Shown: positions 1 through 64,000 of the stretch, piece after piece
Position numbering within the stretch: the stretch's first letter is position 1
How the letters are laid out: every line of letters starts with the position of its first letter
Virus record (IMG/VR): IMGVR_UViG_2061766007_000015
Location: 9,636 to 73,635 of that record
Reading direction: 5' to 3' (one strand)
Length of the DNA stretch: 64,000 bases
Source: a virus
Lineage: Duplodnaviria; Caudoviricetes
Translations under genes and position numbers: made by a program
The notes under the pieces: generated by a model
Told to the model about the DNA's origin: nothing
What the model saw: the letters and a program-made list of their open reading frames with translations, nothing else
Database searches by the model: none

Positions 1-159
1 ATCTCTCTACGCTCATACCACGGCACTTTACAATCTAGGATATCCTGTATGTCTGCAAAACTCTTATCATAAGGCATCTGAATTAACTTCTTTGTGTCCG
101 CACTTGATACATAAGCATACAAGTCCAAAAGTTGTACGTACAACTTGTTGGGTATAGGA

Positions 160-318
160 TTACTTAGTGTTACTGTCTGCATACTTTCTCCTAAATAAAA
201 GGTTCTTATTGTCACGCTTAGACTTTTCTAGGCAAGTCTTTCCCATGCCTACTTTTCGATACTCGGGATTCTTTAATCTGCGACCACACCGCAGACAGTA
301 AATATATTCTTTTTCCAT
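160..318 (-). CDS. 52-aa zinc-finger protein, DUF6011-like (not in the ORF track)
   Basis: Hand translation MEKEYIYCLRCGRRLKNPEYRKVGMGKTC...; CxxCGRxLxxP...GxGxxC motif. Confidence 0.6.
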   Translation of the reverse strand: MEKEYIYCLRCGRRLKNPEYRKVGMGKTCLEKSKRDNKNLLFRRKYADSNTK

Positions 319-325
319 AGTCACC

Positions 326-1276
326 TCACAGAATGTTGGTTAACACATAATCAACTGCTACGTCCTCATCTATCTTACCAGACTTGATACCGCTCTCAAC
401 TGACTGAATCGTTCTTATGAGCCACACCAAGTCTCCGTTACGATATATTCCTGCTTTGCTCTTGGCTACTTTAATCTGCCAAGGTGTAAGTCCAGTGCTA
501 TGAGCAACATCACCATCACCGCACGACTGTACTTGAAGCAATTGCTTGGCATTGGTATACAATACTGACAGCAACGCTAGTGGATGCTCCCCAATAGCAT
601 TACAATTCTCCAATAATGTATATGCTCGCCTAACCTGATGGCGGAGCACTGCATCTACAAAATCAAAAATAGCATCATAAGGCTTCTGTCGAATAGTGCC
701 GTCACTTAACAAATCTCTAAACGCCTCATCATACGTCATATCGTATCCATGTTCTTCGCCAAAGCATGCATACTGCTTTACCTTGTCAGCCTCTAAAAAC
801 ATTCTTGAATAGTCGTTATCGCACACCTCAATTAACTTCTCAATGTTGCTGTCTGACAATGCTATTTCACGCTTCAAATACACGCTTAGAATTGACGAAT
901 TTAAGCGTGTAAACTCTACAATAGTGTTAGAGTACGTCTTATAGAATTTAGAGCGTTTATCGAGCGTGTAGAACGCTAAAATCAGTATGTTATTTTTCAG
1001 TGCTTCGCCGTTTATAAATCTATCCCAAACTTTCTCTTCCTTTAAGAAATCAGTATCGTCATGTATCACGTATACTTTACGCTTATTGAGTATGGAAGAG
1101 CCAGCACTAGTCTGTACTATACTTGACACGGTATCAGCGTATACCAACTGAGCGTTTGCCACTTCCGCTATCTTCTTTATATAGATGGACATTATACCAA
1201 TCTCTTCACCAGTAAAGATATAGCAAGGTGATAATTCTCGACTCTTTATTTGGTGTTTAACATCAAGTAATGTCAT
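326..1276 (-). CDS. holA: DNA polymerase III delta subunit (clamp loader)
   Basis: YIFTGEE N-terminus, AIFDFVDAVL collar, LTPWQIK motif; adjacent to holB and dnaX. Confidence 0.85.
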   Translation of the reverse strand: MTLLDVKHQIKSRELSPCYIFTGEEIGIMSIYIKKIAEVANAQLVYADTVSSIVQTSAGSSILNKRKVYVIHDDTDFLKEEKVWDRFINGEALKNNILILAFYTLDKRSKFYKTYSNTIVEFTRLNSSILSVYLKREIALSDSNIEKLIEVCDNDYSRMFLEADKVKQYACFGEEHGYDMTYDEAFRDLLSDGTIRQKPYDAIFDFVDAVLRHQVRRAYTLLENCNAIGEHPLALLSVLYTNAKQLLQVQSCGDGDVAHSTGLTPWQIKVAKSKAGIYRNGDLVWLIRTIQSVESGIKSGKIDEDVAVDYVLTNIL

Positions 1277-2108
1277 AGAACTGCATCCATTCCTTTCGTA
1301 TGTCTAATATCCACATATCTATCAAACTCTGCTTTGAAATGCCTGTTACCTTTAACGACTGCAAAGTTTTGGAAGTAATCTTTATCGCCGTCGCATATTT
1401 ACTTACATCTTCCCGCAATCTGTTACTGCACTCAGTAATGAAGGCTTTTAAGAATATTCTTATATCGTATCCTTCGCCGTCATCTTTCATCTTAAGTTTA
1501 TCCGCAATCTTAAAGCAGTTTGCACCACTTACTGTTGCTATGTTGTCTACCACAGTATTCACAAACTGATAGAACGTGGGCACTCCGTATTCTTTAAGAA
1601 GGTCTACTTCTCCTGGTGTCTCGCACACGTTTGCAATTACTGGCATTTCGTCAGTGCTGAATTTATACCTCTCAGCGTACTGACCAATCTCAGTAGGAGT
1701 GTACGGTTGCATGTTTATTACAGTTGCTCGGCTCTGTATCGTTTCAAGTGTATTGTTTATATCCTCAAGGGACATCATAAAATATACGTTCTGCGGAGGT
1801 TCTTCTACAATCTTCAACAGTGCATTTTTAGCCGCAGGTGACATTTTATCCGCATCAGGAAACATACAGAATAACGAGTCAACCTTAACTGTATTGGCCA
1901 ATTCGATTGACTTACGTACATCATTTACAGATGTGCCGAACCAAACATCACTTGCAGTGTTACCTCTGCGCTTGTACAAATTAAGTGTCTCATGCATTAA
2001 TGTATGCCTACCACTACCACGACCACCCACAAGTACAATGAAGTTCGGTAATCTATCATCCATAATTAATGTTTCAAGATAATCTAATATTGCGTTCTGA
2101 CCTATCAT
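1263..2108 (-). CDS. holB: DNA polymerase III delta' subunit (clamp loader)
   Basis: Degenerate Walker A GGRGSGRHT, DADKMSPAAKNALLKIVEEPP, TIQSR. Confidence 0.8.
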   Translation of the reverse strand: MIGQNAILDYLETLIMDDRLPNFIVLVGGRGSGRHTLMHETLNLYKRRGNTASDVWFGTSVNDVRKSIELANTVKVDSLFCMFPDADKMSPAAKNALLKIVEEPPQNVYFMMSLEDINNTLETIQSRATVINMQPYTPTEIGQYAERYKFSTDEMPVIANVCETPGEVDLLKEYGVPTFYQFVNTVVDNIATVSGANCFKIADKLKMKDDGEGYDIRIFLKAFITECSNRLREDVSKYATAIKITSKTLQSLKVTGISKQSLIDMWILDIRKEWMQFYDIT

Positions 2109-2118
2109 AAGTTCTCCT

Positions 2119-2301
2119 CTACCATCTAAATGTCACACCGCAGTGGGGACACGTATCAGGTAATTTTTCATCAATCACCTCAAATATCCCACCGCAGTTG
2201 TTACATGTGTATTCTTCTACCTTTCCTTTCGCAAGCATCTTATTTCTGTATAGTTCGTCCTTACGTTTCTTAAACTGCTCAAACTCTACGATTGTGCCCA
2301 A
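2119..2301 (-). CDS. Small zinc-ribbon protein
   Basis: CNNC...CPHC. Confidence 0.5.
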   Translation of the reverse strand: MGTIVEFEQFKKRKDELYRNKMLAKGKVEEYTCNNCGGIFEVIDEKLPDTCPHCGVTFRW

Positions 2302-3332
2302 AGTTTTCTGCTCCTCTCAATGAATGATATCAAAGTAGCCTCTATCAAAGCCTTCGCATTGGTCTCCCACTTTAAATCTGCATTGAGTTGAACAATCACA
2401 TCCAACAAGTCCGCTGTCGGTACTGTTACATGAGCAAATGATGTTACCTGCGTCTTATACGTACTAGGTATTCCTGTATATTCAAGTGTGCCAGTAATCT
2501 GATACTTTCTCATATCCAAAACGAATACCATAAATGACTTCATAAACTGCTTCAAATCTTTACCGTCAAAGTACAATCCCTCAGTTATCTTAATTACCTC
2601 GTCATCGTTTGTGTCGAGAATGGACTTGTACAGATTGAACATTGTGTTGTAGTCAACCGTACCAAGGGCTTTAATAACCGCTTCTATGTCTATGTTACTA
2701 TCATATGATAACACTTTATCTGTGAGCGTTAAAGCGGCTCTCATTCCACCATCAGCCAAGGATGCGATATAATTAAGAGCCTCATCAGTATACTGAATAT
2801 TTGCTCCTGCTTCGTTTTCCCATCTGATTACGTCTTTCAGTCTGTCAATAATGACATCAATGGGTATTCTCGCAAAGTCAAATCTCTGGCAACGAGACAA
2901 GATAGTGTTAGGCACTTTCTGAATGTCTGTTGTTGCTAAAATGAACACTGTCTTTGCCGGGGGTTCTTCAATAAGTTTCAGCATTGCCGCCCATGCTCCT
3001 GCGGACAGCATATGTACCTCGTCAAGGATATATACTTTATATTCGCTGTCAAGACTCTTTGTTTTAGCCTGCGCTGTAATCTCTCGTATATTATCTACGC
3101 TGTTGTTACTTGCGGCATCAAGTTCGATGGGATTTCCGTGCCCATTATTTATCTCATTCGCAAGTATTCTGGCACAAGTCGTTTTACCACAACCAGCAGG
3201 CCCAGTGAAAATGTAGGCCTGCTTGAATGTGCGAGTGAGTATCTGGTTTTCAAGAATTGCTGTAATGCTACCCTGGCTACATACATCACTGAATGTTGTC
3301 GGGCGATATTTGATTGCTAATGACTGCATCAA
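2286..3332 (-). CDS. dnaX: DNA polymerase III gamma/tau subunit (gamma-length)
   Basis: LAIKYRPTTF, GPAGCGKTT, ELDAASNNSVD, LDEVHMLS, TILSRCQRF. Confidence 0.92.
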   Translation of the reverse strand: MMQSLAIKYRPTTFSDVCSQGSITAILENQILTRTFKQAYIFTGPAGCGKTTCARILANEINNGHGNPIELDAASNNSVDNIREITAQAKTKSLDSEYKVYILDEVHMLSAGAWAAMLKLIEEPPAKTVFILATTDIQKVPNTILSRCQRFDFARIPIDVIIDRLKDVIRWENEAGANIQYTDEALNYIASLADGGMRAALTLTDKVLSYDSNIDIEAVIKALGTVDYNTMFNLYKSILDTNDDEVIKITEGLYFDGKDLKQFMKSFMVFVLDMRKYQITGTLEYTGIPSTYKTQVTSFAHVTVPTADLLDVIVQLNADLKWETNAKALIEATLISFIERSRKLWAQS

Positions 3333-3541
3333 TCATTCTCCTTATATATGTATTTGGCATACTGACAAGTGTTGCCGTATCTATCGGTTGCTTCAATCAT
3401 CATAGTGTCGATGTCCATCGTCTTTCTCAGATTGAAAATGATGGCTGATAATCTTGTAGCGCCATACAAATCAATGGCTTCCCAAGATGTAATGCTACCA
3501 AACTCCTGCAAGTGTTTTTTAACTAACTGGTGCTTGTTCAT
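3329..3541 (-). CDS. Small winged-HTH protein
   Basis: HLQEFGSITSWEAIDLYGATRLSAIIFNLRK, a common phage wHTH pattern. Confidence 0.55.
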   Translation of the reverse strand: MNKHQLVKKHLQEFGSITSWEAIDLYGATRLSAIIFNLRKTMDIDTMMIEATDRYGNTCQYAKYIYKEND

Positions 3542-3734
3542 TCTCTTCTCCCTCCTCTAACAACTTCTGTAACATCTTTACACGGTCACGCACATAAATA
3601 AGTTCTTCAAGTATTGAACGTGTTTCTATCGTTGCCCAGGAGAACGGCAATTCGCTATATTCAATATCAGGTAACTTACCAACTTCTGCAAGTACCTCTG
3701 CGATGTATCCACAAATGCGGGTCTGTAACGTCAT
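3519..3734 (-). CDS. Hypothetical protein
   Basis: Overlaps both neighbours in the minus-strand operon. Confidence 0.4.
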   Translation of the reverse strand: MTLQTRICGYIAEVLAEVGKLPDIEYSELPFSWATIETRSILEELIYVRDRVKMLQKLLEEGEENEQAPVS

Positions 3735-4075
3735 ACGTCCTCCTTTAAGTAGTTTACAAGTTTGCGGAAAAGTTTCTCATTAATCACATAGTAGTTTGGC
3801 TTATCAGGTCCAAAGTTAAATGCTAATGCTGAGTAATCTTTTCCAACAGCGAAGGCTTCTTCTGTATTCTTATCGAGCCATTCTTCTTTTATGCTGAAAG
3901 ACTTTTTATCTTCCATACAGGTCTTACATTCGATAAGAAACATTTCGGTATTTACATCGCCCTTCCTAAAAGCAGTAGCGCCGCTGTTGGCGACTACTTT
4001 GCCACCAACAGACTTTGCTACTTTATTCTCTTGCCTTCTGCTGAAATACCGAGTTGACTCTTTATTACTTGTCAT
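3731..4075 (-). CDS. Hjc-type PD-(D/E)xK Holliday junction resolvase-like nuclease
   Basis: SGATAFRKGDV...LIECKT catalytic pattern. Confidence 0.7.
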   Translation of the reverse strand: MTSNKESTRYFSRRQENKVAKSVGGKVVANSGATAFRKGDVNTEMFLIECKTCMEDKKSFSIKEEWLDKNTEEAFAVGKDYSALAFNFGPDKPNYYVINEKLFRKLVNYLKEDV

Positions 4076-4083
4076 ACTGCTCC

Positions 4084-4500
4084 TTATTTCTCAACATACC
4101 AAAACTCGTAGGTCTCATCGTATCTCAGGCTGTAGTCACCAATGAAGTTGTTGAGCACTTTGGTCTTTTCATTCTCAATCACGATTACATTCTTGTTCGT
4201 GTGAGTACTGCCATAGAACTTACGACCATGACCAGCAACACCGGGTCTGAAAAGAACACGATTCTTCATTACTGTCATCTCGATATACTCGCCAAACTTC
4301 TCATCAGTCTTATTGCGGAAAGTAATGCTGTAACGATACTTACCTAAATCTTCTTTCTTCGCATGTGTCGCGGGCTTTACTCTGCTGATAGTCACATCTG
4401 CATTTGACCTGCCGTTACGGGATGAGTCGAAATCCCACCAATCAAATAACTCATTCTGAATTGCTCTGGTTGCTTCGTCAATCTTCTTATTAGGTTGCAT
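4084..4500 (-). CDS. Hypothetical protein
   Basis: 138-aa ORF with RBS, in operon. Confidence 0.5.
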   Translation of the reverse strand: MQPNKKIDEATRAIQNELFDWWDFDSSRNGRSNADVTISRVKPATHAKKEDLGKYRYSITFRNKTDEKFGEYIEMTVMKNRVLFRPGVAGHGRKFYGSTHTNKNVIVIENEKTKVLNNFIGDYSLRYDETYEFWYVEK

Positions 4501-4503
4501 AGT

Positions 4504-4890
4504 TTAATCTTCCTCCGTAGATTCTGTTTCCTCAGTTTCATAATCACTCCAGTCAAGCGGTGCATAAACTGCAAGTACTTTTCTTAACGGCCACTGCTCT
4601 GTGCAGGATACCTTCATGGCCATTCTTATCGTATCATCCTCGGGGTCATTATTAACTCCTGACTCATAATCGATTACTACAGCCAACTTACCCTCGTCTG
4701 AATTTTCAGTATCTTCGACTAGAATATTCTGACCTACAGTAATGCTTGACCAACGGGGTGCTCTGAACAACTGAGGCATTTCACCTTCAGGCTTAGCAAC
4801 TACTAAGCCGATGTAATTTGAATAACTCATAAATATTCTCCTTTCATGAAGTTCTTGAGTTCTCTTGTTTATAGTAACATTATACAACAC
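4504..4890 (-). CDS. Hypothetical protein; true start probably at MSYSNY
   Basis: ORF track; the listed start overlaps the promoter at 4879-4911. Confidence 0.5.
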   Translation of the reverse strand: MLYNVTINKRTQELHERRIFMSYSNYIGLVVAKPEGEMPQLFRAPRWSSITVGQNILVEDTENSDEGKLAVVIDYESGVNNDPEDDTIRMAMKVSCTEQWPLRKVLAVYAPLDWSDYETEETESTEED

Positions 4891-4911
4891 GTTTTAAGTA
4901 AAAGCAACAGG
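4879..4911 (-). promoter_or_regulatory. Sigma-A-type promoter, type example of a repeated phage promoter
   Basis: CCTG-TTGCTT-N17-TATAAT with extended TG; similar boxes at 7608, 8802, 12068, 13039, 16823, 23811, 28736, 31835 and 35137. Confidence 0.8.
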
Positions 4912-4915
4912 CAGT

Positions 4916-5697
4916 TTACTTTTTATTTTCGTTTAAATCTCGTCCGCATTTAGGGCAATGCGTAATTGTTGTACGATAGACATTTGTCCCGTACTTCACC
5001 ACCAACTCATGCTTATCAATATCTATCCAAGCATGATGGTTTATTAGATGTGTAAAGCATTTACAGCCATCTTCATAATCGTACTGACAATAATAGCACA
5101 TTATTACACCTCCTTACCACTAAGTACAGCAACCACGCGTCTAAATCTCTGCTCATATAACTGCTGTGCCGCATCTACTTTCTTAGTAGTTTCAGCAGTC
5201 CACTTCTCGGTGTAGTACTCAATAAGTGCGTTCTCCTTTTCCATGCGACATGGACTTTTCTTGGGTCTGCCATTCTTACCGAGTACCACGAGATTATACT
5301 CGTTAAAATAATAATCAATATCTCCAGCACACATATAAACCCATACTCTTGTCTGTGCTCTATCTAAGGCTTCTTCTCTTGTCATTTTTCTTCCTCCGTT
5401 TTCTTATCCATTTTTCAATTTTTCTGAGTGCCCAGTCAAGGAACATAGCAAGTCCTACAAAAAACAGACCGAGGGGAATACCTACAGCAAAGCATAAAAT
5501 CGCCTCTATTAGGGACATTCTGTCACCTCCTCAAGAAATTTTTGTAATTTGATTTCATTCATGCAATCGCTACAATAAACGCCTTCTTTGCCTTCAATCT
5601 TGTACAAGAAACACATCCAGTGTCTATTCCACTTTCCGCGCTGTTCACACAATCTGCATTGTCCTTGTCCTTCACCCTTTGCTCTAGTTATTTTCAT
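4916..5697 (-). CDS. Three small hypothetical genes (4916-5101 Cys-rich, 5104-5385, 5509-5697 Cys-rich)
   Basis: ORF track, RBSs, tight packing. Confidence 0.5.
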
Positions 5698-5951
5698 TCT
5701 TCACTCCCGTATTCAAAATGTTCGTCAAAATCAAAACCACAGTCATCGTACCAGGTAATCCAGTCCTCTACATCTTCGTCCCACTCTTCAAGACCTGCCG
5801 CACTGCAATGGTCGGGAAATACTCCCTCATCAACTTTTGTGTTAACAAAATCTGCAATGGCATCAATCATGGTCTTTGCTTCTTCCGGAGAAGATACCTC
5901 TTTGTAGTAGGGTTTTGTTCCAAGTATAAAATAGTACATTCTTAATTTCAT
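5694..5951 (-). CDS. P22 gp17-like protein (exclusion-escape family)
   Basis: MKLR...KPYYKEVSSPEEA...IDAIADF...FPDHCSAAGLEEWDE...WITW recalls P22 gp17; recognised from memory. Confidence 0.6.
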   Translation of the reverse strand: MKLRMYYFILGTKPYYKEVSSPEEAKTMIDAIADFVNTKVDEGVFPDHCSAAGLEEWDEDVEDWITWYDDCGFDFDEHFEYGSEE

Positions 5952-6163
5952 TCACTCACCTCCTTTATATACTGCTCAGAATCAGACCAAGGACCACAAT
6001 ATTCCCTGGCTACACAGTAAGAGTGCAACTCTTCAATGGAATGTATCTCCACGTTTTCAGGAAAATCATAATATTCCATCCAATCCATAAAGAAATGACG
6101 TTCAAGTGGTCTTGGATAGTTAGCAATAAATATAGCAAACTCGTCCCGATTAACCTTTTTCAT
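5948..6163 (-). CDS. Hypothetical protein
   Basis: ATGA-coupled small ORF. Confidence 0.45.
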   Translation of the reverse strand: MKKVNRDEFAIFIANYPRPLERHFFMDWMEYYDFPENVEIHSIEELHSYCVAREYCGPWSDSEQYIKEVSE

Positions 6164-6333
6164 ATTTCCTCCTTATAATCTAAAAGTAATTGAGCATCCT
6201 TAAGCATACTTTCAAATTTCTCCTTGCTATCGTTATCTGAATCTTTCGGATTAGAACATGAAAATCTGCCAGTGGAAGTAAACAAATTAAACTCGTTAGC
6301 GATTACTGATATAGGCTTAATCTTCTCCGTCAT
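6160..6333 (-). CDS. 57-aa ORF (not in the track) containing a PolA-like TGRxSxSxP motif
   Basis: Hand translation; ATGA overlaps at both ends. Confidence 0.6.
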   Translation of the reverse strand: MTEKIKPISVIANEFNLFTSTGRFSCSNPKDSDNDSKEKFESMLKDAQLLLDYKEEI

Positions 6334-6773
6334 ACTTCCTCCTCATCCTCGGGTTTATCATGGATTAAATCACATAACTCGTCATCGGTAAGACCGATAA
6401 ACTCTTTGCTTATTCTGATTACCTCCCTTAATAAATCCTTTACCTGTTTCTCTCCCCATCTTCTTCCTAACTTCCTGCCATCAGCGAAGCCTTTATAATA
6501 CTGCTCTCTGTCTCCCTCAAGAGCCTTGAGCAGTCTGTCTTTATCAACATCCACACCCACCTTCATGCAGGTCTGAACAATCATGTTCCCCAAATCGTCA
6601 TCATATTGCTCCGTCATTGGTTCTACCAAATGGCTGATTGATATGGGACTCTCATACATGGGTTTTTCCTCCTTCTCTACCGTTACCTTGGGTACTTCCA
6701 TCAGGATGTTTCTAAACTCATTATCCTGTGGAAATCTGCCTTCATAGAATGCTCTTAACAACTCGGTTTTCAC
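6330..6773 (-). CDS. Hypothetical protein
   Basis: 147-aa coupled ORF. Confidence 0.5.
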   Translation of the reverse strand: MKTELLRAFYEGRFPQDNEFRNILMEVPKVTVEKEEKPMYESPISISHLVEPMTEQYDDDLGNMIVQTCMKVGVDVDKDRLLKALEGDREQYYKGFADGRKLGRRWGEKQVKDLLREVIRISKEFIGLTDDELCDLIHDKPEDEEEV

Positions 6774-7324
6774 TCTACTTCCTCCTTATCAACTATCGCA
6801 CTCTTTATTATCCAGCCTGACCATTCTATCTTGGCTAAATCTTCTTTGATGCCATCAACATCTTCAATGTCTCTGCTTATTCCCATTTTGCTGAGACAAA
6901 TGGGACCTATGCCATAGTGTCTTGATACTGGATTGGTTAACTCTTTACCACACACTGCACAAGTTACTGTAGGATAACCAAAGCCGTGAAGATTCATATA
7001 CACCATGCCTCGAGTTTCTTTCTCGGTCTTGCCAATCATAGTTCTCATGGGCATTGGTACATTGTTATTCCACTTAAGCATAAAATCAAACTCAGGCGAT
7101 GCAGGCTTAGTCATGTACTGCTTAACTGTTATCTTTACTTCGTCAGAATGTGCTTCTTGCACTGTCTGAGACTCATTAACAGCGTTTTGTTGCTTGCATA
7201 GTAACTTTATACATGTAGACTCGTTAAAGTCGCCTGGAGAGCGTTGGAGAGCGTCCTGTATGCTGTTGTAATGCTGACCGTCTATCTCTACTTCACCGGG
7301 CCAGTTCTTCAACTGATTAATCAT
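6770..7324 (-). CDS. Protein with a DUF6011-like zinc motif
   Basis: CAVCGKELTNPVSRHYGIGPIC. Confidence 0.6.
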   Translation of the reverse strand: MINQLKNWPGEVEIDGQHYNSIQDALQRSPGDFNESTCIKLLCKQQNAVNESQTVQEAHSDEVKITVKQYMTKPASPEFDFMLKWNNNVPMPMRTMIGKTEKETRGMVYMNLHGFGYPTVTCAVCGKELTNPVSRHYGIGPICLSKMGISRDIEDVDGIKEDLAKIEWSGWIIKSAIVDKEEVE

Positions 7325-7357
7325 CTTTTGTTCTCCTTAAACATTATACAACGCGGG

Positions 7358-8356
7358 TTATTTGGAAATTTCTGAATTTTTTACCGGCGAGTTTTCAGCA
7401 TCTTCCTCATCTTGCTCTTCTTCTTCGACTATCCAATCTTCATCGAAATCTTCACCGCCACAACAAGGACATGTGTAACTGTACATTGGCACATTACTTC
7501 CCCAAAACTCTACCCAATCTGTATACTTTCTGGGTTCATCGAAATATTCTTTGCAATCCCTGCACTTGTACATCTTTAGTTCCTCGCTTTCTTTATCTTA
7601 CAAGAACATTATACAACGTATTTATCTTAAAATCAAGAGGACGCTTTATGCGCCCTCTTTTTTTTATTCTGCAGGCTCTATGCCGTCCTCGCCAATCAAA
7701 TAACAAGTTTCGTTATCACTAACAGCTGACTGAATATAGTAGAGCATCCTCGCACTCTCATACGAACCATGCGGCGCTTTTGCTAAAACTCGATACTTGG
7801 CACCTTTATAAAGTTCATCCTGCAATCGATACGATACGGCGAGTTTCTTATCCTCAACGTGCTCAACTACCCAATCAGTGTAATATTCATACTGACTTCC
7901 GGGGTTAGTAATTACAACGATATCACCGACTTCTATTTCAGCAGTCTTGTCAAACCAACGATTACGACATTCCTCACAAGTTGCACTATCATCCTCGAAC
8001 TGACAATTATTACAAGCCATCTCATAACAGTTTTTTAAATTGCCACTCCTATCAACTGCAACCTTATACTCACGATATACTATCTGCTTAATAAGTTCAT
8101 CATTTCCTTTGATGTACTTTTCGTAATTTGTCATTTAAAGTTCCTCCTACTCTACTTTAAGTTCAACCTTCCCATCTCTTTCCCATTTAAACAGTAAAAC
8201 TGAGAAATCACTTAAATCATCAGCAAAATAACTCTCTACGGATTCATCATCCAGCATTGTATCTGCAATATTGCCAACAATATTGGCAACTCTTGCTAAT
8301 GCCTGTCTATCATAGTCATCAAATGTAATAGTGCAAACCCTATCGCCTATAATCAT
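7358..8356 (-). CDS. Three hypothetical genes (7358-7573 zinc ribbon, 7664-8134 Cys-rich, 8147-8356)
   Basis: ORF track, RBSs, promoter at 7608-7640. Confidence 0.5.
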
Positions 8357-8766
8357 TCTAAGTCCTCCTTCAATTCGTTGGCTGTAATCTTAACCGGCAC
8401 AAGTGTCTGAGGCATAAACTCGATTTCATAAGCATAGGGTGAAACATTAACACCTGATACATCTTCGACGGTGTACATTGTCCACTCATTCAGGTAAATG
8501 TAATGCTTCTGATAAATCTGCTTAGCCTTATCAATTTCCACAAGTACTGCGATGCCGTCAGTAACATCCTCAATGGAAATCTTGCCCGTCATCTGCAGGA
8601 TGCACTTATCAGTTCTTGTGTTGATTACCGTAACTCTTCTTGTGACATTAAAGTTATCGGCTTCTTTACTTACATTGTATGATACTCTGTGAGCCTCTCT
8701 TTCCAGAAAGCATCCGCTCATAATCAATGTTGCTAAGATTAATAGGGTTAAAACTGTTTTCTTCAT
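8353..8766 (-). CDS. Phage lipoprotein
   Basis: Signal peptide with lipobox LIMSGC; EADNFNVTRRVTVIN motif. Confidence 0.65.
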   Translation of the reverse strand: MKKTVLTLLILATLIMSGCFLEREAHRVSYNVSKEADNFNVTRRVTVINTRTDKCILQMTGKISIEDVTDGIAVLVEIDKAKQIYQKHYIYLNEWTMYTVEDVSGVNVSPYAYEIEFMPQTLVPVKITANELKEDLE

Positions 8767-8826
8767 TTGTGTTCTCCTTTGTTTGTTTATCTTATGAAAA
8801 CATTATATAACATATTCAAGTAAAAA

Positions 8827-10408
8827 TCAACAGGACGAATCGTCCTCGTCATCGGGAATAATCGGTGCTATCAGCATATTAACCTTTCGGTCAACTTCTT
8901 CCAATTCTTCTTCAATCTCGGCAAGATTCTCATGCACCTGCGCTGTGCTGTCTGCGAGGTCTTTAAGCATCTTCAAATAATCCATGCCCATCTTCAAATA
9001 ATTGGTATTCATTATGTTGAAAGCCCGAGTTATACTAGAACGCCAATAACCAGTTGCAATTACTGCTGTAAAACCTAGTGTCACTAATACGATTAACATT
9101 AACTTTTCGTCTGTCATATTTTTTCTCCTTTTATCGTTTCTGCGTTTACTGCTATTACTTTCTGTAATGCTTTTTCGATTGGTTCATCGGGTACAGCAAC
9201 CCTTATCTTTGCACTTAAGTAGGTATCAAAAGTACGATAATCCTTCTCAGCATAAATTTCCATACACGGGATTATGCGCTCAGCCATACGTTCTGCCATC
9301 TCGTGCAGACTAAATTCAAATGCCTTTTCGGGGTCTGTTCTCATAACCATGAATGGTATTTTTACTCTCTCAGCAAATGTTGCAGTTCTAAACTGCATCA
9401 TCTCAATTCGTAATGGTGCGGCCCAATCATCATCTACCTGATACTCAGTACCACAATATTTACACTTGCTTATACCAGTATGTGAGATTGGTAACATCTG
9501 ACCGCAGTTCGCACATCTAAATGCTTTAGGTTCGTTCATTTTCTTCTCCTGTCTCATATAAGATTATAAACGCTTGGTCTGTATGTCCGGGTATTTTATT
9601 AACTTTTGTTTCTGTGACACTTAACACTTTATATCCTCTATTTTGAATTGCGCTTAATGCTTTTTCAAGTTCATATGCTACTGGTTCGTAGGATACTATC
9701 TGGTTAATTATTCTTGTCTCAATCATTCTTCCCCCTTATCTGCCATGATTTTCAACTTCCGTCTTGTGGCTTTTGAATTGAGTCTCTTTTCCTTTTTCCA
9801 ACTATGCGGATGGTTTTTTGCTCCGCAACAATACTTCTTGTAGAATCGGTCAAGAAAGGCTAACTTTTTCGTGCTTCTCATTCTTCCCCCTTATCTGCTT
9901 CAATCACACTCGGAGCGACACAATTTATTATTTTTACGTTCATAAGTGGGTGAGTTGTTATGCTGAAATACTTTCTAAACGTTTCTTCGTTTTCCACCAC
10001 TTTATCAATGTCAATCAATCTTCCGTGTCCTTTTGGAAGTTCTATGCCGTTCCAGACAATCTCGTCCATCTCGGTAGCCATGCCAAACTTAATGCGTTTC
10101 TCAAGATATTTGTACACTTCATCGGGTATCTTAATAACAATCTCTTTCATCGGTTACTCTCCTTTCTGCCAAGGCGAAACATACGGCGGTTTTGTTGGAA
10201 CTTCGTTTTCGTATTCATCACCTTTACGCAATCCCTCGGAATGTTTCTTTAATTGGTCGAAGTGACCTCTCATAAAACGTCCGTACTGATTGTGATTGTG
10301 CGTTGTTCTGCTTTCAAAATCCAAGTACAAACAAATTGTGGCAAGCGTTTCAAGAATCTCTATAACCGCTTTTTTGTAGGTCATAAGTAATTTAAACTTT
10401 TTTATCAT
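8827..10408 (-). CDS. Run of small hypothetical genes (8827-9117 TM plus coiled coil, 9114-9557 zinc ribbon, 9526-9726, 9878-10150, 10154-10408, plus a mini-ORF at 9723-9881)
   Basis: ORF track and coupled junctions. Confidence 0.5.
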
Positions 10409-10541
10409 CGGTTACTCTCCTTTCAATCTGCGTACCTTTTTGCCGAGTCTTATTGCTTTACGCAACTTCCACTCAAACTTTATCTTTCGCCATAATGACT
10501 TATGGGGATATATGAATTTATTTATCATCGGTTACTCTCCT
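10147..10541. repeat. Three copies of the gene-junction repeat TCATCGGTTACTCTCCT
   Basis: Copies start at 10147, 10405 and 10525; each spans RBS-stop-start on the minus strand. Confidence 0.85.
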
Positions 10542-10929
10542 ATTCAAATTCTGTGTAATCACTAAATCCGTTCACGTCAAGATTAAGGTTTATTGGTGGC
10601 TCTGTTCTCCTATTCCATGCTTCGATTGCTTCTTCTTCTGTAGAAAAAAGTCTGCTTTCTACTTTAACCATCGGTTCATCGAACCCCTCACATATATGCA
10701 TGAATCCATGTACAGAGTTATCTCTCTCAGAATACATCTGTACTTTTTTACTTCCACAAAAAGGGCATGGTTTTAATTCTGTCATCCTTCCTTCGCTTTC
10801 TGTCCTTTGCTTTTCAAAACATTCGTCGGTACAAAGCACATAAGGCTTCTTGTCGATACGAACAGTAACAGGCTTGTCAATGAACAACGTTGCTACATCA
10901 TCTTGGTTTAAAACAATAAATTCAGTCAT
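10540..10929 (-). CDS. Lar-like restriction-alleviation domain fused to an N-terminal module
   Basis: Internal MTELKPCPFCGS...HICE...EEEAIEAWNRR. Confidence 0.65.
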   Translation of the reverse strand: MTEFIVLNQDDVATLFIDKPVTVRIDKKPYVLCTDECFEKQRTESEGRMTELKPCPFCGSKKVQMYSERDNSVHGFMHICEGFDEPMVKVESRLFSTEEEAIEAWNRRTEPPINLNLDVNGFSDYTEFE

Positions 10930-12030
10930 TCCTTGTCTCCTCTCAAAATATCCTGGATTACATCTAATCTGCCTATATCGGCAAACTTCTTTATGAGTTT
11001 CAAGTTGGTGTTTGCTTCGCTCAAATCTGCTGTTAAGTTATTCAACTTGGCCAGAATAATAAAGTGTAGAATCTCGTATACATCTTCTACCAAATCATTC
11101 TTAACGGCTAACGTTGCGATTTCTTCTTTGGTCATTCTTCATCCTCGCTATCTGCTTCATCATCAGGTATCATGATGTATCTTTCGGGCGGTGCAATTAC
11201 TTCCATTTCGTCCTCTTCGATAAATTCCTCTGCAAATGTATCGTATATTTTCATTTTTTCTCACCTCCTACTTCAATCCAATTTCGTTTAAACTCGTCCT
11301 TGGATATGTCGATTGATACACTCTTGTTTGTTAAGTGAACAATACTTCCTGTTTCGTGTAAAAGTGTCCATCTGCTTTGTGGGTGACACCAAATATGTGC
11401 CGTATAAAATGTTCCATAAGCGTACATTATCTGTGTTTTTGGTCTATACTTCTTCATTCTTCGCCACATCTCCTTCAAACAGTTTGTCAAAATCTTTTTT
11501 CCACATAACTTCTACGATTAATTCACCATCACCGCAGAGCATTGTCTGTAAGATAACGATTGGTTCAAGAACTTTCCAACCATTGTCTTTGTGATGTAAA
11601 TACTGCGGGTCTTTAGAAAAAATATCATCTGCCAAGTTGCTTCGTATATGGAGACGAATAAAGAAAGAATCTCTATAACTCTTTATAAGTGTTCCACTAA
11701 CTGCGTTTATATTTACTTTGTTATTGGCTTCATAAGTATTAAACATTTTCGTTACCACTCCAATCTGCACTTGCCTTCAACTAATTTCCTAGCAACATCA
11801 ATTGCTGTATGTTTATTTATCTGGTATTTATTCTCGACTTCAATTGTTTTGTCAGGTACAAGGTCATCCCCAAGCCATCCAAGATGGTCATACCCTCTAT
11901 CCACTCTCTGCCAAGTCACTACAGAAGTTTCTTTAACAATGTAGGTTCTACCTTGTAGATTCTTTCTGTAAAAATCGAGCCATTCTTCTATGGCGGCTTT
12001 ATCAACTGGTTGACTAATATTTACTCTCAT
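10926..12030 (-). CDS. Small hypothetical genes (10926-11135, acidic 40-aa ORF 11132-11254, 11251-11490, 11444-11770, 11752-12030)
   Basis: ORF track plus hand translation; promoter at 12068-12100. Confidence 0.45.
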
Positions 12031-12093
12031 AATAGTTCACTCCTTCTTGCTTTCATCTTACAATAACATTATACAACGTGTTTAAGATAAAAG

Positions 12094-12128
12094 CAACAGG
12101 CAAGACAAATCTTAGTATCTTGCCTGTT
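12094..12128 (-). terminator. Intrinsic terminator after the tRNA cluster, abutting the next -35 box
   Basis: AACAGGCAAGA / TCTTGCCTGTT inverted repeat; on the minus strand it is followed by GCTTTT. Confidence 0.6.
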
Positions 12129-12135
12129 AGTTAAA

Positions 12136-12270
12136 TCGGTGAGATGGGATTTGAACCCACAAATATCTGATAAGTACTTCTATATCCGGACTCTATTTTC
12201 CTCGTCATCGATACATTACTGAGTTTAACCGGTTCTCAGTAAACGACTCTACCTCTTCGTCCACTCACCT
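12136..12270 (-). ncRNA. 135-nt tRNA-like RNA with no canonical anticodon arm and a duplicated D arm
   Basis: Acceptor GGTGAG/CTCACC, D arm GAC-GAAGAGGTAGA-GTC, T arm GTGGG-TTCAAAT-CCCAT. Confidence 0.6.
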
Positions 12271-12272
12271 AG

Positions 12273-12344
12273 CGGGAACAGAAGGATTCGAACCTTCAAC
12301 CAGACGATTAACAGCCGCCTGCTCTACCATTGGGCTATGTTCCC
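12273..12344 (-). tRNA. tRNA-Asn(GTT); CCA not encoded
   Basis: Full cloverleaf: GGGAACA/TGTTCCC, anticodon loop CT-GTT-AA, T loop TTCGAAT. Confidence 0.92.
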
Positions 12345-12490
12345 TGGTCGGTTTAAGTAACCGAAACTGCACATCTTCCGAATTTGGCCTGCTCGTATAT
12401 TAAGACAATCCTTTGAACTTACCGTTTGCACGGCTGTTCGTCTTAATATCTTACACTGGGTCACGGTAACATTTGCTCTCTAACCCTCGC
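12345..12490 (-). ncRNA. Structured RNA candidate between tRNA genes
   Basis: 10-bp stem 12397-12406/12440-12449 enclosing GAAC/GTTC and CCGT-GCAA-ACGG (GNRA tetraloop). Confidence 0.45.
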
Positions 12491-12579
12491 TGAGAACAAA
12501 AGGACTCGAACCTTTGTCTGGACTATCCATCGATATCTTCGGATTTCAAGTCGTATTTTACCAATTAAACTATGTTCTC
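12491..12579 (-). tRNA. Aberrant tRNA, possibly Ser(TGA), with long variable arm
   Basis: Perfect GAGAACA/TGTTCTC acceptor and AAAGG-TTCGAGT-CCTTT T arm; anticodon stem irregular. Confidence 0.55.
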
Positions 12580-12582
12580 GGG

Positions 12583-12671
12583 CACCCCGTAGTGGACTTG
12601 AACCACGATATGGCCATACTGAGTTTGTCTGTTACTAAGACCAGCGTACTCGACTCTTGCGCTCACGGAAT
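12583..12671 (-). tRNA. Aberrant tRNA, Leu(TAG)-like
   Basis: Loop CT-TAG-TA, bulged anticodon stem, long variable arm, GTGG-TTCAAGT-CCAC, wobble-rich acceptor. Confidence 0.5.
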
Positions 12672-12770
12672 CTATGGTTTCTTTTCACATTACACTATAC
12701 GGGGTATATTAATTTTTAAATTTGTCGGTCTCTCACAAACAGTTTATCAACTGCGGCACATCTCGACTAC

Positions 12771-12971
12771 TACCTTGGGTGAGGATTCGCACCTCACATG
12801 GACTTCATTGACGGACGTGGCACTCATTAACTGAGGACTTGCTCTATTCTCTACGTCAATGATTGATTGGTGGAGGCGTACTATCTGCTTTACCCACGTT
12901 TTTTATGAGCCTACAACACGCACCATTTCCTATTAGCGATATTTAGCGTCTACCTATTCCGCCACCAAGGT
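12771..12971 (-). ncRNA. 201-nt tRNA-Leu-like RNA with a ~147-nt insert replacing the anticodon and variable arms
   Basis: ACCTTGG/CCAAGGT acceptor, GGCGGAATAGGTAGACGC D arm, GTGAGG-TGCGAAT-CCTCAC T arm. Confidence 0.65.
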
Positions 12972-13073
12972 ACTGTCTTTCATAAAAGGAGTCAATATAT
13001 GTCGTGAAGCGTATCATTCTCGTTCACTTCACAATAACATTATACTAAATATTTACTGATATTGCAACAGGTA

Positions 13074-14114
13074 CTACATGTTCATCTGCTCGTTAAGATA
13101 ATCCTCAATCATGGTAAGAACTTCGCTATTGGTATCATCATCGAAGAACTCTCTTACACTTGCCTGTCCCTGCAACTTTGCAATCTGTTCTCCTGTTGTG
13201 GGATTTATGATTGCGAACCATGCACCGCTCTTATCTACAGCGCCATATTTAATTGCAAGGTCTACTAAGTCGGCTATGTAGTCTACGCCGTAATCATAAG
13301 TAAGTGTATAGTATCCTGTTCTTCTTGTAGGCGGACAAGTCTTATTCTTCTCCATCGATACTGAAACTAAATTGCCTGCAGGTGATTCTGAACTTCTCTT
13401 TATCTCGTTGCCCTTATCATCAATGAATGAACCACGGGAGAATCTGAGTCGTACAGAGCAAGCATGTTTCCATGCTCTACCACCGGGAGTCTTTACTGCA
13501 CCTGCCCACTGTGCGCTTAAGTCATCTCGTATCTGATTAATACCGATTAATGTGCATCTGTACTTATGACAAGCCATCTCTGCTTTGCCGCTAAATGCTG
13601 TAAGTGCCTGAGATATACCTGCGTAGGTCTTATCTTCTACAGTCTTTTCCATAGCCTGCTGAGATACTAACATACCAATGCTATCGAGCACTACTAATCC
13701 AATCTCGCCTGTTTCAATCATATCCAAGATGAACTGGAATATTTCTTCGGCTGAATGTGATGTGGGCTTAAATACAATCATGTTGTCTACATCGACACCA
13801 AGTTTTCTTGCCCACTCAACATCTAATGTATTCTCTGCATCAACGTACAATACCTTCTTAGCATCGGGTAATGCCTGATAGTTGGCTATGATATCGAGTG
13901 CTGTCGTAGTCTTACCACCATGCTCTTCACCATAAAACTCAATGAGTTTGCCTATAGGAAGTCCACCGAATGTCATGTAGTTAAGTCTTGGACTAGTAAA
14001 CGGTATACGGTCAAAGTTATAGTCAGTAATACCTATCTGCACTACTTCTTCCATAGACTTTTTGTTCATGGCTTTCATTACTTCGTCTAAAGTCAGTTTC
14101 TTATCTGCCATCAT
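13074..14114 (-). CDS. recA: RecA-family recombinase
   Basis: GGLPIGKLIEFYGEEHGGKTT, YVDAENTLD, GINQIRD, TPGGRAWKH, KSGAWF. Confidence 0.95.
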   Translation of the reverse strand: MMADKKLTLDEVMKAMNKKSMEEVVQIGITDYNFDRIPFTSPRLNYMTFGGLPIGKLIEFYGEEHGGKTTTALDIIANYQALPDAKKVLYVDAENTLDVEWARKLGVDVDNMIVFKPTSHSAEEIFQFILDMIETGEIGLVVLDSIGMLVSQQAMEKTVEDKTYAGISQALTAFSGKAEMACHKYRCTLIGINQIRDDLSAQWAGAVKTPGGRAWKHACSVRLRFSRGSFIDDKGNEIKRSSESPAGNLVSVSMEKNKTCPPTRRTGYYTLTYDYGVDYIADLVDLAIKYGAVDKSGAWFAIINPTTGEQIAKLQGQASVREFFDDDTNSEVLTMIEDYLNEQMNM

Positions 14115-14677
14115 TTCTCTCCTTTATAGCAAAAATACATTCCTTCAAATGCTTCATATAAACCATCGCCCTGCTCAAAATTAGCCTGATATACTACATT
14201 CTCGGGTATTTGTGAACCGTGTGTCAGTAAGTACTTTGCACAATTATAGGCTCTCTCGTTGTACTCATAGTCAATCATACCATTCCATGTACAACTGTAT
14301 TGACCTTTCTGATACACGACTGCGGGTAATGTGTCGGGATAATCTTTGTGTTTCACACGATTCAATACTACACTGCCTACATACAATTGAAGTTTATCTG
14401 AGCACCAGTCACTTCCTGCTTCTGCGTATATCAGATGTGCCAGCAACTCACACTCGTACTCATCTATAATAATCTTTGGCGGTACTACTATGTGTACTAC
14501 ACAGGTTACATTTATAACAGGCTCTTCAGGTTCTACTTCAACTAATGGTTGCTCTTCTAAGACAATAGGCTCAGAAACAATCTCATCACCTCTATGTGAT
14601 TCTAAAATTGCCACAACCGAGAGAAGTATAAGTGAACCTATGGTTATAATGCCTTCAATTAATTTTCGGACACTCAT
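14111..14677 (-). CDS. SleB/CwlJ-type cell wall hydrolase with N-terminal membrane anchor
   Basis: LAHLIYAEAG...VGSVVLNRV...YPDTL..VVYQKGQYS. Confidence 0.85.
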   Translation of the reverse strand: MSVRKLIEGIITIGSLILLSVVAILESHRGDEIVSEPIVLEEQPLVEVEPEEPVINVTCVVHIVVPPKIIIDEYECELLAHLIYAEAGSDWCSDKLQLYVGSVVLNRVKHKDYPDTLPAVVYQKGQYSCTWNGMIDYEYNERAYNCAKYLLTHGSQIPENVVYQANFEQGDGLYEAFEGMYFCYKGEK

Positions 14678-15204
14678 CGTCCACTACCGCCCATGCGTGT
14701 AAGTTCCATGTTAGCAAGTCTACGTGAAAGTACTTTCTTACAACTGCTTAACAATTCCTGTGCCGCTTCTACTTTAGCCTTTACTGTTTTGTAGGCTCTT
14801 GCATAGCATATAGCCACCACGTTCTCTTTCTGAGCCTCAAGTTCCGCAAGTGAGTTTTTATCTGCTACTGTACCTTCATCAATATTGGAACGAACTGTAT
14901 GGTACATCTCTTTGTAGACTGCCTCAGCAATATCATCTCTTATGCCGAGTCTCTCACACATACCGCTTGCGAAGTAAATGTACGTAGACAGATTCATTAC
15001 AAAATCATCCAACTCTACATCAGTAGGTGGATTCTGACCGTCAGCAAGTAGGCCACGGATAAAATCAACATAGTTATCCAAATCCTTAGTGTAATCTGAT
15101 ATGATGCTGTCTACGATTTCATCCATCTGTTTTGAATTGGCTTCTACTCTTGCCTTTATACCGTCAATCTCTTTTAGGTCTTCCGTATCGAACTGAAATT
15201 TCAT
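14674..15204 (-). CDS. Helical protein, possibly a UvsY-like recombination mediator
   Basis: All-helical, GTVADK motif, position next to recA. Confidence 0.45.
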   Translation of the reverse strand: MKFQFDTEDLKEIDGIKARVEANSKQMDEIVDSIISDYTKDLDNYVDFIRGLLADGQNPPTDVELDDFVMNLSTYIYFASGMCERLGIRDDIAEAVYKEMYHTVRSNIDEGTVADKNSLAELEAQKENVVAICYARAYKTVKAKVEAAQELLSSCKKVLSRRLANMELTRMGGSGR

Positions 15205-15766
15205 CTAAAAATGCCTCCATATCATAGTCAAAGAACACACGCTTCTTAGTGCCAGGTATTTCAATAAGTGGATTGTATTCGTCATATTCCAAAATCCTTA
15301 TAACACCCTTATCAAATTTGGGATACTTACGCATAGAATACTCGGTATCATAACGAATACTTTTAATATCTGTCCATTCCCGTAAATGGTCTAAGAACTG
15401 AATTGGTATGAACTTTGTAACATCTTTATCTACCCACCAACACAGTACGCCAGCAATTACACCAGGCACTTTAGACTTCTCTAAAAGTCCTGTCCACTGC
15501 GTATCTGTAATGTTGCCATAAAAACCATGAAGTACGCCACGCTTATCAGGCTTAGGATTACTGTGAATACTTAGAGTGTTACCGTGTACAGATTTACACT
15601 CGATATGATATTCTAATGGCTCTCTGTATACAATGAAGTCGCAGTGGTTGGTACTTCCTATATAGCCAGTAGTCTGGTCGTGCAGTCTGACGATACTTGT
15701 GTTCGGTACTTTTTCAAATGCCGCTTCTACAACATCCTCAAATTGTTTACCTCTATTTACTGCCAT
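15164..15766 (-). CDS. recU: RecU-family Holliday junction resolvase
   Basis: NRGKQFE, CDFIVY, HIECKS. Confidence 0.75.
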   Translation of the reverse strand: MAVNRGKQFEDVVEAAFEKVPNTSIVRLHDQTTGYIGSTNHCDFIVYREPLEYHIECKSVHGNTLSIHSNPKPDKRGVLHGFYGNITDTQWTGLLEKSKVPGVIAGVLCWWVDKDVTKFIPIQFLDHLREWTDIKSIRYDTEYSMRKYPKFDKGVIRILEYDEYNPLIEIPGTKKRVFFDYDMEAFLDEISVRYGRPKRD

Positions 15767-15945
15767 TAGTTTACTCCATATTCTTCCATCAACTCATCGT
15801 AATGGTCCATAACGTAAAAGCAATTCTCCTTAGTAAGACCTGTGCGAGATAAAGCACACACCATGGTTAAGTCAAACATGTTGGTTCTCCCGCTCTTCTG
15901 GATTCTTACATAATCTTTAAACTGCTCACTTGTAGGTTTATTCAT
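15766..15945 (-). CDS. 59-aa DUF5049-like protein (not in the track)
   Basis: Hand translation ...DYVRIQKSGRTNMFD... Confidence 0.5.
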   Translation of the reverse strand: MNKPTSEQFKDYVRIQKSGRTNMFDLTMVCALSRTGLTKENCFYVMDHYDELMEEYGVN

Positions 15946-16001
15946 TTCCGGTTCTCCTTTAGTCTCCTAGTAATGCACAAAGTAAAATTCTCAGGATAAG
16001 T

Positions 16002-16799
16002 CTAATCATTATCGCACCTCCATTTGTAGCCACAGTACGTGCAGGCCCTTGCAGGTAAATTAGGCTTAGGCGGTACTTCATCTTTCTGCACATAACTGTC
16101 TACCGCTTTGATATTGTTTACGAGTTCCTCTCTCATAGCATCCGTCACATGAAACATGTAGGGCTTCATATCAAGTATATCTCGGTTGATGTAAATAAAG
16201 ATTACATCATCTATGCCAAACTCATGTGAGTACGCTGTGCCTTGATTATGATGCTTAGGGTCTACATCACTTCGGCTATTAAACTTAAAACTTGCCTCAG
16301 TCTTTAACTCTAAGATATAATATTTATCCTTGTACCTGATTATACCGTCGCATAAGAAACTCATGTTAAGGTTTTTATCGTACAACTTGGTTTCGTAATC
16401 TGTATGCTCAAAGTCAGGCTCTTTTACTACATCCAGATAATCGAGATTTCGGCTTCTGACATAATCAGATACCTTAATATACTCACAGTCGAATCCGTTC
16501 TCTTTCATATCAAGAACTGCCTGCTGTATACGCTGGTGAATATCTGAACCGCTGTTACAAATACCTACACTTGTATAAGTCTGACTCTCTTGAGGCTCTA
16601 CACCTTTAACCTGATAGTACATGTTTCTTGGACAATTCATACTACTAGGCTTGTATGTCTGAGAAGGTAATCTCTTATTCTTCTCCGCTGTCAATTCGAT
16701 ACTGCGCTTCAAATCGGCTAAGAACGACTGCTCTACAGGTAATTGACTGTTGGCTTCATCAACCATTCTCAGTACTGATTTTAAACTCTGTCTACCCAT
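16002..16799 (-). CDS. PD-(D/E)xK (Cas4-like) exonuclease
   Basis: KPSSMNCPR, GSDIHQ, CDGII, ELKT, Q...Y, CTYCGY. Confidence 0.8.
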   Translation of the reverse strand: MGRQSLKSVLRMVDEANSQLPVEQSFLADLKRSIELTAEKNKRLPSQTYKPSSMNCPRNMYYQVKGVEPQESQTYTSVGICNSGSDIHQRIQQAVLDMKENGFDCEYIKVSDYVRSRNLDYLDVVKEPDFEHTDYETKLYDKNLNMSFLCDGIIRYKDKYYILELKTEASFKFNSRSDVDPKHHNQGTAYSHEFGIDDVIFIYINRDILDMKPYMFHVTDAMREELVNNIKAVDSYVQKDEVPPKPNLPARACTYCGYKWRCDND

Positions 16800-16885
16800 A
16801 TGTTATCTCACTTTCTATAAACATTATAGCACATATTTTAAAGAAATCAACGGGAGCAACACACTACATGTTGCTCCCACATTGA

Positions 16886-17965
16886 TTATTCGTTAAACAG
16901 ACCAAGCACCTGAACTGTAATGCCGTCTACAAGTTTAAGTGTATTTTCTGTACCGTACTGAATGGTTACTTCGTCTACAGAGTTAACTTTGACCTGAGTC
17001 TTGAACATCTCAACATCAATCATGCACTCAAAATTTGTTTCGCCGCCACTCATACAGTCAAGAACCTCAGAACCAACTGATTTCTTATTTTCCATAGTAA
17101 GCGAGCCACCACCGAATGTCAACTTAATGACATTACGGTCATAATCACCGACGAATACTGAAAGTCTGTCAAGTGCCTGCAGTAACTCATTCTTCTTGAC
17201 CGTACAAGTATTTGTAAACTCAGTATTCACAAGACTGGACACGAGGTCAACATCATACTCATCAGCGTTACCATCGGCTTTCGTAATAAGTCTGCAATCA
17301 GCAGTAGTAAATACCAGCTTATCATCTTCTCTTACATAGTCAATTAGGCCTTCCTGACCGTTTGGCATAAGTTCAAGTAAATCAACAGTTGCCGCACTTA
17401 ACAATACTGGCTCTTCTGCGAACTTCTTGTTAATGGAACAAATCTTTTCTCCGTCTGTACTGAAAATGCACTCGCCTGCGTAATATGATGTAAGAGCAAT
17501 TACGTTAGGGTCTGTACACAGAGCCGTCTTTGCTGTAGAAATCATGGTATTAATAAGACCTACTGATACCTTCTCAGGTGTAATGCCTTCCGGAACAGGA
17601 GGTGCAGTAAGTTTAACAAATGTGCCATCAACATCAAGCGGTAATTCAATCTTGTACTTACTCTTGCCGCCGAGTACTGTAAGACTGTCTGCTTCGATAT
17701 CCAATGTGATGTTCTCGCAGGTCATCTTAGAAATCAATTTTGCAAAACTGTCGGCTAATACTACTATGCTGAACGTGTCAGCAGTATCTACCGCTGTCGA
17801 TACCTGAAAGTAGTTTGTTGTGTCTGTGGTGGTCAAAACAAGTCTTTTACCTGCTAAGTCAATTGCCATAAGACTTGTGATGGGTAAAAGTTTGTTGTTT
17901 GATGAACCCTTTACTGCTTTTGCTACGAGTTCCTGAAATTTGGTAGTGTTAATTGTGAATTGCAT
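16886..17965 (-). CDS. dnaN: DNA polymerase III beta sliding clamp; start reset to MQFTIN
   Basis: KLLPITS, LVLTTTD, FSTDG, ELLQALDRL; ~360 aa; AAGGAGG RBS before 17965. Confidence 0.85.
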   Translation of the reverse strand: MQFTINTTKFQELVAKAVKGSSNNKLLPITSLMAIDLAGKRLVLTTTDTTNYFQVSTAVDTADTFSIVVLADSFAKLISKMTCENITLDIEADSLTVLGGKSKYKIELPLDVDGTFVKLTAPPVPEGITPEKVSVGLINTMISTAKTALCTDPNVIALTSYYAGECIFSTDGEKICSINKKFAEEPVLLSAATVDLLELMPNGQEGLIDYVREDDKLVFTTADCRLITKADGNADEYDVDLVSSLVNTEFTNTCTVKKNELLQALDRLSVFVGDYDRNVIKLTFGGGSLTMENKKSVGSEVLDCMSGGETNFECMIDVEMFKTQVKVNSVDEVTIQYGTENTLKLVDGITVQVLGLFNE

Positions 17966-18821
17966 TGTGTCCTCCTTTTGCATAGTTGCCACTTATTATT
18001 TTAGGTACTGCGTGTTCCCAATCTATTATGTGATGGTAACGCTTATTTGAAACGCCCATGGTTGCTACTTTAACACATGATGGGCAATTCATAACTGTGT
18101 AGAATGATTTAACATACGTACCGTTATCTAGATACGATTCAGTTAAACCGCCAGAAAATGCTTGTGTCGTACACTGGTCTAATGAGACATTTGCTGTAGT
18201 AAGAAATAGCTTTCCTCTACTGCCGTGCAACACATATGCGGTTGTATCTTCATTGATTCTGCCAATGAAATCAAATGGTCTATCCGTCTTACAAAAGAAC
18301 GAGTTCATGGCCTTTCGTGCAAGTTTCTTCTTCCACACATTGGAACCTTTGCCACCAATGAAATCACCTGTTTGGGCAAATGCTACAGTATGTGCTCCTG
18401 ATTTCTCAAGAAAGTTTATGTACACATCAATAATGGAATCTAAGTCTCGCACATAGATTGTACCAAACTTACCAGTCTCATCTTCATACCTGCAACGAAA
18501 CTCTTGGTAATCATCATCAAGTTCCAAGAAGTAAGTTAAGCCAAGTTCTTTTGCTATTCGATGACACTGATTACGTGCAAACAGTACTATGTTTCTTGCG
18601 GGGTTTAAGTCGCAAGTGTCACTGGTTTTTGAGGCTTCAAGTTTATCGAACTGTATGACTTTATCGCCATACAATCTTCTGTACTCATCTTCCTGTTTGT
18701 CCTCATTGTCAATGATGATATAGTACTTTCCTGTATAACCACATTTCTTTAACGAGTCTACGGTTACAACTCTATCTGCTCTGCCATGAGACAGAATGAA
18801 TACCGCAAAATCATTTCTCAT
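17949..18821 (-). CDS. GT-A glycosyltransferase, TAGT/GREB1-like (candidate DNA base glycosyltransferase)
   Basis: FILSHGRA, LDDDY, GRINED, RYHH...PKII. Confidence 0.8.
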   Translation of the reverse strand: MRNDFAVFILSHGRADRVVTVDSLKKCGYTGKYYIIIDNEDKQEDEYRRLYGDKVIQFDKLEASKTSDTCDLNPARNIVLFARNQCHRIAKELGLTYFLELDDDYQEFRCRYEDETGKFGTIYVRDLDSIIDVYINFLEKSGAHTVAFAQTGDFIGGKGSNVWKKKLARKAMNSFFCKTDRPFDFIGRINEDTTAYVLHGSRGKLFLTTANVSLDQCTTQAFSGGLTESYLDNGTYVKSFYTVMNCPSCVKVATMGVSNKRYHHIIDWEHAVPKIISGNYAKGGHNAIHN

Positions 18822-19207
18822 TTTGTCTTTTCCCCGCTAGTCCGCATAATCTCGTCAATGTCTTTGGACAACTGTATGTAGCCGTTTGCTATTGCATCGT
18901 CAATGTCGATAAGCACCAACGCACTCTTCTCCATTAAATTCTGCATTTCTTCCCCGGCATGCGCATAGTAATCGGCAATCTTGGCATAATTAAATACGAT
19001 ATGTCTTGTTGCCGCAAGTCGTAAAAACTGCTTCTCTTTCTCCGACACATTTGAGTCATTGATTTCCTTTAACAACTGTGAATACTTACCATACTGATAA
19101 AGAGACTCAATAGGTGGTGCTACTGCACTTGGCTCATACTGCGGTATTGCTGACTTCTTGGTGTAAATGTTCTCTTTTGCAGTTTGCTTGACGTTAAATA
19201 ATGCCAT
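18818..19207 (-). CDS. Small protein between the two glycosyltransferases; start reset to MALFNV
   Basis: YTKK...YEP...FLRLAATRH..FNY.KIADYYAH; strong RBS before 19207. Confidence 0.7.
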   Translation of the reverse strand: MALFNVKQTAKENIYTKKSAIPQYEPSAVAPPIESLYQYGKYSQLLKEINDSNVSEKEKQFLRLAATRHIVFNYAKIADYYAHAGEEMQNLMEKSALVLIDIDDAIANGYIQLSKDIDEIMRTSGEKTK

Positions 19208-20027
19208 TTGTACCTCCTTTCTTATAGTGACCACTGATTATTTTGGGTGTAAAGTTCTTATATGGTATTCTTAGTTTGTCGTAATTTTGTGGTGTACCAT
19301 TAGTAAGAATTACATGGTGTTCCACATACTCTAGTCTAGTTATGCCTTTGTAACAATCGCCAGTTGCCATGGGTGCTCTACAGTTCACTTGCATGCCGAA
19401 TGGATATAATCCAATATTGCCACGCTTATTGTTGTCGAGAACAATAGTCATATCCTCAAGCACACTTGCTTTATACGGGCCTATCGGCTTCTTCACATCA
19501 TACACAAACATATTGCCGTAATGTGAAGCAAATTTATAGGTATCTTTATTTATGCCGATATAGTATGATGCACTTGGTGGACCAACTATACCTACATGCT
19601 CACTGCAATTTAAGAAACGGATATAAGCATCGATTACACGCTCAAAATCAAACTTCTTTGTACTACATATTTTATCATCTTTACTCTGCCATCTCAATTG
19701 GACGCTCTCAATATCATCAAACATAAAGCAGATGTATCTTATTCCATTTGCTTCGGCATACTCATCGATAAATTGTCTGGCGTATGTACACACCTTATGT
19801 GTATAATTGTACGTACCAACGCTATCGACTTTATCGTAGTAATCTTCCTTCTTAAATCTGAGAACCTTATAATCAACACCGTCCACATAATCGTACAGTT
19901 GTGGGTCATCCTCACCAACAACAACGTATATTGGATGACTCACATGATACGACCTGAGTAATTCAAGTGTTGGTATGTACTTTGCTTTACCGTAACTCGG
20001 TATAAAATATGCTACATTATCTATCAT
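19194..20027 (-). CDS. Second, divergent TAGT-like glycosyltransferase; ATGA overlap with the polA stop
   Basis: FIPSYGKA, MFDDI, LEDM, TPKII; paralogous to 17949-18821. Confidence 0.72.
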   Translation of the reverse strand: MIDNVAYFIPSYGKAKYIPTLELLRSYHVSHPIYVVVGEDDPQLYDYVDGVDYKVLRFKKEDYYDKVDSVGTYNYTHKVCTYARQFIDEYAEANGIRYICFMFDDIESVQLRWQSKDDKICSTKKFDFERVIDAYIRFLNCSEHVGIVGPPSASYYIGINKDTYKFASHYGNMFVYDVKKPIGPYKASVLEDMTIVLDNNKRGNIGLYPFGMQVNCRAPMATGDCYKGITRLEYVEHHVILTNGTPQNYDKLRIPYKNFTPKIISGHYKKGGTNGII

Positions 20028-22339
20028 ACTTTTATTGATTCTCCGTACCAAGACTTAGATACTTCTACATCACAACTGAATGGCATATGAAGTATCTTCT
20101 GTGCCGCATCACTCATTACCTGAGCAAGCAACTCTGAACATTCCTTAGCGTTTTCTTCAGGACATTCTGCGATTACTTCATCGTGTACTGGTATAAGCAA
20201 TCTAAAGCCTAACTCTTTCAGCCTTGCATTGTTATGCAAATCAATCATGGCTAACTTTGTTAAGTCTGCGGCACTACCTTGGATTCTTGCATTTACTACC
20301 TGTCTTGTTGCTTCTGCTATCTTCTTTCCGTTGTCAATTATCCAAATACCTTCTTCGTTGGCTTCTTCAAATATCCTACGTTTCTGATTGAATCGACAAT
20401 TAGCAAGTTTAGCCAAATAGTATTTTTGCTTGTTCTCGGGTACAGGTGCAACTGAATCATCTGAATCAAAGTCAAGCACATCCCAATTCACTAATGCGCT
20501 AGAGTCTGACCATTTAAACTCGTACTCGGGTAACTGCATATCTGGCAATCTTCTCTTACGTCCGCATACAGTGGTTACATAGCCTAATGTTCTAGCCATC
20601 TCTAATGAGGTATCTTCAAATATCTTTATCTCAAGATACTTCTTATATAGGTTGGCTTTCAACTGCTTCGCTCTATCCAAAGTTATATGCATGCCATCAG
20701 CAACACTTTCATCACCACGTCCATACAAAATACCTAACAACACTGGCTTTGCATCACTTCGTCTTTGCTTGTACTCTTTAGGGTTCTTATTACCGTTCTC
20801 GTCAAACTCTCGGCACATCTCGTATGCCACTTCAAAACATGCGCTGGCTACGTGGCTGTAAATATCATCGCCTCGTACTCTTGCTTCGTACAATGCTGTA
20901 TATCCCAACTCATTACAGAATGAAGCCAAGCATGACGGCTCTTGCTGACTATAGTCCGATGACAATAACACACATCCGTCACTTGCGGTAAACATCTGTC
21001 GAATGTCTGTAATGTGAGATGGTATGTTCTGTAAGTTAGGTTCGCTACTAGACATTCTACCTGTGTCTGCACCATACTGATTAAACTTACAATGTATTCT
21101 TCCATCATTCGGATTTACACACTCAGGTAGTTTATCAATAAACGTGCTGACTATGGTTGAGAACTCTCGATAGTCTAGTATGGCTTTCGCAACGTCGTTA
21201 TCTATCGCCTTAAGACTTTCTTCGTTGGTACTTCTTGACGGCTTCTTCGTCTTTTTATCGACAGGCTGTTCACACCCTAATATATCGTAGAGTATGATTG
21301 CTAACTGTTGAGGACTCTCGATATTAATCGGGTCACTTAGTTTGCAGTCGTGCTTGTGTATGCTTTTATAACGCTCAATATCGTTGCTGTAACGCTCTAG
21401 AACACTGTAGAAAGCGTTTACACGCTCTTCTAATAGTGCATGATACTTTTCTTTTAATTTAGCGTTATATTCGAAATCAAACTTAACACCAGCGTCTTCC
21501 ATATCAGCCACAACTTCAACTAGTGGCATCTCAATGTTAAAGAATACCCAAGCAAGTTTACGCATATCTTCTCGGTCGGAGTCTGACCTTAGATACTGAC
21601 TCTGGTACAAATAGAACTCATAGGTAATTCTCGGGTCATGAGCCGCATATAAAACTGCTGTCTGTAATGGTATGAGTGTAAATGGTATGCCTTTAAACAA
21701 TTCATCGAAAGTAAACGCATCTTCTTTTCCATCCAATACATACTTCTGATGTAATGGCTTCAATCTGTTCACAGGCTCGTTCTCATTCAACAACCGCTGT
21801 GCTAAATAACAATCCCACGAACAGTATATACCTTTAACACCTACCATGTTTCGCATTACTCGTATATCGAAATCCGCATTGAACATTACGATAAACGGCT
21901 TTGCTTCCAACATGCGCTCAAACTCTTGGCGTATCAGTTCGATTGGCAATTGTCCATCAATCTTACTGTTAGTCATGTAACTAACATGATTGATTGGTAT
22001 ATACGCTTCATTCAGTCCAGGTGTGTAAATACATATACCAGCAACTGTATCAAGCAGTGGATTAAGTCCCGTTGTCTCAGTATCGATACTTACTACACCG
22101 TTCGCAATAATCTTATCAATATATTGTTTTAGGGTCTCTTCGTCCTGGATTAAAGTGCAGTTATCTCGATATTTGCCTAAGTACTTCTCAACCGTGGCTA
22201 TTGCAGTCTGTACTCTGGCCATTAAACCCCCACTACCCTTGATGGTAATGGGGGCTTTGTAAGATGCACTATTTGCTTTTTTCGCTACCGAAACATCCTG
22301 CGCCCTGCTGGGTCTACTCGGTATAGTGAAAAGTGCCAT
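20024..22339 (-). CDS. polA: Family A DNA polymerase with 3'-5' exonuclease and no 5'-3' exonuclease domain
   Basis: IDTETTG, TGRMSSSEPNLQNIP, SDYSQQE, AKPVLLGILYG, IQGSAAD, VHDE. Confidence 0.95.
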   Translation of the reverse strand: MALFTIPSRPSRAQDVSVAKKANSASYKAPITIKGSGGLMARVQTAIATVEKYLGKYRDNCTLIQDEETLKQYIDKIIANGVVSIDTETTGLNPLLDTVAGICIYTPGLNEAYIPINHVSYMTNSKIDGQLPIELIRQEFERMLEAKPFIVMFNADFDIRVMRNMVGVKGIYCSWDCYLAQRLLNENEPVNRLKPLHQKYVLDGKEDAFTFDELFKGIPFTLIPLQTAVLYAAHDPRITYEFYLYQSQYLRSDSDREDMRKLAWVFFNIEMPLVEVVADMEDAGVKFDFEYNAKLKEKYHALLEERVNAFYSVLERYSNDIERYKSIHKHDCKLSDPINIESPQQLAIILYDILGCEQPVDKKTKKPSRSTNEESLKAIDNDVAKAILDYREFSTIVSTFIDKLPECVNPNDGRIHCKFNQYGADTGRMSSSEPNLQNIPSHITDIRQMFTASDGCVLLSSDYSQQEPSCLASFCNELGYTALYEARVRGDDIYSHVASACFEVAYEMCREFDENGNKNPKEYKQRRSDAKPVLLGILYGRGDESVADGMHITLDRAKQLKANLYKKYLEIKIFEDTSLEMARTLGYVTTVCGRKRRLPDMQLPEYEFKWSDSSALVNWDVLDFDSDDSVAPVPENKQKYYLAKLANCRFNQKRRIFEEANEEGIWIIDNGKKIAEATRQVVNARIQGSAADLTKLAMIDLHNNARLKELGFRLLIPVHDEVIAECPEENAKECSELLAQVMSDAAQKILHMPFSCDVEVSKSWYGESIKV

Positions 22340-22341
22340 TG

Positions 22342-23010
22342 TTAGAATCTATCTCCTCTTGCAGGAGTTCTTCTAGGATAACTCTCTGCTGTGCCGGCGC
22401 TTCTTGAAGGTGCGCTGTTTGTGAATGAGGTCTCGGTTTCTTCAGGAAATTCGCCTGTATGTAAGTAGTAATTCATATCATCTTCGGTCTTGCTAAGAAC
22501 TAAACCACCAATAATATCACCGCTCTCGGGTAAATCTTCAAGCGTAGTGTTATCCGGAACACCGATAGGATAAATGCCGTATGTAGTCTGAGTATCTTTG
22601 GGTTTACCATTACGTTCAATCTCGTATACCTGAGCACACATGGGTGCACCTTCAGGAAGTCTACGACATAATCCCTCTAACTGAGTGAAGAACTTTTTAC
22701 CGCGTTCCCAAATCTGAACTTCCTGAGTATCAACTCTATACACAGGAATGAACATCTTTGCTAACTGTGCCTTGCCTGCCTTGCAGAAAGGACAGTCATC
22801 AACCGGCGAATTGTAACTCTCTCTCTTACAGTCAACGTATCTCTTCTTGCCGTTTACCTGCACTTCATGTACTGCATAGCCTGAAATGTCATCCAAACTG
22901 TTATAAAGGAAACGCACCTTTGCGACTTCCTTATCTTCCTTTAATGAAAAGAAGCCATGGCCGCCTTTGCCGCCATAATTGTCTGCTTCATTGTAACTGA
23001 ATCTTCCCAT
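22342..23010 (-). CDS. Single-stranded DNA-binding protein (gp32-like)
   Basis: FFSLK...VRFL...HEV...DCPFC...WERG; typical position before the polymerase. Confidence 0.7.
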   Translation of the reverse strand: MGRFSYNEADNYGGKGGHGFFSLKEDKEVAKVRFLYNSLDDISGYAVHEVQVNGKKRYVDCKRESYNSPVDDCPFCKAGKAQLAKMFIPVYRVDTQEVQIWERGKKFFTQLEGLCRRLPEGAPMCAQVYEIERNGKPKDTQTTYGIYPIGVPDNTTLEDLPESGDIIGGLVLSKTEDDMNYYLHTGEFPEETETSFTNSAPSRSAGTAESYPRRTPARGDRF

Positions 23011-23012
23011 TC

Positions 23013-23750
23013 TTAGTTTTCCTCGCTTTCTTTTACAAATGATAATACTTCGATAAATGCCTCTCTATACTCTTCCAAATACTGAGTTAAGTCAGTGAAA
23101 TGGATTGAATGAGACTCGGTAAAATGACCGGTGGTCTTAGCATTATGATGCTTACACTTGAACAACTCAACGTTGTGCTGGACTGAACTTGCTAACTGCG
23201 GTAAAGTTACACAATAGACTTCCTGCTTCTTCGCTCTTGAGTACATCATAAGCATTAGTCTACCGTTAATCTTAACACCGCAAGCACACTTGTACGGGTT
23301 CTCTGCAACCTGTACTCCGAGATTACCGAATGACTCGACATACTTCATTACCTCTAAAAGTAACGAATTGTAACCATCGAGTTTTCTCTGAGAAATTGCT
23401 TTAGCCTCTTTCTCTGCGGCTTCGGCTGCCTTACGTGCTCTCTTAGCCTTACGCTCGGCTTTCTTCTCAATCTTCTCGGCCTCATCAGCAGTCAATTCCT
23501 GCTCTGTGAGTTCTACCTCTGCGTATGCTTCTTCTGCTGTCTCTTCTGGTCCATCTGTATTAACTTTTCTTAAATTGGAACGAAATGTACTGTACGTACA
23601 TGTAGCCTGTAGAAAAGGCTTACCTTCGACGGGTTCAAATGCAAGAGTCTTGTATTTGGTATCCCTTGAGACTAATCTTCCAGATTTACCGTTTCGTCTA
23701 TCTTCATAGACCTGGCCGATAATGCCAACTTCATCGTTTGTGCTTTTCAT
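23013..23750 (-). CDS. Hypothetical protein with a central Ala/Glu/Lys coiled coil
   Basis: ORF with RBS and its own promoter at 23811-23843. Confidence 0.55.
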   Translation of the reverse strand: MKSTNDEVGIIGQVYEDRRNGKSGRLVSRDTKYKTLAFEPVEGKPFLQATCTYSTFRSNLRKVNTDGPEETAEEAYAEVELTEQELTADEAEKIEKKAERKAKRARKAAEAAEKEAKAISQRKLDGYNSLLLEVMKYVESFGNLGVQVAENPYKCACGVKINGRLMLMMYSRAKKQEVYCVTLPQLASSVQHNVELFKCKHHNAKTTGHFTESHSIHFTDLTQYLEEYREAFIEVLSFVKESEEN

Positions 23751-23982
23751 CTTTTCCTCCTTCTTAGGGTTTATAGTACAGCGTGTTCATAGTCTCTTGA
23801 CTATAAATACATTATACATCTTACTTAGATTCGATACAACAGGTAATGCAAGTATTCTTTAACTATCTGCAATTCTAATACTTGCTCTATTGGCATGCCT
23901 TTTGACTTGCTGTATCTTTGTACGTACTCGGCAAACTCTTCATTAACTACATATGCCTCGTACATATCTGCGCTATCGTAAT

Positions 23983-25059
23983 TCATCGCCATCTCTCCCA
24001 ATCTTTTATATTTTTGATTTCCTCAGATGAGCACTCACCTACATCTTTACGATTTGAAGGAAATCTTATCTCTGTTATTATCTTACTTTTGAGAGCGGTG
24101 CGCAATACTTTTCTTGCATCTTCACCTGCTTTATCGTTGTCCGTACAAAGTATATATTTTCTCACAGGCAACTCGCGCAGTACTTCTAACTGAGATGCTG
24201 AGCCTAAACCATTAAGCGCAAAAGCATAGAATCCTGCTTGCCACAACAATAGTGCATCAATCATGGACTCACAGATAAACACTTCACTCAATTTTTGCAT
24301 GGTGTAGGTTTTTCCATTACTACGACCACCGCGGGATTCAACTGCTTGTTTCCAAGCCATTTTATACTCGTATAATCCATAGATAGGTTTTTCTGCTCCG
24401 GCTGGATAATTAAAGTACTTTGTGTGCACTGACCGTCTTGCAACAAACAAAGTATTTCCATCAGCATCTCGTACGGGAAAGGTGATGGTTTCACTCTCAG
24501 CATCATATCCCAAATCGAATATTTCCAAGATTCGCTCACTTGTTACTCCTCGTTTTGCCCAATATGGGTGGACGTATCTGTATCTGTCAAGTTCTTCTTC
24601 CGAAACAAACTTTTTATCTTGTCCATCAGCCTTATCATCAGATACAGAATTGACGGCAGTATTATGAATATTACTATTAGTGCTAGCCACAGCACGTCTT
24701 CCAAAGTCAATATCAACATTTTTTCTCTCCTCTACTGAAATACTTGCAAAATTCTTTAATAACCAATTCCACCCAAATCTGTCGAACATCTCATAATGCC
24801 CAAAACAATGTGAAATCATCTCGTCCAATGAATGTGTCTCGCCACAGGCTAAACAATGAAAAGTGCCGTCACTTTTCTTTATACCAGCACTTGGTCTACG
24901 CTCTTGTCCACCTTTATGGTAAGGACAGCAAACTTGCACGTTCTTAGGCGTATCGATTATTTTGTTTAACAAAGGAATACCATTTGCGTGTAACTGATTC
25001 TGTAACTCACTTACTATTGTATAGCAGTCATCCGCAAATGTCACATCTTTTATTGTCAT
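23983..25059 (-). CDS. dnaG: DNA primase (CHC2 zinc finger plus TOPRIM)
   Basis: CPYH...FHCLAC, ICESMIDAL, CTDNDKAG. Confidence 0.9.
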   Translation of the reverse strand: MTIKDVTFADDCYTIVSELQNQLHANGIPLLNKIIDTPKNVQVCCPYHKGGQERRPSAGIKKSDGTFHCLACGETHSLDEMISHCFGHYEMFDRFGWNWLLKNFASISVEERKNVDIDFGRRAVASTNSNIHNTAVNSVSDDKADGQDKKFVSEEELDRYRYVHPYWAKRGVTSERILEIFDLGYDAESETITFPVRDADGNTLFVARRSVHTKYFNYPAGAEKPIYGLYEYKMAWKQAVESRGGRSNGKTYTMQKLSEVFICESMIDALLLWQAGFYAFALNGLGSASQLEVLRELPVRKYILCTDNDKAGEDARKVLRTALKSKIITEIRFPSNRKDVGECSSEEIKNIKDWERWR

Positions 25060-28000
25060 TGGTTGTCCTCATCAATAACACGAAAGTATATGAGCAGAAA
25101 CAGAGTGAATACTTCTAAACCTGTTCCAGTTACAAGAAGAATTTTAATAAGCACATCGTATTGTAATGCAAAACTTATACCAGTTACAATAGGTATTGCA
25201 AAGAGTACAAATACAAATATAATTTCTCCTATAACCATTAATAGTTTTTTCATATTGTATCTCCTCTTTATATTCGGTGCTGAGCATCAAAACGCTGTCT
25301 CAGTATCCTGGTCGCATTAATACTGATTCTGGCTCTCATTATCATCGCCTTAAAGATTTTGCTTGGCTCGCCTTTAATCTTAATTGTTTCATTAACTAAC
25401 TTATCGTTGTTTAAAGTCTTACCTAATGTTTTTAAATTCTCAGTAGTCATTTACTCCTCCTTACCATGTGATGTTTATCCCAAAACACAATACCTGAATT
25501 GACAGAATATCTTCCTGATAGATGATACTTACCCCAAACACAAATTGGTCAAGGGTTATAAACGGAAATATTTTCATGCATTATCTCCTTTATCCTCGCT
25601 ATCAAGTCATCCTCATACAAATCTCCGACTCTCGGAAAAATCTTTTCTTGAACATAATCAATTTCTTTTTCTGTGCCATGAATTGTAACGATAATATCAA
25701 GTCGATATGGACTTACTCGCTTGTAATTAATCTGTTCTCTCGTCACCGCCTACTCTCCTTTCACCTCGTTAACCTTTCTGTCGCACTCCTTTAACACTTC
25801 AAAAACCTTTGCTTTGCTTGGCAAAATCGCTTCGACCTCAATCAACGGGCAAAGAGGATGCCTTCCACAATTTGCACACCCGTTAAATATCAACTGGCAT
25901 CCATTTAAATTCCTTATGCCCATTGATTGACACTCAACACAATCTTTAGGCATTGATGGAATTTCAATAACTACGTTCACGCTTATTCTCCTTTCACCTC
26001 TGCTATCTTCCGGTCAATTATCGCCAAGCAATCTTCATACTCACTTATATTGCGGTCATCGTATCGGTCAATCTGTTCTTCTATCTCTGCCCTAACATCT
26101 TCAAGGGCTTGAATTATCTCGGCATTTCTGAAAAACGTCCTTTGCGCTTTATAATTGGCAATAAATTGTTTAACTCTTTCTTCTTCAATTTTGAAGATAA
26201 AACACTCTTTGCAAGGGAGGTCACGTTCTTTTGGTTCGAGCATCTTGTTTACCATCTGTTCGTGGAAATAATCACTCATGTTCATACTCCTTTACCGCTT
26301 TGTCGATTATCTCAAGCACCGCTTTAAAATGCTTAGTTTCTTCTGAACAATCATCTTTTTTCGCCCAAATATTATCCACGAAGTATTTTTCTACGTCGTA
26401 CTTAATATCCTCTATCACCGATAAGGGAACGGCTTCAACTGGTAGTGCATTCTTAATCCAATCTTCGAACAACCCCCACATATTTAGCATATCCGTTGTA
26501 TAAGTATTGCCATATTCAGACAAACTTTGCTGAATCCATTCAAGTACTGATTGCCTGCTTATAACATCTTCGCAAGGTTCTTTATGTGTTAATTCATGCA
26601 ACTTAAACTCCGCATCTTTTCTTCGATAATATTCTGAATCATAGACTTCTTTAGATACAGTTTCTGCGGATAGTGCTTTGATTGCTTCGTCAAGAGCGCT
26701 GTCCATAGGTATCAACCATTCTTTCGGCATATAGACATATATTTCACTTTTTAATCTGTATAACCAATCAAGGTTCTCTGCGTTTGTCATGCTTCACCTC
26801 CCCTACAACCAATAATCAAACCAAAAGTAATTTCCTTTTTCTGTGGGATAATAATACTGTCCGTAGTAACTATCTTCTCCGTATGTGCCTTGATTGCAAT
26901 ACTCACCACATTCTTGTTCCTCTCCTTTTGGCTCGTCCGTAAACTCGTACTGGTCGTCATGCTCATAGTTGCCTATGTATTTTTCGTAACAATGCTTTGA
27001 ACCATCAACATCAATGTTTTTATAAAGCCATTCATCAATCTCTGCCATTAATGAATTCACTTGCTCCATCTTTTCGACTATTTCTTTAGGTATCATCATA
27101 CTTATTCACCCCACTTTCTGTTCCACCAAGCCTTATCAAATGGATGATTGCATTCTTCTATGTTTACAAAAACCACATAAGATTCTTCTGTAATCTTTGC
27201 ATAGGGAAACATCTTCTGTATAATCTCTCCGTTGGTAAGTCCGTCAAAAACAATGCCACTGTCTATCGCCTTTGCCATAGCAGACCTGCATTGTTTAAAG
27301 TATTTAAAAGTCTCAGGTACATCAATCAATACTTTTGACATCTTATTCAATCACCACCTTTGCATTAACAGGTACTACTTTCTGGTCCGCATCAAAAGAA
27401 GTTGGATAATCTGCAACCAAATTAAAAGCATTTCGACGTATACCTGAACATTCTGTCTTGATATAGACTTCGCGATTATATACGAAAGCATCTCCTATGT
27501 TGATGTCGCAAAAGTGTACGGCGTCTTTAACTAGTCTGTTATCTTCGATTTTCATTCATCTACCTCCTCATCAATGTGTCATTATGTATTCTTAAATATG
27601 GACAATCCATACATGTAGAAGCCATATAATCTTGTGTTTTGTCGCAATCTAACATGCCGTAACAATTACCATCTTTACTTTTATGTTCATCCCAACACTT
27701 ATATCTGGCATTGTTTTCGCATGTTAACTGCCTGCAAGTTTGTTGAATTACTTTACTTACTAAAGTATCCTTTTTACATGCTTCACAAATCTTTATATCT
27801 CTCATCGGCTCACCACTGCTTTCTATTACTCCACTCCGAGATAATACTTCTTGATTCTATCTTCACCTACTGCTTTTATAGCCTCCTGTGCTGTATACGC
27901 ATCTGCAAAATACAATACACCTGCAGTTCTAGCACCACAATCAGATGTAGTATCCAATAAATCATCTGTAGTTAAGTAGATATAACAAATCGAGTTGTAA

Positions 28001-28724
28001 AAGCGAGCGGTATCAACTTCCTTCTGGCTCATAGCAAACTTCTTGAGTTCTGCAATAACCTTACGGCGCTCTACTTCAAGGCTGGCTTCTTCGAGGGTTT
28101 TAAAAATGTTACCAACACATGCGTGGTTACGGTCGATAGAATCGTTGTGCCAAGACATACTAATCACAGAATTGTCACCACTAATATACCAGTATATATC
28201 TCCGCACTTTGGCCATTCAGCCTGCTTTGCTTCTTCGATTTTCTTCTGCACTTCCTCAATCTTAGCCTGCAGTTCATCAAGTTCCTTGTTAAGTTCTTCA
28301 ATCTTGTTAGTCATTCTTTTTCTCCTCTCTGTCAATGATAGCAGTTATTCCAATAATGAAATCGTACATTTCCATTTCAGTTGCTTCCTGTACGTCCTGC
28401 TTGTCTGACCAAAAGTCTTCGACTACTTCTGTAATGTCGTTAAGTTTGTTGTCCGTATTTGGGAGTACCTTAACTTCTACTCCATTAATGATTTTAGTTT
28501 TCATTCTTTTTCTCCTTTAATAAATTTATTTTCTGTTCAATTGACGTAGCAAATATTGCATCTCCACCTGCACAGCGTTTCTTTAAATCAAGTTCTTCAC
28601 TTAAATCGGATAAAGCGGCATTATAGCCCTCACTGAAAGCCCGGTTAATTGCAGTCAGCACATCACCTGTCCTTGGTTTTGGTATCTTTTTTACTTTCAA
28701 TCTTTTGCTCCTTTCGTAGTTCAT
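25056..28724 (-). CDS. Accessory run of about 13 small hypothetical genes (25056-25253 membrane protein through 28494-28724)
   Basis: ORF track; coupled junctions; promoter at 28736-28768. Confidence 0.5.
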
Positions 28725-28961
28725 CTTACATGAATATTATACAACGTATTTTAATGAAAAGCAACAGGAGAGAGCAAAAACTCTCTCCTGCCCGTTCTAT
28801 TCTTTCTTATATTCGTAACTTCCCTGGTATCGCCAGTTCTTAAATACGTGGCGTTTGTTCTTGAATGTAATGTACATCTCAAGTTGACCAAAGGCATCTC
28901 TTGTGAAACTAATCATATCCTCACCTCCTTGTTGTTGACTTTATTTTGATGATTATGGTTT

Positions 28962-30251
28962 TTAAAAAACGTCAGCACGGTCCTTAAACTTGCTCTTAAT
29001 GTCCACTATCTTATCGTCTCGTACTTGTGCAGGTGCGGCATCATCATATGAAGGTATCCAAGTAAACTGTCCTAAGTCTATATCCCATACATACTTCAAC
29101 TTACCACCTACTTTTCCGAAACGCTGTTTCTTTATGCCAAGTTCAAGCACATTATCTTTTTGTCGGATTGCTATAACTTTACTTGCGTTATGTGAGATAC
29201 CGTCACTATCTCTTATGCTTTCAAGTTCTGGTGTATCGTCACTCTCTTTATCAACAACACCACTTCTATTCGCCTGCACTACGACTAAAATAGGTACATG
29301 CATTTCCATTGAAAGTGACATTAAATCCTCACTTATATTTGTAAGTGCTGTAGTCTTATTATCACCGCGCTTCGCTCTTTCGTCCGTCAGATATGTTATA
29401 CCATCAACAGCAAGTACATCAAGTTTATACTGTTGGATATACTTCTTTAACTTGGATACTGTTATGTGCTTATTAAAGTCATTGGGTGTTGATACAATAA
29501 ACTTATGTCCTGCTAATGAGTCGATGTAGTTTTTGTACTCGCCATTGTCTACTTCGCCATTTCCCCACATAAGAGCCTTATTACTGAAATGTTTATGCAA
29601 AGTATCAAATCTATATCCTACGCTACTCGCACTCATTTCGGGTGAAATGTATCCTACGTTAAAGCCTAATTCCCATATGTGCTGACAGATAAACTCTAGT
29701 ATCCAAGATTTACCTTGGTTAGTTCTTGCAAACAGTACAAACAGTTCCTCTGTTCTCTGTATACCGTGAACGATATCGTCAAGTTCTTGAAAGCCTGTAG
29801 TAAAGTACCAATCACTCTGATGTTCCTGTCTGTCAATGAATTGGTCATATCTCTCTTTAGCATCAGATATAATATCTGTACCGCTTATACGATACTCAGG
29901 CTGTAAGTCCTTCATTGCATTTCGCATATACTCTACTGCCGCGTTTGAGTCTGATTGCATTAACTCGGCAATCTTCTTCACAACAGGCACAGTGCGCTGA
30001 AAGAGATTTTCTTCCCTTATTGTGTCTACTAAGTACCTATCGGACTCAGTAACTTCTACCAACTCATCGCCAGGAAACTTCGCTAAGAATGTTGCTTTAT
30101 CAGGTACGTTACCATATTCTTTGTGATGATTAATAATGAAGTTGTACTCATCTTCATATCCAACGAAATATTCTTCTGTAAGTAGATTGTCCTCGATAAG
30201 GCTGAGACTGCCAGTTGCTATTGTCTTGCTTATAACCTGTAACTGAATCAT
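28962..30251 (-). CDS. dnaB: DnaB-like replicative helicase
   Basis: ARTNQGKS, SPEMS, VDGITYL, VVVQANR, KKQRFG. Confidence 0.9.
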   Translation of the reverse strand: MIQLQVISKTIATGSLSLIEDNLLTEEYFVGYEDEYNFIINHHKEYGNVPDKATFLAKFPGDELVEVTESDRYLVDTIREENLFQRTVPVVKKIAELMQSDSNAAVEYMRNAMKDLQPEYRISGTDIISDAKERYDQFIDRQEHQSDWYFTTGFQELDDIVHGIQRTEELFVLFARTNQGKSWILEFICQHIWELGFNVGYISPEMSASSVGYRFDTLHKHFSNKALMWGNGEVDNGEYKNYIDSLAGHKFIVSTPNDFNKHITVSKLKKYIQQYKLDVLAVDGITYLTDERAKRGDNKTTALTNISEDLMSLSMEMHVPILVVVQANRSGVVDKESDDTPELESIRDSDGISHNASKVIAIRQKDNVLELGIKKQRFGKVGGKLKYVWDIDLGQFTWIPSYDDAAPAQVRDDKIVDIKSKFKDRADVF

Positions 30252-30898
30252 CTTTTATCCTTCCCGTAAAACTGTATTACTTCGCTAGTATGCCAAATTC
30301 TACTTGATAATCTACTGCCCAAGGCTCGCTCTAAATCTGTCTCGCCTAAATTGCCAGTAAATATGTTTGATTTCCTTGCCAGCACTCTCTGGTCTATGTA
30401 CATAAGCAACTGAGATAGGTCATAGTTACTGAGACCATTACTTCCTATATCATCCCAAACTACTAAGTCTATGTCAAGCAATTTGGATTTTAACTCTTCA
30501 AACTCAGCATCTTTATTGTTAAAGTCCTTGCACTTAAGTAGAAATGTCGGCACATGTATAAATACTGCTCTCGCATTAAGACCGTTGCCAGCCCATATCT
30601 CGTCAAAGTACTTAAGCATCAACTTTATAGACCATGTAGTCTTACCATTACCCGTATTCGTACTGAATAGATACAAATTGTTACCATCTTCAACAAATGC
30701 TTTAATGTCCGACTTAATCTGTGCGAGTCTGCAAAAGGCTTGATAGTCGCAATCTTCGGGCACTAAAGAAATAATTCTCTGCATGCTCTTTGGTATATTA
30801 CTCTGGTCGAGTAGAGATTTCATTTCAATGTATCTGACACAAGCCTCATTACAAGGTTCATTTGTGCATACATCTTTATATAAACAGTCCATATTCAC
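30248..30898 (-). CDS. dnaC: DnaC/IstB-like helicase loader
   Basis: NTGNGKTT, VWDDIG, FTGN, RLSSRI. Confidence 0.85.
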   Translation of the reverse strand: MNMDCLYKDVCTNEPCNEACVRYIEMKSLLDQSNIPKSMQRIISLVPEDCDYQAFCRLAQIKSDIKAFVEDGNNLYLFSTNTGNGKTTWSIKLMLKYFDEIWAGNGLNARAVFIHVPTFLLKCKDFNNKDAEFEELKSKLLDIDLVVWDDIGSNGLSNYDLSQLLMYIDQRVLARKSNIFTGNLGETDLERALGSRLSSRIWHTSEVIQFYGKDKR

Positions 30899-30901
30899 CT
30901 C

Positions 30902-31660
30902 TTAAAATTCAACTTGCTTGCCTGCTTCTCGCATCTGCTCTATAAACCTGCTTTGTGCTTCTTGCTCTTCTTCTGACATAGTAGCACAAGATACATTCGC
31001 TTCACAAGCGGCTGACTTAACGTTGCTATAGGTAGAACGTGCAATAGGATAAAAACTGAGATATCCCTTATCAATACTTTGCTGTATAATCTGTAGTGCT
31101 TCGGTTTTACTCTCTGTTAGTTCTCTGAGTTTATTAAGTATGCCTCTAAACTGATTGGCATACAATGGCTTATCTTTTATTTCAAGCCTGAAACGTAAAT
31201 AGTTATCTAAGCAATCTCTTACCTCGATATCATCTGTAAACTCTTCTATAGCAGAAAAGCATTTCTGATAAAGATTAGGTTTAGATGATTTAGGCTTTTT
31301 CTCTACTAATACGATAGTATTAGTTTTATTTTCTTCTTTAATATCTTCTTTATTATTGATTAAACTCAGTTGAATAGGGGTATTAAACTGAGTTGAATAG
31401 TATTCAACTACTTTAACATTGTTAACTAACTTTTCTTCTTTGCCAATAAGTCCTCTGTCTAAGAGATTTTTGAGATTCTTGAGTATACCTTGTTTAGTAG
31501 CACCACACCAATCTGCGAGATACTGTAAACTGCCAGTAAATCTCTGATTTTCAGTCTGACTGTAGCCATATATTACAGCATACACTATCAAGTCATTTCC
31601 TTTAAGGTCTAATTCAGTTCTCATCCAGCCTTGTACTGTGACATAGTTTTCAGATTTCAT
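30902..31660 (-). CDS. Replication initiator (N-terminal wHTH)
   Basis: LIVYAVIYGYSQ...GSLQYLADW...LLDRGLI; lies upstream of dnaC and dnaB. Confidence 0.8.
   Translation of the reverse strand: MKSENYVTVQGWMRTELDLKGNDLIVYAVIYGYSQTENQRFTGSLQYLADWCGATKQGILKNLKNLLDRGLIGKEEKLVNNVKVVEYYSTQFNTPIQLSLINNKEDIKEENKTNTIVLVEKKPKSSKPNLYQKCFSAIEEFTDDIEVRDCLDNYLRFRLEIKDKPLYANQFRGILNKLRELTESKTEALQIIQQSIDKGYLSFYPIARSTYSNVKSAACEANVSCATMSEEEQEAQSRFIEQMREAGKQVEF
31310..31410. repeat. Candidate replication origin (iterons) inside the initiator gene
   Basis: TTAAACT(C/G)AGTTGAATAG at 31360-31377 and 31383-31400, inverted AGTTGAATA/TATTCAACT, adjoining an AT-rich tract. Confidence 0.55.
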
Positions 31661-31830
31661 GTAATCTCCTTTACAATTAAAAACTCTTGCATCTGAAAGT
31701 TCACGGCAATCAGATACAAGAGTCTTATGTTGGTCGATATTTTATTAGCATCGATTGACACCGTGAACATCAACCAACGTTGTGTGAATAACAAAACAAT
31801 CTTTAGGAGGACTGTTATCATTCATCATAT
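31661..31830 (-). promoter_or_regulatory. Structured 5' leader/attenuator of the initiator gene
   Basis: 14-bp terminator-like hairpin at 31683-31723 plus an upstream hairpin with a complementary loop. Confidence 0.65.
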
Positions 31831-31876
31831 AAATATTGTAACACATGTTTACTGAGAAGTAAACAGGAAACAGACA

Positions 31877-32503
31877 TTAATTGTTGCTGAAACAACGCTT
31901 AATATCGTTAGCCTGGTCATCTACTACAGCGTTCACATCGTCCCAAAGAGCCTTACGCTCTGCTTCAATGTTAACATCTTCTTCGTCCGGTATACTTCTC
32001 TTCTCAGTGTACTCTACGGTATAAAAATTGTCCTTGATTTTAAGGGCTACTCTTGATACCGCCTGAATTTCTACTACTTTTGCCTTAGATTCGTACATAA
32101 CTTATTCTCCCTTCGCTTTCGTCACTTTAAGTACTGTAACCTCTTTTACCTCTTTGCAGTCACCGATTTTAGGTAAATTCTCAGCAGGAATTACATTGTT
32201 GAAAATCAATGACTCAAGTACATCCATATCAACGTACTCTTTAGTTTTAATGGCGTCTGTTGCGCCAATGTTTTTGAGAGTTTCAAGAAGTTTACCTTCG
32301 TTGAAGGACTCTCGTTTCTGAATCGTAATCTTGGCTGTATAACCGTTTGTAGTGTAACTTGACACATCTGTCATCTTAGCCTTGATGTCCGCATTCATTT
32401 CATCGCACAATTTCTTGCACGAATCCATTTCTTCTTTGACCGAAAAGTACTCTGGTATCAATTCATCCAAAGTCTTTTCGGTCTCGCCGTTCAGTTGTCT
32501 CAT
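31877..32503 (-). CDS. Two hypothetical genes (31877-32098, 32102-32503)
   Basis: ORF track, RBSs. Confidence 0.5.
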
Positions 32504-32519
32504 TTGCTATTCTCCTTTA

Positions 32520-32786
32520 TTATTTTTTAACGTATTTCTGAGTAGTTTCACCCAAGATACCATTACGTCCGTGAGGAAGTGACTGCTTGAACTGAATTAA
32601 CTGCCATGCATCAGACTGTTTCCAGTATCTAGTCTGTCTCGGGCCGCTCTGCTGAAAATCAGGCAAAAGACCTGCGAGTTCATGGTCAGTATGGGTACGT
32701 TTCCAACGATACCAAATGTTAATTGTAGGTGCTGAAACTCCAACAATTAATGCAATTTCTTCTACCTTACATAACTTCTCTGACAT
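32520..32786 (-). CDS. MerR/excisionase-like HTH protein
   Basis: KVEEIALIVGVSAPTINIWYR...RTRYW. Confidence 0.55.
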   Translation of the reverse strand: MSEKLCKVEEIALIVGVSAPTINIWYRWKRTHTDHELAGLLPDFQQSGPRQTRYWKQSDAWQLIQFKQSLPHGRNGILGETTQKYVKK

Positions 32787-32803
32787 TGTTTACCTCCTTT
32801 AAC

Positions 32804-33358
32804 TTAATTATATTTGAAAATCATATTATTATACGATTTACAATTACCTTTACAAATTGCCGAGATTTTTCCATGAGGAACTTTCGTTGCTCGTTCAGCG
32901 GCCATTGTTGATTCAAATTCTCCAATAAATTCTCCATTAACTTTATAAGCCTTAACAATTTTACCTTGCTTTTTTAAAATTGAAGCACGTATACGTTCCT
33001 TAGTTCGGTCAGGACAACCTCGTCTTGAGTTCGCCAAACGAATTTTATCTGGTCTACTTCCATATGTATTGTTGTACAACGCTGTACACCACTCCAAATT
33101 AGTCACATTATTGTTGTCCTTATGCTCATCTTTATGATTAACCTGTGGTAAATTATTAGGATTTGGTATAAATGCTTGGGCTACAAGACGATGTACTCTA
33201 AACTGAATATGTTTTCCAGAGGTACTTCTGAGTGCAACAACTTTATATCCATTTACATTACTTTGTTTGAGTTCCTTACTGTCTCGATATACTCTACCAA
33301 AATTAGATATATAATATTGATACATAAATCCGGTTATAGGCATAAGTGTTTCTTGCAT
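32804..33358 (-). mobile_element. Free-standing NUMOD4-HNH-NUMOD1 homing endonuclease; start reset to MQETL
   Basis: YYISNFGRV, VHRLVAQAFIPN..NLPQVNHKDEHK.NN...NLEWC, FESTMAAER; AT-rich. Confidence 0.85.
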
Positions 33359-33368
33359 CAGTATCTCC

Positions 33369-35165
33369 TTATGATAATAAAAATTGTAATAATTCATCTT
33401 TATTGCCGACAATTTGTCCATCAACTACTGCATCTGAGATAGCACCTTTCTTCTGCACTAATTCCCAAACTCTTTCATCAATAGTATTTTTTGTTAACAA
33501 GTTATATATTGTAATTTTATTCGTCTGACCTATTCTGTGACAGCGGTCTACAGCCTGGTCATATAGTGCTCTGTTCCACGGGTGGTCAAGAAAAATCATA
33601 ATAGTGCCTGCTGTAAGTGTGAGACCAGTACCCATAGCACCGATAGTACCTATAAGTACATCTATTCCATTGTATTTTCTGCTATGTAACGCCGCATTAC
33701 TTTCAGTATCTTGGAATTGAAATACTACTTCCTGTCTTTCTGAGTCTTTTGTATTTCCTGTAATTTGGCCTACTTTGTACTTCTTATGTAGTCTCTCAAA
33801 CACCACATCTGTTATCTGTGTCCAGTTAGAGAAGATAACTACTTTTTTACCATTACTAACTGCTTCTTCTACAAGTTCTTCCATGCGGTCAAGTTTTGCT
33901 GACTCTTTAATCATGCTTGAGAGAATACCTGTATAGCCTGTAGCCTGTCTCATTCGGATTAACTCTGCTAAGGGATTACTTGCATTTTTAACCTGGTCAA
34001 TATTGGCCTTAATGTCTGTCGTAATCTCTTTGTATATCTGAGCCTGCTTGGCTGTCATCTCAACATATTCATCTACGTACAACTTCTCAGGTAAATCTAA
34101 TACTTCTGATTTAAGTCTACGTAACATAATCTCATTTAGTCTTTCCTGTAACTCATCAAGATATCTATAACCGACAACTTCATAGCCACCAAAACCACCC
34201 ATGACACAATAATGATTTCGGAAAGAATAGAAAGCATGTTTCTCATAGCCTAACCATTTAAGTATCATGTATAAGTCTAAAGGCTGATTCATAATAGGTG
34301 TACCAGTCATAGCAATCATTGTCTCTGCCTGCACCTTCAATATGCCTTTACCTTGCTGACTTGTGTGGTCTTTCGCTTTATGACACTCATCAAACGCTAT
34401 CATGTTGATATCGCCTGACTGCGTTAATTTGACGATTTCAGCGACTATTTTTTCGTCTCTGAAAGTTTCTACGTTAGTTATGATAAAGTACTCTTGGTGA
34501 GCGTCCAGGAGCGTCCTATCGCTATGTCTGAGTTGCAGTACATCTTCTAATTTATCTTTATTGCCGCCTACAACTAATCGACCGTCTCTTCTGACTCTCT
34601 GACCAAGTATTCGGCACTGCTCATCTGAGTGAGTTTCAATCTCATTCTTCCAGTTCCACTTAAGACCATTAACACCGCAAATGATAAGACAATGCTTATA
34701 TCCTAAAGTACGTTTCTTATCCACTGCAATATCAATAATCTGCTTGGTCTTACCTAAGCCCTGCTCATCTGCAAGTAACCACTTATCGTGATTAAGTCCA
34801 TATAAGACACCTGCAATCTGATGTTTGAATGGCTTAGTCTTGAACTTAAAGCCGTCAGGAAGTTCAGTAAGTTCTTCCTTTTCTGCAACATAACCATTGA
34901 TAGTGAAATCGAAATCAGTCAATCTCTCAGTAATATAACCTAACTTCTTAACAGGTATTTCCCATTCTTTTGTATTTACATTATAAGAACGCTCTGACAG
35001 TTCTTTAATAGTATCCACTATCTTGCTGTTATAATCGAATGATACAAATAATGAGTATTCATAGTTAGTTAATTTCTGAGACTTTTGAATATTTATAGTT
35101 ATCATTGTTACTCCTTTCGTCTCTACTTCTATAAACATTATACAACATAATTCTTGCGTTGTCAA
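33369..35165 (-). CDS. SNF2-family helicase with N-terminal HARP-like extension; start probably MITINIQ
   Basis: LADEQGLGKT, DECH, MTGTP, MLRRLK, QAVDRCHRIGQ. Confidence 0.9.
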   Translation of the reverse strand: MTTQELCCIMFIEVETKGVTMITINIQKSQKLTNYEYSLFVSFDYNSKIVDTIKELSERSYNVNTKEWEIPVKKLGYITERLTDFDFTINGYVAEKEELTELPDGFKFKTKPFKHQIAGVLYGLNHDKWLLADEQGLGKTKQIIDIAVDKKRTLGYKHCLIICGVNGLKWNWKNEIETHSDEQCRILGQRVRRDGRLVVGGNKDKLEDVLQLRHSDRTLLDAHQEYFIITNVETFRDEKIVAEIVKLTQSGDINMIAFDECHKAKDHTSQQGKGILKVQAETMIAMTGTPIMNQPLDLYMILKWLGYEKHAFYSFRNHYCVMGGFGGYEVVGYRYLDELQERLNEIMLRRLKSEVLDLPEKLYVDEYVEMTAKQAQIYKEITTDIKANIDQVKNASNPLAELIRMRQATGYTGILSSMIKESAKLDRMEELVEEAVSNGKKVVIFSNWTQITDVVFERLHKKYKVGQITGNTKDSERQEVVFQFQDTESNAALHSRKYNGIDVLIGTIGAMGTGLTLTAGTIMIFLDHPWNRALYDQAVDRCHRIGQTNKITIYNLLTKNTIDERVWELVQKKGAISDAVVDGQIVGNKDELLQFLLS

Positions 35166-35229
35166 CGTTTATTTTAATAAAAAAGTGCCTCGACTGAAAA
35201 ATCGAAGCACTTCTTATTATTAACACTAT

Positions 35230-35646
35230 TTAGTTCTGCTCTAACTGCTTAATCCAAGATTTAATCATCTGACGAGATTCATCGTCTTTGGCATCCATCT
35301 GTAAGTCTTTGAGACCATCAAGCAATTCATCTTTCGCTTCGGCTCTGCTGTAGCCACGGCGTCTTGAATAGTCATAAGAACCATCATAAGAATCGTCATA
35401 TGAGCCGTCATCTCTAGAATATCTGCCGCGAGAATCTCTTCTTGCATTTCTGCCACGACCTCTTGCTCTACTATAAGAATCATAGGAGTAGTCAGCCTCT
35501 TCCATTGCTATGATTGTGTCAATGGATTTAATCGAGTGAGTAAGTTTGTCGATAATGTCAAGGCTTGTTGTTGACATTTCATCCTTCTTAGTACACTCGT
35601 TAAGTTCGTCCATGAGCATTTCTCTTAACTCTTCCAACTTATGCAT
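35230..35646 (-). CDS. Post-lysis module: Arg/Ser/Tyr/Asp-rich protein
   Basis: SRARGRGRNARRDSRGRYSRDDGSY. Confidence 0.6.
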   Translation of the reverse strand: MHKLEELREMLMDELNECTKKDEMSTTSLDIIDKLTHSIKSIDTIIAMEEADYSYDSYSRARGRGRNARRDSRGRYSRDDGSYDDSYDGSYDYSRRRGYSRAEAKDELLDGLKDLQMDAKDDESRQMIKSWIKQLEQN

Positions 35647-35659
35647 ACTTTTCTCCTTC

Positions 35660-36112
35660 CTATGCGATTCTGGTAATTACAAGGTTTGAGTTCTGTACAT
35701 CGATAGTAGGTGTAGGCGTAACTGCAGGGTCGTCAACTGTTGCATCAACATATCTTACTGCTACTGAGAAACAGCATCCCTTAGGTACAGTTACGATTGC
35801 AGTAGAGGTCACATTACCGAAGGTATCAACTACTGTAGGCGTGTAGATTGCCTCGCTTGTAGGTCTTGCCTCACCATTAACGCTGATTGCTACTGCTATG
35901 GGAGTTATGGCGCCACCCGTAGGTATTGCTATATTGCCATTATAAGTTACCTGATATCGTGCAAAACAATTGTTAGTGATTCCACGGAGAATAAAAATTC
36001 CTGTTTCGTCCTCATGATATACACATCCTTTGGTACAAGGGATAGAAGCAGTAAACAGTACTGGACTATTAAGTGCTACTGCCTGTACTGCATTTGCTAA
36101 ATATTCTGCCAT
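35660..36112 (-). CDS. Post-lysis module: beta-sandwich protein (BclA-C/C1q-like)
   Basis: All-beta pattern; YQVTYNGNIA...IAVAISVNGE. Confidence 0.55.
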   Translation of the reverse strand: MAEYLANAVQAVALNSPVLFTASIPCTKGCVYHEDETGIFILRGITNNCFARYQVTYNGNIAIPTGGAITPIAVAISVNGEARPTSEAIYTPTVVDTFGNVTSTAIVTVPKGCCFSVAVRYVDATVDDPAVTPTPTIDVQNSNLVITRIA

Positions 36113-36124
36113 AGTTTCACCTCC

Positions 36125-36919
36125 TTACATTCCACAACCGCATCCACCATTGTTGCAAGTGAAGATGGGAGTTCTGCCATAAACCGGAGTAGTGGGAACA
36201 GGACAGTTGTTAAGTCTGTTATACAACTGGTCAACCTCGTTAGCAAAGCCCTGCTGAATAAATGCGTTCTGAGCAACCTGAGATTCACGAAGAGAAGCCA
36301 TAGATAACTGTCTTTCGAGGTCTGCGATTTTCTCGTTCTTAGCATCAATCTTGTCCTGGCACATCTGGTCAAGGATTCTCTGAGTGTTTGCTGTCTGGTT
36401 TGCGAGTAAGTCACGAACACCCTCATTGATTACCTGTCTGTCTGCACAGTTCTCGGTAGCAACTGTGTACTTAAGGTCTGCAATGCCCGCACGATTTTCG
36501 CAACAACAGTTCTGAAGTGCGCTCTGTACGCCAAAAATGCTCTGCATATTAGCCATCTGACGAGCGTTTGCACCCTGCTCAACTCCTGCGAAGCCGTTGC
36601 AAAGAGCCATCTGTACATCACCGAAGCCGTTACATAACTGAGTAGAAATGCCAGTAATACCGTCACGAATGGAAGTGATGTTGTCGTTAAGCATCTGATT
36701 CTGGAAGCCGTTGCTGGTAAGGTTAGCCTGATTCATCCAAGGATAAATGTCGTTGCCTACACCTCCACCGAAGCCGCCGCCCCATCCGTTGTTGCCCCAA
36801 CCGAGTAAGAGCAAAAGAATAATCCATGCCCAATCTCCGCCAAAGCCATTACCGAATGCGTTGTTGCCGCCTGCGGGACCTACAAGCATTGTGGTGTTCA
36901 TTCCACTTTCGTCTGTCAT
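36125..36919 (-). CDS. Post-lysis module: Gly/Asn-rich, Cys-cluster coiled-coil protein
   Basis: FGGDWAWIILLLLLGWGNNGWGG, NCCCENR, C-terminal CNNGGCGCG. Confidence 0.65.
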   Translation of the reverse strand: MTDESGMNTTMLVGPAGGNNAFGNGFGGDWAWIILLLLLGWGNNGWGGGFGGGVGNDIYPWMNQANLTSNGFQNQMLNDNITSIRDGITGISTQLCNGFGDVQMALCNGFAGVEQGANARQMANMQSIFGVQSALQNCCCENRAGIADLKYTVATENCADRQVINEGVRDLLANQTANTQRILDQMCQDKIDAKNEKIADLERQLSMASLRESQVAQNAFIQQGFANEVDQLYNRLNNCPVPTTPVYGRTPIFTCNNGGCGCGM

Positions 36920-36998
36920 TTTGTTTTCCTCCTTTAAACTATTAAGGTTAGCGACTCATCAAATTTGATGAGTCGGATATATAAAAGTTGCGCCACTT

Positions 36999-37211
36999 TT
37001 ATTTCTTGAATAACTGCTGAATTATTGGATTGTTTCGCATTTGCATAGCACGATTGACTTGTGCTTGCGATACCTGACCGGTATTAAGAAGGTGCTGAAT
37101 AATCTCATTTGGATTATTTAGATTCTGTGGTATATTATATCTCTGAGATAACAACTGTATAGGATTTGACTGAAACTGTTTAGCCAGTTCAAACATATTA
37201 TTCATCGTCAT
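36999..37211 (-). CDS. Post-lysis module: small Gln/Asn-rich protein
   Basis: NPNEIIQHLLNTGQVSQAQVN. Confidence 0.55.
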   Translation of the reverse strand: MTMNNMFELAKQFQSNPIQLLSQRYNIPQNLNNPNEIIQHLLNTGQVSQAQVNRAMQMRNNPIIQQLFKK

Positions 37212-37638
37212 CTTCTATAATCACCTCACGCTTTACTTTCTTTAACTTAGCCAAATCAGTTTTAACTGTCTTAAGTTCATTCTTGACAGCCTCAAGTTCT
37301 GCCTTTTCTGCATAATCAACTTTCTTTTCAGGCTCGGCTGTCTCTGAGTCCTCTTTTATGAGTCTATACTTTTCAAAACGAGGAGGCTCTAATTGAGAAA
37401 AGCCCATCGTCTTTGTATATATGTAAGGTGCTGACTCATCTTTAAACGTAATGCTGTTACCCAATGCGACAGGATAGTTTCTTGCATCAGCCTCACTAGG
37501 TATTCCTATAAGACCGTTGGTCTGAGGTGTAGGCTGTAATTGTGCCTGTGGCATCTGAATCTGCTGTTGGCTAGGGTAAAACTGCTGTTGCTGTTGGGGA
37601 TAAAACTGTTGCTGTGGATAAAAATTAGGATAGGGCAT
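37198..37638 (-). CDS. Post-lysis module: protein with QQQFYP-rich N-terminus
   Basis: YPVALGNS..FKDE..PYIYTK core. Confidence 0.55.
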   Translation of the reverse strand: MPYPNFYPQQQFYPQQQQQFYPSQQQIQMPQAQLQPTPQTNGLIGIPSEADARNYPVALGNSITFKDESAPYIYTKTMGFSQLEPPRFEKYRLIKEDSETAEPEKKVDYAEKAELEAVKNELKTVKTDLAKLKKVKREVIIEDDDE

Positions 37639-37641
37639 TAT

Positions 37642-38022
37642 TTACTCCTCTCTGTACCAATAATAAATTGGTGTCTCATCACCTGAGTCCCACGAATCGT
37701 AGTAATCTCCGTCAATTACCGCAACTACATGGGTACCAGTACCTACAATGTATGTGCCTGTAAAATGCTCACCACAGAAGTCTCTTATTGTGTAGCATTT
37801 CGGACAAGTGTCGGGCAACATACGACTACGAAAACCGTAAGACTTGAGAAGTTCAGCCCATACTCGATTTGAAGATGGCATATCGCACATAGCGAAACCT
37901 TGTACCACTAATTCTATATAGGTAGAATACCAATCTTGGTCAAGTGCTATAGATAATGCTCTAACGACACAATCGCCGACATATGAACCATACGGGTTGG
38001 GATTTACTTTAATAAATGCCAT
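37642..38022 (-). CDS. Post-lysis module: papain-like fold protein; start reset to MAFIKV
   Basis: GDCVVRA...THVVAV...YYDSWDSG (Cys/His/Asp). Confidence 0.55.
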   Translation of the reverse strand: MAFIKVNPNPYGSYVGDCVVRALSIALDQDWYSTYIELVVQGFAMCDMPSSNRVWAELLKSYGFRSRMLPDTCPKCYTIRDFCGEHFTGTYIVGTGTHVVAVIDGDYYDSWDSGDETPIYYWYREE

Positions 38023-38112
38023 GGCTGTTCTCCTCTCTTCAATTAAATCATAACAATAATTAAAACAGAGTGAGTGCCAGTATAGATGCATTGATGGACC
38101 ATTTATGTGCAA

Positions 38113-38145
38113 TAAAAAAAAACACCAAGATTATTTCTTGGTGTT
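38113..38145 (-). terminator. Intrinsic terminator
   Basis: AACACCAAGA/TCTTGGTGTT followed by a T run on the minus strand. Confidence 0.75.
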
Positions 38146-38370
38146 CCATAGAATTTTATTAAATAATTCTGTTTCTGCCTTGTACACGATTCGTTTCATT
38201 TGCGAGTAGGAATAATCAAATTCAGCCGCTAACTCGTATAATAACAAACCGTCTAATAGGTGCCGCTTTAGTATCGCTCGGTCTCTTTCTGAGAATATGT
38301 ACAAATCAATTAACTCGGACAACTCAGCAGTTGTGTACAGTGTAATTTCAACTGGTTTCTTTCGTCTCAT
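38131..38370 (-). CDS. Sigma-70 region 4-like HTH protein
   Basis: SERDRAILKRHLLDG...ELAAEFDYSYSQMKRIV. Confidence 0.65.
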   Translation of the reverse strand: MRRKKPVEITLYTTAELSELIDLYIFSERDRAILKRHLLDGLLLYELAAEFDYSYSQMKRIVYKAETELFNKILWNTKK

Positions 38371-38486
38371 TTCTTAATTTTTACTCTACCAGTTCCATGA
38401 CACATATTACATTTACGATAACCAGTCTTACCGCCGGTTCTTCGTCTATGTGTAGTTCTAGTTATCCGTACCTTCTGTCTCGCCAT
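38367..38486 (-). CDS. 39-aa basic zinc-knuckle peptide (not in the track)
   Basis: MARQKVRITRTTHRRRTGGKTGYRKCNMCHGTGRVKIKK; overlaps both neighbours. Confidence 0.6.
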   Translation of the reverse strand: MARQKVRITRTTHRRRTGGKTGYRKCNMCHGTGRVKIKK

Positions 38487-38977
38487 TAAGTTCTCCGTTT
38501 ATGATATAATTGCTACCAAATGTATCAGCATCCTGCTCTGCTTCAATCACTGTGGTGTCGGTATTATAACTACTTAGCAAATCATTATATGCTATAGTCC
38601 AAGCCAGATTAGTTATAATAAACAAGGCGAGTATAACCATCTTCTCTATGAATGACCGTCTGTTTGTTCGCTCATGCGAAGCCACAAGAGCATCAATAAG
38701 ATATGCCTTAGGCATGTCTCTCTCGTTCATTACTTTTTAACTCCTTAACCTCTGTTTTCAGTACTGCAATCTCATTCTGCATGGCATAGACAATGGACCT
38801 TAGGTCTTTATTATCCTGCACTATCTCTTTAATATCATTGCTGATACTTTCAAGTTTTGCCATTAAAGAAGCAATCGTGGCTACATTTTCTTTGGTATCT
38901 TTCTTACTTGCTGTCCACACTGCAAATGCAAATGAAGCAAATGATATTACCCATGGTATAATCTTATCTATCGTCAT
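38458..38977 (-). CDS. Two small membrane proteins (38708-38977 TM plus coiled coil, holin/XhlA-like; 38458-38730)
   Basis: Single hydrophobic helices; directly downstream of the endolysin. Confidence 0.5.
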
Positions 38978-40233
38978 AGGCTTGCCTCCAAATCTGCAAG
39001 TTCTTTCTGTAAGGTAGCAATCTGCTCTTTCAGATAAGAAATGCGGTTGAGTACATCCTCGTTGGCCGAGGGTTTGTTATTCTTTAACTTTAAGCCCCAT
39101 AAATTAACGATAAATTCACAATGAGCCTTAGCGCACTGATGAGCAAATTCATCTGTAATGATAATTGGCTCATCTACGGTTGAATCCATAAATCCATGCT
39201 CGATTAAAAGCGCATCTGCCTTAGGCATCCTTACTTCGTATAACTCAGTTGTAGGTATAATCTTACGAGACCTATCACCTACAAGTCCTGTATACTTAAT
39301 AAGCGTGTTATATAACTCTGTAGCCTGCTTTTCGTTTCTTGCCAACGGGTAGTGGAATACTACAATACCACCACCATTGAAGATACGACCTGCCGCATTG
39401 TGATGAAATGCCAAATACATATCTGCTTTAAGTTTGTCAGACTCTTTGGCTCTTGTTGCAAGAGGTACATCAGTTCTACCTGTTGTGTCATCAAGTCTGA
39501 TAACCTTAATGCCATCATATTTTTCTAATTCCACTTGGGTGTAACAAGCAATACGCTGGTTTAAATCCCATTCACGAATGTCATTAGGATTAAGTTCAAG
39601 AGGTATTCTCTTACCTGCTGTATTATGACCATGTCCTGCTGAAATCACAAGAATCTTCTCGGGAGTAGTTTGAGTGCTCTCGGAAGCGGCAAAATACTTA
39701 TCATAGAAGTGTCTAGCGTAATCCGCTCTCAACTTCTGCTTTGCAGGGTCGTCCTTTTTAGCAGGTCTCTCAAACTTCACCATGATAAGTATTGCGGCTT
39801 CCTCAGGAGTTTTACATGCCATTAATTCATTCATCAATGACTTACTGCTCGATAATTCTTCCCAAAACCAATCCATCTGAGTGCGAAAATCTGCAATAGA
39901 TACGGCACGTGCTTTAGCAAGATTATACAGTCCTTCTTTTCTACCAGCAGAGGTCCACTGACACAGACCAAAACCTATAGAGTCATGTACAAAGTCTTTG
40001 CCATTATCAGGTCGTTTCCAAGTGCCAGCATCTACCTGACGAACATATTCCGCATCAGTTGTTTTCAATGTCGCCATTGGACCGTTCTGTGCGTTGCCTG
40101 GGTCAAGTGCAGATTCCGCAAGTTTGTTGGCTAAATCACCAGAGATGATGATACCGTTGAGACCTTTGCTGGTTTCATATGCAATTATGTCCTTAGCAAC
40201 TTTCTCATTGTATGCAATCATCTCATATCCCAT
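38974..40233 (-). CDS. Two-catalytic-domain endolysin: phage tail lysozyme-like plus Amidase_3
   Basis: GFGLCQWT...FERP; ISAGHG, EWDLN, FHHNA, LIEHGFMDS. Confidence 0.85.
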   Translation of the reverse strand: MGYEMIAYNEKVAKDIIAYETSKGLNGIIISGDLANKLAESALDPGNAQNGPMATLKTTDAEYVRQVDAGTWKRPDNGKDFVHDSIGFGLCQWTSAGRKEGLYNLAKARAVSIADFRTQMDWFWEELSSSKSLMNELMACKTPEEAAILIMVKFERPAKKDDPAKQKLRADYARHFYDKYFAASESTQTTPEKILVISAGHGHNTAGKRIPLELNPNDIREWDLNQRIACYTQVELEKYDGIKVIRLDDTTGRTDVPLATRAKESDKLKADMYLAFHHNAAGRIFNGGGIVVFHYPLARNEKQATELYNTLIKYTGLVGDRSRKIIPTTELYEVRMPKADALLIEHGFMDSTVDEPIIITDEFAHQCAKAHCEFIVNLWGLKLKNNKPSANEDVLNRISYLKEQIATLQKELADLEASL

Positions 40234-40439
40234 CCATCTTCTGCAACTTTTTCATTGGTACTGTCAGCAAGACCTTCGCCAATAATGTACGCAACTACTG
40301 CCGCGCCCTGCATGATAAGACCAGCGACTACCTGCGCTTCTTTATCATGACCAGTAGCAGTAATAACACCTGAAACAAAAAGTGCTACTGCCATCCAAAA
40401 TTTTCTTGAAGTAAGTTTTCTTTTCCAATCAATCTTCAT
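40218..40439 (-). CDS. Holin
   Basis: KRKLTSRKFWMAVA, two TM helices, upstream of the lysin. Confidence 0.8.
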   Translation of the reverse strand: MKIDWKRKLTSRKFWMAVALFVSGVITATGHDKEAQVVAGLIMQGAAVVAYIIGEGLADSTNEKVAEDGWDMR

Positions 40440-40578
40440 GTTATTTACCTCCTTACTTTAATTAAATATTAACACATATTTGCCAAATTGTACAGTGTTT
40501 TTGCGAAATTAGTGGTATGATTTCTCATTAAGGGGGTAGGGTTCTCAACTCTACCCCTTTATTTTACCGAGTACAGAT

Positions 40579-42936
40579 TTAGGTGTTAACGTAGCCTATC
40601 TGTATTCTTGCCTTAATTGTACAAGGGAATGTAGCGGTAGAACTCGAACTTGACTTGCAAGCCACCGAAACAAGAGGGTGTCCACTCGATGTTTCCATGT
40701 CTGCGTTGTTGTCAGTTTTAAGTGCCGTCCACGAGCCCGATGTATAACTGTAATATGGCTGTGCTTGCTTGTAGAATTTGCTAGATTCATTACCTACACC
40801 AATTCCGAAGCCGACTTTGCCCGAGTAACTTAATCCCGTATCAGAAAGAAGTCTTACAAATAATGGTTTGCCTTGTGCGGTTGCGTTTGTCTCTACCGTA
40901 GCATTTGCTCCGCTTATTGTTATTCCGCTTAACATTGTAGTAATGCTATCACCGCTCATGCTACTGCCCTTAGATGCAATTGAACCATCCCACTCAGCAT
41001 CGAAGATTACTGTATAACCACCCGTATCGGATGATACTGTGATTCCTACCGTTGCCGTAGCGGTAACTCCGTTTTCGATGTAAGTCACAACTATCGGATA
41101 TGCACCCGCAGTAGTCATGTCAACTTGCGATGTATCAAATTCCAAATCGCCGTTGGCTATGTTCGCCGTGGTATTGTCCGAATAAGTAGCCACTCCCGTG
41201 ATATCCGAAGTTGATAAGGACTCATTGACTGTATATGCCGTGGTCACTTTTGAAGCGGTGAGTGAAGCAAGTGTCTTAGTCTGCGGTCTTACGCTTGATG
41301 TAACTTGAACGCTTGTAGTTTCCGTGTCTTCGCCATAAGTGTACGAAATACCGATTGAGTAAGCACCCGCCGTTGTAAGGTCAACATTGGATGTATTGAA
41401 CACCACATCGTTATTGTTAACCACGCTTGTAGTGTTGTCGCTCCATGTTGCGGTTACTGTAATATCTGCGGTACTCAATGTCTCATCAGTATAGTAACTT
41501 GTCTTGCCCTTAGTTGCGGATATGCTTACCAAAGTCTTACCGCTTGCCGGAATCGTTACGGGCGTTGTGTCGATAATGTACTCGCAACTGCCGTAGAACT
41601 TTTCATCGACAAAATTACGGCTTCTTAAACGAATGTGATTCTCGTAGACTTCGCACAATGTACCCTCGGACTCAGCATAGATTAAACCTGTGGCTGACCC
41701 ATCGATAATATCTCTCGGAACTACCAAAGACGATAAGTGAACAAACCTCGCACCGCCTTTGTATTGGAAGATGTTAAGATGCTTCCATACACTCTGATAC
41801 TGATACTTAATGTGTGAATGTCCACTTAACCAAATGACATTTTTGTAATGGTCAAGAAGATTCAAAAATCTCGTTCTGTCGCTCTTTGATGTACCCCAAA
41901 GGTCAAGCGTGTATGCTCCGTTGCCATTGCCAAAGCCTTGGTAATTGCCGTTTTGCTTCATGTCTGCCAAACTCCATAAAGGGGGAATGTGCATTGACAA
42001 GAACACACGCTGATTGCGGTAAAGCTCTAACTTCTCCTCAAGCCAATCAAGGGAAGCCGATGTAAGCATTGTGTTACCGCTTCCGTGAGTAGTACCCTCA
42101 AACACCGACATGTAGATGTAAATGTCTCCGCCGATTTCCTTGAGGAAGTAATTCTCAGTTTCGTTTGTCCAATCGGTATCAAGGTACTTTCTTAATCCCG
42201 TAGGATTTTTTGTCATTATTGCGTTTGCAGAACCCGCTTCATGGTTACCACCGCCCGTATGGAACGGCACATCGCCTCTATATGTATCTCTGAGCGTTAA
42301 CCATGCATCTAATTCCGATGTGTAGCCGTTAGCGGTCAAATCACCCGCTCCGACAAAAGCAACTACCTTTTCGTTGTCTCTGCCGTATGTGAGCATTCTC
42401 TGAATATCATCAGATGCGGTTTCATACCCATAGTGCCAATCGGACACCCATAATGTGCCGTATTCACGCTCTCCGTAATATTCATCGTCCCACAATTTAT
42501 CCGCCGGAATATTGAACGATGTAACAATCGTGCCGTTCTGAACAGCACAAAGCCTTGTAGCGTACTTGGGAATGGCATTATATTCCATTAATTCAATGCT
42601 ACCCATTGTCTTATTGTTGGCTACGTCAAGAGTAAGCGTGTCAAGCTTGGAATAATTACTCATTACTCCGTTGGCATCGCCCCACATAATATCGTAGTCA
42701 CCGCTATACTCAGCTTCCTTGGCTGATAAGACTATCTCGCCATATGCGATTGACGGGGTATTATTCTTAAAGGACATCGATAGCTTTATGGGAGACGAAT
42801 CTCCGCTTATGCTTTCAACCTCGCTCGGAAAGTCTGACGGGTCGATTAAGGACGATGTACCCTTTTTTGCTCTAATTGCATCGGCGGTGTCACAAAGTAA
42901 GCCGTAGGATATAGTCAACTTGTCATTTCTGTTCAT
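40579..42936 (-). CDS. Calcineurin-like metallophosphoesterase with two bacterial Ig-like domains
   Basis: SDWHYG, GAGDL, GNHE, MHIP, GHSH; two repeats SISATK..T.Y...E.LST.DIT..ATxSDN. Confidence 0.8.
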   Translation of the reverse strand: MNRNDKLTISYGLLCDTADAIRAKKGTSSLIDPSDFPSEVESISGDSSPIKLSMSFKNNTPSIAYGEIVLSAKEAEYSGDYDIMWGDANGVMSNYSKLDTLTLDVANNKTMGSIELMEYNAIPKYATRLCAVQNGTIVTSFNIPADKLWDDEYYGEREYGTLWVSDWHYGYETASDDIQRMLTYGRDNEKVVAFVGAGDLTANGYTSELDAWLTLRDTYRGDVPFHTGGGNHEAGSANAIMTKNPTGLRKYLDTDWTNETENYFLKEIGGDIYIYMSVFEGTTHGSGNTMLTSASLDWLEEKLELYRNQRVFLSMHIPPLWSLADMKQNGNYQGFGNGNGAYTLDLWGTSKSDRTRFLNLLDHYKNVIWLSGHSHIKYQYQSVWKHLNIFQYKGGARFVHLSSLVVPRDIIDGSATGLIYAESEGTLCEVYENHIRLRSRNFVDEKFYGSCEYIIDTTPVTIPASGKTLVSISATKGKTSYYTDETLSTADITVTATWSDNTTSVVNNNDVVFNTSNVDLTTAGAYSIGISYTYGEDTETTSVQVTSSVRPQTKTLASLTASKVTTAYTVNESLSTSDITGVATYSDNTTANIANGDLEFDTSQVDMTTAGAYPIVVTYIENGVTATATVGITVSSDTGGYTVIFDAEWDGSIASKGSSMSGDSITTMLSGITISGANATVETNATAQGKPLFVRLLSDTGLSYSGKVGFGIGVGNESSKFYKQAQPYYSYTSGSWTALKTDNNADMETSSGHPLVSVACKSSSSSTATFPCTIKARIQIGYVNT

Positions 42937-42939
42937 AGG

Positions 42940-43284
42940 CTACACCTCTAATCCTTCTGCGGTAGGCAACTCTGCTATAACAAGGTCCGCAATGTCGGCC
43001 TTATCCTGTGCGGTGAGCACATAGTCATCGCCGGGGTCACCCTTTGCGCCTGGGTCGCCTTTTGCGCCGTCTTTACCATCTTTAACAACATACGAAGAGG
43101 TTTGAGTTTCATCGTTATCATTCTTCCATGTATAAGTATTACGATGACCATCAGACGTTTCCGTAGCACTAAACTGACAGTTTGCTCCCTTTAATCCACC
43201 GAACTGATTGGCTGTATCGTCTGTATACTGATTACTTAATATGTAAGCATCTACTGCTTTCATTACACACCTCCTTATACCCAC
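42940..43284 (-). CDS. Tail-associated protein with short collagen-like repeat
   Basis: GKDGAKGDPGAKGDPGDDYVLT. Confidence 0.6.
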   Translation of the reverse strand: MGIRRCVMKAVDAYILSNQYTDDTANQFGGLKGANCQFSATETSDGHRNTYTWKNDNDETQTSSYVVKDGKDGAKGDPGAKGDPGDDYVLTAQDKADIADLVIAELPTAEGLEV

Positions 43285-43467
43285 TGAGTGCCGTTAAACA
43301 TTAATCCAGAGTGAGTATCAGTATTGATGCCCGTTTCGCCCTCTTTAGGCACGTATTTGTTTCCATCAATAATGATTTCATCTGTTGGTAATGTCTCACC
43401 ATTGTGGTAATACCAAGTTTTTGATTTACCGTCTACTTCTACTCTCATCTTTATCCTCCTTATTCGA

Positions 43468-44205
43468 TTACTCCCATGCTATGGGATTGCTTAATACAAG
43501 TGATGCTACGTAACATCTTAGTTCTTGTGTGTTACGCGCCGAACCCTCATTAGCCGTGTGTCCAATCGTCCTCAATGTATGAGTGCCATTTGCTATATTT
43601 GTAAATGTCCTTGAACTGTTTTTGGCAACATCGTTACCATCAAATTGACCGTATCCATAAGGCTGGTCATTATCCTCTTGCCCTGAATATATGTTGCTTT
43701 GATGTACGGTAACTACGTTGTTTTGGTACTCTCTCATATTTAATGTAAATGATGTAGACGAGTCCAAACTCTGACCACCCACATAATATGGAGTCTCTGC
43801 GTGTGAAGTGTATGTGCTTCCACTTATATATCTCGAATTGCTTACCACGTTAAGACTATTAGGTAAATACAGCGCATACAAATTCATTTCTTCTCCAGTA
43901 GCAACCAGCGAAGTAACCTGCTTGTTTAAGTTATTGGGTTCTGTTGACCATCCTATTAATGTGTAATTACTCTTAGTTGTAGTAATTGACGGATGTAATA
44001 CATCCTCACCTTCATCAACTTCCTCTGTACCTAATAAAGTTGTATTATCATAATAGTGTACGACACTGGCACCGCTCCACACATGAATGTATACACCATT
44101 CTTGTACACCCAGCCGTTACGCATCCTGTGGTGACTACCATTTTTGAAAAATGACATATGCTTTATTTTATCTTTGTCAATGCTGAAATATCCATGTGCG
44201 CTCAT
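43468..44205 (-). CDS. Tail fibre/receptor-binding candidate with an InlB B-repeat-like domain
   Basis: VHYYD...EEVDEG...KSNYTLIGWS...NLYALY. Confidence 0.55.
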   Translation of the reverse strand: MSAHGYFSIDKDKIKHMSFFKNGSHHRMRNGWVYKNGVYIHVWSGASVVHYYDNTTLLGTEEVDEGEDVLHPSITTTKSNYTLIGWSTEPNNLNKQVTSLVATGEEMNLYALYLPNSLNVVSNSRYISGSTYTSHAETPYYVGGQSLDSSTSFTLNMREYQNNVVTVHQSNIYSGQEDNDQPYGYGQFDGNDVAKNSSRTFTNIANGTHTLRTIGHTANEGSARNTQELRCYVASLVLSNPIAWE

Positions 44206-44214
44206 ACTTATCTC

Positions 44215-45139
44215 CTAGAATGTCGTTAGATACAATCTGTCCTCTACGCCAATCGTTGGTAATGGGCCTGAAGTTAGTATCTGAATTGACTTAACATCTA
44301 AGGTTAATCCATTAACCAATGCATTAGATTCATTGAGTTGTGCCGCAGATATAACATCACCCTCTTGCTCATACTCAGTAATTTCTTCAAGGTACACATC
44401 GGCTTCCACAATCTGATTGTCTGATGTACGCCTAACATTGTATCTACGTACAGTATTCACTGTTTCATCCAAAATATCATTTTTCAAATTCGTAGGTAAA
44501 CTCATGTTTTAACTCCTTTCGTATTACCCAGTGTAACAGGTAATCTGTTAAGTATGCTTATGTTAGTATCCAATTTCTCCTTTATCTGTTTCAAAAGTGA
44601 TTCAATCCCATTAAAATATGTGCCTGTAGGAGTACTGCCATTTGCAACAAACGTAGGAAATTCTGAAACTGGAAGTTTAAATGTAGCATCATTTAATGCT
44701 AACGTGTTCTGAGTAATCTTATTAAAATCACTGGCATAAATATCGTCAGTATAGCTTAAATTCAACCTCATACTCGCATAGTTAGGAGGATTGAACATAA
44801 GACTGCTGTGGTCTTTTAAAAACAAAAGATTATCTTGGATTCTATTTACATCAGTTTTATCCCAACGAGTATTTTCTGTCCAGTCTGTTTTGGGTGTAAT
44901 CCAACTCATAATTATCCCTCTTCTGGTTCACCAAAAATTTCAATATACTTGGCTATATCGTAAGTACCTAATAGATTTTTGATATAACTCTCAGTAACAG
45001 TTTCTATGGCATTGTTACTAAAATATGCAAAAAATCGTTTATTAGGTGTCATATAGTATAACCGCATTTTTGCTAAATCTTGATATATAAGTTCTGCTGT
45101 ATCAGTATCATATATATAACCATCAATTATTCTCTGCAT
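44215..45139 (-). CDS. Three small tail-region proteins (44215-44505, 44502-44909, 44912-45139)
   Basis: Position; MSWITPKTDW N-terminus typical of distal tail proteins. Confidence 0.5.
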
Positions 45140-47169
45140 TATTCCTCCTCGTTGGTATATCCAACTCGATGTAATTCTAACTTACCTGAAAACGCACCGT
45201 TAAACGAGAATATAGTTTTTTCCACATTTACGTTTATATCTTTAAACGGATTGGTCATTCTGATAATATCACCTGCTCGTAACGATGGCTCACCTCTAAA
45301 TGAAGCTGAGTAATCCACATTGGTTTTATAATACTGGGCTAACCAATCTGCTACTGCTTGAGCCTGTGCTGAATTACTTATTAACTGATTTTCACAAGTC
45401 TTATCTATACCAGTTAGTGCTAACACCTTAGTCTCGTATGCCTCATCCTCAACCTCACGAGGTTTTTGGTCTTCGTCATTTTCAAATGTATATACTTTAA
45501 CTCGGATATTTCGTACCCGTTCGTCTATATATACCTGTGTGTTATCTGTTAATAACTCATCAGAAAGTACATAACCTGATGTGTTATCAAAACTAACCTT
45601 AGTCACATAGCATCTAGCATTAGGTTCGGTTTCCAATAATTCAATAAATATATCATCGAACGGGTCGTAATTTTCCAATATAAATATATTATCTTCTTGT
45701 ATATTGGTAAACTCTTGACTTCCTACTAAATGACCACCATCCGATTCATAAGCAGAAATTCTTAATCTATGAGGCGGTACTCCTGCAAACGACATATAGA
45801 CCGCATGGAAATTAAAGTGTGCAGGAAATATAAAATCGAGTAACCACTCATCTTCCATCGTTCCGTCATTATATGCTATATCACCTGTAACCATACCAGT
45901 ATTCTTTACATATTGCGAAGGAGTCTCAGGTAAAAATATCTGGTGACCATCACTAATATTCATGCCTGCACTTAAGTCACTATATTCGTTATAAGCACCC
46001 GACACAATACTTTTATAATCTGACCAGTGTGTCATATAAACCGGACTTATTAGAATGTCAGTAGGCGCCACACTGTTAGCAAAATTTGCCACTATTTGCA
46101 GTATTCCATTTTCATCTTCAAAAAAGATACATCTTGTAGCATTACATACTAATTGAATGGCTTCTCTGTGTAAACACTCAGGCACTGGATTAACTAAAAT
46201 TATGCTTTCCAAATAATCGTCAATCTCATATTCATCTCGCTCAAAACCGGCATCCTGTAAAATTGCCTCGAGTTCCTCATAGGCGGTCCTTGTATGAATT
46301 GTATTACCTAAACTGTAGTTATTTTTTAATTGAGACAATCGGTCGGTTGCAATCAAGGTTAATACATTTTTCTTTAAATTCCATGATTGTAAATATACTG
46401 AACCAAGTTTTACCCATTCGATGGAAGAATCGTCTAATTCTAAGCCTACAGACAAGTCAACTTTTTGCATAGGTTCCAGAAACTGCATAAAACTTGCTGG
46501 ATTATCTATATCGAACTGATGCTGTGTATCATACACGTTTATGGTGTGTTTTTGATAACTTACATTCTTTGCAATTGCCGAAACATAAGTCTCACTTGTT
46601 ATACTCTGAACAGTAGAATCATCAAAATACAAACCAACGCCCATCTTCATTTCGCGTATCTTTAAACGCTGATTTGTATATAGCATGGTAGTAGGTATGA
46701 TTATCATGTATGTAATATTTGATAAAATAATCGAGGTGTTTACATACAAAGATTTATCGTTGGTTAAAATATAACTATTGTTATTGGTCTGTATTGTGAA
46801 TTGTGTAGGATAATTGGTACCAAAGTCAATAGTCAATCCTTTGATAGTATACGCTTGGTTAAAATTGATTCTTATTGGGTCTCCTATATTTACAGCACTA
46901 ATGCCATTATCTTTATATTGCTGTGTTTCTGGCATAAACACCATTGAACCATCACACGGCACAGATTTTTCTTCTAGTGTGGCATATTCTACCTTCTCGG
47001 TATTCTTTGGTTTGAATATACTACCAGCACTCCACTGAGCCACTGCACTTGTAACTTTGGCTCCCTCTTGTGCAAGTGAATTAACAACACCCAATGAGAC
47101 AGAGACATAACCGCGGTTACGCAATTTCTGTGCCATTATTCTTTTGTATGCAGAACTTGTATGAACCAT
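45139..47169 (-). CDS. Baseplate hub/tail-associated protein
   Basis: Position after the distal tail gene; FRGEPSLRAGDII C-terminal motif. Confidence 0.65.
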   Translation of the reverse strand: MVHTSSAYKRIMAQKLRNRGYVSVSLGVVNSLAQEGAKVTSAVAQWSAGSIFKPKNTEKVEYATLEEKSVPCDGSMVFMPETQQYKDNGISAVNIGDPIRINFNQAYTIKGLTIDFGTNYPTQFTIQTNNNSYILTNDKSLYVNTSIILSNITYMIIIPTTMLYTNQRLKIREMKMGVGLYFDDSTVQSITSETYVSAIAKNVSYQKHTINVYDTQHQFDIDNPASFMQFLEPMQKVDLSVGLELDDSSIEWVKLGSVYLQSWNLKKNVLTLIATDRLSQLKNNYSLGNTIHTRTAYEELEAILQDAGFERDEYEIDDYLESIILVNPVPECLHREAIQLVCNATRCIFFEDENGILQIVANFANSVAPTDILISPVYMTHWSDYKSIVSGAYNEYSDLSAGMNISDGHQIFLPETPSQYVKNTGMVTGDIAYNDGTMEDEWLLDFIFPAHFNFHAVYMSFAGVPPHRLRISAYESDGGHLVGSQEFTNIQEDNIFILENYDPFDDIFIELLETEPNARCYVTKVSFDNTSGYVLSDELLTDNTQVYIDERVRNIRVKVYTFENDEDQKPREVEDEAYETKVLALTGIDKTCENQLISNSAQAQAVADWLAQYYKTNVDYSASFRGEPSLRAGDIIRMTNPFKDINVNVEKTIFSFNGAFSGKLELHRVGYTNEEE

Positions 47170-47202
47170 GTTATGCCTCTCTTTAAACTCATTGTAACAT
47201 AT

Positions 47203-47580
47203 TTACCAACCGCAGTCAATTAAATTGAATTTGGTCTCTTTGAATCTAGTGTAGTTTAAACCCTCTACATGACTAGGTTGAGCGGTCTTATCGCCAGGAT
47301 ACATATACACTGTAACTCTCTCATTAGTGTCTGTTGTGAATGTAACTGGTACGAAGAATGGTTTAAGTGCTTGTCTCATTTCTTTCCAACTCTGAACGTC
47401 TAGGTTACTCCACTGTAAATTCTCTATTTTCCACAGAGGTCTTCCTATTACCTGACCAACAACGCCTCCGCTGGTATTTCTACCAGCGTTAACGTTTATG
47501 GAATCTCTGATTATGTAACCGACATCTGGTGAAGGAAATGCTACACCATTTACTATAATTAATTCATCAGGATTGCGCAT
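47203..47580 (-). CDS. Distal tail protein-like
   Basis: Directly after the tape measure; AGRNTSG, MYPGD. Confidence 0.6.
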   Translation of the reverse strand: MRNPDELIIVNGVAFPSPDVGYIIRDSINVNAGRNTSGGVVGQVIGRPLWKIENLQWSNLDVQSWKEMRQALKPFFVPVTFTTDTNERVTVYMYPGDKTAQPSHVEGLNYTRFKETKFNLIDCGW

Positions 47581-47592
47581 ATTTTTCCTCCT

Positions 47593-50500
47593 TTATCGTA
47601 TGAGTGGCAAGCCTAACTGACTTGAACCTCTTGCACTTGCCATTGCTATCTCTCTGTCACCTATATAAGTACCGTAGTCCTTCTCTGTGAGTATCTGAGT
47701 ATTATCTGCAATCTGTCTGAGATAAGGCTCTAAGACAGTTGCAACGGCTTCCTGTATTGTGCTTAAAGGTGCCTCGATATTAGTTCCCTGCTTCTGGTCA
47801 CCTAATACTGCTAAGAACTGATTGTTAGGAGGTATTACAGCGCCTTGTGCAAGATAAGGAATCTTAGGAGCAGACCAACGAGTTAAGTTCATTGCAACTT
47901 TGCCACCACCCAATACATCAGGTACATCAAAATTAAAAGTATTGAAGGCATCTGCAACTGAATTTTGCATTGTCTGAACTGCTTCAACGAATCTATTCAG
48001 ATAGGTTATCATAGTATTTATAGGCGCTTTAACTGCTACTGTTAATTTTTGCCAAATGCTTGTGAACTGTCCTATGAAGCCTGAATTGAACGGTAACAAG
48101 AACCCATCGATAACATGTTGACCTATCTGTCTGAATACTTTTGAAGGAGAATGGATTTGAAGTCTCTTTTCTACGCTGTCAGTCATTTCTTCAAACTCTT
48201 TTGAAGCCTTATATGGCATATCTACGCTTTGTAAGCCTTCAACAAATCCTTCACCAGCATGTGTACCACTGTCCGCAATCTCATCTACAAGGTCGTACAC
48301 AATATCACCAAATGTCGTTATGATATCATCCTGAGCACCGGCAACCCAAGCACCTACAGAATCTTCAACGATTTTTTCTCCATCAGCCTGTTTAAGGCCA
48401 AATACTGTCTTAAAGTTGTCTACTATGTTATCCACAAAATCTACAACGAAATGTTTACCGCCAGTCGTGGTTTTTTCAGGATTTAGTCCAATCATCTTTT
48501 CTAAAGTAGTACTCATATTTCTATGAAAATCACTTTCAAGATAAAGTTTACCTAATTTACCAAAAATGCTGATAGTCACTGCGGCTAAAATTCCTAAGGC
48601 AATAAGTGCTCCTCCTGTTGCTATACCATGCATAGCGGCTACACCAGCAGATGCCCCGCCTAAAGCAGTTGCGAGTTTGGTAGATAATAGTGCTGATGTA
48701 AAACCTACAATCATCTTACCTAACGTCCACACAATAGGAAGTAAGATAAGTGTAACCTTAGAAGTCGTGCTGAAATTAGTCCATGTATCTTTAAACACCT
48801 GCACTATTCTGCTCCAATTAATTCTGGTTACAGCAGTAATAAGTGCGGTTTCAATACCTTCGATTACAGCATTAATAAAACCTGCTAAATCTTCAGGATT
48901 GATGTTTTCTACAAATCCATTTATGCCTTCCGCAACAAATGTACCAACATCTTCCCAATTTACTGTATTGAAGAAGAGTGTAATACTTCGTATACCAACA
49001 CCAATAAGTTTCGCTATAGTTTCACCGATTGTGTAGCCTAAGTTAATATTTCTGTCAACTGCTCCGTTGATTCCAGTTGCTAATGATAATGCTACTTTGT
49101 TACAAAAATCTTCTATACCCGGCAGATTGTTCTGTACCGTAAGTAATGCGTTCTTAAACTTGGTTGCAAGAATCTGACCGATTTCGGTAAAGTCTGCGTT
49201 TTCCCAGGCTTCTTTGAGTTTTGCGAATATACCCTCACCGACTTCTACTAACTCATAGCCAATATTCTCAGGACTGAACGTACCGCTACCAGAACTCTTA
49301 TTGTCGTTGAGCACGTTTAATTCATCAATACCTAACAGATTATTAACTGCTTTAGCCGCACCGTTTACACTGTCTGCATAATCGACCCAAGCGGACGATG
49401 CTCTGTAAATATAGCCTTGACCTGTAATTGTTGCGAACAATTTACCTACCCATTCCATTGCAGTCTGAGCGGCATGGGCTAATCTGTCAAACGCAGGCAC
49501 AACCCACTTAAGTAGAGGCTGAACCATTGTCGCAAGATTAGCCTTCACAAGATTAAAGTTGGTTACTAATGAGGAAACCTGCTGATTAACTTCTGGTATC
49601 TCTTGCGCCATAATCTTGAAGGCTTCTTTAGTAGCGTTTCTCAATCTACGGAATAAGAAGTACAGAGAACGAACACCAATTCCATACCTCATTATATTAC
49701 GTAAAGCGTTTCTAAAGCCCTTTCTTGTATCTGCAAAAAGACCCTTACTACTCTTATGCAACTTAGAGTGATGTGTGGAAGCATGTCTGATTGCATTTGC
49801 AAAACTACGCATGAGTAATGCGGCCTGTTTGGTATTTTTACCTATATTCTTGGTGTTCTTTTCAATCTTTTCAGTCGGTGCGTTTACAGCCTGCGCTTCT
49901 CTCTCTAACGCAAACATATCCGTAGCTAGTTCTCGTACTCGATTGTCCACTTCCGGTGCAATACCTACATATGCAAATTTACCATCCGTGCGTGCCAAAT
50001 CTTCTTGAGCATTTTTTAAAGCATCAATCTGTTGAATGTTGTTCTTAATAGCCTTATTCTGCTCAAAAATCGCTAAGACTTCCTTTTCAACTAAATCCGT
50101 AGTGGGCTTAAGTCCTTGACTATCTAAATCTATCAATGCTCGCTTGTATGCGTTGATGATATCGACATAAGGTGCTTTTAACTCAGCAATTTTGTTTCTT
50201 GTATTCTCTATTGCCTTACGCCAGCCTTGAATATGGGAATCAAGTTCAACATTGACTGTTTTAAAAGGATTTACTGCATCCTTATTTCCTACATTTGCAA
50301 TTTCCCACTGCCGTGCTTCGTCATTTTTTGCTTTTAACTTAGCCTTGAGAGTATCAATAGCCTTTTCGGTTCTTTCGATATATTTCTGATACTTCTCCTC
50401 CTGTGCAATTACAGCCTCTATTTCCTTGCGGTTCGCTTCATATGTCTCAACTGCCCTTACAGCGTTTACGTTTTGTTTGGACTGAGACTGAGCCTTTTCA

Positions 50501-50874
50501 TATGCTCTCTGTAATTCCGTAACCTTTTGAAGTTCGTCTTCCAAGGCTTTATATGGTGCAGTTAACTGTTCCGTAACTCTATTGCCCATAGCCTGATTAC
50601 TGTTATATACCCGCATAAACTCAGCACTGGCTTTAGCCACTTTACGAGCCTGGTCATACATGGGCTTAGTAATATCCGTAGACCCTGCAAGAACTTTTTT
50701 CTGCATTTCTGCAAAATTCTTGAGGTTTGCCTGAGCATGATTGAGTGCGTCACTCAGTTCTTTTTCCAAAGTCTTACCAGTAACAGATGAGGCTTTGGTT
50801 ATTTTATTAAACAGACTTTCCGCATTAGACGAAAACTCCATATCAAATGAAATTACGTTTTTTCTTCTTGCCAT
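47593..50874 (-). CDS. Tape measure protein
   Basis: 1093 aa, helical, LLGIDELNVL, IPYLAQGAVIPPN. Confidence 0.9.
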   Translation of the reverse strand: MARRKNVISFDMEFSSNAESLFNKITKASSVTGKTLEKELSDALNHAQANLKNFAEMQKKVLAGSTDITKPMYDQARKVAKASAEFMRVYNSNQAMGNRVTEQLTAPYKALEDELQKVTELQRAYEKAQSQSKQNVNAVRAVETYEANRKEIEAVIAQEEKYQKYIERTEKAIDTLKAKLKAKNDEARQWEIANVGNKDAVNPFKTVNVELDSHIQGWRKAIENTRNKIAELKAPYVDIINAYKRALIDLDSQGLKPTTDLVEKEVLAIFEQNKAIKNNIQQIDALKNAQEDLARTDGKFAYVGIAPEVDNRVRELATDMFALEREAQAVNAPTEKIEKNTKNIGKNTKQAALLMRSFANAIRHASTHHSKLHKSSKGLFADTRKGFRNALRNIMRYGIGVRSLYFLFRRLRNATKEAFKIMAQEIPEVNQQVSSLVTNFNLVKANLATMVQPLLKWVVPAFDRLAHAAQTAMEWVGKLFATITGQGYIYRASSAWVDYADSVNGAAKAVNNLLGIDELNVLNDNKSSGSGTFSPENIGYELVEVGEGIFAKLKEAWENADFTEIGQILATKFKNALLTVQNNLPGIEDFCNKVALSLATGINGAVDRNINLGYTIGETIAKLIGVGIRSITLFFNTVNWEDVGTFVAEGINGFVENINPEDLAGFINAVIEGIETALITAVTRINWSRIVQVFKDTWTNFSTTSKVTLILLPIVWTLGKMIVGFTSALLSTKLATALGGASAGVAAMHGIATGGALIALGILAAVTISIFGKLGKLYLESDFHRNMSTTLEKMIGLNPEKTTTGGKHFVVDFVDNIVDNFKTVFGLKQADGEKIVEDSVGAWVAGAQDDIITTFGDIVYDLVDEIADSGTHAGEGFVEGLQSVDMPYKASKEFEEMTDSVEKRLQIHSPSKVFRQIGQHVIDGFLLPFNSGFIGQFTSIWQKLTVAVKAPINTMITYLNRFVEAVQTMQNSVADAFNTFNFDVPDVLGGGKVAMNLTRWSAPKIPYLAQGAVIPPNNQFLAVLGDQKQGTNIEAPLSTIQEAVATVLEPYLRQIADNTQILTEKDYGTYIGDREIAMASARGSSQLGLPLIR

Positions 50875-50879
50875 AGCCT

Positions 50880-51473
50880 CTACTCCTTCTTATTCCAAAG
50901 TGACCGAACATACTCATCCATAGCAAGTTCGTCGGCTGTTTTACTGTTCCAGTTAAAGTACTGAGGATTGTCTGCTTTGAATCGTTTTTCGTAATCCTCA
51001 AGTTTCTTACCATTTATCATTTTATTTCTAATACCCACTACAGTAGATAACACACTTTCTCCTACTGACAGATAGTAACCCATAAATGTGAACCAATGAA
51101 TGTATTCAACACTTCTTACTTCCATATGGGCCACATTATTTATTGCGGCAACTATAATTTGCTCATCACCTTTCCAATCTAAGAGTTTTCGATTAGTATT
51201 GCAACCAACTCCCTCAGGTTGATTACAATTGAAAAACTTGAACATCTCTTTAGATAACTCAGTGAGTGTGTCCTCATCATACTGTGCTAGGTCATCAAAG
51301 TCGTTAAACTCGTTGTAGAATATTAACAAAGAAGCGAGGACTCTTTCGTCCTCGCTCAACTCTGCGTCCTCTATTGCCTCGAAACATCTAAGAACTACTC
51401 TGTAGTCCCCTCGGTCGGTTATCGAGAACTGCCTGCCGTCAGCAATTGTTATGGCTGTAGGTAAACCGTACAT
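50880..51473 (-). CDS. Gp15-like tail assembly chaperone
   Basis: DYRVVL, D...IVAA, IHWFTF, VVGIR. Confidence 0.7.
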   Translation of the reverse strand: MYGLPTAITIADGRQFSITDRGDYRVVLRCFEAIEDAELSEDERVLASLLIFYNEFNDFDDLAQYDEDTLTELSKEMFKFFNCNQPEGVGCNTNRKLLDWKGDEQIIVAAINNVAHMEVRSVEYIHWFTFMGYYLSVGESVLSTVVGIRNKMINGKKLEDYEKRFKADNPQYFNWNSKTADELAMDEYVRSLWNKKE

Positions 51474-51481
51474 ACAACTCC

Positions 51482-52015
51482 TTATTTCTTAGCCTTAGCG
51501 TATTTATTAACCTTATCCCGTAACTTTTTGTATTCCGACTTAATGTTGTCAGAATACATATTCATAAATTTTTCGATAACATAATCATATCGAAACTGGC
51601 CGTCAAGCAAGTCGTACATTGTACCGCCGTCAGTACACTTGGATGAAACATCGCCGTCAAATACAAAGTCGATGATTTCACACATTTCCTTGTTGATTTC
51701 ATCCAGGTCTTTTGCAAAAGACTTAAGCGCCTTATCCGGGTCATCTTCTTTAGCCGCGTTCTGTCCTATAGCAATTGCTTTTTCCTGCAACTTGTTAAGT
51801 CGAGGTGTAGCCTCAGAGATACGAGATACAATTCCCATATCTGAGATATTAAGTTCGATTATAAGGCGATTGTCTCCGTTGAGTCGAAACTTCTTACGCT
51901 TAATCGGAGTCAGGTCGATATCGATTATATCTTCAACCGGTGCTTCGATTGGAGTTTCAACCTTTTTAGCCTTTGTTGATACCTCTTTGGTATCCTGAGC
52001 AGTTGTCTTAATCAT
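51482..52015 (-). CDS. Tail assembly chaperone
   Basis: Between the tail tube and Gp15-like genes. Confidence 0.55.
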   Translation of the reverse strand: MIKTTAQDTKEVSTKAKKVETPIEAPVEDIIDIDLTPIKRKKFRLNGDNRLIIELNISDMGIVSRISEATPRLNKLQEKAIAIGQNAAKEDDPDKALKSFAKDLDEINKEMCEIIDFVFDGDVSSKCTDGGTMYDLLDGQFRYDYVIEKFMNMYSDNIKSEYKKLRDKVNKYAKAKK

Positions 52016-52033
52016 GCTATTTCTCCTTTACTC

Positions 52034-52705
52034 TTAAATGTCCTGCGTAAACTCAAAGTTATCTGCGAGTACATCAACTTTACCAGTAACAAGGTCGTTA
52101 CTGAAATATGCTGTGATGGGCATATTAACGTTTACATCGCCGCCGATAGAGTTATAAAGGATAGTGCAGTTAACGTGCTTTTCTGCTTCATAACCTTCGA
52201 CGCTGTTACCGATAAACGCTGTGATGATGTACAGAGTGAACTGGTTAAGTTCTGTAATGGCATTTCTTCTACGAATGTCATTAAGTTTTGCACCCAACTT
52301 ACTGCCGCCAAGAACGAGGTAGGGGTCAAATTCCTGCTGAGGCTGAGTCTTAGTTAAGTCACTAAAGTTATGACCTCTGATATCAGTAGAAGTCTCGATA
52401 TCACCGTTGTAGTCGATGCTGGAATCAGGAGTTCTTGTACCAAGAATCTCTCTTTCCGTAACAGCCTCATAGTAAGTGTTGGTAGCAAAAGTAGGAGCCT
52501 CAGTAAAAGCGTTCTTGATGTACACGTTATCATTCTTAGTGTAATAATCATTGTACTTAGTCGACCAATCTGAAGGAGCAGAAGTTAACAAATTGTATTC
52601 ATTCCACTCGGCTACAGTAAGGAGCGACTTACGCTCGGCTCTCTGACCTTCAGCCAGATTAAACTGTTTAACACTCATGTTGTTTCTCCTTTCAACTATC
52701 CCCAA
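52034..52705 (-). CDS. Major tail (tube) protein; start probably MSVKQF
   Basis: Position; SSIDYN.DIETSTDIRG pattern. Confidence 0.7.
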   Translation of the reverse strand: MGIVERRNNMSVKQFNLAEGQRAERKSLLTVAEWNEYNLLTSAPSDWSTKYNDYYTKNDNVYIKNAFTEAPTFATNTYYEAVTEREILGTRTPDSSIDYNGDIETSTDIRGHNFSDLTKTQPQQEFDPYLVLGGSKLGAKLNDIRRRNAITELNQFTLYIITAFIGNSVEGYEAEKHVNCTILYNSIGGDVNVNMPITAYFSNDLVTGKVDVLADNFEFTQDI

Positions 52706-54493
52706 ATTTTATTTGAGGTGTCAAGATATGTTATTCGTATAACAACTTGGTACTGTGCTAACGGAGGCTGTACTTCATTATTTACGCCCCGTAAAGTAGG
52801 TCGATTTGTAGTTGGTTCTACACTATCTATTATACACGATGTACCAAAATTTGGAAATACTTTATTTTTATTTTGTGTTACAAGCCAATCAATTAATTCC
52901 TGAATGTCTGAAACATCAGCAACATTCGCATCCACTAAGTTGTCAACTTTGACTATGGGATTGTACGTAACAGCCTTGTAGATGAGCATAGTGAAAGTAA
53001 ATACCTTCATAACACTTCCGTCTATATAGGTCTCATCTAAGATAGTGTCATCTCCATGAGTAACTATCTGTGTGCTGTTGTCCGACTCTTCTGCAAAGTT
53101 GAAAAATAAGGAGTTACCACTTACAGCAGGATAGTTCAATAGATATTCAATTACTGCTTGATTTTTATCCATCTCATTCTCCTTTGTAAATGTGGTCTAG
53201 AATTATGTTTGAGATTTCCTTAAATACTTCGTCATCATAACTAATGTCGTAAGCGTAGGTGTAATTATACATGCTGTATTGGCCGTAATCTCGGTCGTAT
53301 TCGTCTATAGGTGAGATTGTAATACCTTCTGGACCTATCGAACTATATGCGTAATGAGTTTTACCTGTACGTTGACTAGTATACGCTTTACCATTTACGC
53401 CATTACCGCCGTGTCTAACTGCTTCTAACGACGCTTTTGTAGCACCAGTATCAGGACCCTTCGGCTCTAAAAACGTTTTAGAATCAGCAACATCTCGGTA
53501 GATTGCGAGTCGTATCTCAGGGTCTTGCGTTGAAGCGTATATACCCTTTTTTGTTCTTCGTAGGGTATTTACAAAATCACGAAAGTCTAAATGAACTCTG
53601 CTTCCCATACTACTCACCTTCTACGTAATAATGCTCATTACATCTTCCACCACCGACATTTATTACGAATTTGGATACTACTAAGCATCCGTCTAAACCT
53701 TTGTATTTCTTTAATAAATCGTTTGACCTGTAGCCTTGTGAATACTCGTTTATCTCATCTAAGGATTCACCTTTGACAATTATATCACCCTTGGTTAGGG
53801 TGAAGTGCTCTGCTTTGGCTTCATTAGAAAGTTCTATCCATTCGCTTCTTGTAAGAAATGCTGAGTCTTTGCGGATACGACAAATAATGTCATTTGTGCC
53901 AACAACTACGTTGTTAACCGCAATTTTATTACCAGTATCTTTCCAAAAAGCATTGTGGATAACATGCCTAAACCATGTAACCAATTGGGTTGTAGGGTCT
54001 GTATACTTATTGTACACAGTAAGAGTTTCGTTCCACCAAGATGCATAAAAGTTAGCCATTACTCACCTGGGTATAAGCCCCGATAGGTTAGTGACTGACC
54101 AAGACTATTCTTTAAGCCATTCAGATACATTCTAACCATATCGCCTAACTTCTTGTCATTGGTATATTCCATGATTGAACTTGCTGACAGACTGTTAAAC
54201 TCAATGGATACTCCATCGTTTGCCTGTCGTGTGATTGCTCCACCGGTTACTTCACCGATCTCATTAACAAAATTGTTACTCAAAGCATCCATACGAGCCT
54301 GAATCATATTGATAAGAACATACATCAGACGGGTTAACGCTTCGGGATATTCAATTTCATCTTTGAGCCGGTTAAATGTAACCCAATTCACTACACACTC
54401 AGCAATAAACTCGTATTCATTAAAGGTGGCTTCTGCTAATGTTCCACCCATATTCTGATAAACTTCATACGTTAAAAACATAGCATCTGCCAC
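52696..54493 (-). CDS. Four head-tail joining genes (52696-53172, 53174-53617, 53610-54059, 54059-54493)
   Basis: Canonical synteny between capsid and tail tube; FLTYEVYQNMGG and DGVSIEF in the connector. Confidence 0.65.
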
Positions 54494-54508
54494 CTTTCCT
54501 GTGTCTTA

Positions 54509-55861
54509 TTAACCGAGGGAGATGATTCTCGCAATCGGAATTGCCTTTGTGCTGATGTATTCCTTTGTAGCACCACCGGTGTTTACAAGTTCCCAGTTAG
54601 CGCCGTTCTCAAGTTCTGCCTTAGTAGGAGAAAGAGTTGACATAACGGACTTAGTAAAGGAAATACCATAAGGTGCCCAGCACTTACGCTGTCTGGTGTA
54701 AAGAGTATCTTCACCACCGTTGGTCTTGGGGTCTCTGGACATTTCATAAGGAGTCTTTGCACCACAGTTGGTGTACTCAATAGCGCCATCGCCAAGAACG
54801 AAAGTAGTGTATACAGGAACACCAGCCGGCTCTGTAGTTGTAGCAGCCGTGATGGTTGTTGCAGTTGAGGTTGTAGAAACTGCAGGCTGGCCTGTGCCGT
54901 ACTTACCAGACTTTTCGGTAAGAGTAAGGGTTGCGCCATCTCTTGCTACAGAATAGTTAGCATCACTTCCGAGAGCAGTTGCAAGGGATGTTGCAATACC
55001 AGTAGGTGTCTTTGTATCAGCAGATGCAACTGTATAAGTTGTACCAGCGACTGTGAACTTATCACCTTCAGAAGCGTTTGAGCCAGCAAGTGTTACTGTG
55101 TAAACACCAGCGCCAGTATAGTTAACTCTTACAGGCATAGAGTCATCAATGAGAACTGTTCTGCCGTTAAGAGTTGCAAGAGCCGCTTCTCTCTGCATGC
55201 CGTTAGCATCGTTGTACTTAAGGTATACAAGAATCTTCATGTTCTCAAGGTTGGTTGCAACTGCGGAGTGCATGATTGCAAGAGAGAACTTATTCTTGTG
55301 GTCACCACAAGCCTTCTGAATACCAGTGTTAAGGGATGTAGCATCCATCTTACCAGTAACGCCTTCGCTGTTCTGAACTGCGGTAATGTCGTGGGTATGA
55401 GACTGTACAAACTTAAGACCTTCTGCATCACTCATAGAGAATACACCCTTGAGGATAGCAACGATAGTATCCTGGTCAATCTCTTCCCAATACTCAGCCA
55501 ACTGCTGTGCAACGTTCTCCATGAAATCAACGCCACCGGTGATATCATATGAGAAGTCTTTCTCAGTCCAAGCGTGAGCACGACCTACAACAACTCTGGA
55601 GTGCTGGAAGGTCTTGGTAGAACTTGTGGTAATGTCTGTAACGCCATCGTAGTTGTCAGGTACTGCGCCGCTGATTAAGCCCTTAAGGGGAGTAGTAATG
55701 TAGTTACCACCAACCTGGTCAGCCATAGCCGTTGCTAAATCCTGTCTTGATACGATTGCTCTGGACTTAACGAGTTCGTTAAGTTTGGTGTTGGGAATGC
55801 GGTCCATATACTTCTGGAAAACTTCCGCATTAAACACCTTGGAATCAAAAAAACTATTCAT
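54509..55861 (-). CDS. Major capsid protein with an internal ~100-aa insertion
   Basis: FDSKVFNAEVF, RAHAWTEKDF, MHSAVATNLE, GGEDTLYTR, IPIARIIS. Confidence 0.9.
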   Translation of the reverse strand: MNSFFDSKVFNAEVFQKYMDRIPNTKLNELVKSRAIVSRQDLATAMADQVGGNYITTPLKGLISGAVPDNYDGVTDITTSSTKTFQHSRVVVGRAHAWTEKDFSYDITGGVDFMENVAQQLAEYWEEIDQDTIVAILKGVFSMSDAEGLKFVQSHTHDITAVQNSEGVTGKMDATSLNTGIQKACGDHKNKFSLAIMHSAVATNLENMKILVYLKYNDANGMQREAALATLNGRTVLIDDSMPVRVNYTGAGVYTVTLAGSNASEGDKFTVAGTTYTVASADTKTPTGIATSLATALGSDANYSVARDGATLTLTEKSGKYGTGQPAVSTTSTATTITAATTTEPAGVPVYTTFVLGDGAIEYTNCGAKTPYEMSRDPKTNGGEDTLYTRQRKCWAPYGISFTKSVMSTLSPTKAELENGANWELVNTGGATKEYISTKAIPIARIISLG

Positions 55862-55883
55862 CTTGTTCTCCTTTGTTTAAAAT

Positions 55884-56549
55884 TTAGAAGTCGAGTTTGA
55901 CTTCCGGGTTTGCGTTCTGCATAGCCATCATTTCTGACAAAGTGTACTTTTTGCCACCAGGATTTCCACCAGTGGGTTCTACGAATCTTGGTACGTTTGG
56001 GTCAGCAGGTGCAGGTGTAGGCTCTGCGGGTGCTACAAAAGCATCTGCATTGTCTGCCTTATACTTGTCTGCGAAGTCCTCAGCACCTAAAATCTTATCG
56101 CCGTCCATCTTTAACTCTGCCTTACGTAACTGGTCGATGAAGTCTCTCTTTGCGGCACCACTAGAAAATTCCTTAGTGTTAGCAAACTCTTTAACTGCAA
56201 AGTCATAAGCCTGAGTCTTGAGTTGAGCCTTGTATGCCTTGGTATCATCGTCATACTTAGTCTGTAACTTGGTAAGGTCATCGGTAAGTTCCTGTAACTT
56301 AGAAGAACTATCACCTGCTTCTGCAAGTTTAGTCTTAAGAGTATCCAAGTCCTTATCTCTGTCTGTGATGGTTTTATTCAGAGTTTCAATCTGTCCATCT
56401 TTTGCGGCGAGTTCGTCCTCGTACTTCTTCTGTGACACATATTCACCAGTTGTCAAGTCCTTAAACTTAGCATCTTTGGTAAGTTCTGAGAACTGCTCAT
56501 AGGTGAGAGTGCCATTTTCGGCTTTGTCAAAAACCTCTTTGATTGTCAT
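55884..56549 (-). CDS. Capsid scaffolding protein
   Basis: YVSQKKY, coiled coil, C-terminal Pro/Gly tail; upstream of the capsid gene. Confidence 0.8.
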   Translation of the reverse strand: MTIKEVFDKAENGTLTYEQFSELTKDAKFKDLTTGEYVSQKKYEDELAAKDGQIETLNKTITDRDKDLDTLKTKLAEAGDSSSKLQELTDDLTKLQTKYDDDTKAYKAQLKTQAYDFAVKEFANTKEFSSGAAKRDFIDQLRKAELKMDGDKILGAEDFADKYKADNADAFVAPAEPTPAPADPNVPRFVEPTGGNPGGKKYTLSEMMAMQNANPEVKLDF

Positions 56550-56569
56550 TGTGCTACCTCCATCTTTTA

Positions 56570-56645
56570 TATCAGTTTAATGTTTAAGTGTGCAGGCACT
56601 GACTGCACTGGATGGGCCTAAAATTTATATGTTGTTAGGCACAAC
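56570..56645 (-). promoter_or_regulatory. Pseudoknot and hairpin leader upstream of the scaffold gene
   Basis: GTGCAG/CTGCAC stem with loop TCAGT pairing to downstream ACTGA. Confidence 0.45.
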
Positions 56646-56824
56646 CTTTATTCATAATTATTATATAACATTAATCCTGTTTGGTCAATACTTTTTTGCC
56701 TTTTTGTAAAATGAAAGCGGCACGTTATTGCTAACGTACCGCTTCACGGGGTATTGGGTTATATAGCACCTAAGACAACTGCTTGGCTAATATTATTATA
56801 GTATAGCAGGTATCCAGTGTCAAC

Positions 56825-58684
56825 TTATTTTTCGGGCTTCGGCATATTTTTAGCCTTCTGCTCATTAGTGGCTTTCACACCCGATAATGGATTCGATAAG
56901 TTATCTGCTTTAAAGGTTCCATCTTCCTGATTCTGAGCATCTTGTCCGAGTTGGTGCTGAGCCATCATATTAGTTTCAATAGCCTTCTTAGCCTCATCAT
57001 CGATATCCTGAAGAGCCTTCTTAGCCTGATTCTCAGTCTCGTTGAAGTACCACATACGAGTTTCAAGTTTAGAAGCAAGACCATTCTGTACAAGCGTAAG
57101 TCTTGTGGATAATTCAGTCTCAACATCTACTAAGATACTATCGTCCCACTCAAACGAACATTCATACTTTCCTTCGGGTGTAATCTTATACAATGAGCAG
57201 TAGGCATTCATTACATAGACAACATCCTTAAGGGCATCTTCAAGAGCCTGCTGAATATCAGCATTTGTGGAATAACTTCTCTGTCTGAGAATCTTTAACT
57301 CTGTGGCTGTCTTAGCCTCGTTTAAAGGTGTATTAGAGATAGTACCTCTACTCATGCCAGTACAATCTTCAATTCGGGTAAGAATTGCGTTTAAGCCATT
57401 AAGTAAAGAAACGTCTCTAAGTGCAGGAGCAAATACATTATAAGTTTCTTCGGAGTTAAGGTCTATCTTTCTGAATAGTCTTTCCTGTGCTACAGGTCTT
57501 ACTGTTCTATCGTTACCTTCCGCATCCTGTACAAGTTTTAAGGCATCTCTATCTACATCAATAGCAAGTTCGCCGCCTTCAAACTCCCAAAGCATACGAG
57601 AGTACTGCATATCTGCGTCCTTGATTAAGCTTACTACTCTACTATAACCAGATACACCTAAAGGGGAGTACGGGTCTATAATATTTGCTTCAGGCATCTT
57701 GAAGTATGCAAACAATAATCTATCTACACCTTCAAGAGTTGTTTCAGGCTGTAATCCTGACCAAGCAGGTATGTCTGTCAAGGGTACTTCTTTACCAAGC
57801 ATCTCATTACCGTAAGAATCTCTCTTGATTTCACCTGCGGTCGTTCTGTACGCCTTATTAATAATCGTACAACGCTTGCCCTCAAGTTTATGATATTCTA
57901 CTCTGGTATAGAGATAGTCTTTATCCACCATGCGCTGTAAAAACGCGGCTTCAAGCATCTTACCTGTAGAGTCAAACGAGATGGGATAGAAGTCACCTGC
58001 TTTGACATACTCAAATTCTATCTTAGCATGATAATCTTTCTCTTTCTCATCTTCTGACGAGTCATTTAACACTTCATTCTCGCTTATTTTGACTACTGTT
58101 TTATGCTTGTCGATACTTTTATCGACTGTGCTAGTTTCTGTCGCTTCTGAGTCAAATTTGAAGTCATCATCAAACACAGGAAAAGGCTTGATAATGAGAC
58201 CTCCGAGAGCAATTCCGTATTCAAGTTCTCTACGAATATTCTTTTTAACGGACTTAAACTGCTTCGCAAGGTAATCGGCTCTCTCAGTACTACCGATTGG
58301 AACATTTTCGGTAATCGTCATTGCGCCTTGTCCCATTGTAGGCATACCATTTTCATCAGTACTCGGAGCGACATAATCAGGATTAGGTTTCTCTACTTCT
58401 TTCATAGGCGCTGAGATTTCTACTTCCATTTCAAGAGTAGCCATTCTAGCCTTCTCACTCGCAATAAGAGATGGAAGTCCCAACGAAACAATACGAACGG
58501 GATTCTCTTTATCAGGTTCTCTTAGCCAAGGTGCTCGGTTTTCATACATCTTAGACCAGAGACCTATATTGGCAAACATAAGAGATGAAATCTCGTTCTT
58601 GATTTTAAGCGCATCTGTAACCGTCTTTGGTGAAATCATCTTATGCACTATCTCCTTTACTTTAGTAATAAACTTAGAAGGCAT
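56825..58684 (-). CDS. Portal protein (A118/SPP1-like)
   Basis: EYGIALGGLIIKP, SPLGVS, WEFEG, APALR, EWDDSI. Confidence 0.88.
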   Translation of the reverse strand: MPSKFITKVKEIVHKMISPKTVTDALKIKNEISSLMFANIGLWSKMYENRAPWLREPDKENPVRIVSLGLPSLIASEKARMATLEMEVEISAPMKEVEKPNPDYVAPSTDENGMPTMGQGAMTITENVPIGSTERADYLAKQFKSVKKNIRRELEYGIALGGLIIKPFPVFDDDFKFDSEATETSTVDKSIDKHKTVVKISENEVLNDSSEDEKEKDYHAKIEFEYVKAGDFYPISFDSTGKMLEAAFLQRMVDKDYLYTRVEYHKLEGKRCTIINKAYRTTAGEIKRDSYGNEMLGKEVPLTDIPAWSGLQPETTLEGVDRLLFAYFKMPEANIIDPYSPLGVSGYSRVVSLIKDADMQYSRMLWEFEGGELAIDVDRDALKLVQDAEGNDRTVRPVAQERLFRKIDLNSEETYNVFAPALRDVSLLNGLNAILTRIEDCTGMSRGTISNTPLNEAKTATELKILRQRSYSTNADIQQALEDALKDVVYVMNAYCSLYKITPEGKYECSFEWDDSILVDVETELSTRLTLVQNGLASKLETRMWYFNETENQAKKALQDIDDEAKKAIETNMMAQHQLGQDAQNQEDGTFKADNLSNPLSGVKATNEQKAKNMPKPEK

Positions 58685-58747
58685 ATTTATGCTCCTTTAC
58701 TCTTATTCCTAATTATATTGTAACACGTTGTTAAATGTTTCTCAATA

Positions 58748-60091
58748 TTAATTTCCTCTCCTCTTCCAGAAACGTTCAGTAGCGTATCTAACCGAGTCAA
58801 TTGAGTGGTTATTAACATCAGGATATCCGCTGATTATCTCATCGTCCTTATCTCGGTCGTATTCATACTCTACAAATTCCTTCAAAGTACCAGGACATCT
58901 TGCGGGGTCAATATAAATATGATTTAATGACTGTAACCATTTCATTGAATACACGATACTATCAGGTCCTTTCTCAGCAGGTCTACATCCATATCCACCA
59001 TAAGATTTATAGTCAGAGATTGATTTAGGTTCCGCCGAATCTGCTGTAAGAATCTCGGTACTTTCCATAAAATGCCGAGGTCTCGGGTGTTCTACATCAT
59101 AAATTCCATCTTCTCGCTCGGGAAAAAGCCACAATTCGTTGTAAAGTTTATCGTAAGTACCTCTGTTACTTACTTTATTGCAACGATACTCCGCAAAAAT
59201 GTATAAATCGCGGTGATTGGCATCGAAATACGACTTGGTAAACGCAAACGGGTCAGGGTACCAACCCCAGTCAATGCCATTGTATATCTGGTCGAAGGTT
59301 GCAATAAGCGAATCGGGCATAGGTAAAGGTACAACGTTCTCGAAAACATTACCGCCAGTACCAACTGGTATGCCTAAATACTCATGCTCGTAGGCTTTTG
59401 GATTGGTGCGCTTAAGGTCTTCGGCTTCATCGATGAAGGCTGGACCAAGCCACTCAGGAGGTACATCCAAGTAGGTATTTTTCATGGTATACGTGTTCTC
59501 ACGTCCCATGGCATCTACAAAGTACTGATTAGCCCAATTTAAGTTACTAATTGGCGGGTTAAAAGAACGAAAATCCCAAAACAACTCGCCGCCACGCATT
59601 GTAGACTGTAAAACTTTACGAATTTCAGCCTCGCCTGAGTATTGGTCAAGTTCTTCCCACCAGGTAATGCCTATATAGCCAAAAGGCAACTTAATTGACT
59701 TAATCTTATCAGGACTATCTAAGCCCATAAAGAGAATTTGCTGTCCTGTAGGCAAATAAACTATAGGATTGGCTATAGATTTTGGTATATGGAAGAAACT
59801 CTCAAGTCCTAACTTGTAAATTCCCCATACAATCTGTGACCAAACTGAGTTTTTGATGGTATTTCCGACTTTTCGGAACACACAGGCATGTACATTGGGA
59901 TAGTTTACGATTAAAAGGGGTGTTGCGATTGAAAAAAGCGATGATTTTGTTGAGCCACGGCCACCCGCATTAGTATAATGTGTGTGGCCATGTTTCAAAA
60001 TGTCCTGTAATTCATCAAAGAATTGACCAATTATGACCTCATGCATCTTTATATTGATTTGAGGTACAAATATTGGCTTAGGACTCGGCAT
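58748..60091 (-). CDS. terL: Terminase large subunit (PBSX family)
   Basis: GGRGSTKSS, FRKV, WEELDQ, SFNPP, GIDWGW, DSAEP, HSIDSVRYA. Confidence 0.93.
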   Translation of the reverse strand: MPSPKPIFVPQINIKMHEVIIGQFFDELQDILKHGHTHYTNAGGRGSTKSSLFSIATPLLIVNYPNVHACVFRKVGNTIKNSVWSQIVWGIYKLGLESFFHIPKSIANPIVYLPTGQQILFMGLDSPDKIKSIKLPFGYIGITWWEELDQYSGEAEIRKVLQSTMRGGELFWDFRSFNPPISNLNWANQYFVDAMGRENTYTMKNTYLDVPPEWLGPAFIDEAEDLKRTNPKAYEHEYLGIPVGTGGNVFENVVPLPMPDSLIATFDQIYNGIDWGWYPDPFAFTKSYFDANHRDLYIFAEYRCNKVSNRGTYDKLYNELWLFPEREDGIYDVEHPRPRHFMESTEILTADSAEPKSISDYKSYGGYGCRPAEKGPDSIVYSMKWLQSLNHIYIDPARCPGTLKEFVEYEYDRDKDDEIISGYPDVNNHSIDSVRYATERFWKRRGN

Positions 60092-60572
60092 TCATGCCTC
60101 CCCAATCTAATACTAACTTGATTTCCCTATTTTCGTCTGTAGCCTTAGCAGGTGCATCGATAATTCTCTTTGCAAGTTCTTTAGCCGCTGAGGTACGTTC
60201 TGAAAGTGGTGCATCTAAGCCAAACTGGTCTTTTTCATCGCCGCGCATTACCCTTGTAAAATACCCTAAAATTTCATTCGCATCTGCAATGGCTGTTTTA
60301 TCCATTTCCTCGATGCGGTATACGATTTCATCGTATATATATGGTTTGCTTAAAAGTGCTTTACCCTTTGCTCTGTAATGAGCATCGTCCTGCTTATTAG
60401 CCGATGGTGCAAATCCAGCAAGTTTTGTTGCTGAGACTAAATCACCATCCTTCATAAACTCATTAATGAACTTATGCTCCTTAAGAGACAATTTAGAACC
60501 CGAATGAGTGTAAAAGACCTGAACAGCACTGTTTGAGCCTCTTACCAACGCTTCTAATTCTTCTTTTGTCAT
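60078..60572 (-). CDS. terS: Terminase small subunit
   Basis: KFINEF...AGF, EILGYFTRVMRG, KELAKR. Confidence 0.75.
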   Translation of the reverse strand: MTKEELEALVRGSNSAVQVFYTHSGSKLSLKEHKFINEFMKDGDLVSATKLAGFAPSANKQDDAHYRAKGKALLSKPYIYDEIVYRIEEMDKTAIADANEILGYFTRVMRGDEKDQFGLDAPLSERTSAAKELAKRIIDAPAKATDENREIKLVLDWGGMNAES

Positions 60573-61342
60573 CTTCTGCGTCTACCTCCCTTTGCTCGTT
60601 TCTTTTCTAATTCATTGGCAATTCTTGCCAAAGATGATTCCTTAATGCCGCTCTTGGAACGGTTCATCATATCCCTTATCTTCAAGGCACCACTCTTATC
60701 AGAAGGCGATGCATTAGGGTCATTAATGACTGAGTTGAGGGACGGTGAACTTGTTTTAACCTCTGTTGCGCTCTTAGTAGGTATGTTAGGGTCATAAGCC
60801 CTAATTATCATTTCAGAGCCATCTTTGGATAACTTAAACTGAAAGATAATATCTTTCTCTTCCTCAGAAGCAACAGCAATCCTGATATCATCTTTGCCTT
60901 GGTCTCTGAAATCCGCCTCACGTGGAGCCTTGTCAGTAAGTTTTCTGGCATTGCCTATGCCATAAACTGAGGTTGACTGCGAGGTTCTGTGTTTCCTATT
61001 AGCAAGTGCTGTAGCGCCCATTTAATCCTCCGTTTCCTGCGAGAGTTTTATCTGCTCTCTGATATTGTTCCACATCTCATTGTCAGTTGGTAACTCTTGT
61101 CCATTTTCCACAAACCACATATCTCTCAAAAACAAAACCATTCTGATAAGTGATGTTGTCTTATAAATAGAAACAGTGTCATACTTGCCCTTGTCAGCAT
61201 TCCAGCAACCTCTGCTCAATTCGAATAAATTATGAGGCATGCCTTCCTTGCCCATAAACTGCTTCTTGGCATATAACAGATTATGTCCTTTCATATTAAG
61301 CGCCTGTATTAACTTCTTAACCGACTGATTATAATCCGCCAT
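60569..61342 (-). CDS. Two hypothetical genes upstream of terS (60569-61021, 61022-61342)
   Basis: ORF track, RBS, promoter near 61370-61398. Confidence 0.55.
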
Positions 61343-61680
61343 AATTATTAGCCTCCGTTTCTACTAAAACTATAACATTAGATTTCGCTATTGTCAATCA
61401 AAAAGCCATTGGCGGCGAAATTCCTCCCTCCCACGCTCCCCAATTTCCCCAGGTTATTGGTATCCGGTACCGGTATAAAATCGCAAGCGCACCCCTGGTT
61501 TATTGGAAACCTGACGGGACGTGTATCCAAGTGCTCAACTCGCTCTGCGCTCAAAAAAGCGTGTCAGTGCAACGAGTATACGTATGTGTGTTGTCGTGCG
61601 TGTCTATGAGTCTCTGTGCGTGTTATTTGAGTATGTTTTTGCGTTGTGCTGTGCGTGTAGAATTTTAAAATCGCACAAAA

Positions 61681-61709
61681 AAAAGAGCACTCTATTTGAG
61701 TGCTCTTTT
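61681..61709 (-). terminator. Intrinsic terminator of the island gene
   Basis: AAAAGAGCACTC-TATTT-GAGTGCTCTTTT; T tract on the minus strand. Confidence 0.85.
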
Positions 61710-61719
61710 GTGTTGCTGT

Positions 61720-62280
61720 TTACTGTGCTTTTGCTGTCTCTGTCTTTTGTGCTGTTGCTGTCTTGCTTGCTGTTGCTGTCTTTTGTGCTTTTGTCTCTGT
61801 CTCAAAAGCAACTACACAACGTTGTGCGTACTCAAGTGTGTTAAATAACTCTGTCAGTGTGTTGAAGTAAGAACGTATTACAAAAGACTGTTTGTAACTC
61901 TGTCTTGCAAAACACATTGACTTGTCACACTGTAAGTACTTCTCTATCTTATCAAAAGATTGTGTGAATTGAATTGCGCTAGCATCGTATATCTTGCATA
62001 TTGTGTGTTGCTTGCTGTCAAGTAGTGTTAACGTACACGCTTGACTTTCAGATATTTCATAATGAAAGTCATTGCTGATTAAGTGCTTATCAAGTGTTGC
62101 AAGTGCTGACTCTTCACAGAGACTTAAATCAGTGAAAAACTTCTTAAGTGCTGTGCGCTCTTCTTTTGTCGCTGTGCTTTTTCTCAGTGCTCTAACTTCT
62201 TTTGCGCTGTAAATCGTTGTGTTAACTTCTTTGATTGCTTTTACAGTGTTGTTAGTGTTGTTAGTTTTAGTAGTTTTCAT
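61720..62280 (-). CDS. Putative immediate-early protein lacking Gly, Pro and Trp
   Basis: 186-aa ORF with its own promoter, RBS region and terminator. Confidence 0.75.
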   Translation of the reverse strand: MKTTKTNNTNNTVKAIKEVNTTIYSAKEVRALRKSTATKEERTALKKFFTDLSLCEESALATLDKHLISNDFHYEISESQACTLTLLDSKQHTICKIYDASAIQFTQSFDKIEKYLQCDKSMCFARQSYKQSFVIRSYFNTLTELFNTLEYAQRCVVAFETETKAQKTATASKTATAQKTETAKAQ

Positions 62281-62349
62281 TCTACGCCCACTTTCTCGTG
62301 CTTTAGCACGTTAAACTATGAAATTTCGCACACTATTGTGCTTGAGATA

Positions 62350-62410
62350 ATAATAAACGATATACTACGTAAATGCAAGCACTTTTTGAAAAAAAAATTA
62401 TTTTTTTTGC
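62350..62410 (-). promoter_or_regulatory. Sigma-A-type promoter with A/T-tract UP element
   Basis: TTGCAT (62378-62373)-N17-TATTAT (62355-62350), preceded by A and T runs. Confidence 0.7.
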
Positions 62411-62788
62411 TTATAATAGTAGAAACACTTTTAAAAATCACTTTTTAAAAGTGCTGTAAACGTTGATTTTATGCGCTTTTGCGCTCTTTTTTCGTGCTGT
62501 TTTTTGTTGCGTTCTTTCTATATTAATGCGATTTTTCATTAAGCACTTTAGTGTGCGAAAGCGCAGATTGTGAGAGTGGGGTACCCGCCAGAGAGCACCC
62601 ACCAGCACAATAAAATAGTCCTCTCTCCGGAGAGTAGTCCTGAGCCGGGGCTGTAATATACACCTTAACCCCGCCTCACCGGTGCGTGGTGCCAACCGCT
62701 AGCGGAAAAGAAAAATAACCCAGCGGGACCTAATAATAGGCTCACTGGGTAGTTGGCTTATATATAACGTCGGTAAAGGTGATGTAGT

Positions 62789-63010
62789 CTATCGTACATC
62801 TACCCATACTTCTATACTATAGTCTGTCTCTGTTACTGTATAGTCCTTTGCCTTAATCTTCTCTACTACTTCGGCATCTTCACACTCATCGATATTGAAC
62901 TGTAAGAACTCATCAAGGGAATTGAACTCGTAGAACTCATCGCTGAAATCTACGGCATAAATAGAATTGTTTCTTACTGCTAATACATAGGGCTTGTTAC
63001 TCATATTCAT
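62789..63010 (-). CDS. Small acidic early protein
   Basis: ORF with RBS and upstream promoter-like module. Confidence 0.55.
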   Translation of the reverse strand: MNMSNKPYVLAVRNNSIYAVDFSDEFYEFNSLDEFLQFNIDECEDAEVVEKIKAKDYTVTETDYSIEVWVDVR

Positions 63011-63202
63011 TTTCCTCTCTGCTTTTTAGAAGTGTGCTCTTCTATGATTTTATTGTAACATCCTGAGGTTTACTTATACTACAGGACTTTGCGTGTATCA
63101 CACTCTTTTCGTGCTCGCCCGCTGATTTCCTTGAGGTACCCGCCAGCGGTGCTAGTATGATGGTGGGTACCTGTCCTATAATAAGAGGGTGCTTGCGCAC
63201 TC

Positions 63203-63535
63203 TCAATCAATATCATCTACATATATGGCCTTCTTAATGTGCTCTTTAATCTCGTTGTACATGTTTCCTAATACCCACTCGATAGCATCTTCTTCGCTGT
63301 GCTCGTCAGTCGCATCGTACCACACGTTGGTCTTAAAGTGAATATCATCGATTCTGACACGATAGCGAACCATACGTTTTTCAGGCTCTTCTTCCTCTGC
63401 GTACATCTCGTCACGCTCATACTGTTCGGCTTTGTCTACTGTCTGCCAAAACTCATACTCAGGGTCTCTAGGCTCGCACATATCAACTCCATCCATACCT
63501 TCGGGAAATCTTTCTGTTAAATCAGGAATACGCAT
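63203..63535 (-). CDS. Acidic early protein
   Basis: ORF with AGAAAGG RBS and upstream promoter-like module. Confidence 0.55.
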   Translation of the reverse strand: MRIPDLTERFPEGMDGVDMCEPRDPEYEFWQTVDKAEQYERDEMYAEEEEPEKRMVRYRVRIDDIHFKTNVWYDATDEHSEEDAIEWVLGNMYNEIKEHIKKAIYVDDID

Positions 63536-64000
63536 AATATAACCTTTCTCGTTTTTAGAAGTGTCGTTCTTCTCTATGCTTATAGTCTACAGCCTATGGA
63601 TACTGAATAATATTGGCATTTTATAGGTCCCCTTTTCTCGCACCGGGCGGGTACCAACCTGGTGCTATATACAAAAGAGAGCCGTTAGACTCTCTACTGC
63701 ACTTTAATGTAAGTAATACATGCGCCCTCATCGGCAAGCATCTTTTCGATACAGGACTGGGCACACTGTGCTGATTTTGCAGAAACTTCAAATAATTCCT
63801 GCTGGGTGTCATCGTTAATGTCTTGATACAATACGGTTACTACATAGTCTTTCATAGGTTCGCTTTCTGTGGTCTGTTAGAGTGTCACTTAACTCTATAG
63901 TATAAGTATACTATCCCTATACAATCTAAGACTATTGGTCTTTCTCTTCTCCTCCCCGGCTGGTACCCACCGTGTTTCTTCTTATATATAATATGGCGGG

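Follow-up and report, generated by a model that had tools for sequence, protein, structure and literature searches.

A putative glycosylation cassette with a detached ParB-like C-terminal domain in the replication operon of a rumen phage, with DNA as its probable target

Three genes lying between polA and dnaN of a rumen phage, encoding two glycosyltransferases of the TAGT family (GT1 and GT2) and a small partner that appears to be a detached C-terminal domain (CTD) of ParB-like proteins, are best explained from their sequences as a glycosylation cassette that is coupled in translation and expressed together with the replisome genes of the phage. DNA is its probable target. We give about an even chance to the whole reading, in which the cassette would glycosylate phage DNA with the CTD as adaptor, GT2 as core enzyme and GT1 acting in a second step. 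The order on the minus strand was polA, GT1, small CTD gene, GT2 and dnaN, and the cassette occupied positions 17949-20027 of the window, which is the whole 64,000-nt stretch of DNA that was analysed. The features are as follows.

16850..16880, minus strand: intrinsic terminator, 14-bp stem with 6 G-C pairs and a T-rich tail
16886..17965, minus strand: dnaN-like sliding clamp (DNA_pol3_beta, 1.8e-9), downstream flank
17949..18821, minus strand: GT2, putative core TAGT-family glycosyltransferase, 290 aa (PF20691, phrog_842)
18818..19207, minus strand: small partner, stand-alone ParB-like CTD homolog, 129 aa (P0031; homology, phrog_620)
19194..20027, minus strand: GT1, putative accessory TAGT-family GT-A glycosyltransferase, 277 aa (PF20691, phrog_842)
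20024..22339, minus strand: polA, family A DNA polymerase with 3'-5' exonuclease (DNA_pol_A, 2.9e-89, and DNA_pol_A_exo1), upstream flank

The genome of this rumen phage was 73,635 bp with direct terminal repeats, and was 100% complete.

All five genes overlapped at their junctions, as the initial annotation had stated, and the four overlaps were read from the sequence. The polA stop codon overlapped the GT1 start in a 4-nt ATGA, GT1 and the small gene shared 14 nt, the small gene and GT2 were joined by another 4-nt ATGA, and GT2 and dnaN overlapped by 17 nt, the dnaN ATG at 17965 being inside the 3' end of GT2. The start of GT1 was the ATG at 20027, which is backed by the N-termini of homologs and by the 277-aa protein of the window (P0001). 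The Shine-Dalgarno sequence of the small gene, AAAGGAGG, was at 19220-19213 within the C-terminal KKGG codons of GT1, and an identical one for dnaN was at 17978-17971 within the AKGG codons of GT2. The terminator started 6 nt past the dnaN stop and closed the polA-GT1-CTD-GT2-dnaN transcription unit. The modification was earlier called replication-coupled; it may be so, judging by the operon position, which is weak evidence for function.

Membership in the TAGT family (PF20691) was defined as a match above the gathering score of 27.5 bits, and both enzymes passed it: GT2 with 112.5 bits (3.5e-32, profile positions 1-202 of 205) and GT1 with 52.3 bits (9.3e-14, positions 4-185 of 205). They were the only two TAGT matches in a profile search of the complete genome, and both also matched phrog_842 (GT2 1e-64, GT1 5e-14). 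They shared 23% identity (E 3e-18), and profile-profile comparison aligned GT2 to GT1 over its full length with a probability of 99.9% (E 1.5e-35). The two paralogous TAGT-like glycosyltransferases of the initial annotation were thus recovered, and they appear to be deep paralogs within the family. An AF2 model of GT1 (pLDDT 80.7, pTM 0.83) showed a GT-A fold and matched 158 PDB chains (E<=1e-3), and its best viral matches were TAGT proteins (TM 0.78); the same fold is predicted for GT2 from the full-length alignment. No solved structure related to the GT2 family by sequence was found, and none of the three cassette proteins had a match in NCBIfam or PADLOC.

The active-site motifs of DNA-modifying phage GT-A enzymes are R...DDD...ED(Y/F) (Pyle et al., bioRxiv 10.1101/2023.12.21.572611), and GT2 keeps the full set, with N190-E191-D192 in the window. 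Its active-site residues R14, D102-D103-D104-Y105 and D192 were at least 95% conserved among 128 homologs, and the residues conserved in at least 90% also included D41, R83, Q150, D153, R169-K170, K238, R261, H263 and H264. Eight of these GT2 invariants (Q150, D153, R169, K170, K238, R261, H263 and H264) had no counterpart in GT1. The invariants of the GT1 family were Y12, D40-D41-P42, R84, F103-D104-D105-I106, R112, E191-D192 and C216-R217; at the active-site positions GT1 carries K14 (K or R in the family), F103-D104-D105 with the first Asp replaced, and the invariant E191-D192. The DxD-type motifs and the divergence of GT1 described earlier are borne out by these alignments, with SYGK in GT1 versus SHGR in GT2 and FDD versus DDD. 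In the tree, GT1 belonged to a distinct clade with 100% support and a long stem, and GT2 to the core clade of enzymes encoded after a CTD gene, with 98% support. The GT2 family had 1275 representatives at 50% identity (E<=1e-3), including fusions to a SAM-methyltransferase, a sulfotransferase or a second TAGT domain; an N-terminal CTD was looked for in the GT2-family fusion proteins and none was found. Two proteins in which the N-terminus of a GT is joined to ParB or CTD sequence (P0401 and P0408) look chimeric or frameshifted and were set aside.

The small protein showed 43-44% identity to a ParB-like protein of an E. coli phage (E 4e-31) and to gp21 of halovirus HHTV-2 (E 1e-31), confined to about the last 120 aa of both, and it matched positions 148-215 of 217 of phrog_620, "ParB-like partition protein". 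It had been described as a small partner gene; the role of dedicated partner held up, but the protein is not anonymous, since these homologies indicate a stand-alone version of the CTD found in the ParB-like partners of TAGT glycosyltransferases across phages. ParB_N (PF02195) had no match in the small protein or anywhere in the complete genome, and the small protein was the only CTD match there. The profile of fused relatives matched solved ParB/Noc/Srx N-domains only through its N-terminal part (best-matching stretches within positions 3-177), a part missing from the small protein, and no solved chain matched its CTD portion by sequence. There were at least 1265 stand-alone and at least 630 longer clusters of CTD relatives, and nearly all of the 120 longer ones listed carry PF02195. 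The PF03009 label on one protein (P0415) looks spurious, and its sequence reads as ParB_N; this protein, too, was set aside. In the AF2 model of the small protein, residues 1-25 were disordered and a helical domain at about 30-100 had pLDDT >90. Fold searches with this model, which would have shown the canonical ParB C-terminal dimerisation fold, gave no clear match to a solved structure, with a best E of 1.5 (Foldseek) and a best Z of 4.1 (VIA-wide), and in the ESM Atlas unnamed clusters and one ParB_N cluster at TM 0.33. The disordered peptide has the consensus Y-T-K-K-x-x-I-P-Q-Y-E-P-S, in which Y15, P22 and Y24 were invariant and K18 and Q23 at least 90% conserved, and the invariant Tyr/Pro motif spans bacterial and archaeal viruses. 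Both the CTD and, in fused forms, the ParB N-part were acidic (median pI about 5), which is not what one would expect of a DNA-binding adaptor.

Among relatives, 99 of 102 CTD genes, in 93 loci, were immediately 5' of a TAGT glycosyltransferase gene, or of a radical-SAM gene followed by one. The number of glycosyltransferases per module was one in 58 loci, two in 31 and three in 3. In this survey CTD and GT2 seem to make up the conserved core, with GT1 as an optional addition. The GT1 clade usually has its own second CTD (CTD'), which is lost in the window and which lacks the first half of the Tyr/Pro motif, keeping only Y-x-P. polA and/or dnaN accompanied 42 of 51 stand-alone-CTD loci, and the ParB-fused forms examined were placed ahead of terminase. 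The pair of CTD or ParB-like protein and glycosyltransferase is found in viruses whose hosts are E. coli, Lactobacillus, Nocardia, Vibrio and a haloarchaeon, and hosts so diverse point to a target common to all of them, as DNA is. A radical-SAM/SPASM-like gene was present in 13 of the 93 loci, between CTD and GT2 or, in ParB-fused modules, after GT2; three diverged relatives without it keep GT1 (69-81% identical), CTD and GT2 intact. In one relative lineage (L012/L018) a cytidylyltransferase-like gene followed the glycosyltransferases, and the smallest carriers of the module were temperate phages of 30-40 kb. Searches for related loci with GT1 alone as the query found no relatives.

Every characterised TAGT-type enzyme that we know of needs a hydroxymethyl-base acceptor (5hmC/5hmU) or a sugar already on it. 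The initial annotation had noticed no TET/JBP or hydroxymethylase supplier in the window and had proposed searching the rest of the genome, including for C5-methyltransferase. Profiles of Tet_JBP, Thymidylat_synt (PF00303, with a control that was positive in 10 of 14 genomes), C5 DNA_methylase, ParB_N and Radical_SAM had no match in the complete genome, which also contained no homolog of the radical-SAM gene of the relatives. Among 50 other module-carrying virus records (29 at least 90% complete), none had Tet_JBP, a search that had no positive control, or Thymidylat_synt, for which the ThyA control worked. PF12851 misses some phage 5mYOXs (PMC13229309), and in the replication arm about ten ORFs, 170-250 aa long, were without a family match. 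Most likely, the sugar acceptor is not the product of any recognisable phage-encoded enzyme of the TET/JBP, ThyA or radical-SAM type.

Among the closest known arrangements is the orphan pair of ParB-like protein and TAGT enzyme in Rac-like phages of E. coli (for example vB_EcoS-611R4), the Lactobacillus phages c5, phiLdb and phi jlb1, and HHTV-2 (gp21-gp22), whose glycosyltransferases were 42-46% identical to GT2. In both, the partner is followed by an overlapping glycosyltransferase gene and a hydroxylase is absent; the window differs in that the ParB/Srx N-domain is missing, the cassette is between polA and dnaN rather than ahead of terminase, and a deeply divergent second glycosyltransferase (GT1) is 5' of the partner. 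By homology, the ParB-N-less CTD embedded in the replication operon thus appears to be a variant of this orphan pair, on which literature searches, including one on radical SAM with DNA hypermodification, found no paper. Clusters of 5mYOX (TET/JBP) and C5-methyltransferase with GT-A enzymes (PMC8256090; bioRxiv 10.1101/2023.12.21.572611) share the Pfam TAGT family and the R...DDD...ED motifs with GT2, and sequential glycosyltransferases and tailoring enzymes build longer glycans in them (Burke et al. 2021, PMC8256090; Pyle et al.). The window has a dedicated ParB-CTD partner instead of a methyltransferase/dioxygenase pair, and no ThyA-like enzyme. ParB-like partners activate phage DNA thymine dioxygenases, as in 5mYOX176/ParB176, in which both the NBD and the CTD of ParB are required (O'Toole et al., PNAS 2026, PMC13229309). 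That system likewise combines a DNA-modifying enzyme with a ParB-derived protein without a DNA-binding domain; the window has a glycosyltransferase rather than a dioxygenase, and only the CTD, with neither Tet_JBP nor ParB_N.

In T-even phages, hmC is made before replication by dCMP hydroxymethylase, and the first glucose comes from a different enzyme. The beta-glucosyl-HMC-alpha-glucosyltransferase of T2/T6 gives its name to phrog_842, matched by GT1 and GT2, and the GT1 model matched a T-even-type homolog structurally (rank 17). The T6-like TAGT is assigned to the second glucose on DNA (Durham paper, PMC13390438), so a TAGT enzyme that lengthens an existing DNA sugar has a precedent. Unlike T-even phages, the source phage had no ThyA-family hydroxymethylase in the PF00303 search of its genome.

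Based on these comparisons, GT2 would be a TAGT-family enzyme using a nucleotide sugar and a metal, and the CTD adaptor may bind it and activate or target it, in parallel with the ParB-like activation of thymine dioxygenases on double-stranded DNA. GT2 would put the first sugar on the target. GT1 keeps the donor and metal residues (FDD and ED), but the acceptor-side invariants of GT2 are replaced in it, and its most likely role is to add a second sugar or to act on a different acceptor. A two-step (disaccharide) product, as suggested in the initial annotation, is plausible, since modules carry one, two or three glycosyltransferases and the acceptor-side residues are changed in GT1; stepwise glycan building is also what the multi-enzyme modules and the methyltransferase, sulfotransferase and second-TAGT fusions of GT2 relatives would lead one to expect. 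For DNA as the target speak the homology of the partner to the tail of ParB/Srx-domain proteins and the DNA-related genomic context of CTD-GT modules; against it, the ParB N-domain required in the dioxygenase system is absent in the window, and a hydroxymethyl-base supplier was found neither in the complete genome nor in the 50 records.

The genome contained GATC once against about 255 expected and AGCT 14 times against about 225, and the whole lineage is purged of GATC, often also of AGCT, GGCC or CCGG. The phage DNA therefore appears still exposed to ordinary restriction enzymes, and this near-total avoidance of GATC and AGCT argues against blanket hypermodification. Modification would follow replication and reach newly made phage DNA at sparse sites or in specific sequences, not at every base. 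A CC/GG context, earlier proposed to link the cassette to a GG/CC-poor island of the window (runs of 760 and 290 bp with a single GG/CC step between), was not supported: the longest GG/CC-free runs in 12 complete module-carrying genomes, one of them with GT1 and GT2, were 75-357 bp, which is not comparable with the island. GG/CC density inside the cassette was ordinary, and the island protein as a query found no related loci.

The same linkage of CTD and glycosyltransferase could also mean that a protein is glycosylated, which we consider unlikely: the substrate would be the CTD partner itself, glycosylated at an invariant Tyr or a nearby Thr/Ser as a glycogenin-like primer or carrier, or else replisome or virion proteins. 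Glycogenin, which attaches glucose to a tyrosine of its own, is a GT-A enzyme, and eukaryotic GREB1, with a TAGT-like domain, has been reported to glycosylate a protein. The disordered peptide with Y15, P22 and Y24 invariant in bacterial and archaeal viruses would suit such a role, as would the obligate linkage and translational coupling of CTD and GT, the acidity of the CTD, unlike a DNA binder, and the failure to recognise a DNA acceptor supplier in the genome or the 50 records. But CTD' of GT1 relatives keeps only Y-x-P, those phage TAGT/GT-A enzymes that have been characterised use DNA as substrate, and DNA transactions are suggested by the ParB/Srx N-domain fused to the CTD in relatives and by the constant position next to polymerase and clamp or terminase genes. 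Still less probable is an envelope polymer or small molecule as the target, for example teichoic acid as with prophage TarP, in a receptor change or superinfection block. Among solved structures, TarP is reported to match the GT-A DNA glycosyltransferases of phages best (Pyle et al., bioRxiv 10.1101/2023.12.21.572611), the GT1 model matches many envelope/glycan GT-A enzymes including TarS, and the cytidylyltransferase-like gene of L012/L018 would fit. We regard this target as very unlikely, because the pair is common to phages whose hosts, Gram-negative, Gram-positive and haloarchaeal, have unrelated envelopes, its fixed partner is ParB-derived with replication or packaging genes as neighbours, and no flippase, membrane GT partner or polyprenol-linked gene was found in the 93 loci screened for modelled families.

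If DNA is the target, the acceptor may still be 5hmC or 5hmU, supplied by the host or by an enzyme of the phage that escaped recognition, either a divergent 5mYOX or an analog that works without oxygen. The gaps of PF12851 in phage 5mYOX diversity, the Tet_JBP searches without a positive control and the ORFs without a family match leave room for this, and the rSAM/SPASM-like enzyme of the 13 loci could be an anaerobic acceptor-maker in rumen and gut phages. We rate such a hidden supplier as quite improbable, since the source genome has no radical-SAM gene and the cassette is intact in three relatives without one, the 50 records gave no ThyA-like or Tet_JBP gene with the ThyA control positive, carriers of 30-40 kb have little room for an additional pathway, and the restriction-site avoidance argues against extensive base replacement. 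It is possible, though we find it doubtful, that the CTD+TAGT core is self-sufficient: sugars would be placed directly on a canonical or methylated base or another DNA position, with the detached ParB tail as an activator opening the duplex and GT1 making the disaccharide, and no TET, ThyA-type or radical-SAM step would be needed. In the lineage of this rumen phage, such a system would have become part of the replisome operon.

To our knowledge, TAGT-type enzymes are the main known route by which phage DNA is coated with sugars after replication. About 65% of GT-containing contigs had no neighbouring base-modifying enzyme and were set aside in an earlier study (Pyle et al., bioRxiv 10.1101/2023.12.21.572611). 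A large share of such orphan glycosyltransferases appears to have a fixed partner, the ParB-derived CTD, and the ParB N-domain seems dispensable in a whole phage lineage. This narrows the question to a two-protein system of 129 aa and 290 aa, directly expressible and assayable. If its target is DNA, glycosylation would be independent of hydroxymethyl bases, and if it is the partner protein, proteins would be primed by a system of a new kind; in both cases a gene pair that is very common in phages would be explained. If the reading of a self-sufficient CTD and TAGT enzyme is true, thousands of bacterial and archaeal phages may carry a new DNA glycosylation chemistry.

The two glycosyltransferase genes, GT1 and GT2, belong to a row of five minus-strand genes:

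20024-22339, minus strand, polA, first gene in the order of the cassette region
19194-20027, minus strand, glycosyltransferase GT1, 277 aa
18818-19207, minus strand, small protein (CTD), 129 aa
17949-18821, minus strand, glycosyltransferase GT2, 290 aa
16886-17965, minus strand, dnaN-like clamp, last gene in the order
16850-16880, terminator with a 14-bp stem, 3' of dnaN

Read from the sequence, all four junctions overlap (4, 14, 4 and 17 nt, respectively), which agrees with the gene row described in the initial annotation. The Shine-Dalgarno of the small gene, AAAGGAGG, sits within the KKGG codons at the C-terminus of GT1, and that of dnaN is also AAAGGAGG, within AKGG codons of GT2. These overlaps, the internal Shine-Dalgarnos and the terminator after dnaN indicate that the cassette is co-transcribed and co-translated with polA and dnaN. 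The virus record is complete (73,635 bp, with terminal repeats), and its left and middle parts encode clamp loader, RecA, DnaB, primase, SNF2 helicase, SSB and resolvase; Lar, an N6/N4 DNA methylase and a Cas4-like nuclease are encoded there too. No enzyme of nucleotide metabolism was found.

At 7855-9850 of the whole genome (L004, own coordinates; the upstream gene extends into window positions 1-215), a gene for a 371-aa protein overlaps that of an N6/N4 DNA methyltransferase (311 aa). The 371-aa protein has a weak PP-loop ATPase signature (QueC/PAPS-reductase-like) at residues ~86-149. These two may be a second DNA-modification pair.

Both glycosyltransferases passed the Pfam gathering score of TAGT (GT2, 112.5 bits; GT1, 52.3 bits), and they were the only TAGT matches in the whole genome. 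Both also matched phrog_842, a family named for the T-even second-step glucosyltransferase. They are 23% identical to each other (E 3e-18), and a comparison of their family profiles gives a full-length alignment with 99.9% probability, so the proposed paralogy is borne out. The GT2 family is large and has 1275 representatives at 50% identity; among its residues with at least 90% conservation are R14, D41, R83, D102-D104, Y105, Q150, D153, R169, K170, D192, K238, R261, H263 and H264. This set matches the R...DDD...ED pattern that Pyle et al. (bioRxiv 10.1101/2023.12.21.572611) give for phage GT-A enzymes that modify DNA. The GT1 family is small, with 30 proteins from a word-based search, the window's own included, and has invariant Y12, DDP40-42, R84, FDD103-105, R112, ED191-192 and CR216-217. 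The AF2 model of GT1 has a GT-A fold and its closest models are viral TAGT proteins. In the profile alignment against GT2, the metal/donor residues are kept in GT1 and Q150/D153, R169/K170, K238 and R261/H263/H264 of GT2 have no counterpart, which suggests that GT1 would share the donor chemistry of GT2 and act on a different acceptor. Some GT2-family proteins are fused to a class-I SAM methyltransferase, Sulfotransfer_2 or a second TAGT domain (P0190, P0199, P0195, P0193, P0215), and such fusions suggest that glycans of other carriers are methylated, sulfated or longer.

The small gene, noticed earlier only as a partner between the two glycosyltransferases, can now be placed. Its product shares 43-44% identity (E 1e-31) with the C-terminal ~120 residues of two glycosyltransferase-partner proteins, gp21 of halovirus HHTV-2 and the 'ParB' protein adjoining a glycosyltransferase in E. 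coli phage vB_EcoS-611R4, and is thus a homolog of the C-terminal part of ParB-like proteins (CTD). A ParB/Srx N-domain was found neither in the small protein nor anywhere in the complete genome. Stand-alone CTD proteins form at least 1265 clusters. Longer relatives make up at least 630, and of the 120 longer ones listed nearly all carry ParB_N. The AF2 model shows a disordered N-terminus with invariant Y15, P22 and Y24 (K18 and Q23 at 90% or more), a helical domain at residues ~30-100 with pLDDT >90, and a C-terminal helix of lower confidence. Fold and profile searches found no clear match among solved structures.

Local HMMs for GT1, GT2, CTD, ParB-N, the radical-SAM enzyme of relatives, polA and dnaN were used to scan 93 loci: the window, 80 IMG/VR loci from the CTD alignment, nine assembly loci and three GenBank phage loci. 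These counts include copies of one contig from different sources and are not numbers of independent lineages. Directly after the CTD gene came a TAGT glycosyltransferase, or a radical-SAM gene and then a glycosyltransferase, for 99 of 102 CTD genes; the exceptions were one truncated contig and one lineage with reversed order. Stand-alone CTD was present in 51 of the 93 loci, 42 of which had polA and/or dnaN in the locus, and the ParB-fused form in 42, none of which had either gene. The modules had one glycosyltransferase in 58 loci, two in 31 and three in 3.

In a quick maximum-likelihood tree, GT2 of the window fell inside the core clade of glycosyltransferases following CTD (98% support), and GT1 in a separate, long-stemmed clade of eight rows (100% support). 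A shorter CTD copy belonging to GT1 (CTD', ~110-120 aa) stands before it in five of these rows; this copy is 36% identical to the window CTD, and Y-x-P is all that it retains of the motif. It lies directly upstream of GT1 in the following relatives, and also in L027, L030 and L038:

L005, 5673-6011, CTD'
L007, 5679-6011, CTD'
L008, 651-989, CTD'

Since CTD' precedes GT1 in most GT1-carrying relatives, the modules are assemblies of repeated CTD-GT units. CTD' has been lost in the subclade of the window, L010 and L011, and a genome search found no second CTD in the complete genome. In more distant relatives, whose GT1 is 43-46% identical, the genes run polA-CTD'-GT1-CTD-rSAM-GT2-dnaN, where rSAM is a generic radical-SAM enzyme of ~320 aa that has a weak SPASM/twitch signal and comes nearest to MoaA and anSME-like maturases. 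Its gene lies between CTD and GT2:

L005, 7251-8213, rSAM
L007, 7219-8181, rSAM
L008, 2203-3162, rSAM

L001, L033, L050, L069, L072, L077, L078 and L082 also bear it. Overall, rSAM was found in 13 of the 93 loci, including homologs after GT2 in seven ParB-fused loci, and the complete genome has no radical-SAM gene or homolog of this rSAM. In phages of anaerobes, this enzyme may make an acceptor without oxygen or tailor the sugar. A core of CTD and GT2, with accessory GT1, optional rSAM and tailoring enzymes and no recognisable hydroxylase, is well supported.

In one lineage of relatives of ~100-150 kb (L012 and L018), CTD-GT-GT is followed by a cytidylyltransferase-like (CTP_transf_like) gene of 144 aa (L012:7164-7598), which suggests that the phage might make its own activated donor. 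Several relatives have polA split into two genes, at L010:2152-5415, L013:180-4988 and L012:330-4954; the inserts are, respectively, a GIY-YIG endonuclease gene, SNF2 helicase and N6/N4 methylase genes, and a gene for a 556-aa protein without assignment.

Restriction sites bear on how much of the DNA could be modified. In the whole genome, GATC occurs once against ~255 expected, AGCT 14 times against ~225, GGCC 50 against 133 and GAATTC once against 17.5. The GATC purge is common to nearly all loci of the polA-dnaN lineage (L005-L057), in any module form, and to HHTV-2, while avoidance of AGCT, GGCC, CCGG and GCGC differs from phage to phage, as if tracking different host restriction systems. 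Phages with every C or T glycosylated would have little reason for such a purge. Heavy modification of the DNA is thus probably absent; a mark on DNA, if this is indeed the target, is likely to be sparse or sequence-specific, or not to block those restriction enzymes.

A GG/CC-free island does exist at window 61527-62578, with runs of 760 and 290 bp where the mean spacing is 14.5 bp. Twelve complete genomes that carry the module, seven from the polA lineage (one with CTD'-GT1-CTD-GT2) and five with the ParB-fused form, had longest GG/CC-free runs of 75-357 bp, and therefore the module does not generally bring such an island with it; the suggested CC/GG context linking the glycosyltransferases to the island is not upheld. 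Two relatives had weaker neighbouring runs (G010, 357 and 251 bp; G001, 222 and 235 bp), and the ten other carriers had no comparable island.

What the enzymes glycosylate is best guessed to be DNA, to which we give about an even chance. The grounds are the characterised members of the TAGT family, the ParB-derived partner, the precedent of ParB-activated phage DNA dioxygenases (PMC13229309), neighbouring genes of replication or packaging, and hosts among both bacteria and archaea. Cultured carriers include Lactobacillus phages c5 and phiLdb, Nocardia phage NTR1, HHTV-2 and E. coli Rac-like prophages. The classical version, DNA with a hidden hydroxymethyl supplier, would add to the chance of a DNA target but looks improbable in itself. 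Tet_JBP (searched without a positive control), Thymidylat_synt, C5 DNA methylase, ParB_N and Radical_SAM had no match in the complete genome, which extends the earlier remark on the missing supplier from the window to the whole genome; Tet_JBP (again without a positive control) and Thymidylat_synt were also absent from 50 further virus records that carry the module, of which 29 are at least 90% complete. On the other side, PF12851 misses part of the phage dioxygenases (O'Toole et al., PMC13229309), and about ten ORFs of 170-250 aa in the genome had no family match. Protein glycosylation is a real rival, though an unlikely one, and would fall notably on the invariant tyrosine motif of the CTD partner; the family and neighbourhood evidence favouring DNA counts against it. 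An envelope or small-molecule target is very unlikely.

Pyle et al. (bioRxiv 10.1101/2023.12.21.572611) mentioned, without follow-up, glycosyltransferases adjoining ParB-like, polymerase and clamp genes. The identity of CTD as a ParB-like C-terminal homolog is the main addition to the initial annotation. Particular to this system are the stand-alone adaptor without ParB-N, the fixed site within a replisome operon, GT1 as a deep paralog whose own adaptor is gone, and the radical-SAM insert in sister lineages.

Follow-up and report, generated by a model that had tools for sequence, protein, structure and literature searches.

The window analyzed here is a 64,000-nucleotide stretch of DNA from a rumen phage that carries a packaging operon on its minus strand. 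The operon begins with a conserved 106-aa gene (61022 to 61342), used as a synteny anchor, and continues with a conserved 150-aa gene (60569 to 61021), the small terminase gene terS (60078 to 60572; Terminase_2, phrog_51), and the large terminase gene terL (58748 to 60091; Terminase_3 plus Terminase_3C). With a Terminase_2 small subunit, a Terminase_3 large subunit, and an SPP1-type portal, the packaging module is SPP1-like. A near-consensus, TG-extended promoter (TTGACA-17-TATAGT; 61369 to 61397, minus strand; 11/12 match) drives the 106aa-150aa-terS-terL operon, and next to it lies a GG/CC-rich block (61398 to 61528, minus strand) with direct repeats, e.g., CCCCAGGTTATTGGTATCC and CCCTGGTTTATTGGAAACC. 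Relatives have three to four iteron-like boxes (ATTTTCTAWAKAA..) at this position, and the repeats may be bound by TerS (pac) or a late activator. This proximal block is followed by a 1,049-bp island (61529 to 62577) that is free of GG and CC apart from one CCC and that holds a 186-aa ORF, ORF186. A distal GG/CC-rich block with palindromes (62578 to 62760) begins GGTACCCGCC and has GCTGGTGG on the minus strand at 62599 to 62606. The first-pass annotation had placed the island just upstream of terS; however, the 106- and 150-aa genes intervene, and 957 bp separate the island edge from the terS start. The 50-bp "terminal repeat" of the record looks like an assembly overlap, and linear relatives break at unrelated places. 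No Rfam family was identified in positions 60500 to 64000 at an E value of 1 or below, no tRNA was found near the island, and public phage records gave no DNA match to this region. An E. coli-type Chi sequence adjoining the island was set aside, as only 2 copies exist in the genome and no inference can be drawn from them.

Dinucleotide counts bore out the earlier claim that the CCC at 62287 to 62289 is the only GG or CC in the island. The island is bounded by a GG at 61527 to 61528 and a GG at 62578, and the CCC divides it into GG/CC-free gaps of 760 and 290 bp; the longest such gap elsewhere in the 64-kb window is 183 bp. From the base composition of the island (208 G and 178 C in 1,049 bp), ~71 GG plus CC are expected and 2 are seen, an expectation that falls inside the range of 60 to 80 estimated previously. 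The edges are sharp and the borders GG/CC rich, as had also been noted: the flanking 100-bp bins contain 23 and 22 GG/CC, compared with a window median of 7, 11 at the 95th percentile, and 24 at most. The island has lost GG and CC to the same extent, on both strands, and shows no excess of the deamination products AG and GA. The composition of the island is otherwise odd, being rich in GT, TG, and GC. Genome-wide, the observed/expected (o/e) ratio of GG plus CC is 0.89 for this phage and 0.89 to 0.99 across the genomes examined. Other GG/CC-free stretches of 150 to 250 bp, in a clamp-loader delta-like gene, the portal gene, and polA, were rejected as counterparts: they mostly encode protein segments without Gly, Pro, or Trp, and their synonymous-resampling P values of 0.001 to 0.28 apply to stretches picked post hoc. 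A 457-bp GG/CC-free stretch in genome G023 is an ordinary operon gene.

ORF186 (61720 to 62280, minus strand) encodes a protein without Gly, Pro, or Trp that has a T/N-rich N terminus and a K/E/T/A-rich C-terminal tail. When the protein was held fixed and codons were redrawn from the phage usage, the mean was 20.6 GG/CC, and none of 20,000 resamples reached the observed value of zero; the purge is therefore also synonymous, i.e., it operates at the nucleic acid level. The noncoding flanks are purged as well as the ORF. The sole exception, the CCC at 62287 to 62289, reads GGG on the sense (minus) strand, 7 to 9 nucleotides before the ATG, and is read as a residual Shine-Dalgarno (SD) core. Upstream of the gene, the promoter proposed in the first-pass annotation is present as a promoter-like element (TTGCAT-17-TATTAT; 62350 to 62378, minus strand), but it matches at only 8 of 12 positions and was absent from the output of both a scanning tool and a separate scan at ≥9/12. 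An A/T-rich tract (62382 to 62412) and an operator-like palindrome (62426 to 62453) lie upstream of this element. The strong terminator stem without GG/CC that had been described was confirmed as an intrinsic terminator (61681 to 61709, minus strand) consisting of a 12-bp stem and a T run. Beyond the terminator, the island has a noncoding tail (61529 to 61680, minus strand) that is CA rich in the sense strand; ACACGCA/CACACA-type motifs recur in the tail region of relatives, including those that have no island.

GG/CC-free units of 0.4 to 1.4 kb were identified in the same slot in at least 10 related phages, upstream of a repeat block, a strong promoter, and the 106aa-150aa-terS-terL-portal operon. 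In ten relatives whose terL products are 67 to 75% identical, the islands end 200 to 300 bp before the 106-aa gene. The unit of L124 has zero GG/CC over 1,088 bp together with a consensus sigma-70-type promoter (TTGACA-17-TATAAT), and the purge is retained in L008 despite inversion of the gene. The SD sites of the relatives are rewritten in GG-split form (AAAGTGAG or AGAGAAAG), and their terminator stems also lack GG/CC; residual GG is found mostly at the SD, with a few Gly and Trp codons in partly purged copies. ORF186 itself sits in a conserved slot of a fast-evolving, clade-specific gene family.

Not all copies are purged. Clear orthologues in the same slot of L022, L006, and L125 have normal GG/CC levels (54 to 72 in the L022 and L006 copies), and L004, with 3 GG/CC versus 38 expected, matches L022 at an E value of 1e-35. 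The same gene thus exists unpurged, and the protein has no intrinsic need to lack Gly and Pro. Of the 120 database homologues in one subfamily, 64 contain no more than one Gly, Pro, or Trp residue, and the other 56 contain 4 to 16. Two changes on a quick tree account for this split, whereas 500 label shuffles gave a mean of 40.1 and none as low; the normal state forms one tight protein clade on the gene tree. The purged or normal state is discrete and maintained by selection. No other purged motif was found in the normal orthologues or paralogues, and the unpurged genome G006 has no GG/CC-free gap longer than 75 bp. A gene tracking the trait was searched for in both directions and none was found; nothing in G000 is common to all purged genomes yet absent from G006. 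Normal GG/CC levels at homologous loci in relatives had been named in the first-pass annotation as a result that would refute its reading, and here the outcome was divided, most close relatives being purged and some orthologues normal. The core of the first-pass annotation, selection on the DNA rather than the protein over a whole transcription unit, is strengthened by the synonymous resampling, the GG-split SD sites, the GG/CC-free terminators, and the pairing of purged with normal orthologues.

Several of the island ORFs could be linked by profile searches: the A2 profile found the L007 island ORF at 4e-11, A4 found A2 at an E value of 7e-4, and L007 was linked to L011 at 9e-6 and L016 to L018 at 1e-14. 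The ORF186 group had no profile link to the other island ORFs; what it has in common with them is limited to slot, architecture, and the succession of predicted secondary-structure elements. ORF186 had no match in Pfam or PHROG, and five family members had none in either database, Alc included. An exhaustive profile search with A1 returned only 8 proteins, apparently close relatives of known island ORFs; with A2, a scan of IMG/VR gave no loci beyond those already known and a PDB sequence search gave nothing below an E value of 0.27. AlphaFold with the shallow alignment A1 produced an unusable model of ORF186 (pLDDT, 42). A confident model of the cassette protein was obtained (pLDDT, 90.8), and its fold is an α/β domain that may resemble those of type III secretion system (T3SS) chaperones and the MotA C-terminal domain (CTD). 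CesT/SycE-like T3SS chaperones (α-β-β-β-α-β-β-α) matched the model with Foldseek E values of 7e-4 to 0.1 and TM scores of 0.28 to 0.42 by query and 0.35 to 0.53 by target. The VIA Z scores were 5.5 to 6.8 for these chaperones and 6.8 for the DNA-binding "double wing" of the MotA C terminus, and Z values below 8 may reflect no more than a common arrangement, from which function is not transferable. The same α/β order is shared with T3SS chaperones, YbjN, and MotA-CTD (Foldseek probability of 0.97 to 1.0 for several chaperones; VIA Z of 6 to 7.7, subject to the same reading), but the cassette protein has an extra N-terminal helical part and the K/E/T/A tail. A weak resemblance was seen to a predicted "ALC protein" in BFVD (TM score, 0.47; E value, 0.012), and the model also resembles an internal domain of a GmrSD_N-family protein (TM score, 0.58 by query).

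These phages avoid certain restriction sites genome-wide: GATC occurs once versus ~255 expected, AGCT 14 times versus ~255, and GCAGC 3 times versus ~96, whereas for GGCC and CCGG the depletion is partial (o/e, 0.38 and 0.61). Each island shares the site avoidance of its own phage; in the G000 island, for example, AGCT occurs 0 times versus 8.9 expected and GCAGC 0 times versus 4.3. Because it shares this avoidance, the island is long-resident DNA and not an import. No general palindrome avoidance was found in the islands beyond each phage's own avoided sites. Avoidance this extreme is also an argument against general protection of the DNA. In the unpurged G006, GGCC, CCGG, and GGWCC are partly depleted just as in the purged phages, so GG/CC-type restriction pressure alone fails to distinguish purged from normal phages. 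The trait is better conserved from phage to phage than are the restriction avoidance profiles, and a constant reader (a protospacer-adjacent motif [PAM], core host machinery, or a phage protein) fits this stability better than does strain-variable restriction-modification (R-M).

We tentatively favor a reading of the cassette as a target-free early unit that follows the logic of the T5 pre-early (first-step-transfer) region and of T7-like phages whose leading regions lack a motif; for this unit we infer early expression and staged entry or protection. The unit would be driven by host RNA polymerase and self-contained, comprising a promoter region, a structured 5' untranslated region, one small gene, a terminator, and flanks. 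Strong purifying selection would exclude the GG·CC base-pair step from both strands of the unit, and any activity that needs GG/CC to bind, cut, or mark nucleic acid could then not act on it; the gene would stay intact and expressible while other host or phage DNA is exposed. Such a purge would pay only in one unit that must work first, since codons for Gly, Pro, and Trp cannot be dispensed with throughout a genome. Apart from the SD, the cassette lacks the GG/CC that occurs elsewhere in the genome, as would be expected of a pre-early region. A preprint reviewing earlier work on T5 states that EcoRI sites and CRISPR targets are of consequence only when they lie in the pre-early region, which, its author suggests, carries no sites for the nuclease that T5 itself directs at host DNA (bioRxiv 10.1101/866236). 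The likeness is that a limited region is needed before the rest of the genome is safe. However, the T5 region spans ~10 kb in a long terminal repeat with proven two-step entry, and no dinucleotide-wide purge of it has been described, whereas here the unit is 0.4 to 1.4 kb with one or two genes next to an SPP1-like packaging module. Packaging of the SPP1 type is usually headful and yields permuted ends, in which case no one end would be expected always to enter first. If the whole genome entered at once, a site-free cassette would not save a genome cut elsewhere, which counts against this reading. Autographiviridae are described as escaping Type I R-M when their first-injected region alone is devoid of the motif, even though other parts of the genome contain it, and their leading regions as variable and carrying antidefense genes (PMC12455610); that case concerns a single Type I motif in phages whose injection order is known, whereas here a whole base-pair step is erased and the protein composition reshaped.

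As to what reads GG/CC, we would place a host-encoded reader first, acting through an NGG/CC-type CRISPR PAM or the partly depleted GG/CC-containing restriction sites, although even this is only a possible answer; a phage-encoded reader, either the phage's own host-DNA nuclease or an Alc-like shutoff factor, possibly the product of the cassette itself, comes second and is unlikely. Invisibility to GG/CC-reading defenses, one of the options raised in the first-pass annotation, is thus the best family of explanations, albeit an unproven one. In its most specific form, which is rather doubtful, SPP1-like siphophages of rumen Lachnospiraceae would use a new stealth strategy in which a pre-early cassette is exposed to a GG/CC-dependent reader, likeliest an NGG/CC-PAM CRISPR-Cas system; with similar doubt, only this unit would be exposed before its own product protects the genome or takes over. 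Phages are under selection against short motifs required by CRISPR-Cas, on both strands (PMC4246573), and depletion of the I-F PAM is described for Pseudomonas phages (PMC12174588). Consistent with PAM avoidance, GG/CC is absent from both strands of the islands, but the genome-wide depletion that PAM avoidance predicts is not seen (o/e, 0.89 to 0.99): elsewhere PAM depletion is statistical, genome-wide, and directed at known PAMs, whereas here it is complete but local in genomes with a GG-plus-CC ratio of ~0.9. A weak test, the comparison of 20 kb of phage DNA with 401 Lachnospiraceae genomes, found no CRISPR spacers against the phage; the recurrent matches, to the island A/T run and a CTG-type low-complexity tail, were only low-complexity or chance, and none of 20 fetched match regions had a repeat array.

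In phage DNA that acts first, local avoidance of single restriction sites is known, and we found no description of a dinucleotide step being erased completely from an entire transcription unit. Here the erasure has persisted through deep divergence; ribosome-binding sites and terminators are rewritten to accommodate it, and Gly, Pro, and Trp are excluded. It points to a small protein that is probably central in the first minutes of infection, and it could reveal a new defense/counterdefense pair or a host shutoff mechanism in abundant uncultured rumen phages. Were the stealth strategy correct, genome entry or protection would have to be staged in a group of phages not known to stage either, and this would be the first natural case of a complete local PAM or target erasure that bans three amino acids from a protein. 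The trait is directly testable, since it is a clean on/off state with natural controls in the purged and normal orthologues of the same slot, and the absence of GG/CC is a simple signature by which "must-work-first" genes could be recognized in the sequences of other phages.

Self-immunity is the rival that survives best, although we regard it as unlikely; its probability is part of that given to the target-free early unit, of which it is the phage-encoded variant with different predictions. The cassette product, either an Alc/MotA-like takeover factor or a DNA-binding or nuclease-associated protein, would act at GG/CC on DNA or on RNA polymerase during transcription, and its own gene would be motif free so that synthesis continues. 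T4 Alc, a small early protein of 167 aa, offers a precedent. It stops host transcription at many discrete sites, terminating only on unmodified, C-containing DNA (PMC2988021). The purge follows the gene and its transcription unit in either orientation, as in L008, and the state is very stable on the gene tree, with the normal copies in one tight clade as after a change in protein function. The resemblances of the model to the MotA "double wing," the predicted "ALC protein," and the GmrSD_N-family domain point the same way, but all of these matches are middling and tied with those to T3SS chaperones, and to T4 Alc there is a weak predicted-fold resemblance and no sequence similarity, as for PHROG and Pfam generally. 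The remaining phage genome, with normal GG/CC, would be hit too: T4 exempts its own DNA by replacing all C, whereas no such base substitution pathway was found in these phages. Furthermore, the purge reaches 150 to 210 bp upstream of the promoter, more than an elongation terminator requires, and the normal orthologues have no alternative purged motif.

The first-pass annotation had also proposed that the phage marks bases in a GG/CC context, perhaps by means of its glycosyltransferases, and keeps this unit unmarked. The phage does encode two TAGT-family glycosyltransferases (PF20691; E values, 3.5e-32 and 9.3e-14), an N6/N4 methylase, and a QueC-like PP-loop protein, and each of the four core purged genomes examined has TAGT. 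These genes do not covary with the island, however: G006 lacks an island although it encodes both TAGTs, the methylase, and the QueC-like protein, G005 has the largest island without the methylase and QueC-like genes, and G011 has islands and no TAGT. A C5-methylase (PF00145) or a ThyA-like hydroxymethylase (PF00303) was not found in five genomes in which the controls matched; Tet_JBP (PF12851) had no match in the five genomes, but its control matched nowhere either. The near-total avoidance of GATC, AGCT, and GCAGC also implies DNA that ordinary enzymes can cleave, and a modification-free zone is improbable.

Selection on the RNA or on the speed of expression appears to be just as improbable. 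Under this alternative, a GG-free transcript would have no internal SD-like or CsrA-type GGA sites and a Gly/Pro-free protein would be read fast; the loss of CC would follow from transcription of the antisense strand as well, from convergent promoters. The consensus promoter of the L124 unit and the location of residual GG at the SD fit, and promoter-like GTTGTATAATGTT motifs in the downstream flank face the gene in L124 and L125, yet L125 with the same antisense motifs has normal GG/CC. The purge also reaches upstream of the promoter and, in several phages, runs far past the terminator, affects GG and CC equally, and survives the gene inversion in L008, and ordinary highly expressed phage genes have no comparable purge.

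A structural or packaging signal, the remaining option of the first-pass annotation, in which DNA without the A-philic GG/CC step would lie beside pac/cos repeats for terminase cutting or for end retention or ejection, is still less probable. Shortly upstream of the terminase operon, the island always adjoins a block rich in repeats and in GG/CC, and GG/CC-poor stretches adjoin terL in the distant phages L046, L081, and L050 too. However, L022, L006, and L125 have the same terminase module and repeat block and no purge, and the island length of 0.4 to 1.4 kb tracks the gene unit.

Chance, mutation bias, or recent foreign import, for which nothing speaks beyond the odd composition of the island, has a negligible probability and is refuted by composition (2 GG/CC against ~71, no AG/GA excess), the site avoidance shared with the own genome, codon resampling, and the tree, the purge being conserved across deep divergence with ORFs, SD sites, and terminators intact.

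The island at window positions 61529-62577 is one transcription unit. Selection against the GG·CC step, strong and sustained over a long time, acts on both of its strands and takes precedence over protein composition and signal strength; it exists as two states, on and off, of a single gene slot. Between 61528 and 62578, the sole GG/CC is a CCC at 62287-62289, whereas ~71 GG plus CC are predicted from the island's own base composition. The two resulting gaps, 760 and 290 bp, compare with a next longest of 183 bp in a window containing 4,417 GG or CC (median, 7 per 100 bp), and the flanking 100-bp bins hold 23 and 22, near the window maximum of 24. Both the island with its single CCC and its GG/CC-rich borders, as described in the first-pass annotation, were thus confirmed, as was the GG/CC-free terminator (61681-61709; 12-bp stem). 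GC, TG, GT, CT, and AA are enriched in the island; AG and GA, the products of C-to-T change, are not, and therefore the pattern is not accounted for by deamination-type decay. ORF186 (61720-62280, minus strand; 186 amino acids) has no Gly, Pro, or Trp. When the protein was kept fixed and codons were redrawn from phage usage, 20.6 GG/CC were expected and not one of 20,000 resamples was free of them, which upholds the earlier proposal that selection acts on the DNA rather than on the protein. The promoter proposed earlier is weaker than implied: the promoter-like site, TTGCAT-17-TATTAT, preceded by an A/T-rich tract and a palindrome, matches at only 8 of 12 positions. The surviving triplet reads GGG on the sense strand, 7 to 9 nt before the ATG.

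Every gene is encoded on the minus strand. On the downstream side of the island, a GG/CC-rich direct-repeat block is followed by the near-consensus packaging-operon promoter (TTGACA-17-TATAGT), a 106-amino-acid (106-aa) gene, a 150-aa gene, terS (Terminase_2), terL (Terminase_3 plus 3C), and genes for an SPP1-type portal, a scaffold protein, and the capsid; upstream are small genes without assigned function, with GC-rich palindromes between them. Eighty related loci were retrieved through terL, and comparing homologous loci, the check suggested earlier, gave a divided answer. The purge recurs in 10 loci of the close clade (terL 67% to 75% identical; L003, L004, L007, L008, L009, L011, L012, L016, L018, and L034), and the same slot has normal GG/CC in L022, L006, and L125. 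The close-clade islands, free or nearly free of GG/CC, span 0.36 to 1.44 kb, have GG/CC-rich borders, and end 200 to 300 bp ahead of the 106-aa gene. Each contains a plausible gene of 124 to 200 aa nearly without Gly, Pro, or Trp, whose product begins T/N-rich and finishes in a K/E/T/A tail; the gene is inverted in L008, and L034 and L018 have a second small island gene. Ribosome-binding sites are AAAGTGAG or AGAAAGCGAG, or retain one GG, and terminators are composed of GC, CG, AG, and CT steps. Nearly all island proteins (the shallow alignment A1 and proteins P0003 to P0009) end in Ala after the K/E/T-rich tail (..KTEA, ..EKQA, ..ESVTA, ..KEQTA). Among whole genomes, this phage (G000), G002, G004, and G005 have one large island each, and no large island was found in G006 (the genome of L022), G015, G021, or G013; the genome-wide observed/expected ratio of GG plus CC is 0.89 to 0.99. 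Contigs of relatives fall into bins of Lachnospiraceae/Clostridia MAGs from the rumen and gut, e.g., Pseudobutyrivibrio.

Relatives lacking the island also have a gene at the slot. Those of L022 (3699-4211) and L006 (2091-2600) contain 54 to 72 GG/CC, about the expectation, and 8 to 11 Gly/Pro/Trp. A clear homologue of both is the L004 island ORF (768-1313; E value, 1e-35), which aligns with them end to end and has 3 GG/CC versus 38 expected and zero Gly, Pro, or Trp; its Gly and Pro positions are taken by Asn, Asp, Lys, and Ala. L007 and L022, among others, have a distal second paralogue of the island gene family. GG/CC is normal in all three copies analyzed (L022:405-1007, L007:240-983, and L005:160-759), with the proximal copy of L007 purged; L124:6328-6936 and L125:7864-8466 are probably distal paralogues too, judging only by size and position. 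In 120 database homologues of the L022 protein (at least 63% identical), the Gly+Pro+Trp count is bimodal (at most 1 in 64 proteins and 4 to 16 in 56). On a quick maximum-likelihood tree, two changes explain the purged and normal states (mean of 500 label shuffles, 40.1, none so low), although this clustering could be exaggerated by amino acid convergence in columns that once held Gly or Pro. The normal proteins form one tight clade and a pair nested among purged ones. The DNA of two members bears out these states. Purged L124, from a phage with 42% G+C, has zero GG/CC over 1,088 bp, covering a consensus TTGACA-17-TATAAT promoter, a GG-free Shine-Dalgarno sequence, the gene, the terminator, and ~270 bp past it; L125, normal and nested among purged units, has the same layout and ordinary GG/CC. 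No other missing motif was found in normal units. The 13-mer GTTGTATAATGTT, the -10 region of the L124 cassette promoter (sense promoter, L124:9890-9935), also occurs antisense, 3' of the gene, at L124:10600-10640 and at the L125 equivalent.

ORF186 has only two close relatives and no family assignment. Homology extends from one subfamily to the next, from alignment A2 (L022/L004 subfamily; 68 sequences) to the L007 island ORF (4e-11) and from alignment A4 to A2 (7e-4); in profile searches, this chain did not extend to ORF186, whose common ground with the other island genes is slot, architecture, and order of predicted elements. A2 gave a confident predicted model (pLDDT, 90.8; pTM, 0.85) with N-terminal helices, a β-β-β-α-β-β arrangement, and a long C-terminal helix. 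Its best structural neighbors are T3SS chaperones, YbjN, and the DNA-binding MotA C-terminal domain (Foldseek E values from 7e-4; VIA Z scores, 5.5 to 7.7). Neighbors among viral models are an unnamed PhiW-14 protein and an "ALC protein" (TM scores, 0.46 to 0.47), and those in the ESM Atlas are DUF4268 and a domain in a GmrSD_N-family protein (TM scores by query, 0.56 to 0.58). These middling matches to a predicted model are leads rather than an assignment.

Short-palindrome avoidance is extreme in this phage and in G002, G004, G005, G006, and G011, and the avoided set varies by phage. G000 (window 1-64000 and locus L083) has 1 GATC (~255 expected), 14 AGCT (~255), 3 GCAGC (~96), and 1 each of GAATTC and AGCGCT; G004 has 1 CTAG (~218 expected), and G006 has 0 CTAG and 11 ACGT. 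ATTAAT and TTTAAA are almost missing from several of these genomes. Islands follow their own genome's list (in the G000 island, AGCT 0 versus 8.9 expected and GCAGC 0 versus 4.3); the island is resident in the genome and under the same restriction pressure as the rest. GGCC, CCGG, GGWCC, and CCWGG are partly depleted genome-wide, to an equal degree in unpurged G006, and general palindrome avoidance was not found in the pooled islands.

The simplest reading, which we favor tentatively, is target avoidance by a gene that has to act before the others: a unit without GG/CC would escape a reader needing GG or CC. A host-encoded reader is possible, if doubtful, and could be CRISPR with an NGG- or CC-type PAM; such PAMs require two bases, on either strand. 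From one host strain to another, the PAM type stays the same, which would fit a purge that is steadier than the restriction-avoidance profiles. Target avoidance would, however, presuppose staged entry or staged protection of the genome, the main weakness of every such model, and an SPP1-like packaging module is usually accompanied by permuted ends. The closest logic is that of T5, in which EcoRI and CRISPR threaten the pre-early region only, a region proposed to be without sites of T5's own nuclease (bioRxiv 10.1101/866236). T7-like phages fit as well: to evade a Type I system, it is reported to be enough for them that the leading region lacks the motif (PMC12455610). Local single-motif avoidance in first-acting regions (PMC12455610; bioRxiv 10.1101/866236) and mild genome-wide PAM depletion in phages (PMC4246573; PMC12174588) are already known; our literature searches turned up no account of a base pair step erased completely but locally, with natural orthologues in both the purged and the unpurged state.

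A reader encoded by the phage, perhaps the Alc/MotA-like product of the cassette itself (for Alc, PMC2988021), as the predicted model might suggest, is unlikely: it would account for the purge following the gene but would leave the escape of the remaining genome unexplained. Less likely still is a modification-free zone. The phage encodes two TAGT glycosyltransferases, an N6/N4 methylase, and a QueC-like PP-loop protein, besides polA, DnaB-, DnaC-, and DnaG-like proteins, a clamp, a clamp loader, RecA, and an SNF2 helicase. The modification option of the first-pass annotation, perhaps involving the glycosyltransferases, was not supported, since none of the TAGT, methylase, and QueC-like genes keeps step with the island: TAGT genes are found with and without the purge and are lacking in the island-bearing G011, and G005, with the largest island, lacks the methylase and the QueC-like gene. 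No G000 gene was found in G002, G004, and G005 yet missing from G006, a reverse search for a trait-tracking gene gave nothing interpretable, and searches for C5-methylase and ThyA-like families found none, as did a Tet_JBP search that had no working control. Selection at the RNA or expression level is as improbable as a modification-free zone. A packaging or structural signal is very unlikely. The window covers bases 9636-73635 of a 73,635-bp IMG/VR virus record, whose "direct terminal repeat" is a 50-bp overlap of its ends, which we read as circular assembly and not true ends. Chance, mutation bias, and import are excluded by the ~71 GG/CC expected, the lack of AG/GA gain, the purged and normal orthologues, and the island's obedience to its genome's site avoidance.

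Conserved genes repeatedly show, at matching places, shorter coding stretches of 150 to 250 bp that are free of GG/CC (57996-58179, portal; 826-1008, clamp-loader delta-like; 21331-21489, polA), with same-gene stretches in G004, G010, G023, L003, L008, L009, and L011. A wider GG/CC-free phenomenon was rejected, as these are mostly by-products of Gly/Pro/Trp-free segments (synonymous-resampling P, 0.001 to 0.28).

GGTACCCRCC occurs 8 times versus 1.7 expected, frequently as inverted pairs, in intergenic DNA among the small upstream genes (62580-62589, 63135-63171, 63646-63659, 63958-63971, and the first 60 bases of the record). GCTGGTGG, the E. coli Chi sequence, lies in the distal flank (62599-62606, minus strand) and may be there by chance, with 2 copies in the genome; by our reading, its orientation would allow recognition by an enzyme arriving from the island side. 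Just upstream of the packaging-operon promoter, both purged and unpurged phages have iteron-like boxes (ATTTTCTATATAAGTGGGC, ATTTTCTAAAGAAC.., and variants), three or four of them at intervals of 30 to 40 bp (L019-L034 proximal blocks; window 61398-61528; L124:10880-11100). Immediately upstream of the island in several relatives, GG/CC reaches 31 per 100 bp, and on one strand or the other this DNA spells out Pro/Gly-rich ORFs or collagen-like triplets (L007:3401-3660, L016:2560-2824, L018:1050-1250, L034:3100-3360, and L012:420-670). Perfect copies of GTTTCACGTGAAAC, the core of the bacterial parS/ParB site, occur in relatives, either in or adjoining the islands free of GG/CC or in early regions close by (L012:1638-1651, L034:4773-4786, L050:4847-4860, L018:169-182, L038 [three copies], L031 [two copies], L041, and L080); the window has no copy, even with up to 3 mismatches. 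In one relative (the contig of P0097), the large terminase gene is interrupted by a NUMOD4/HNH_3 homing-endonuclease gene.
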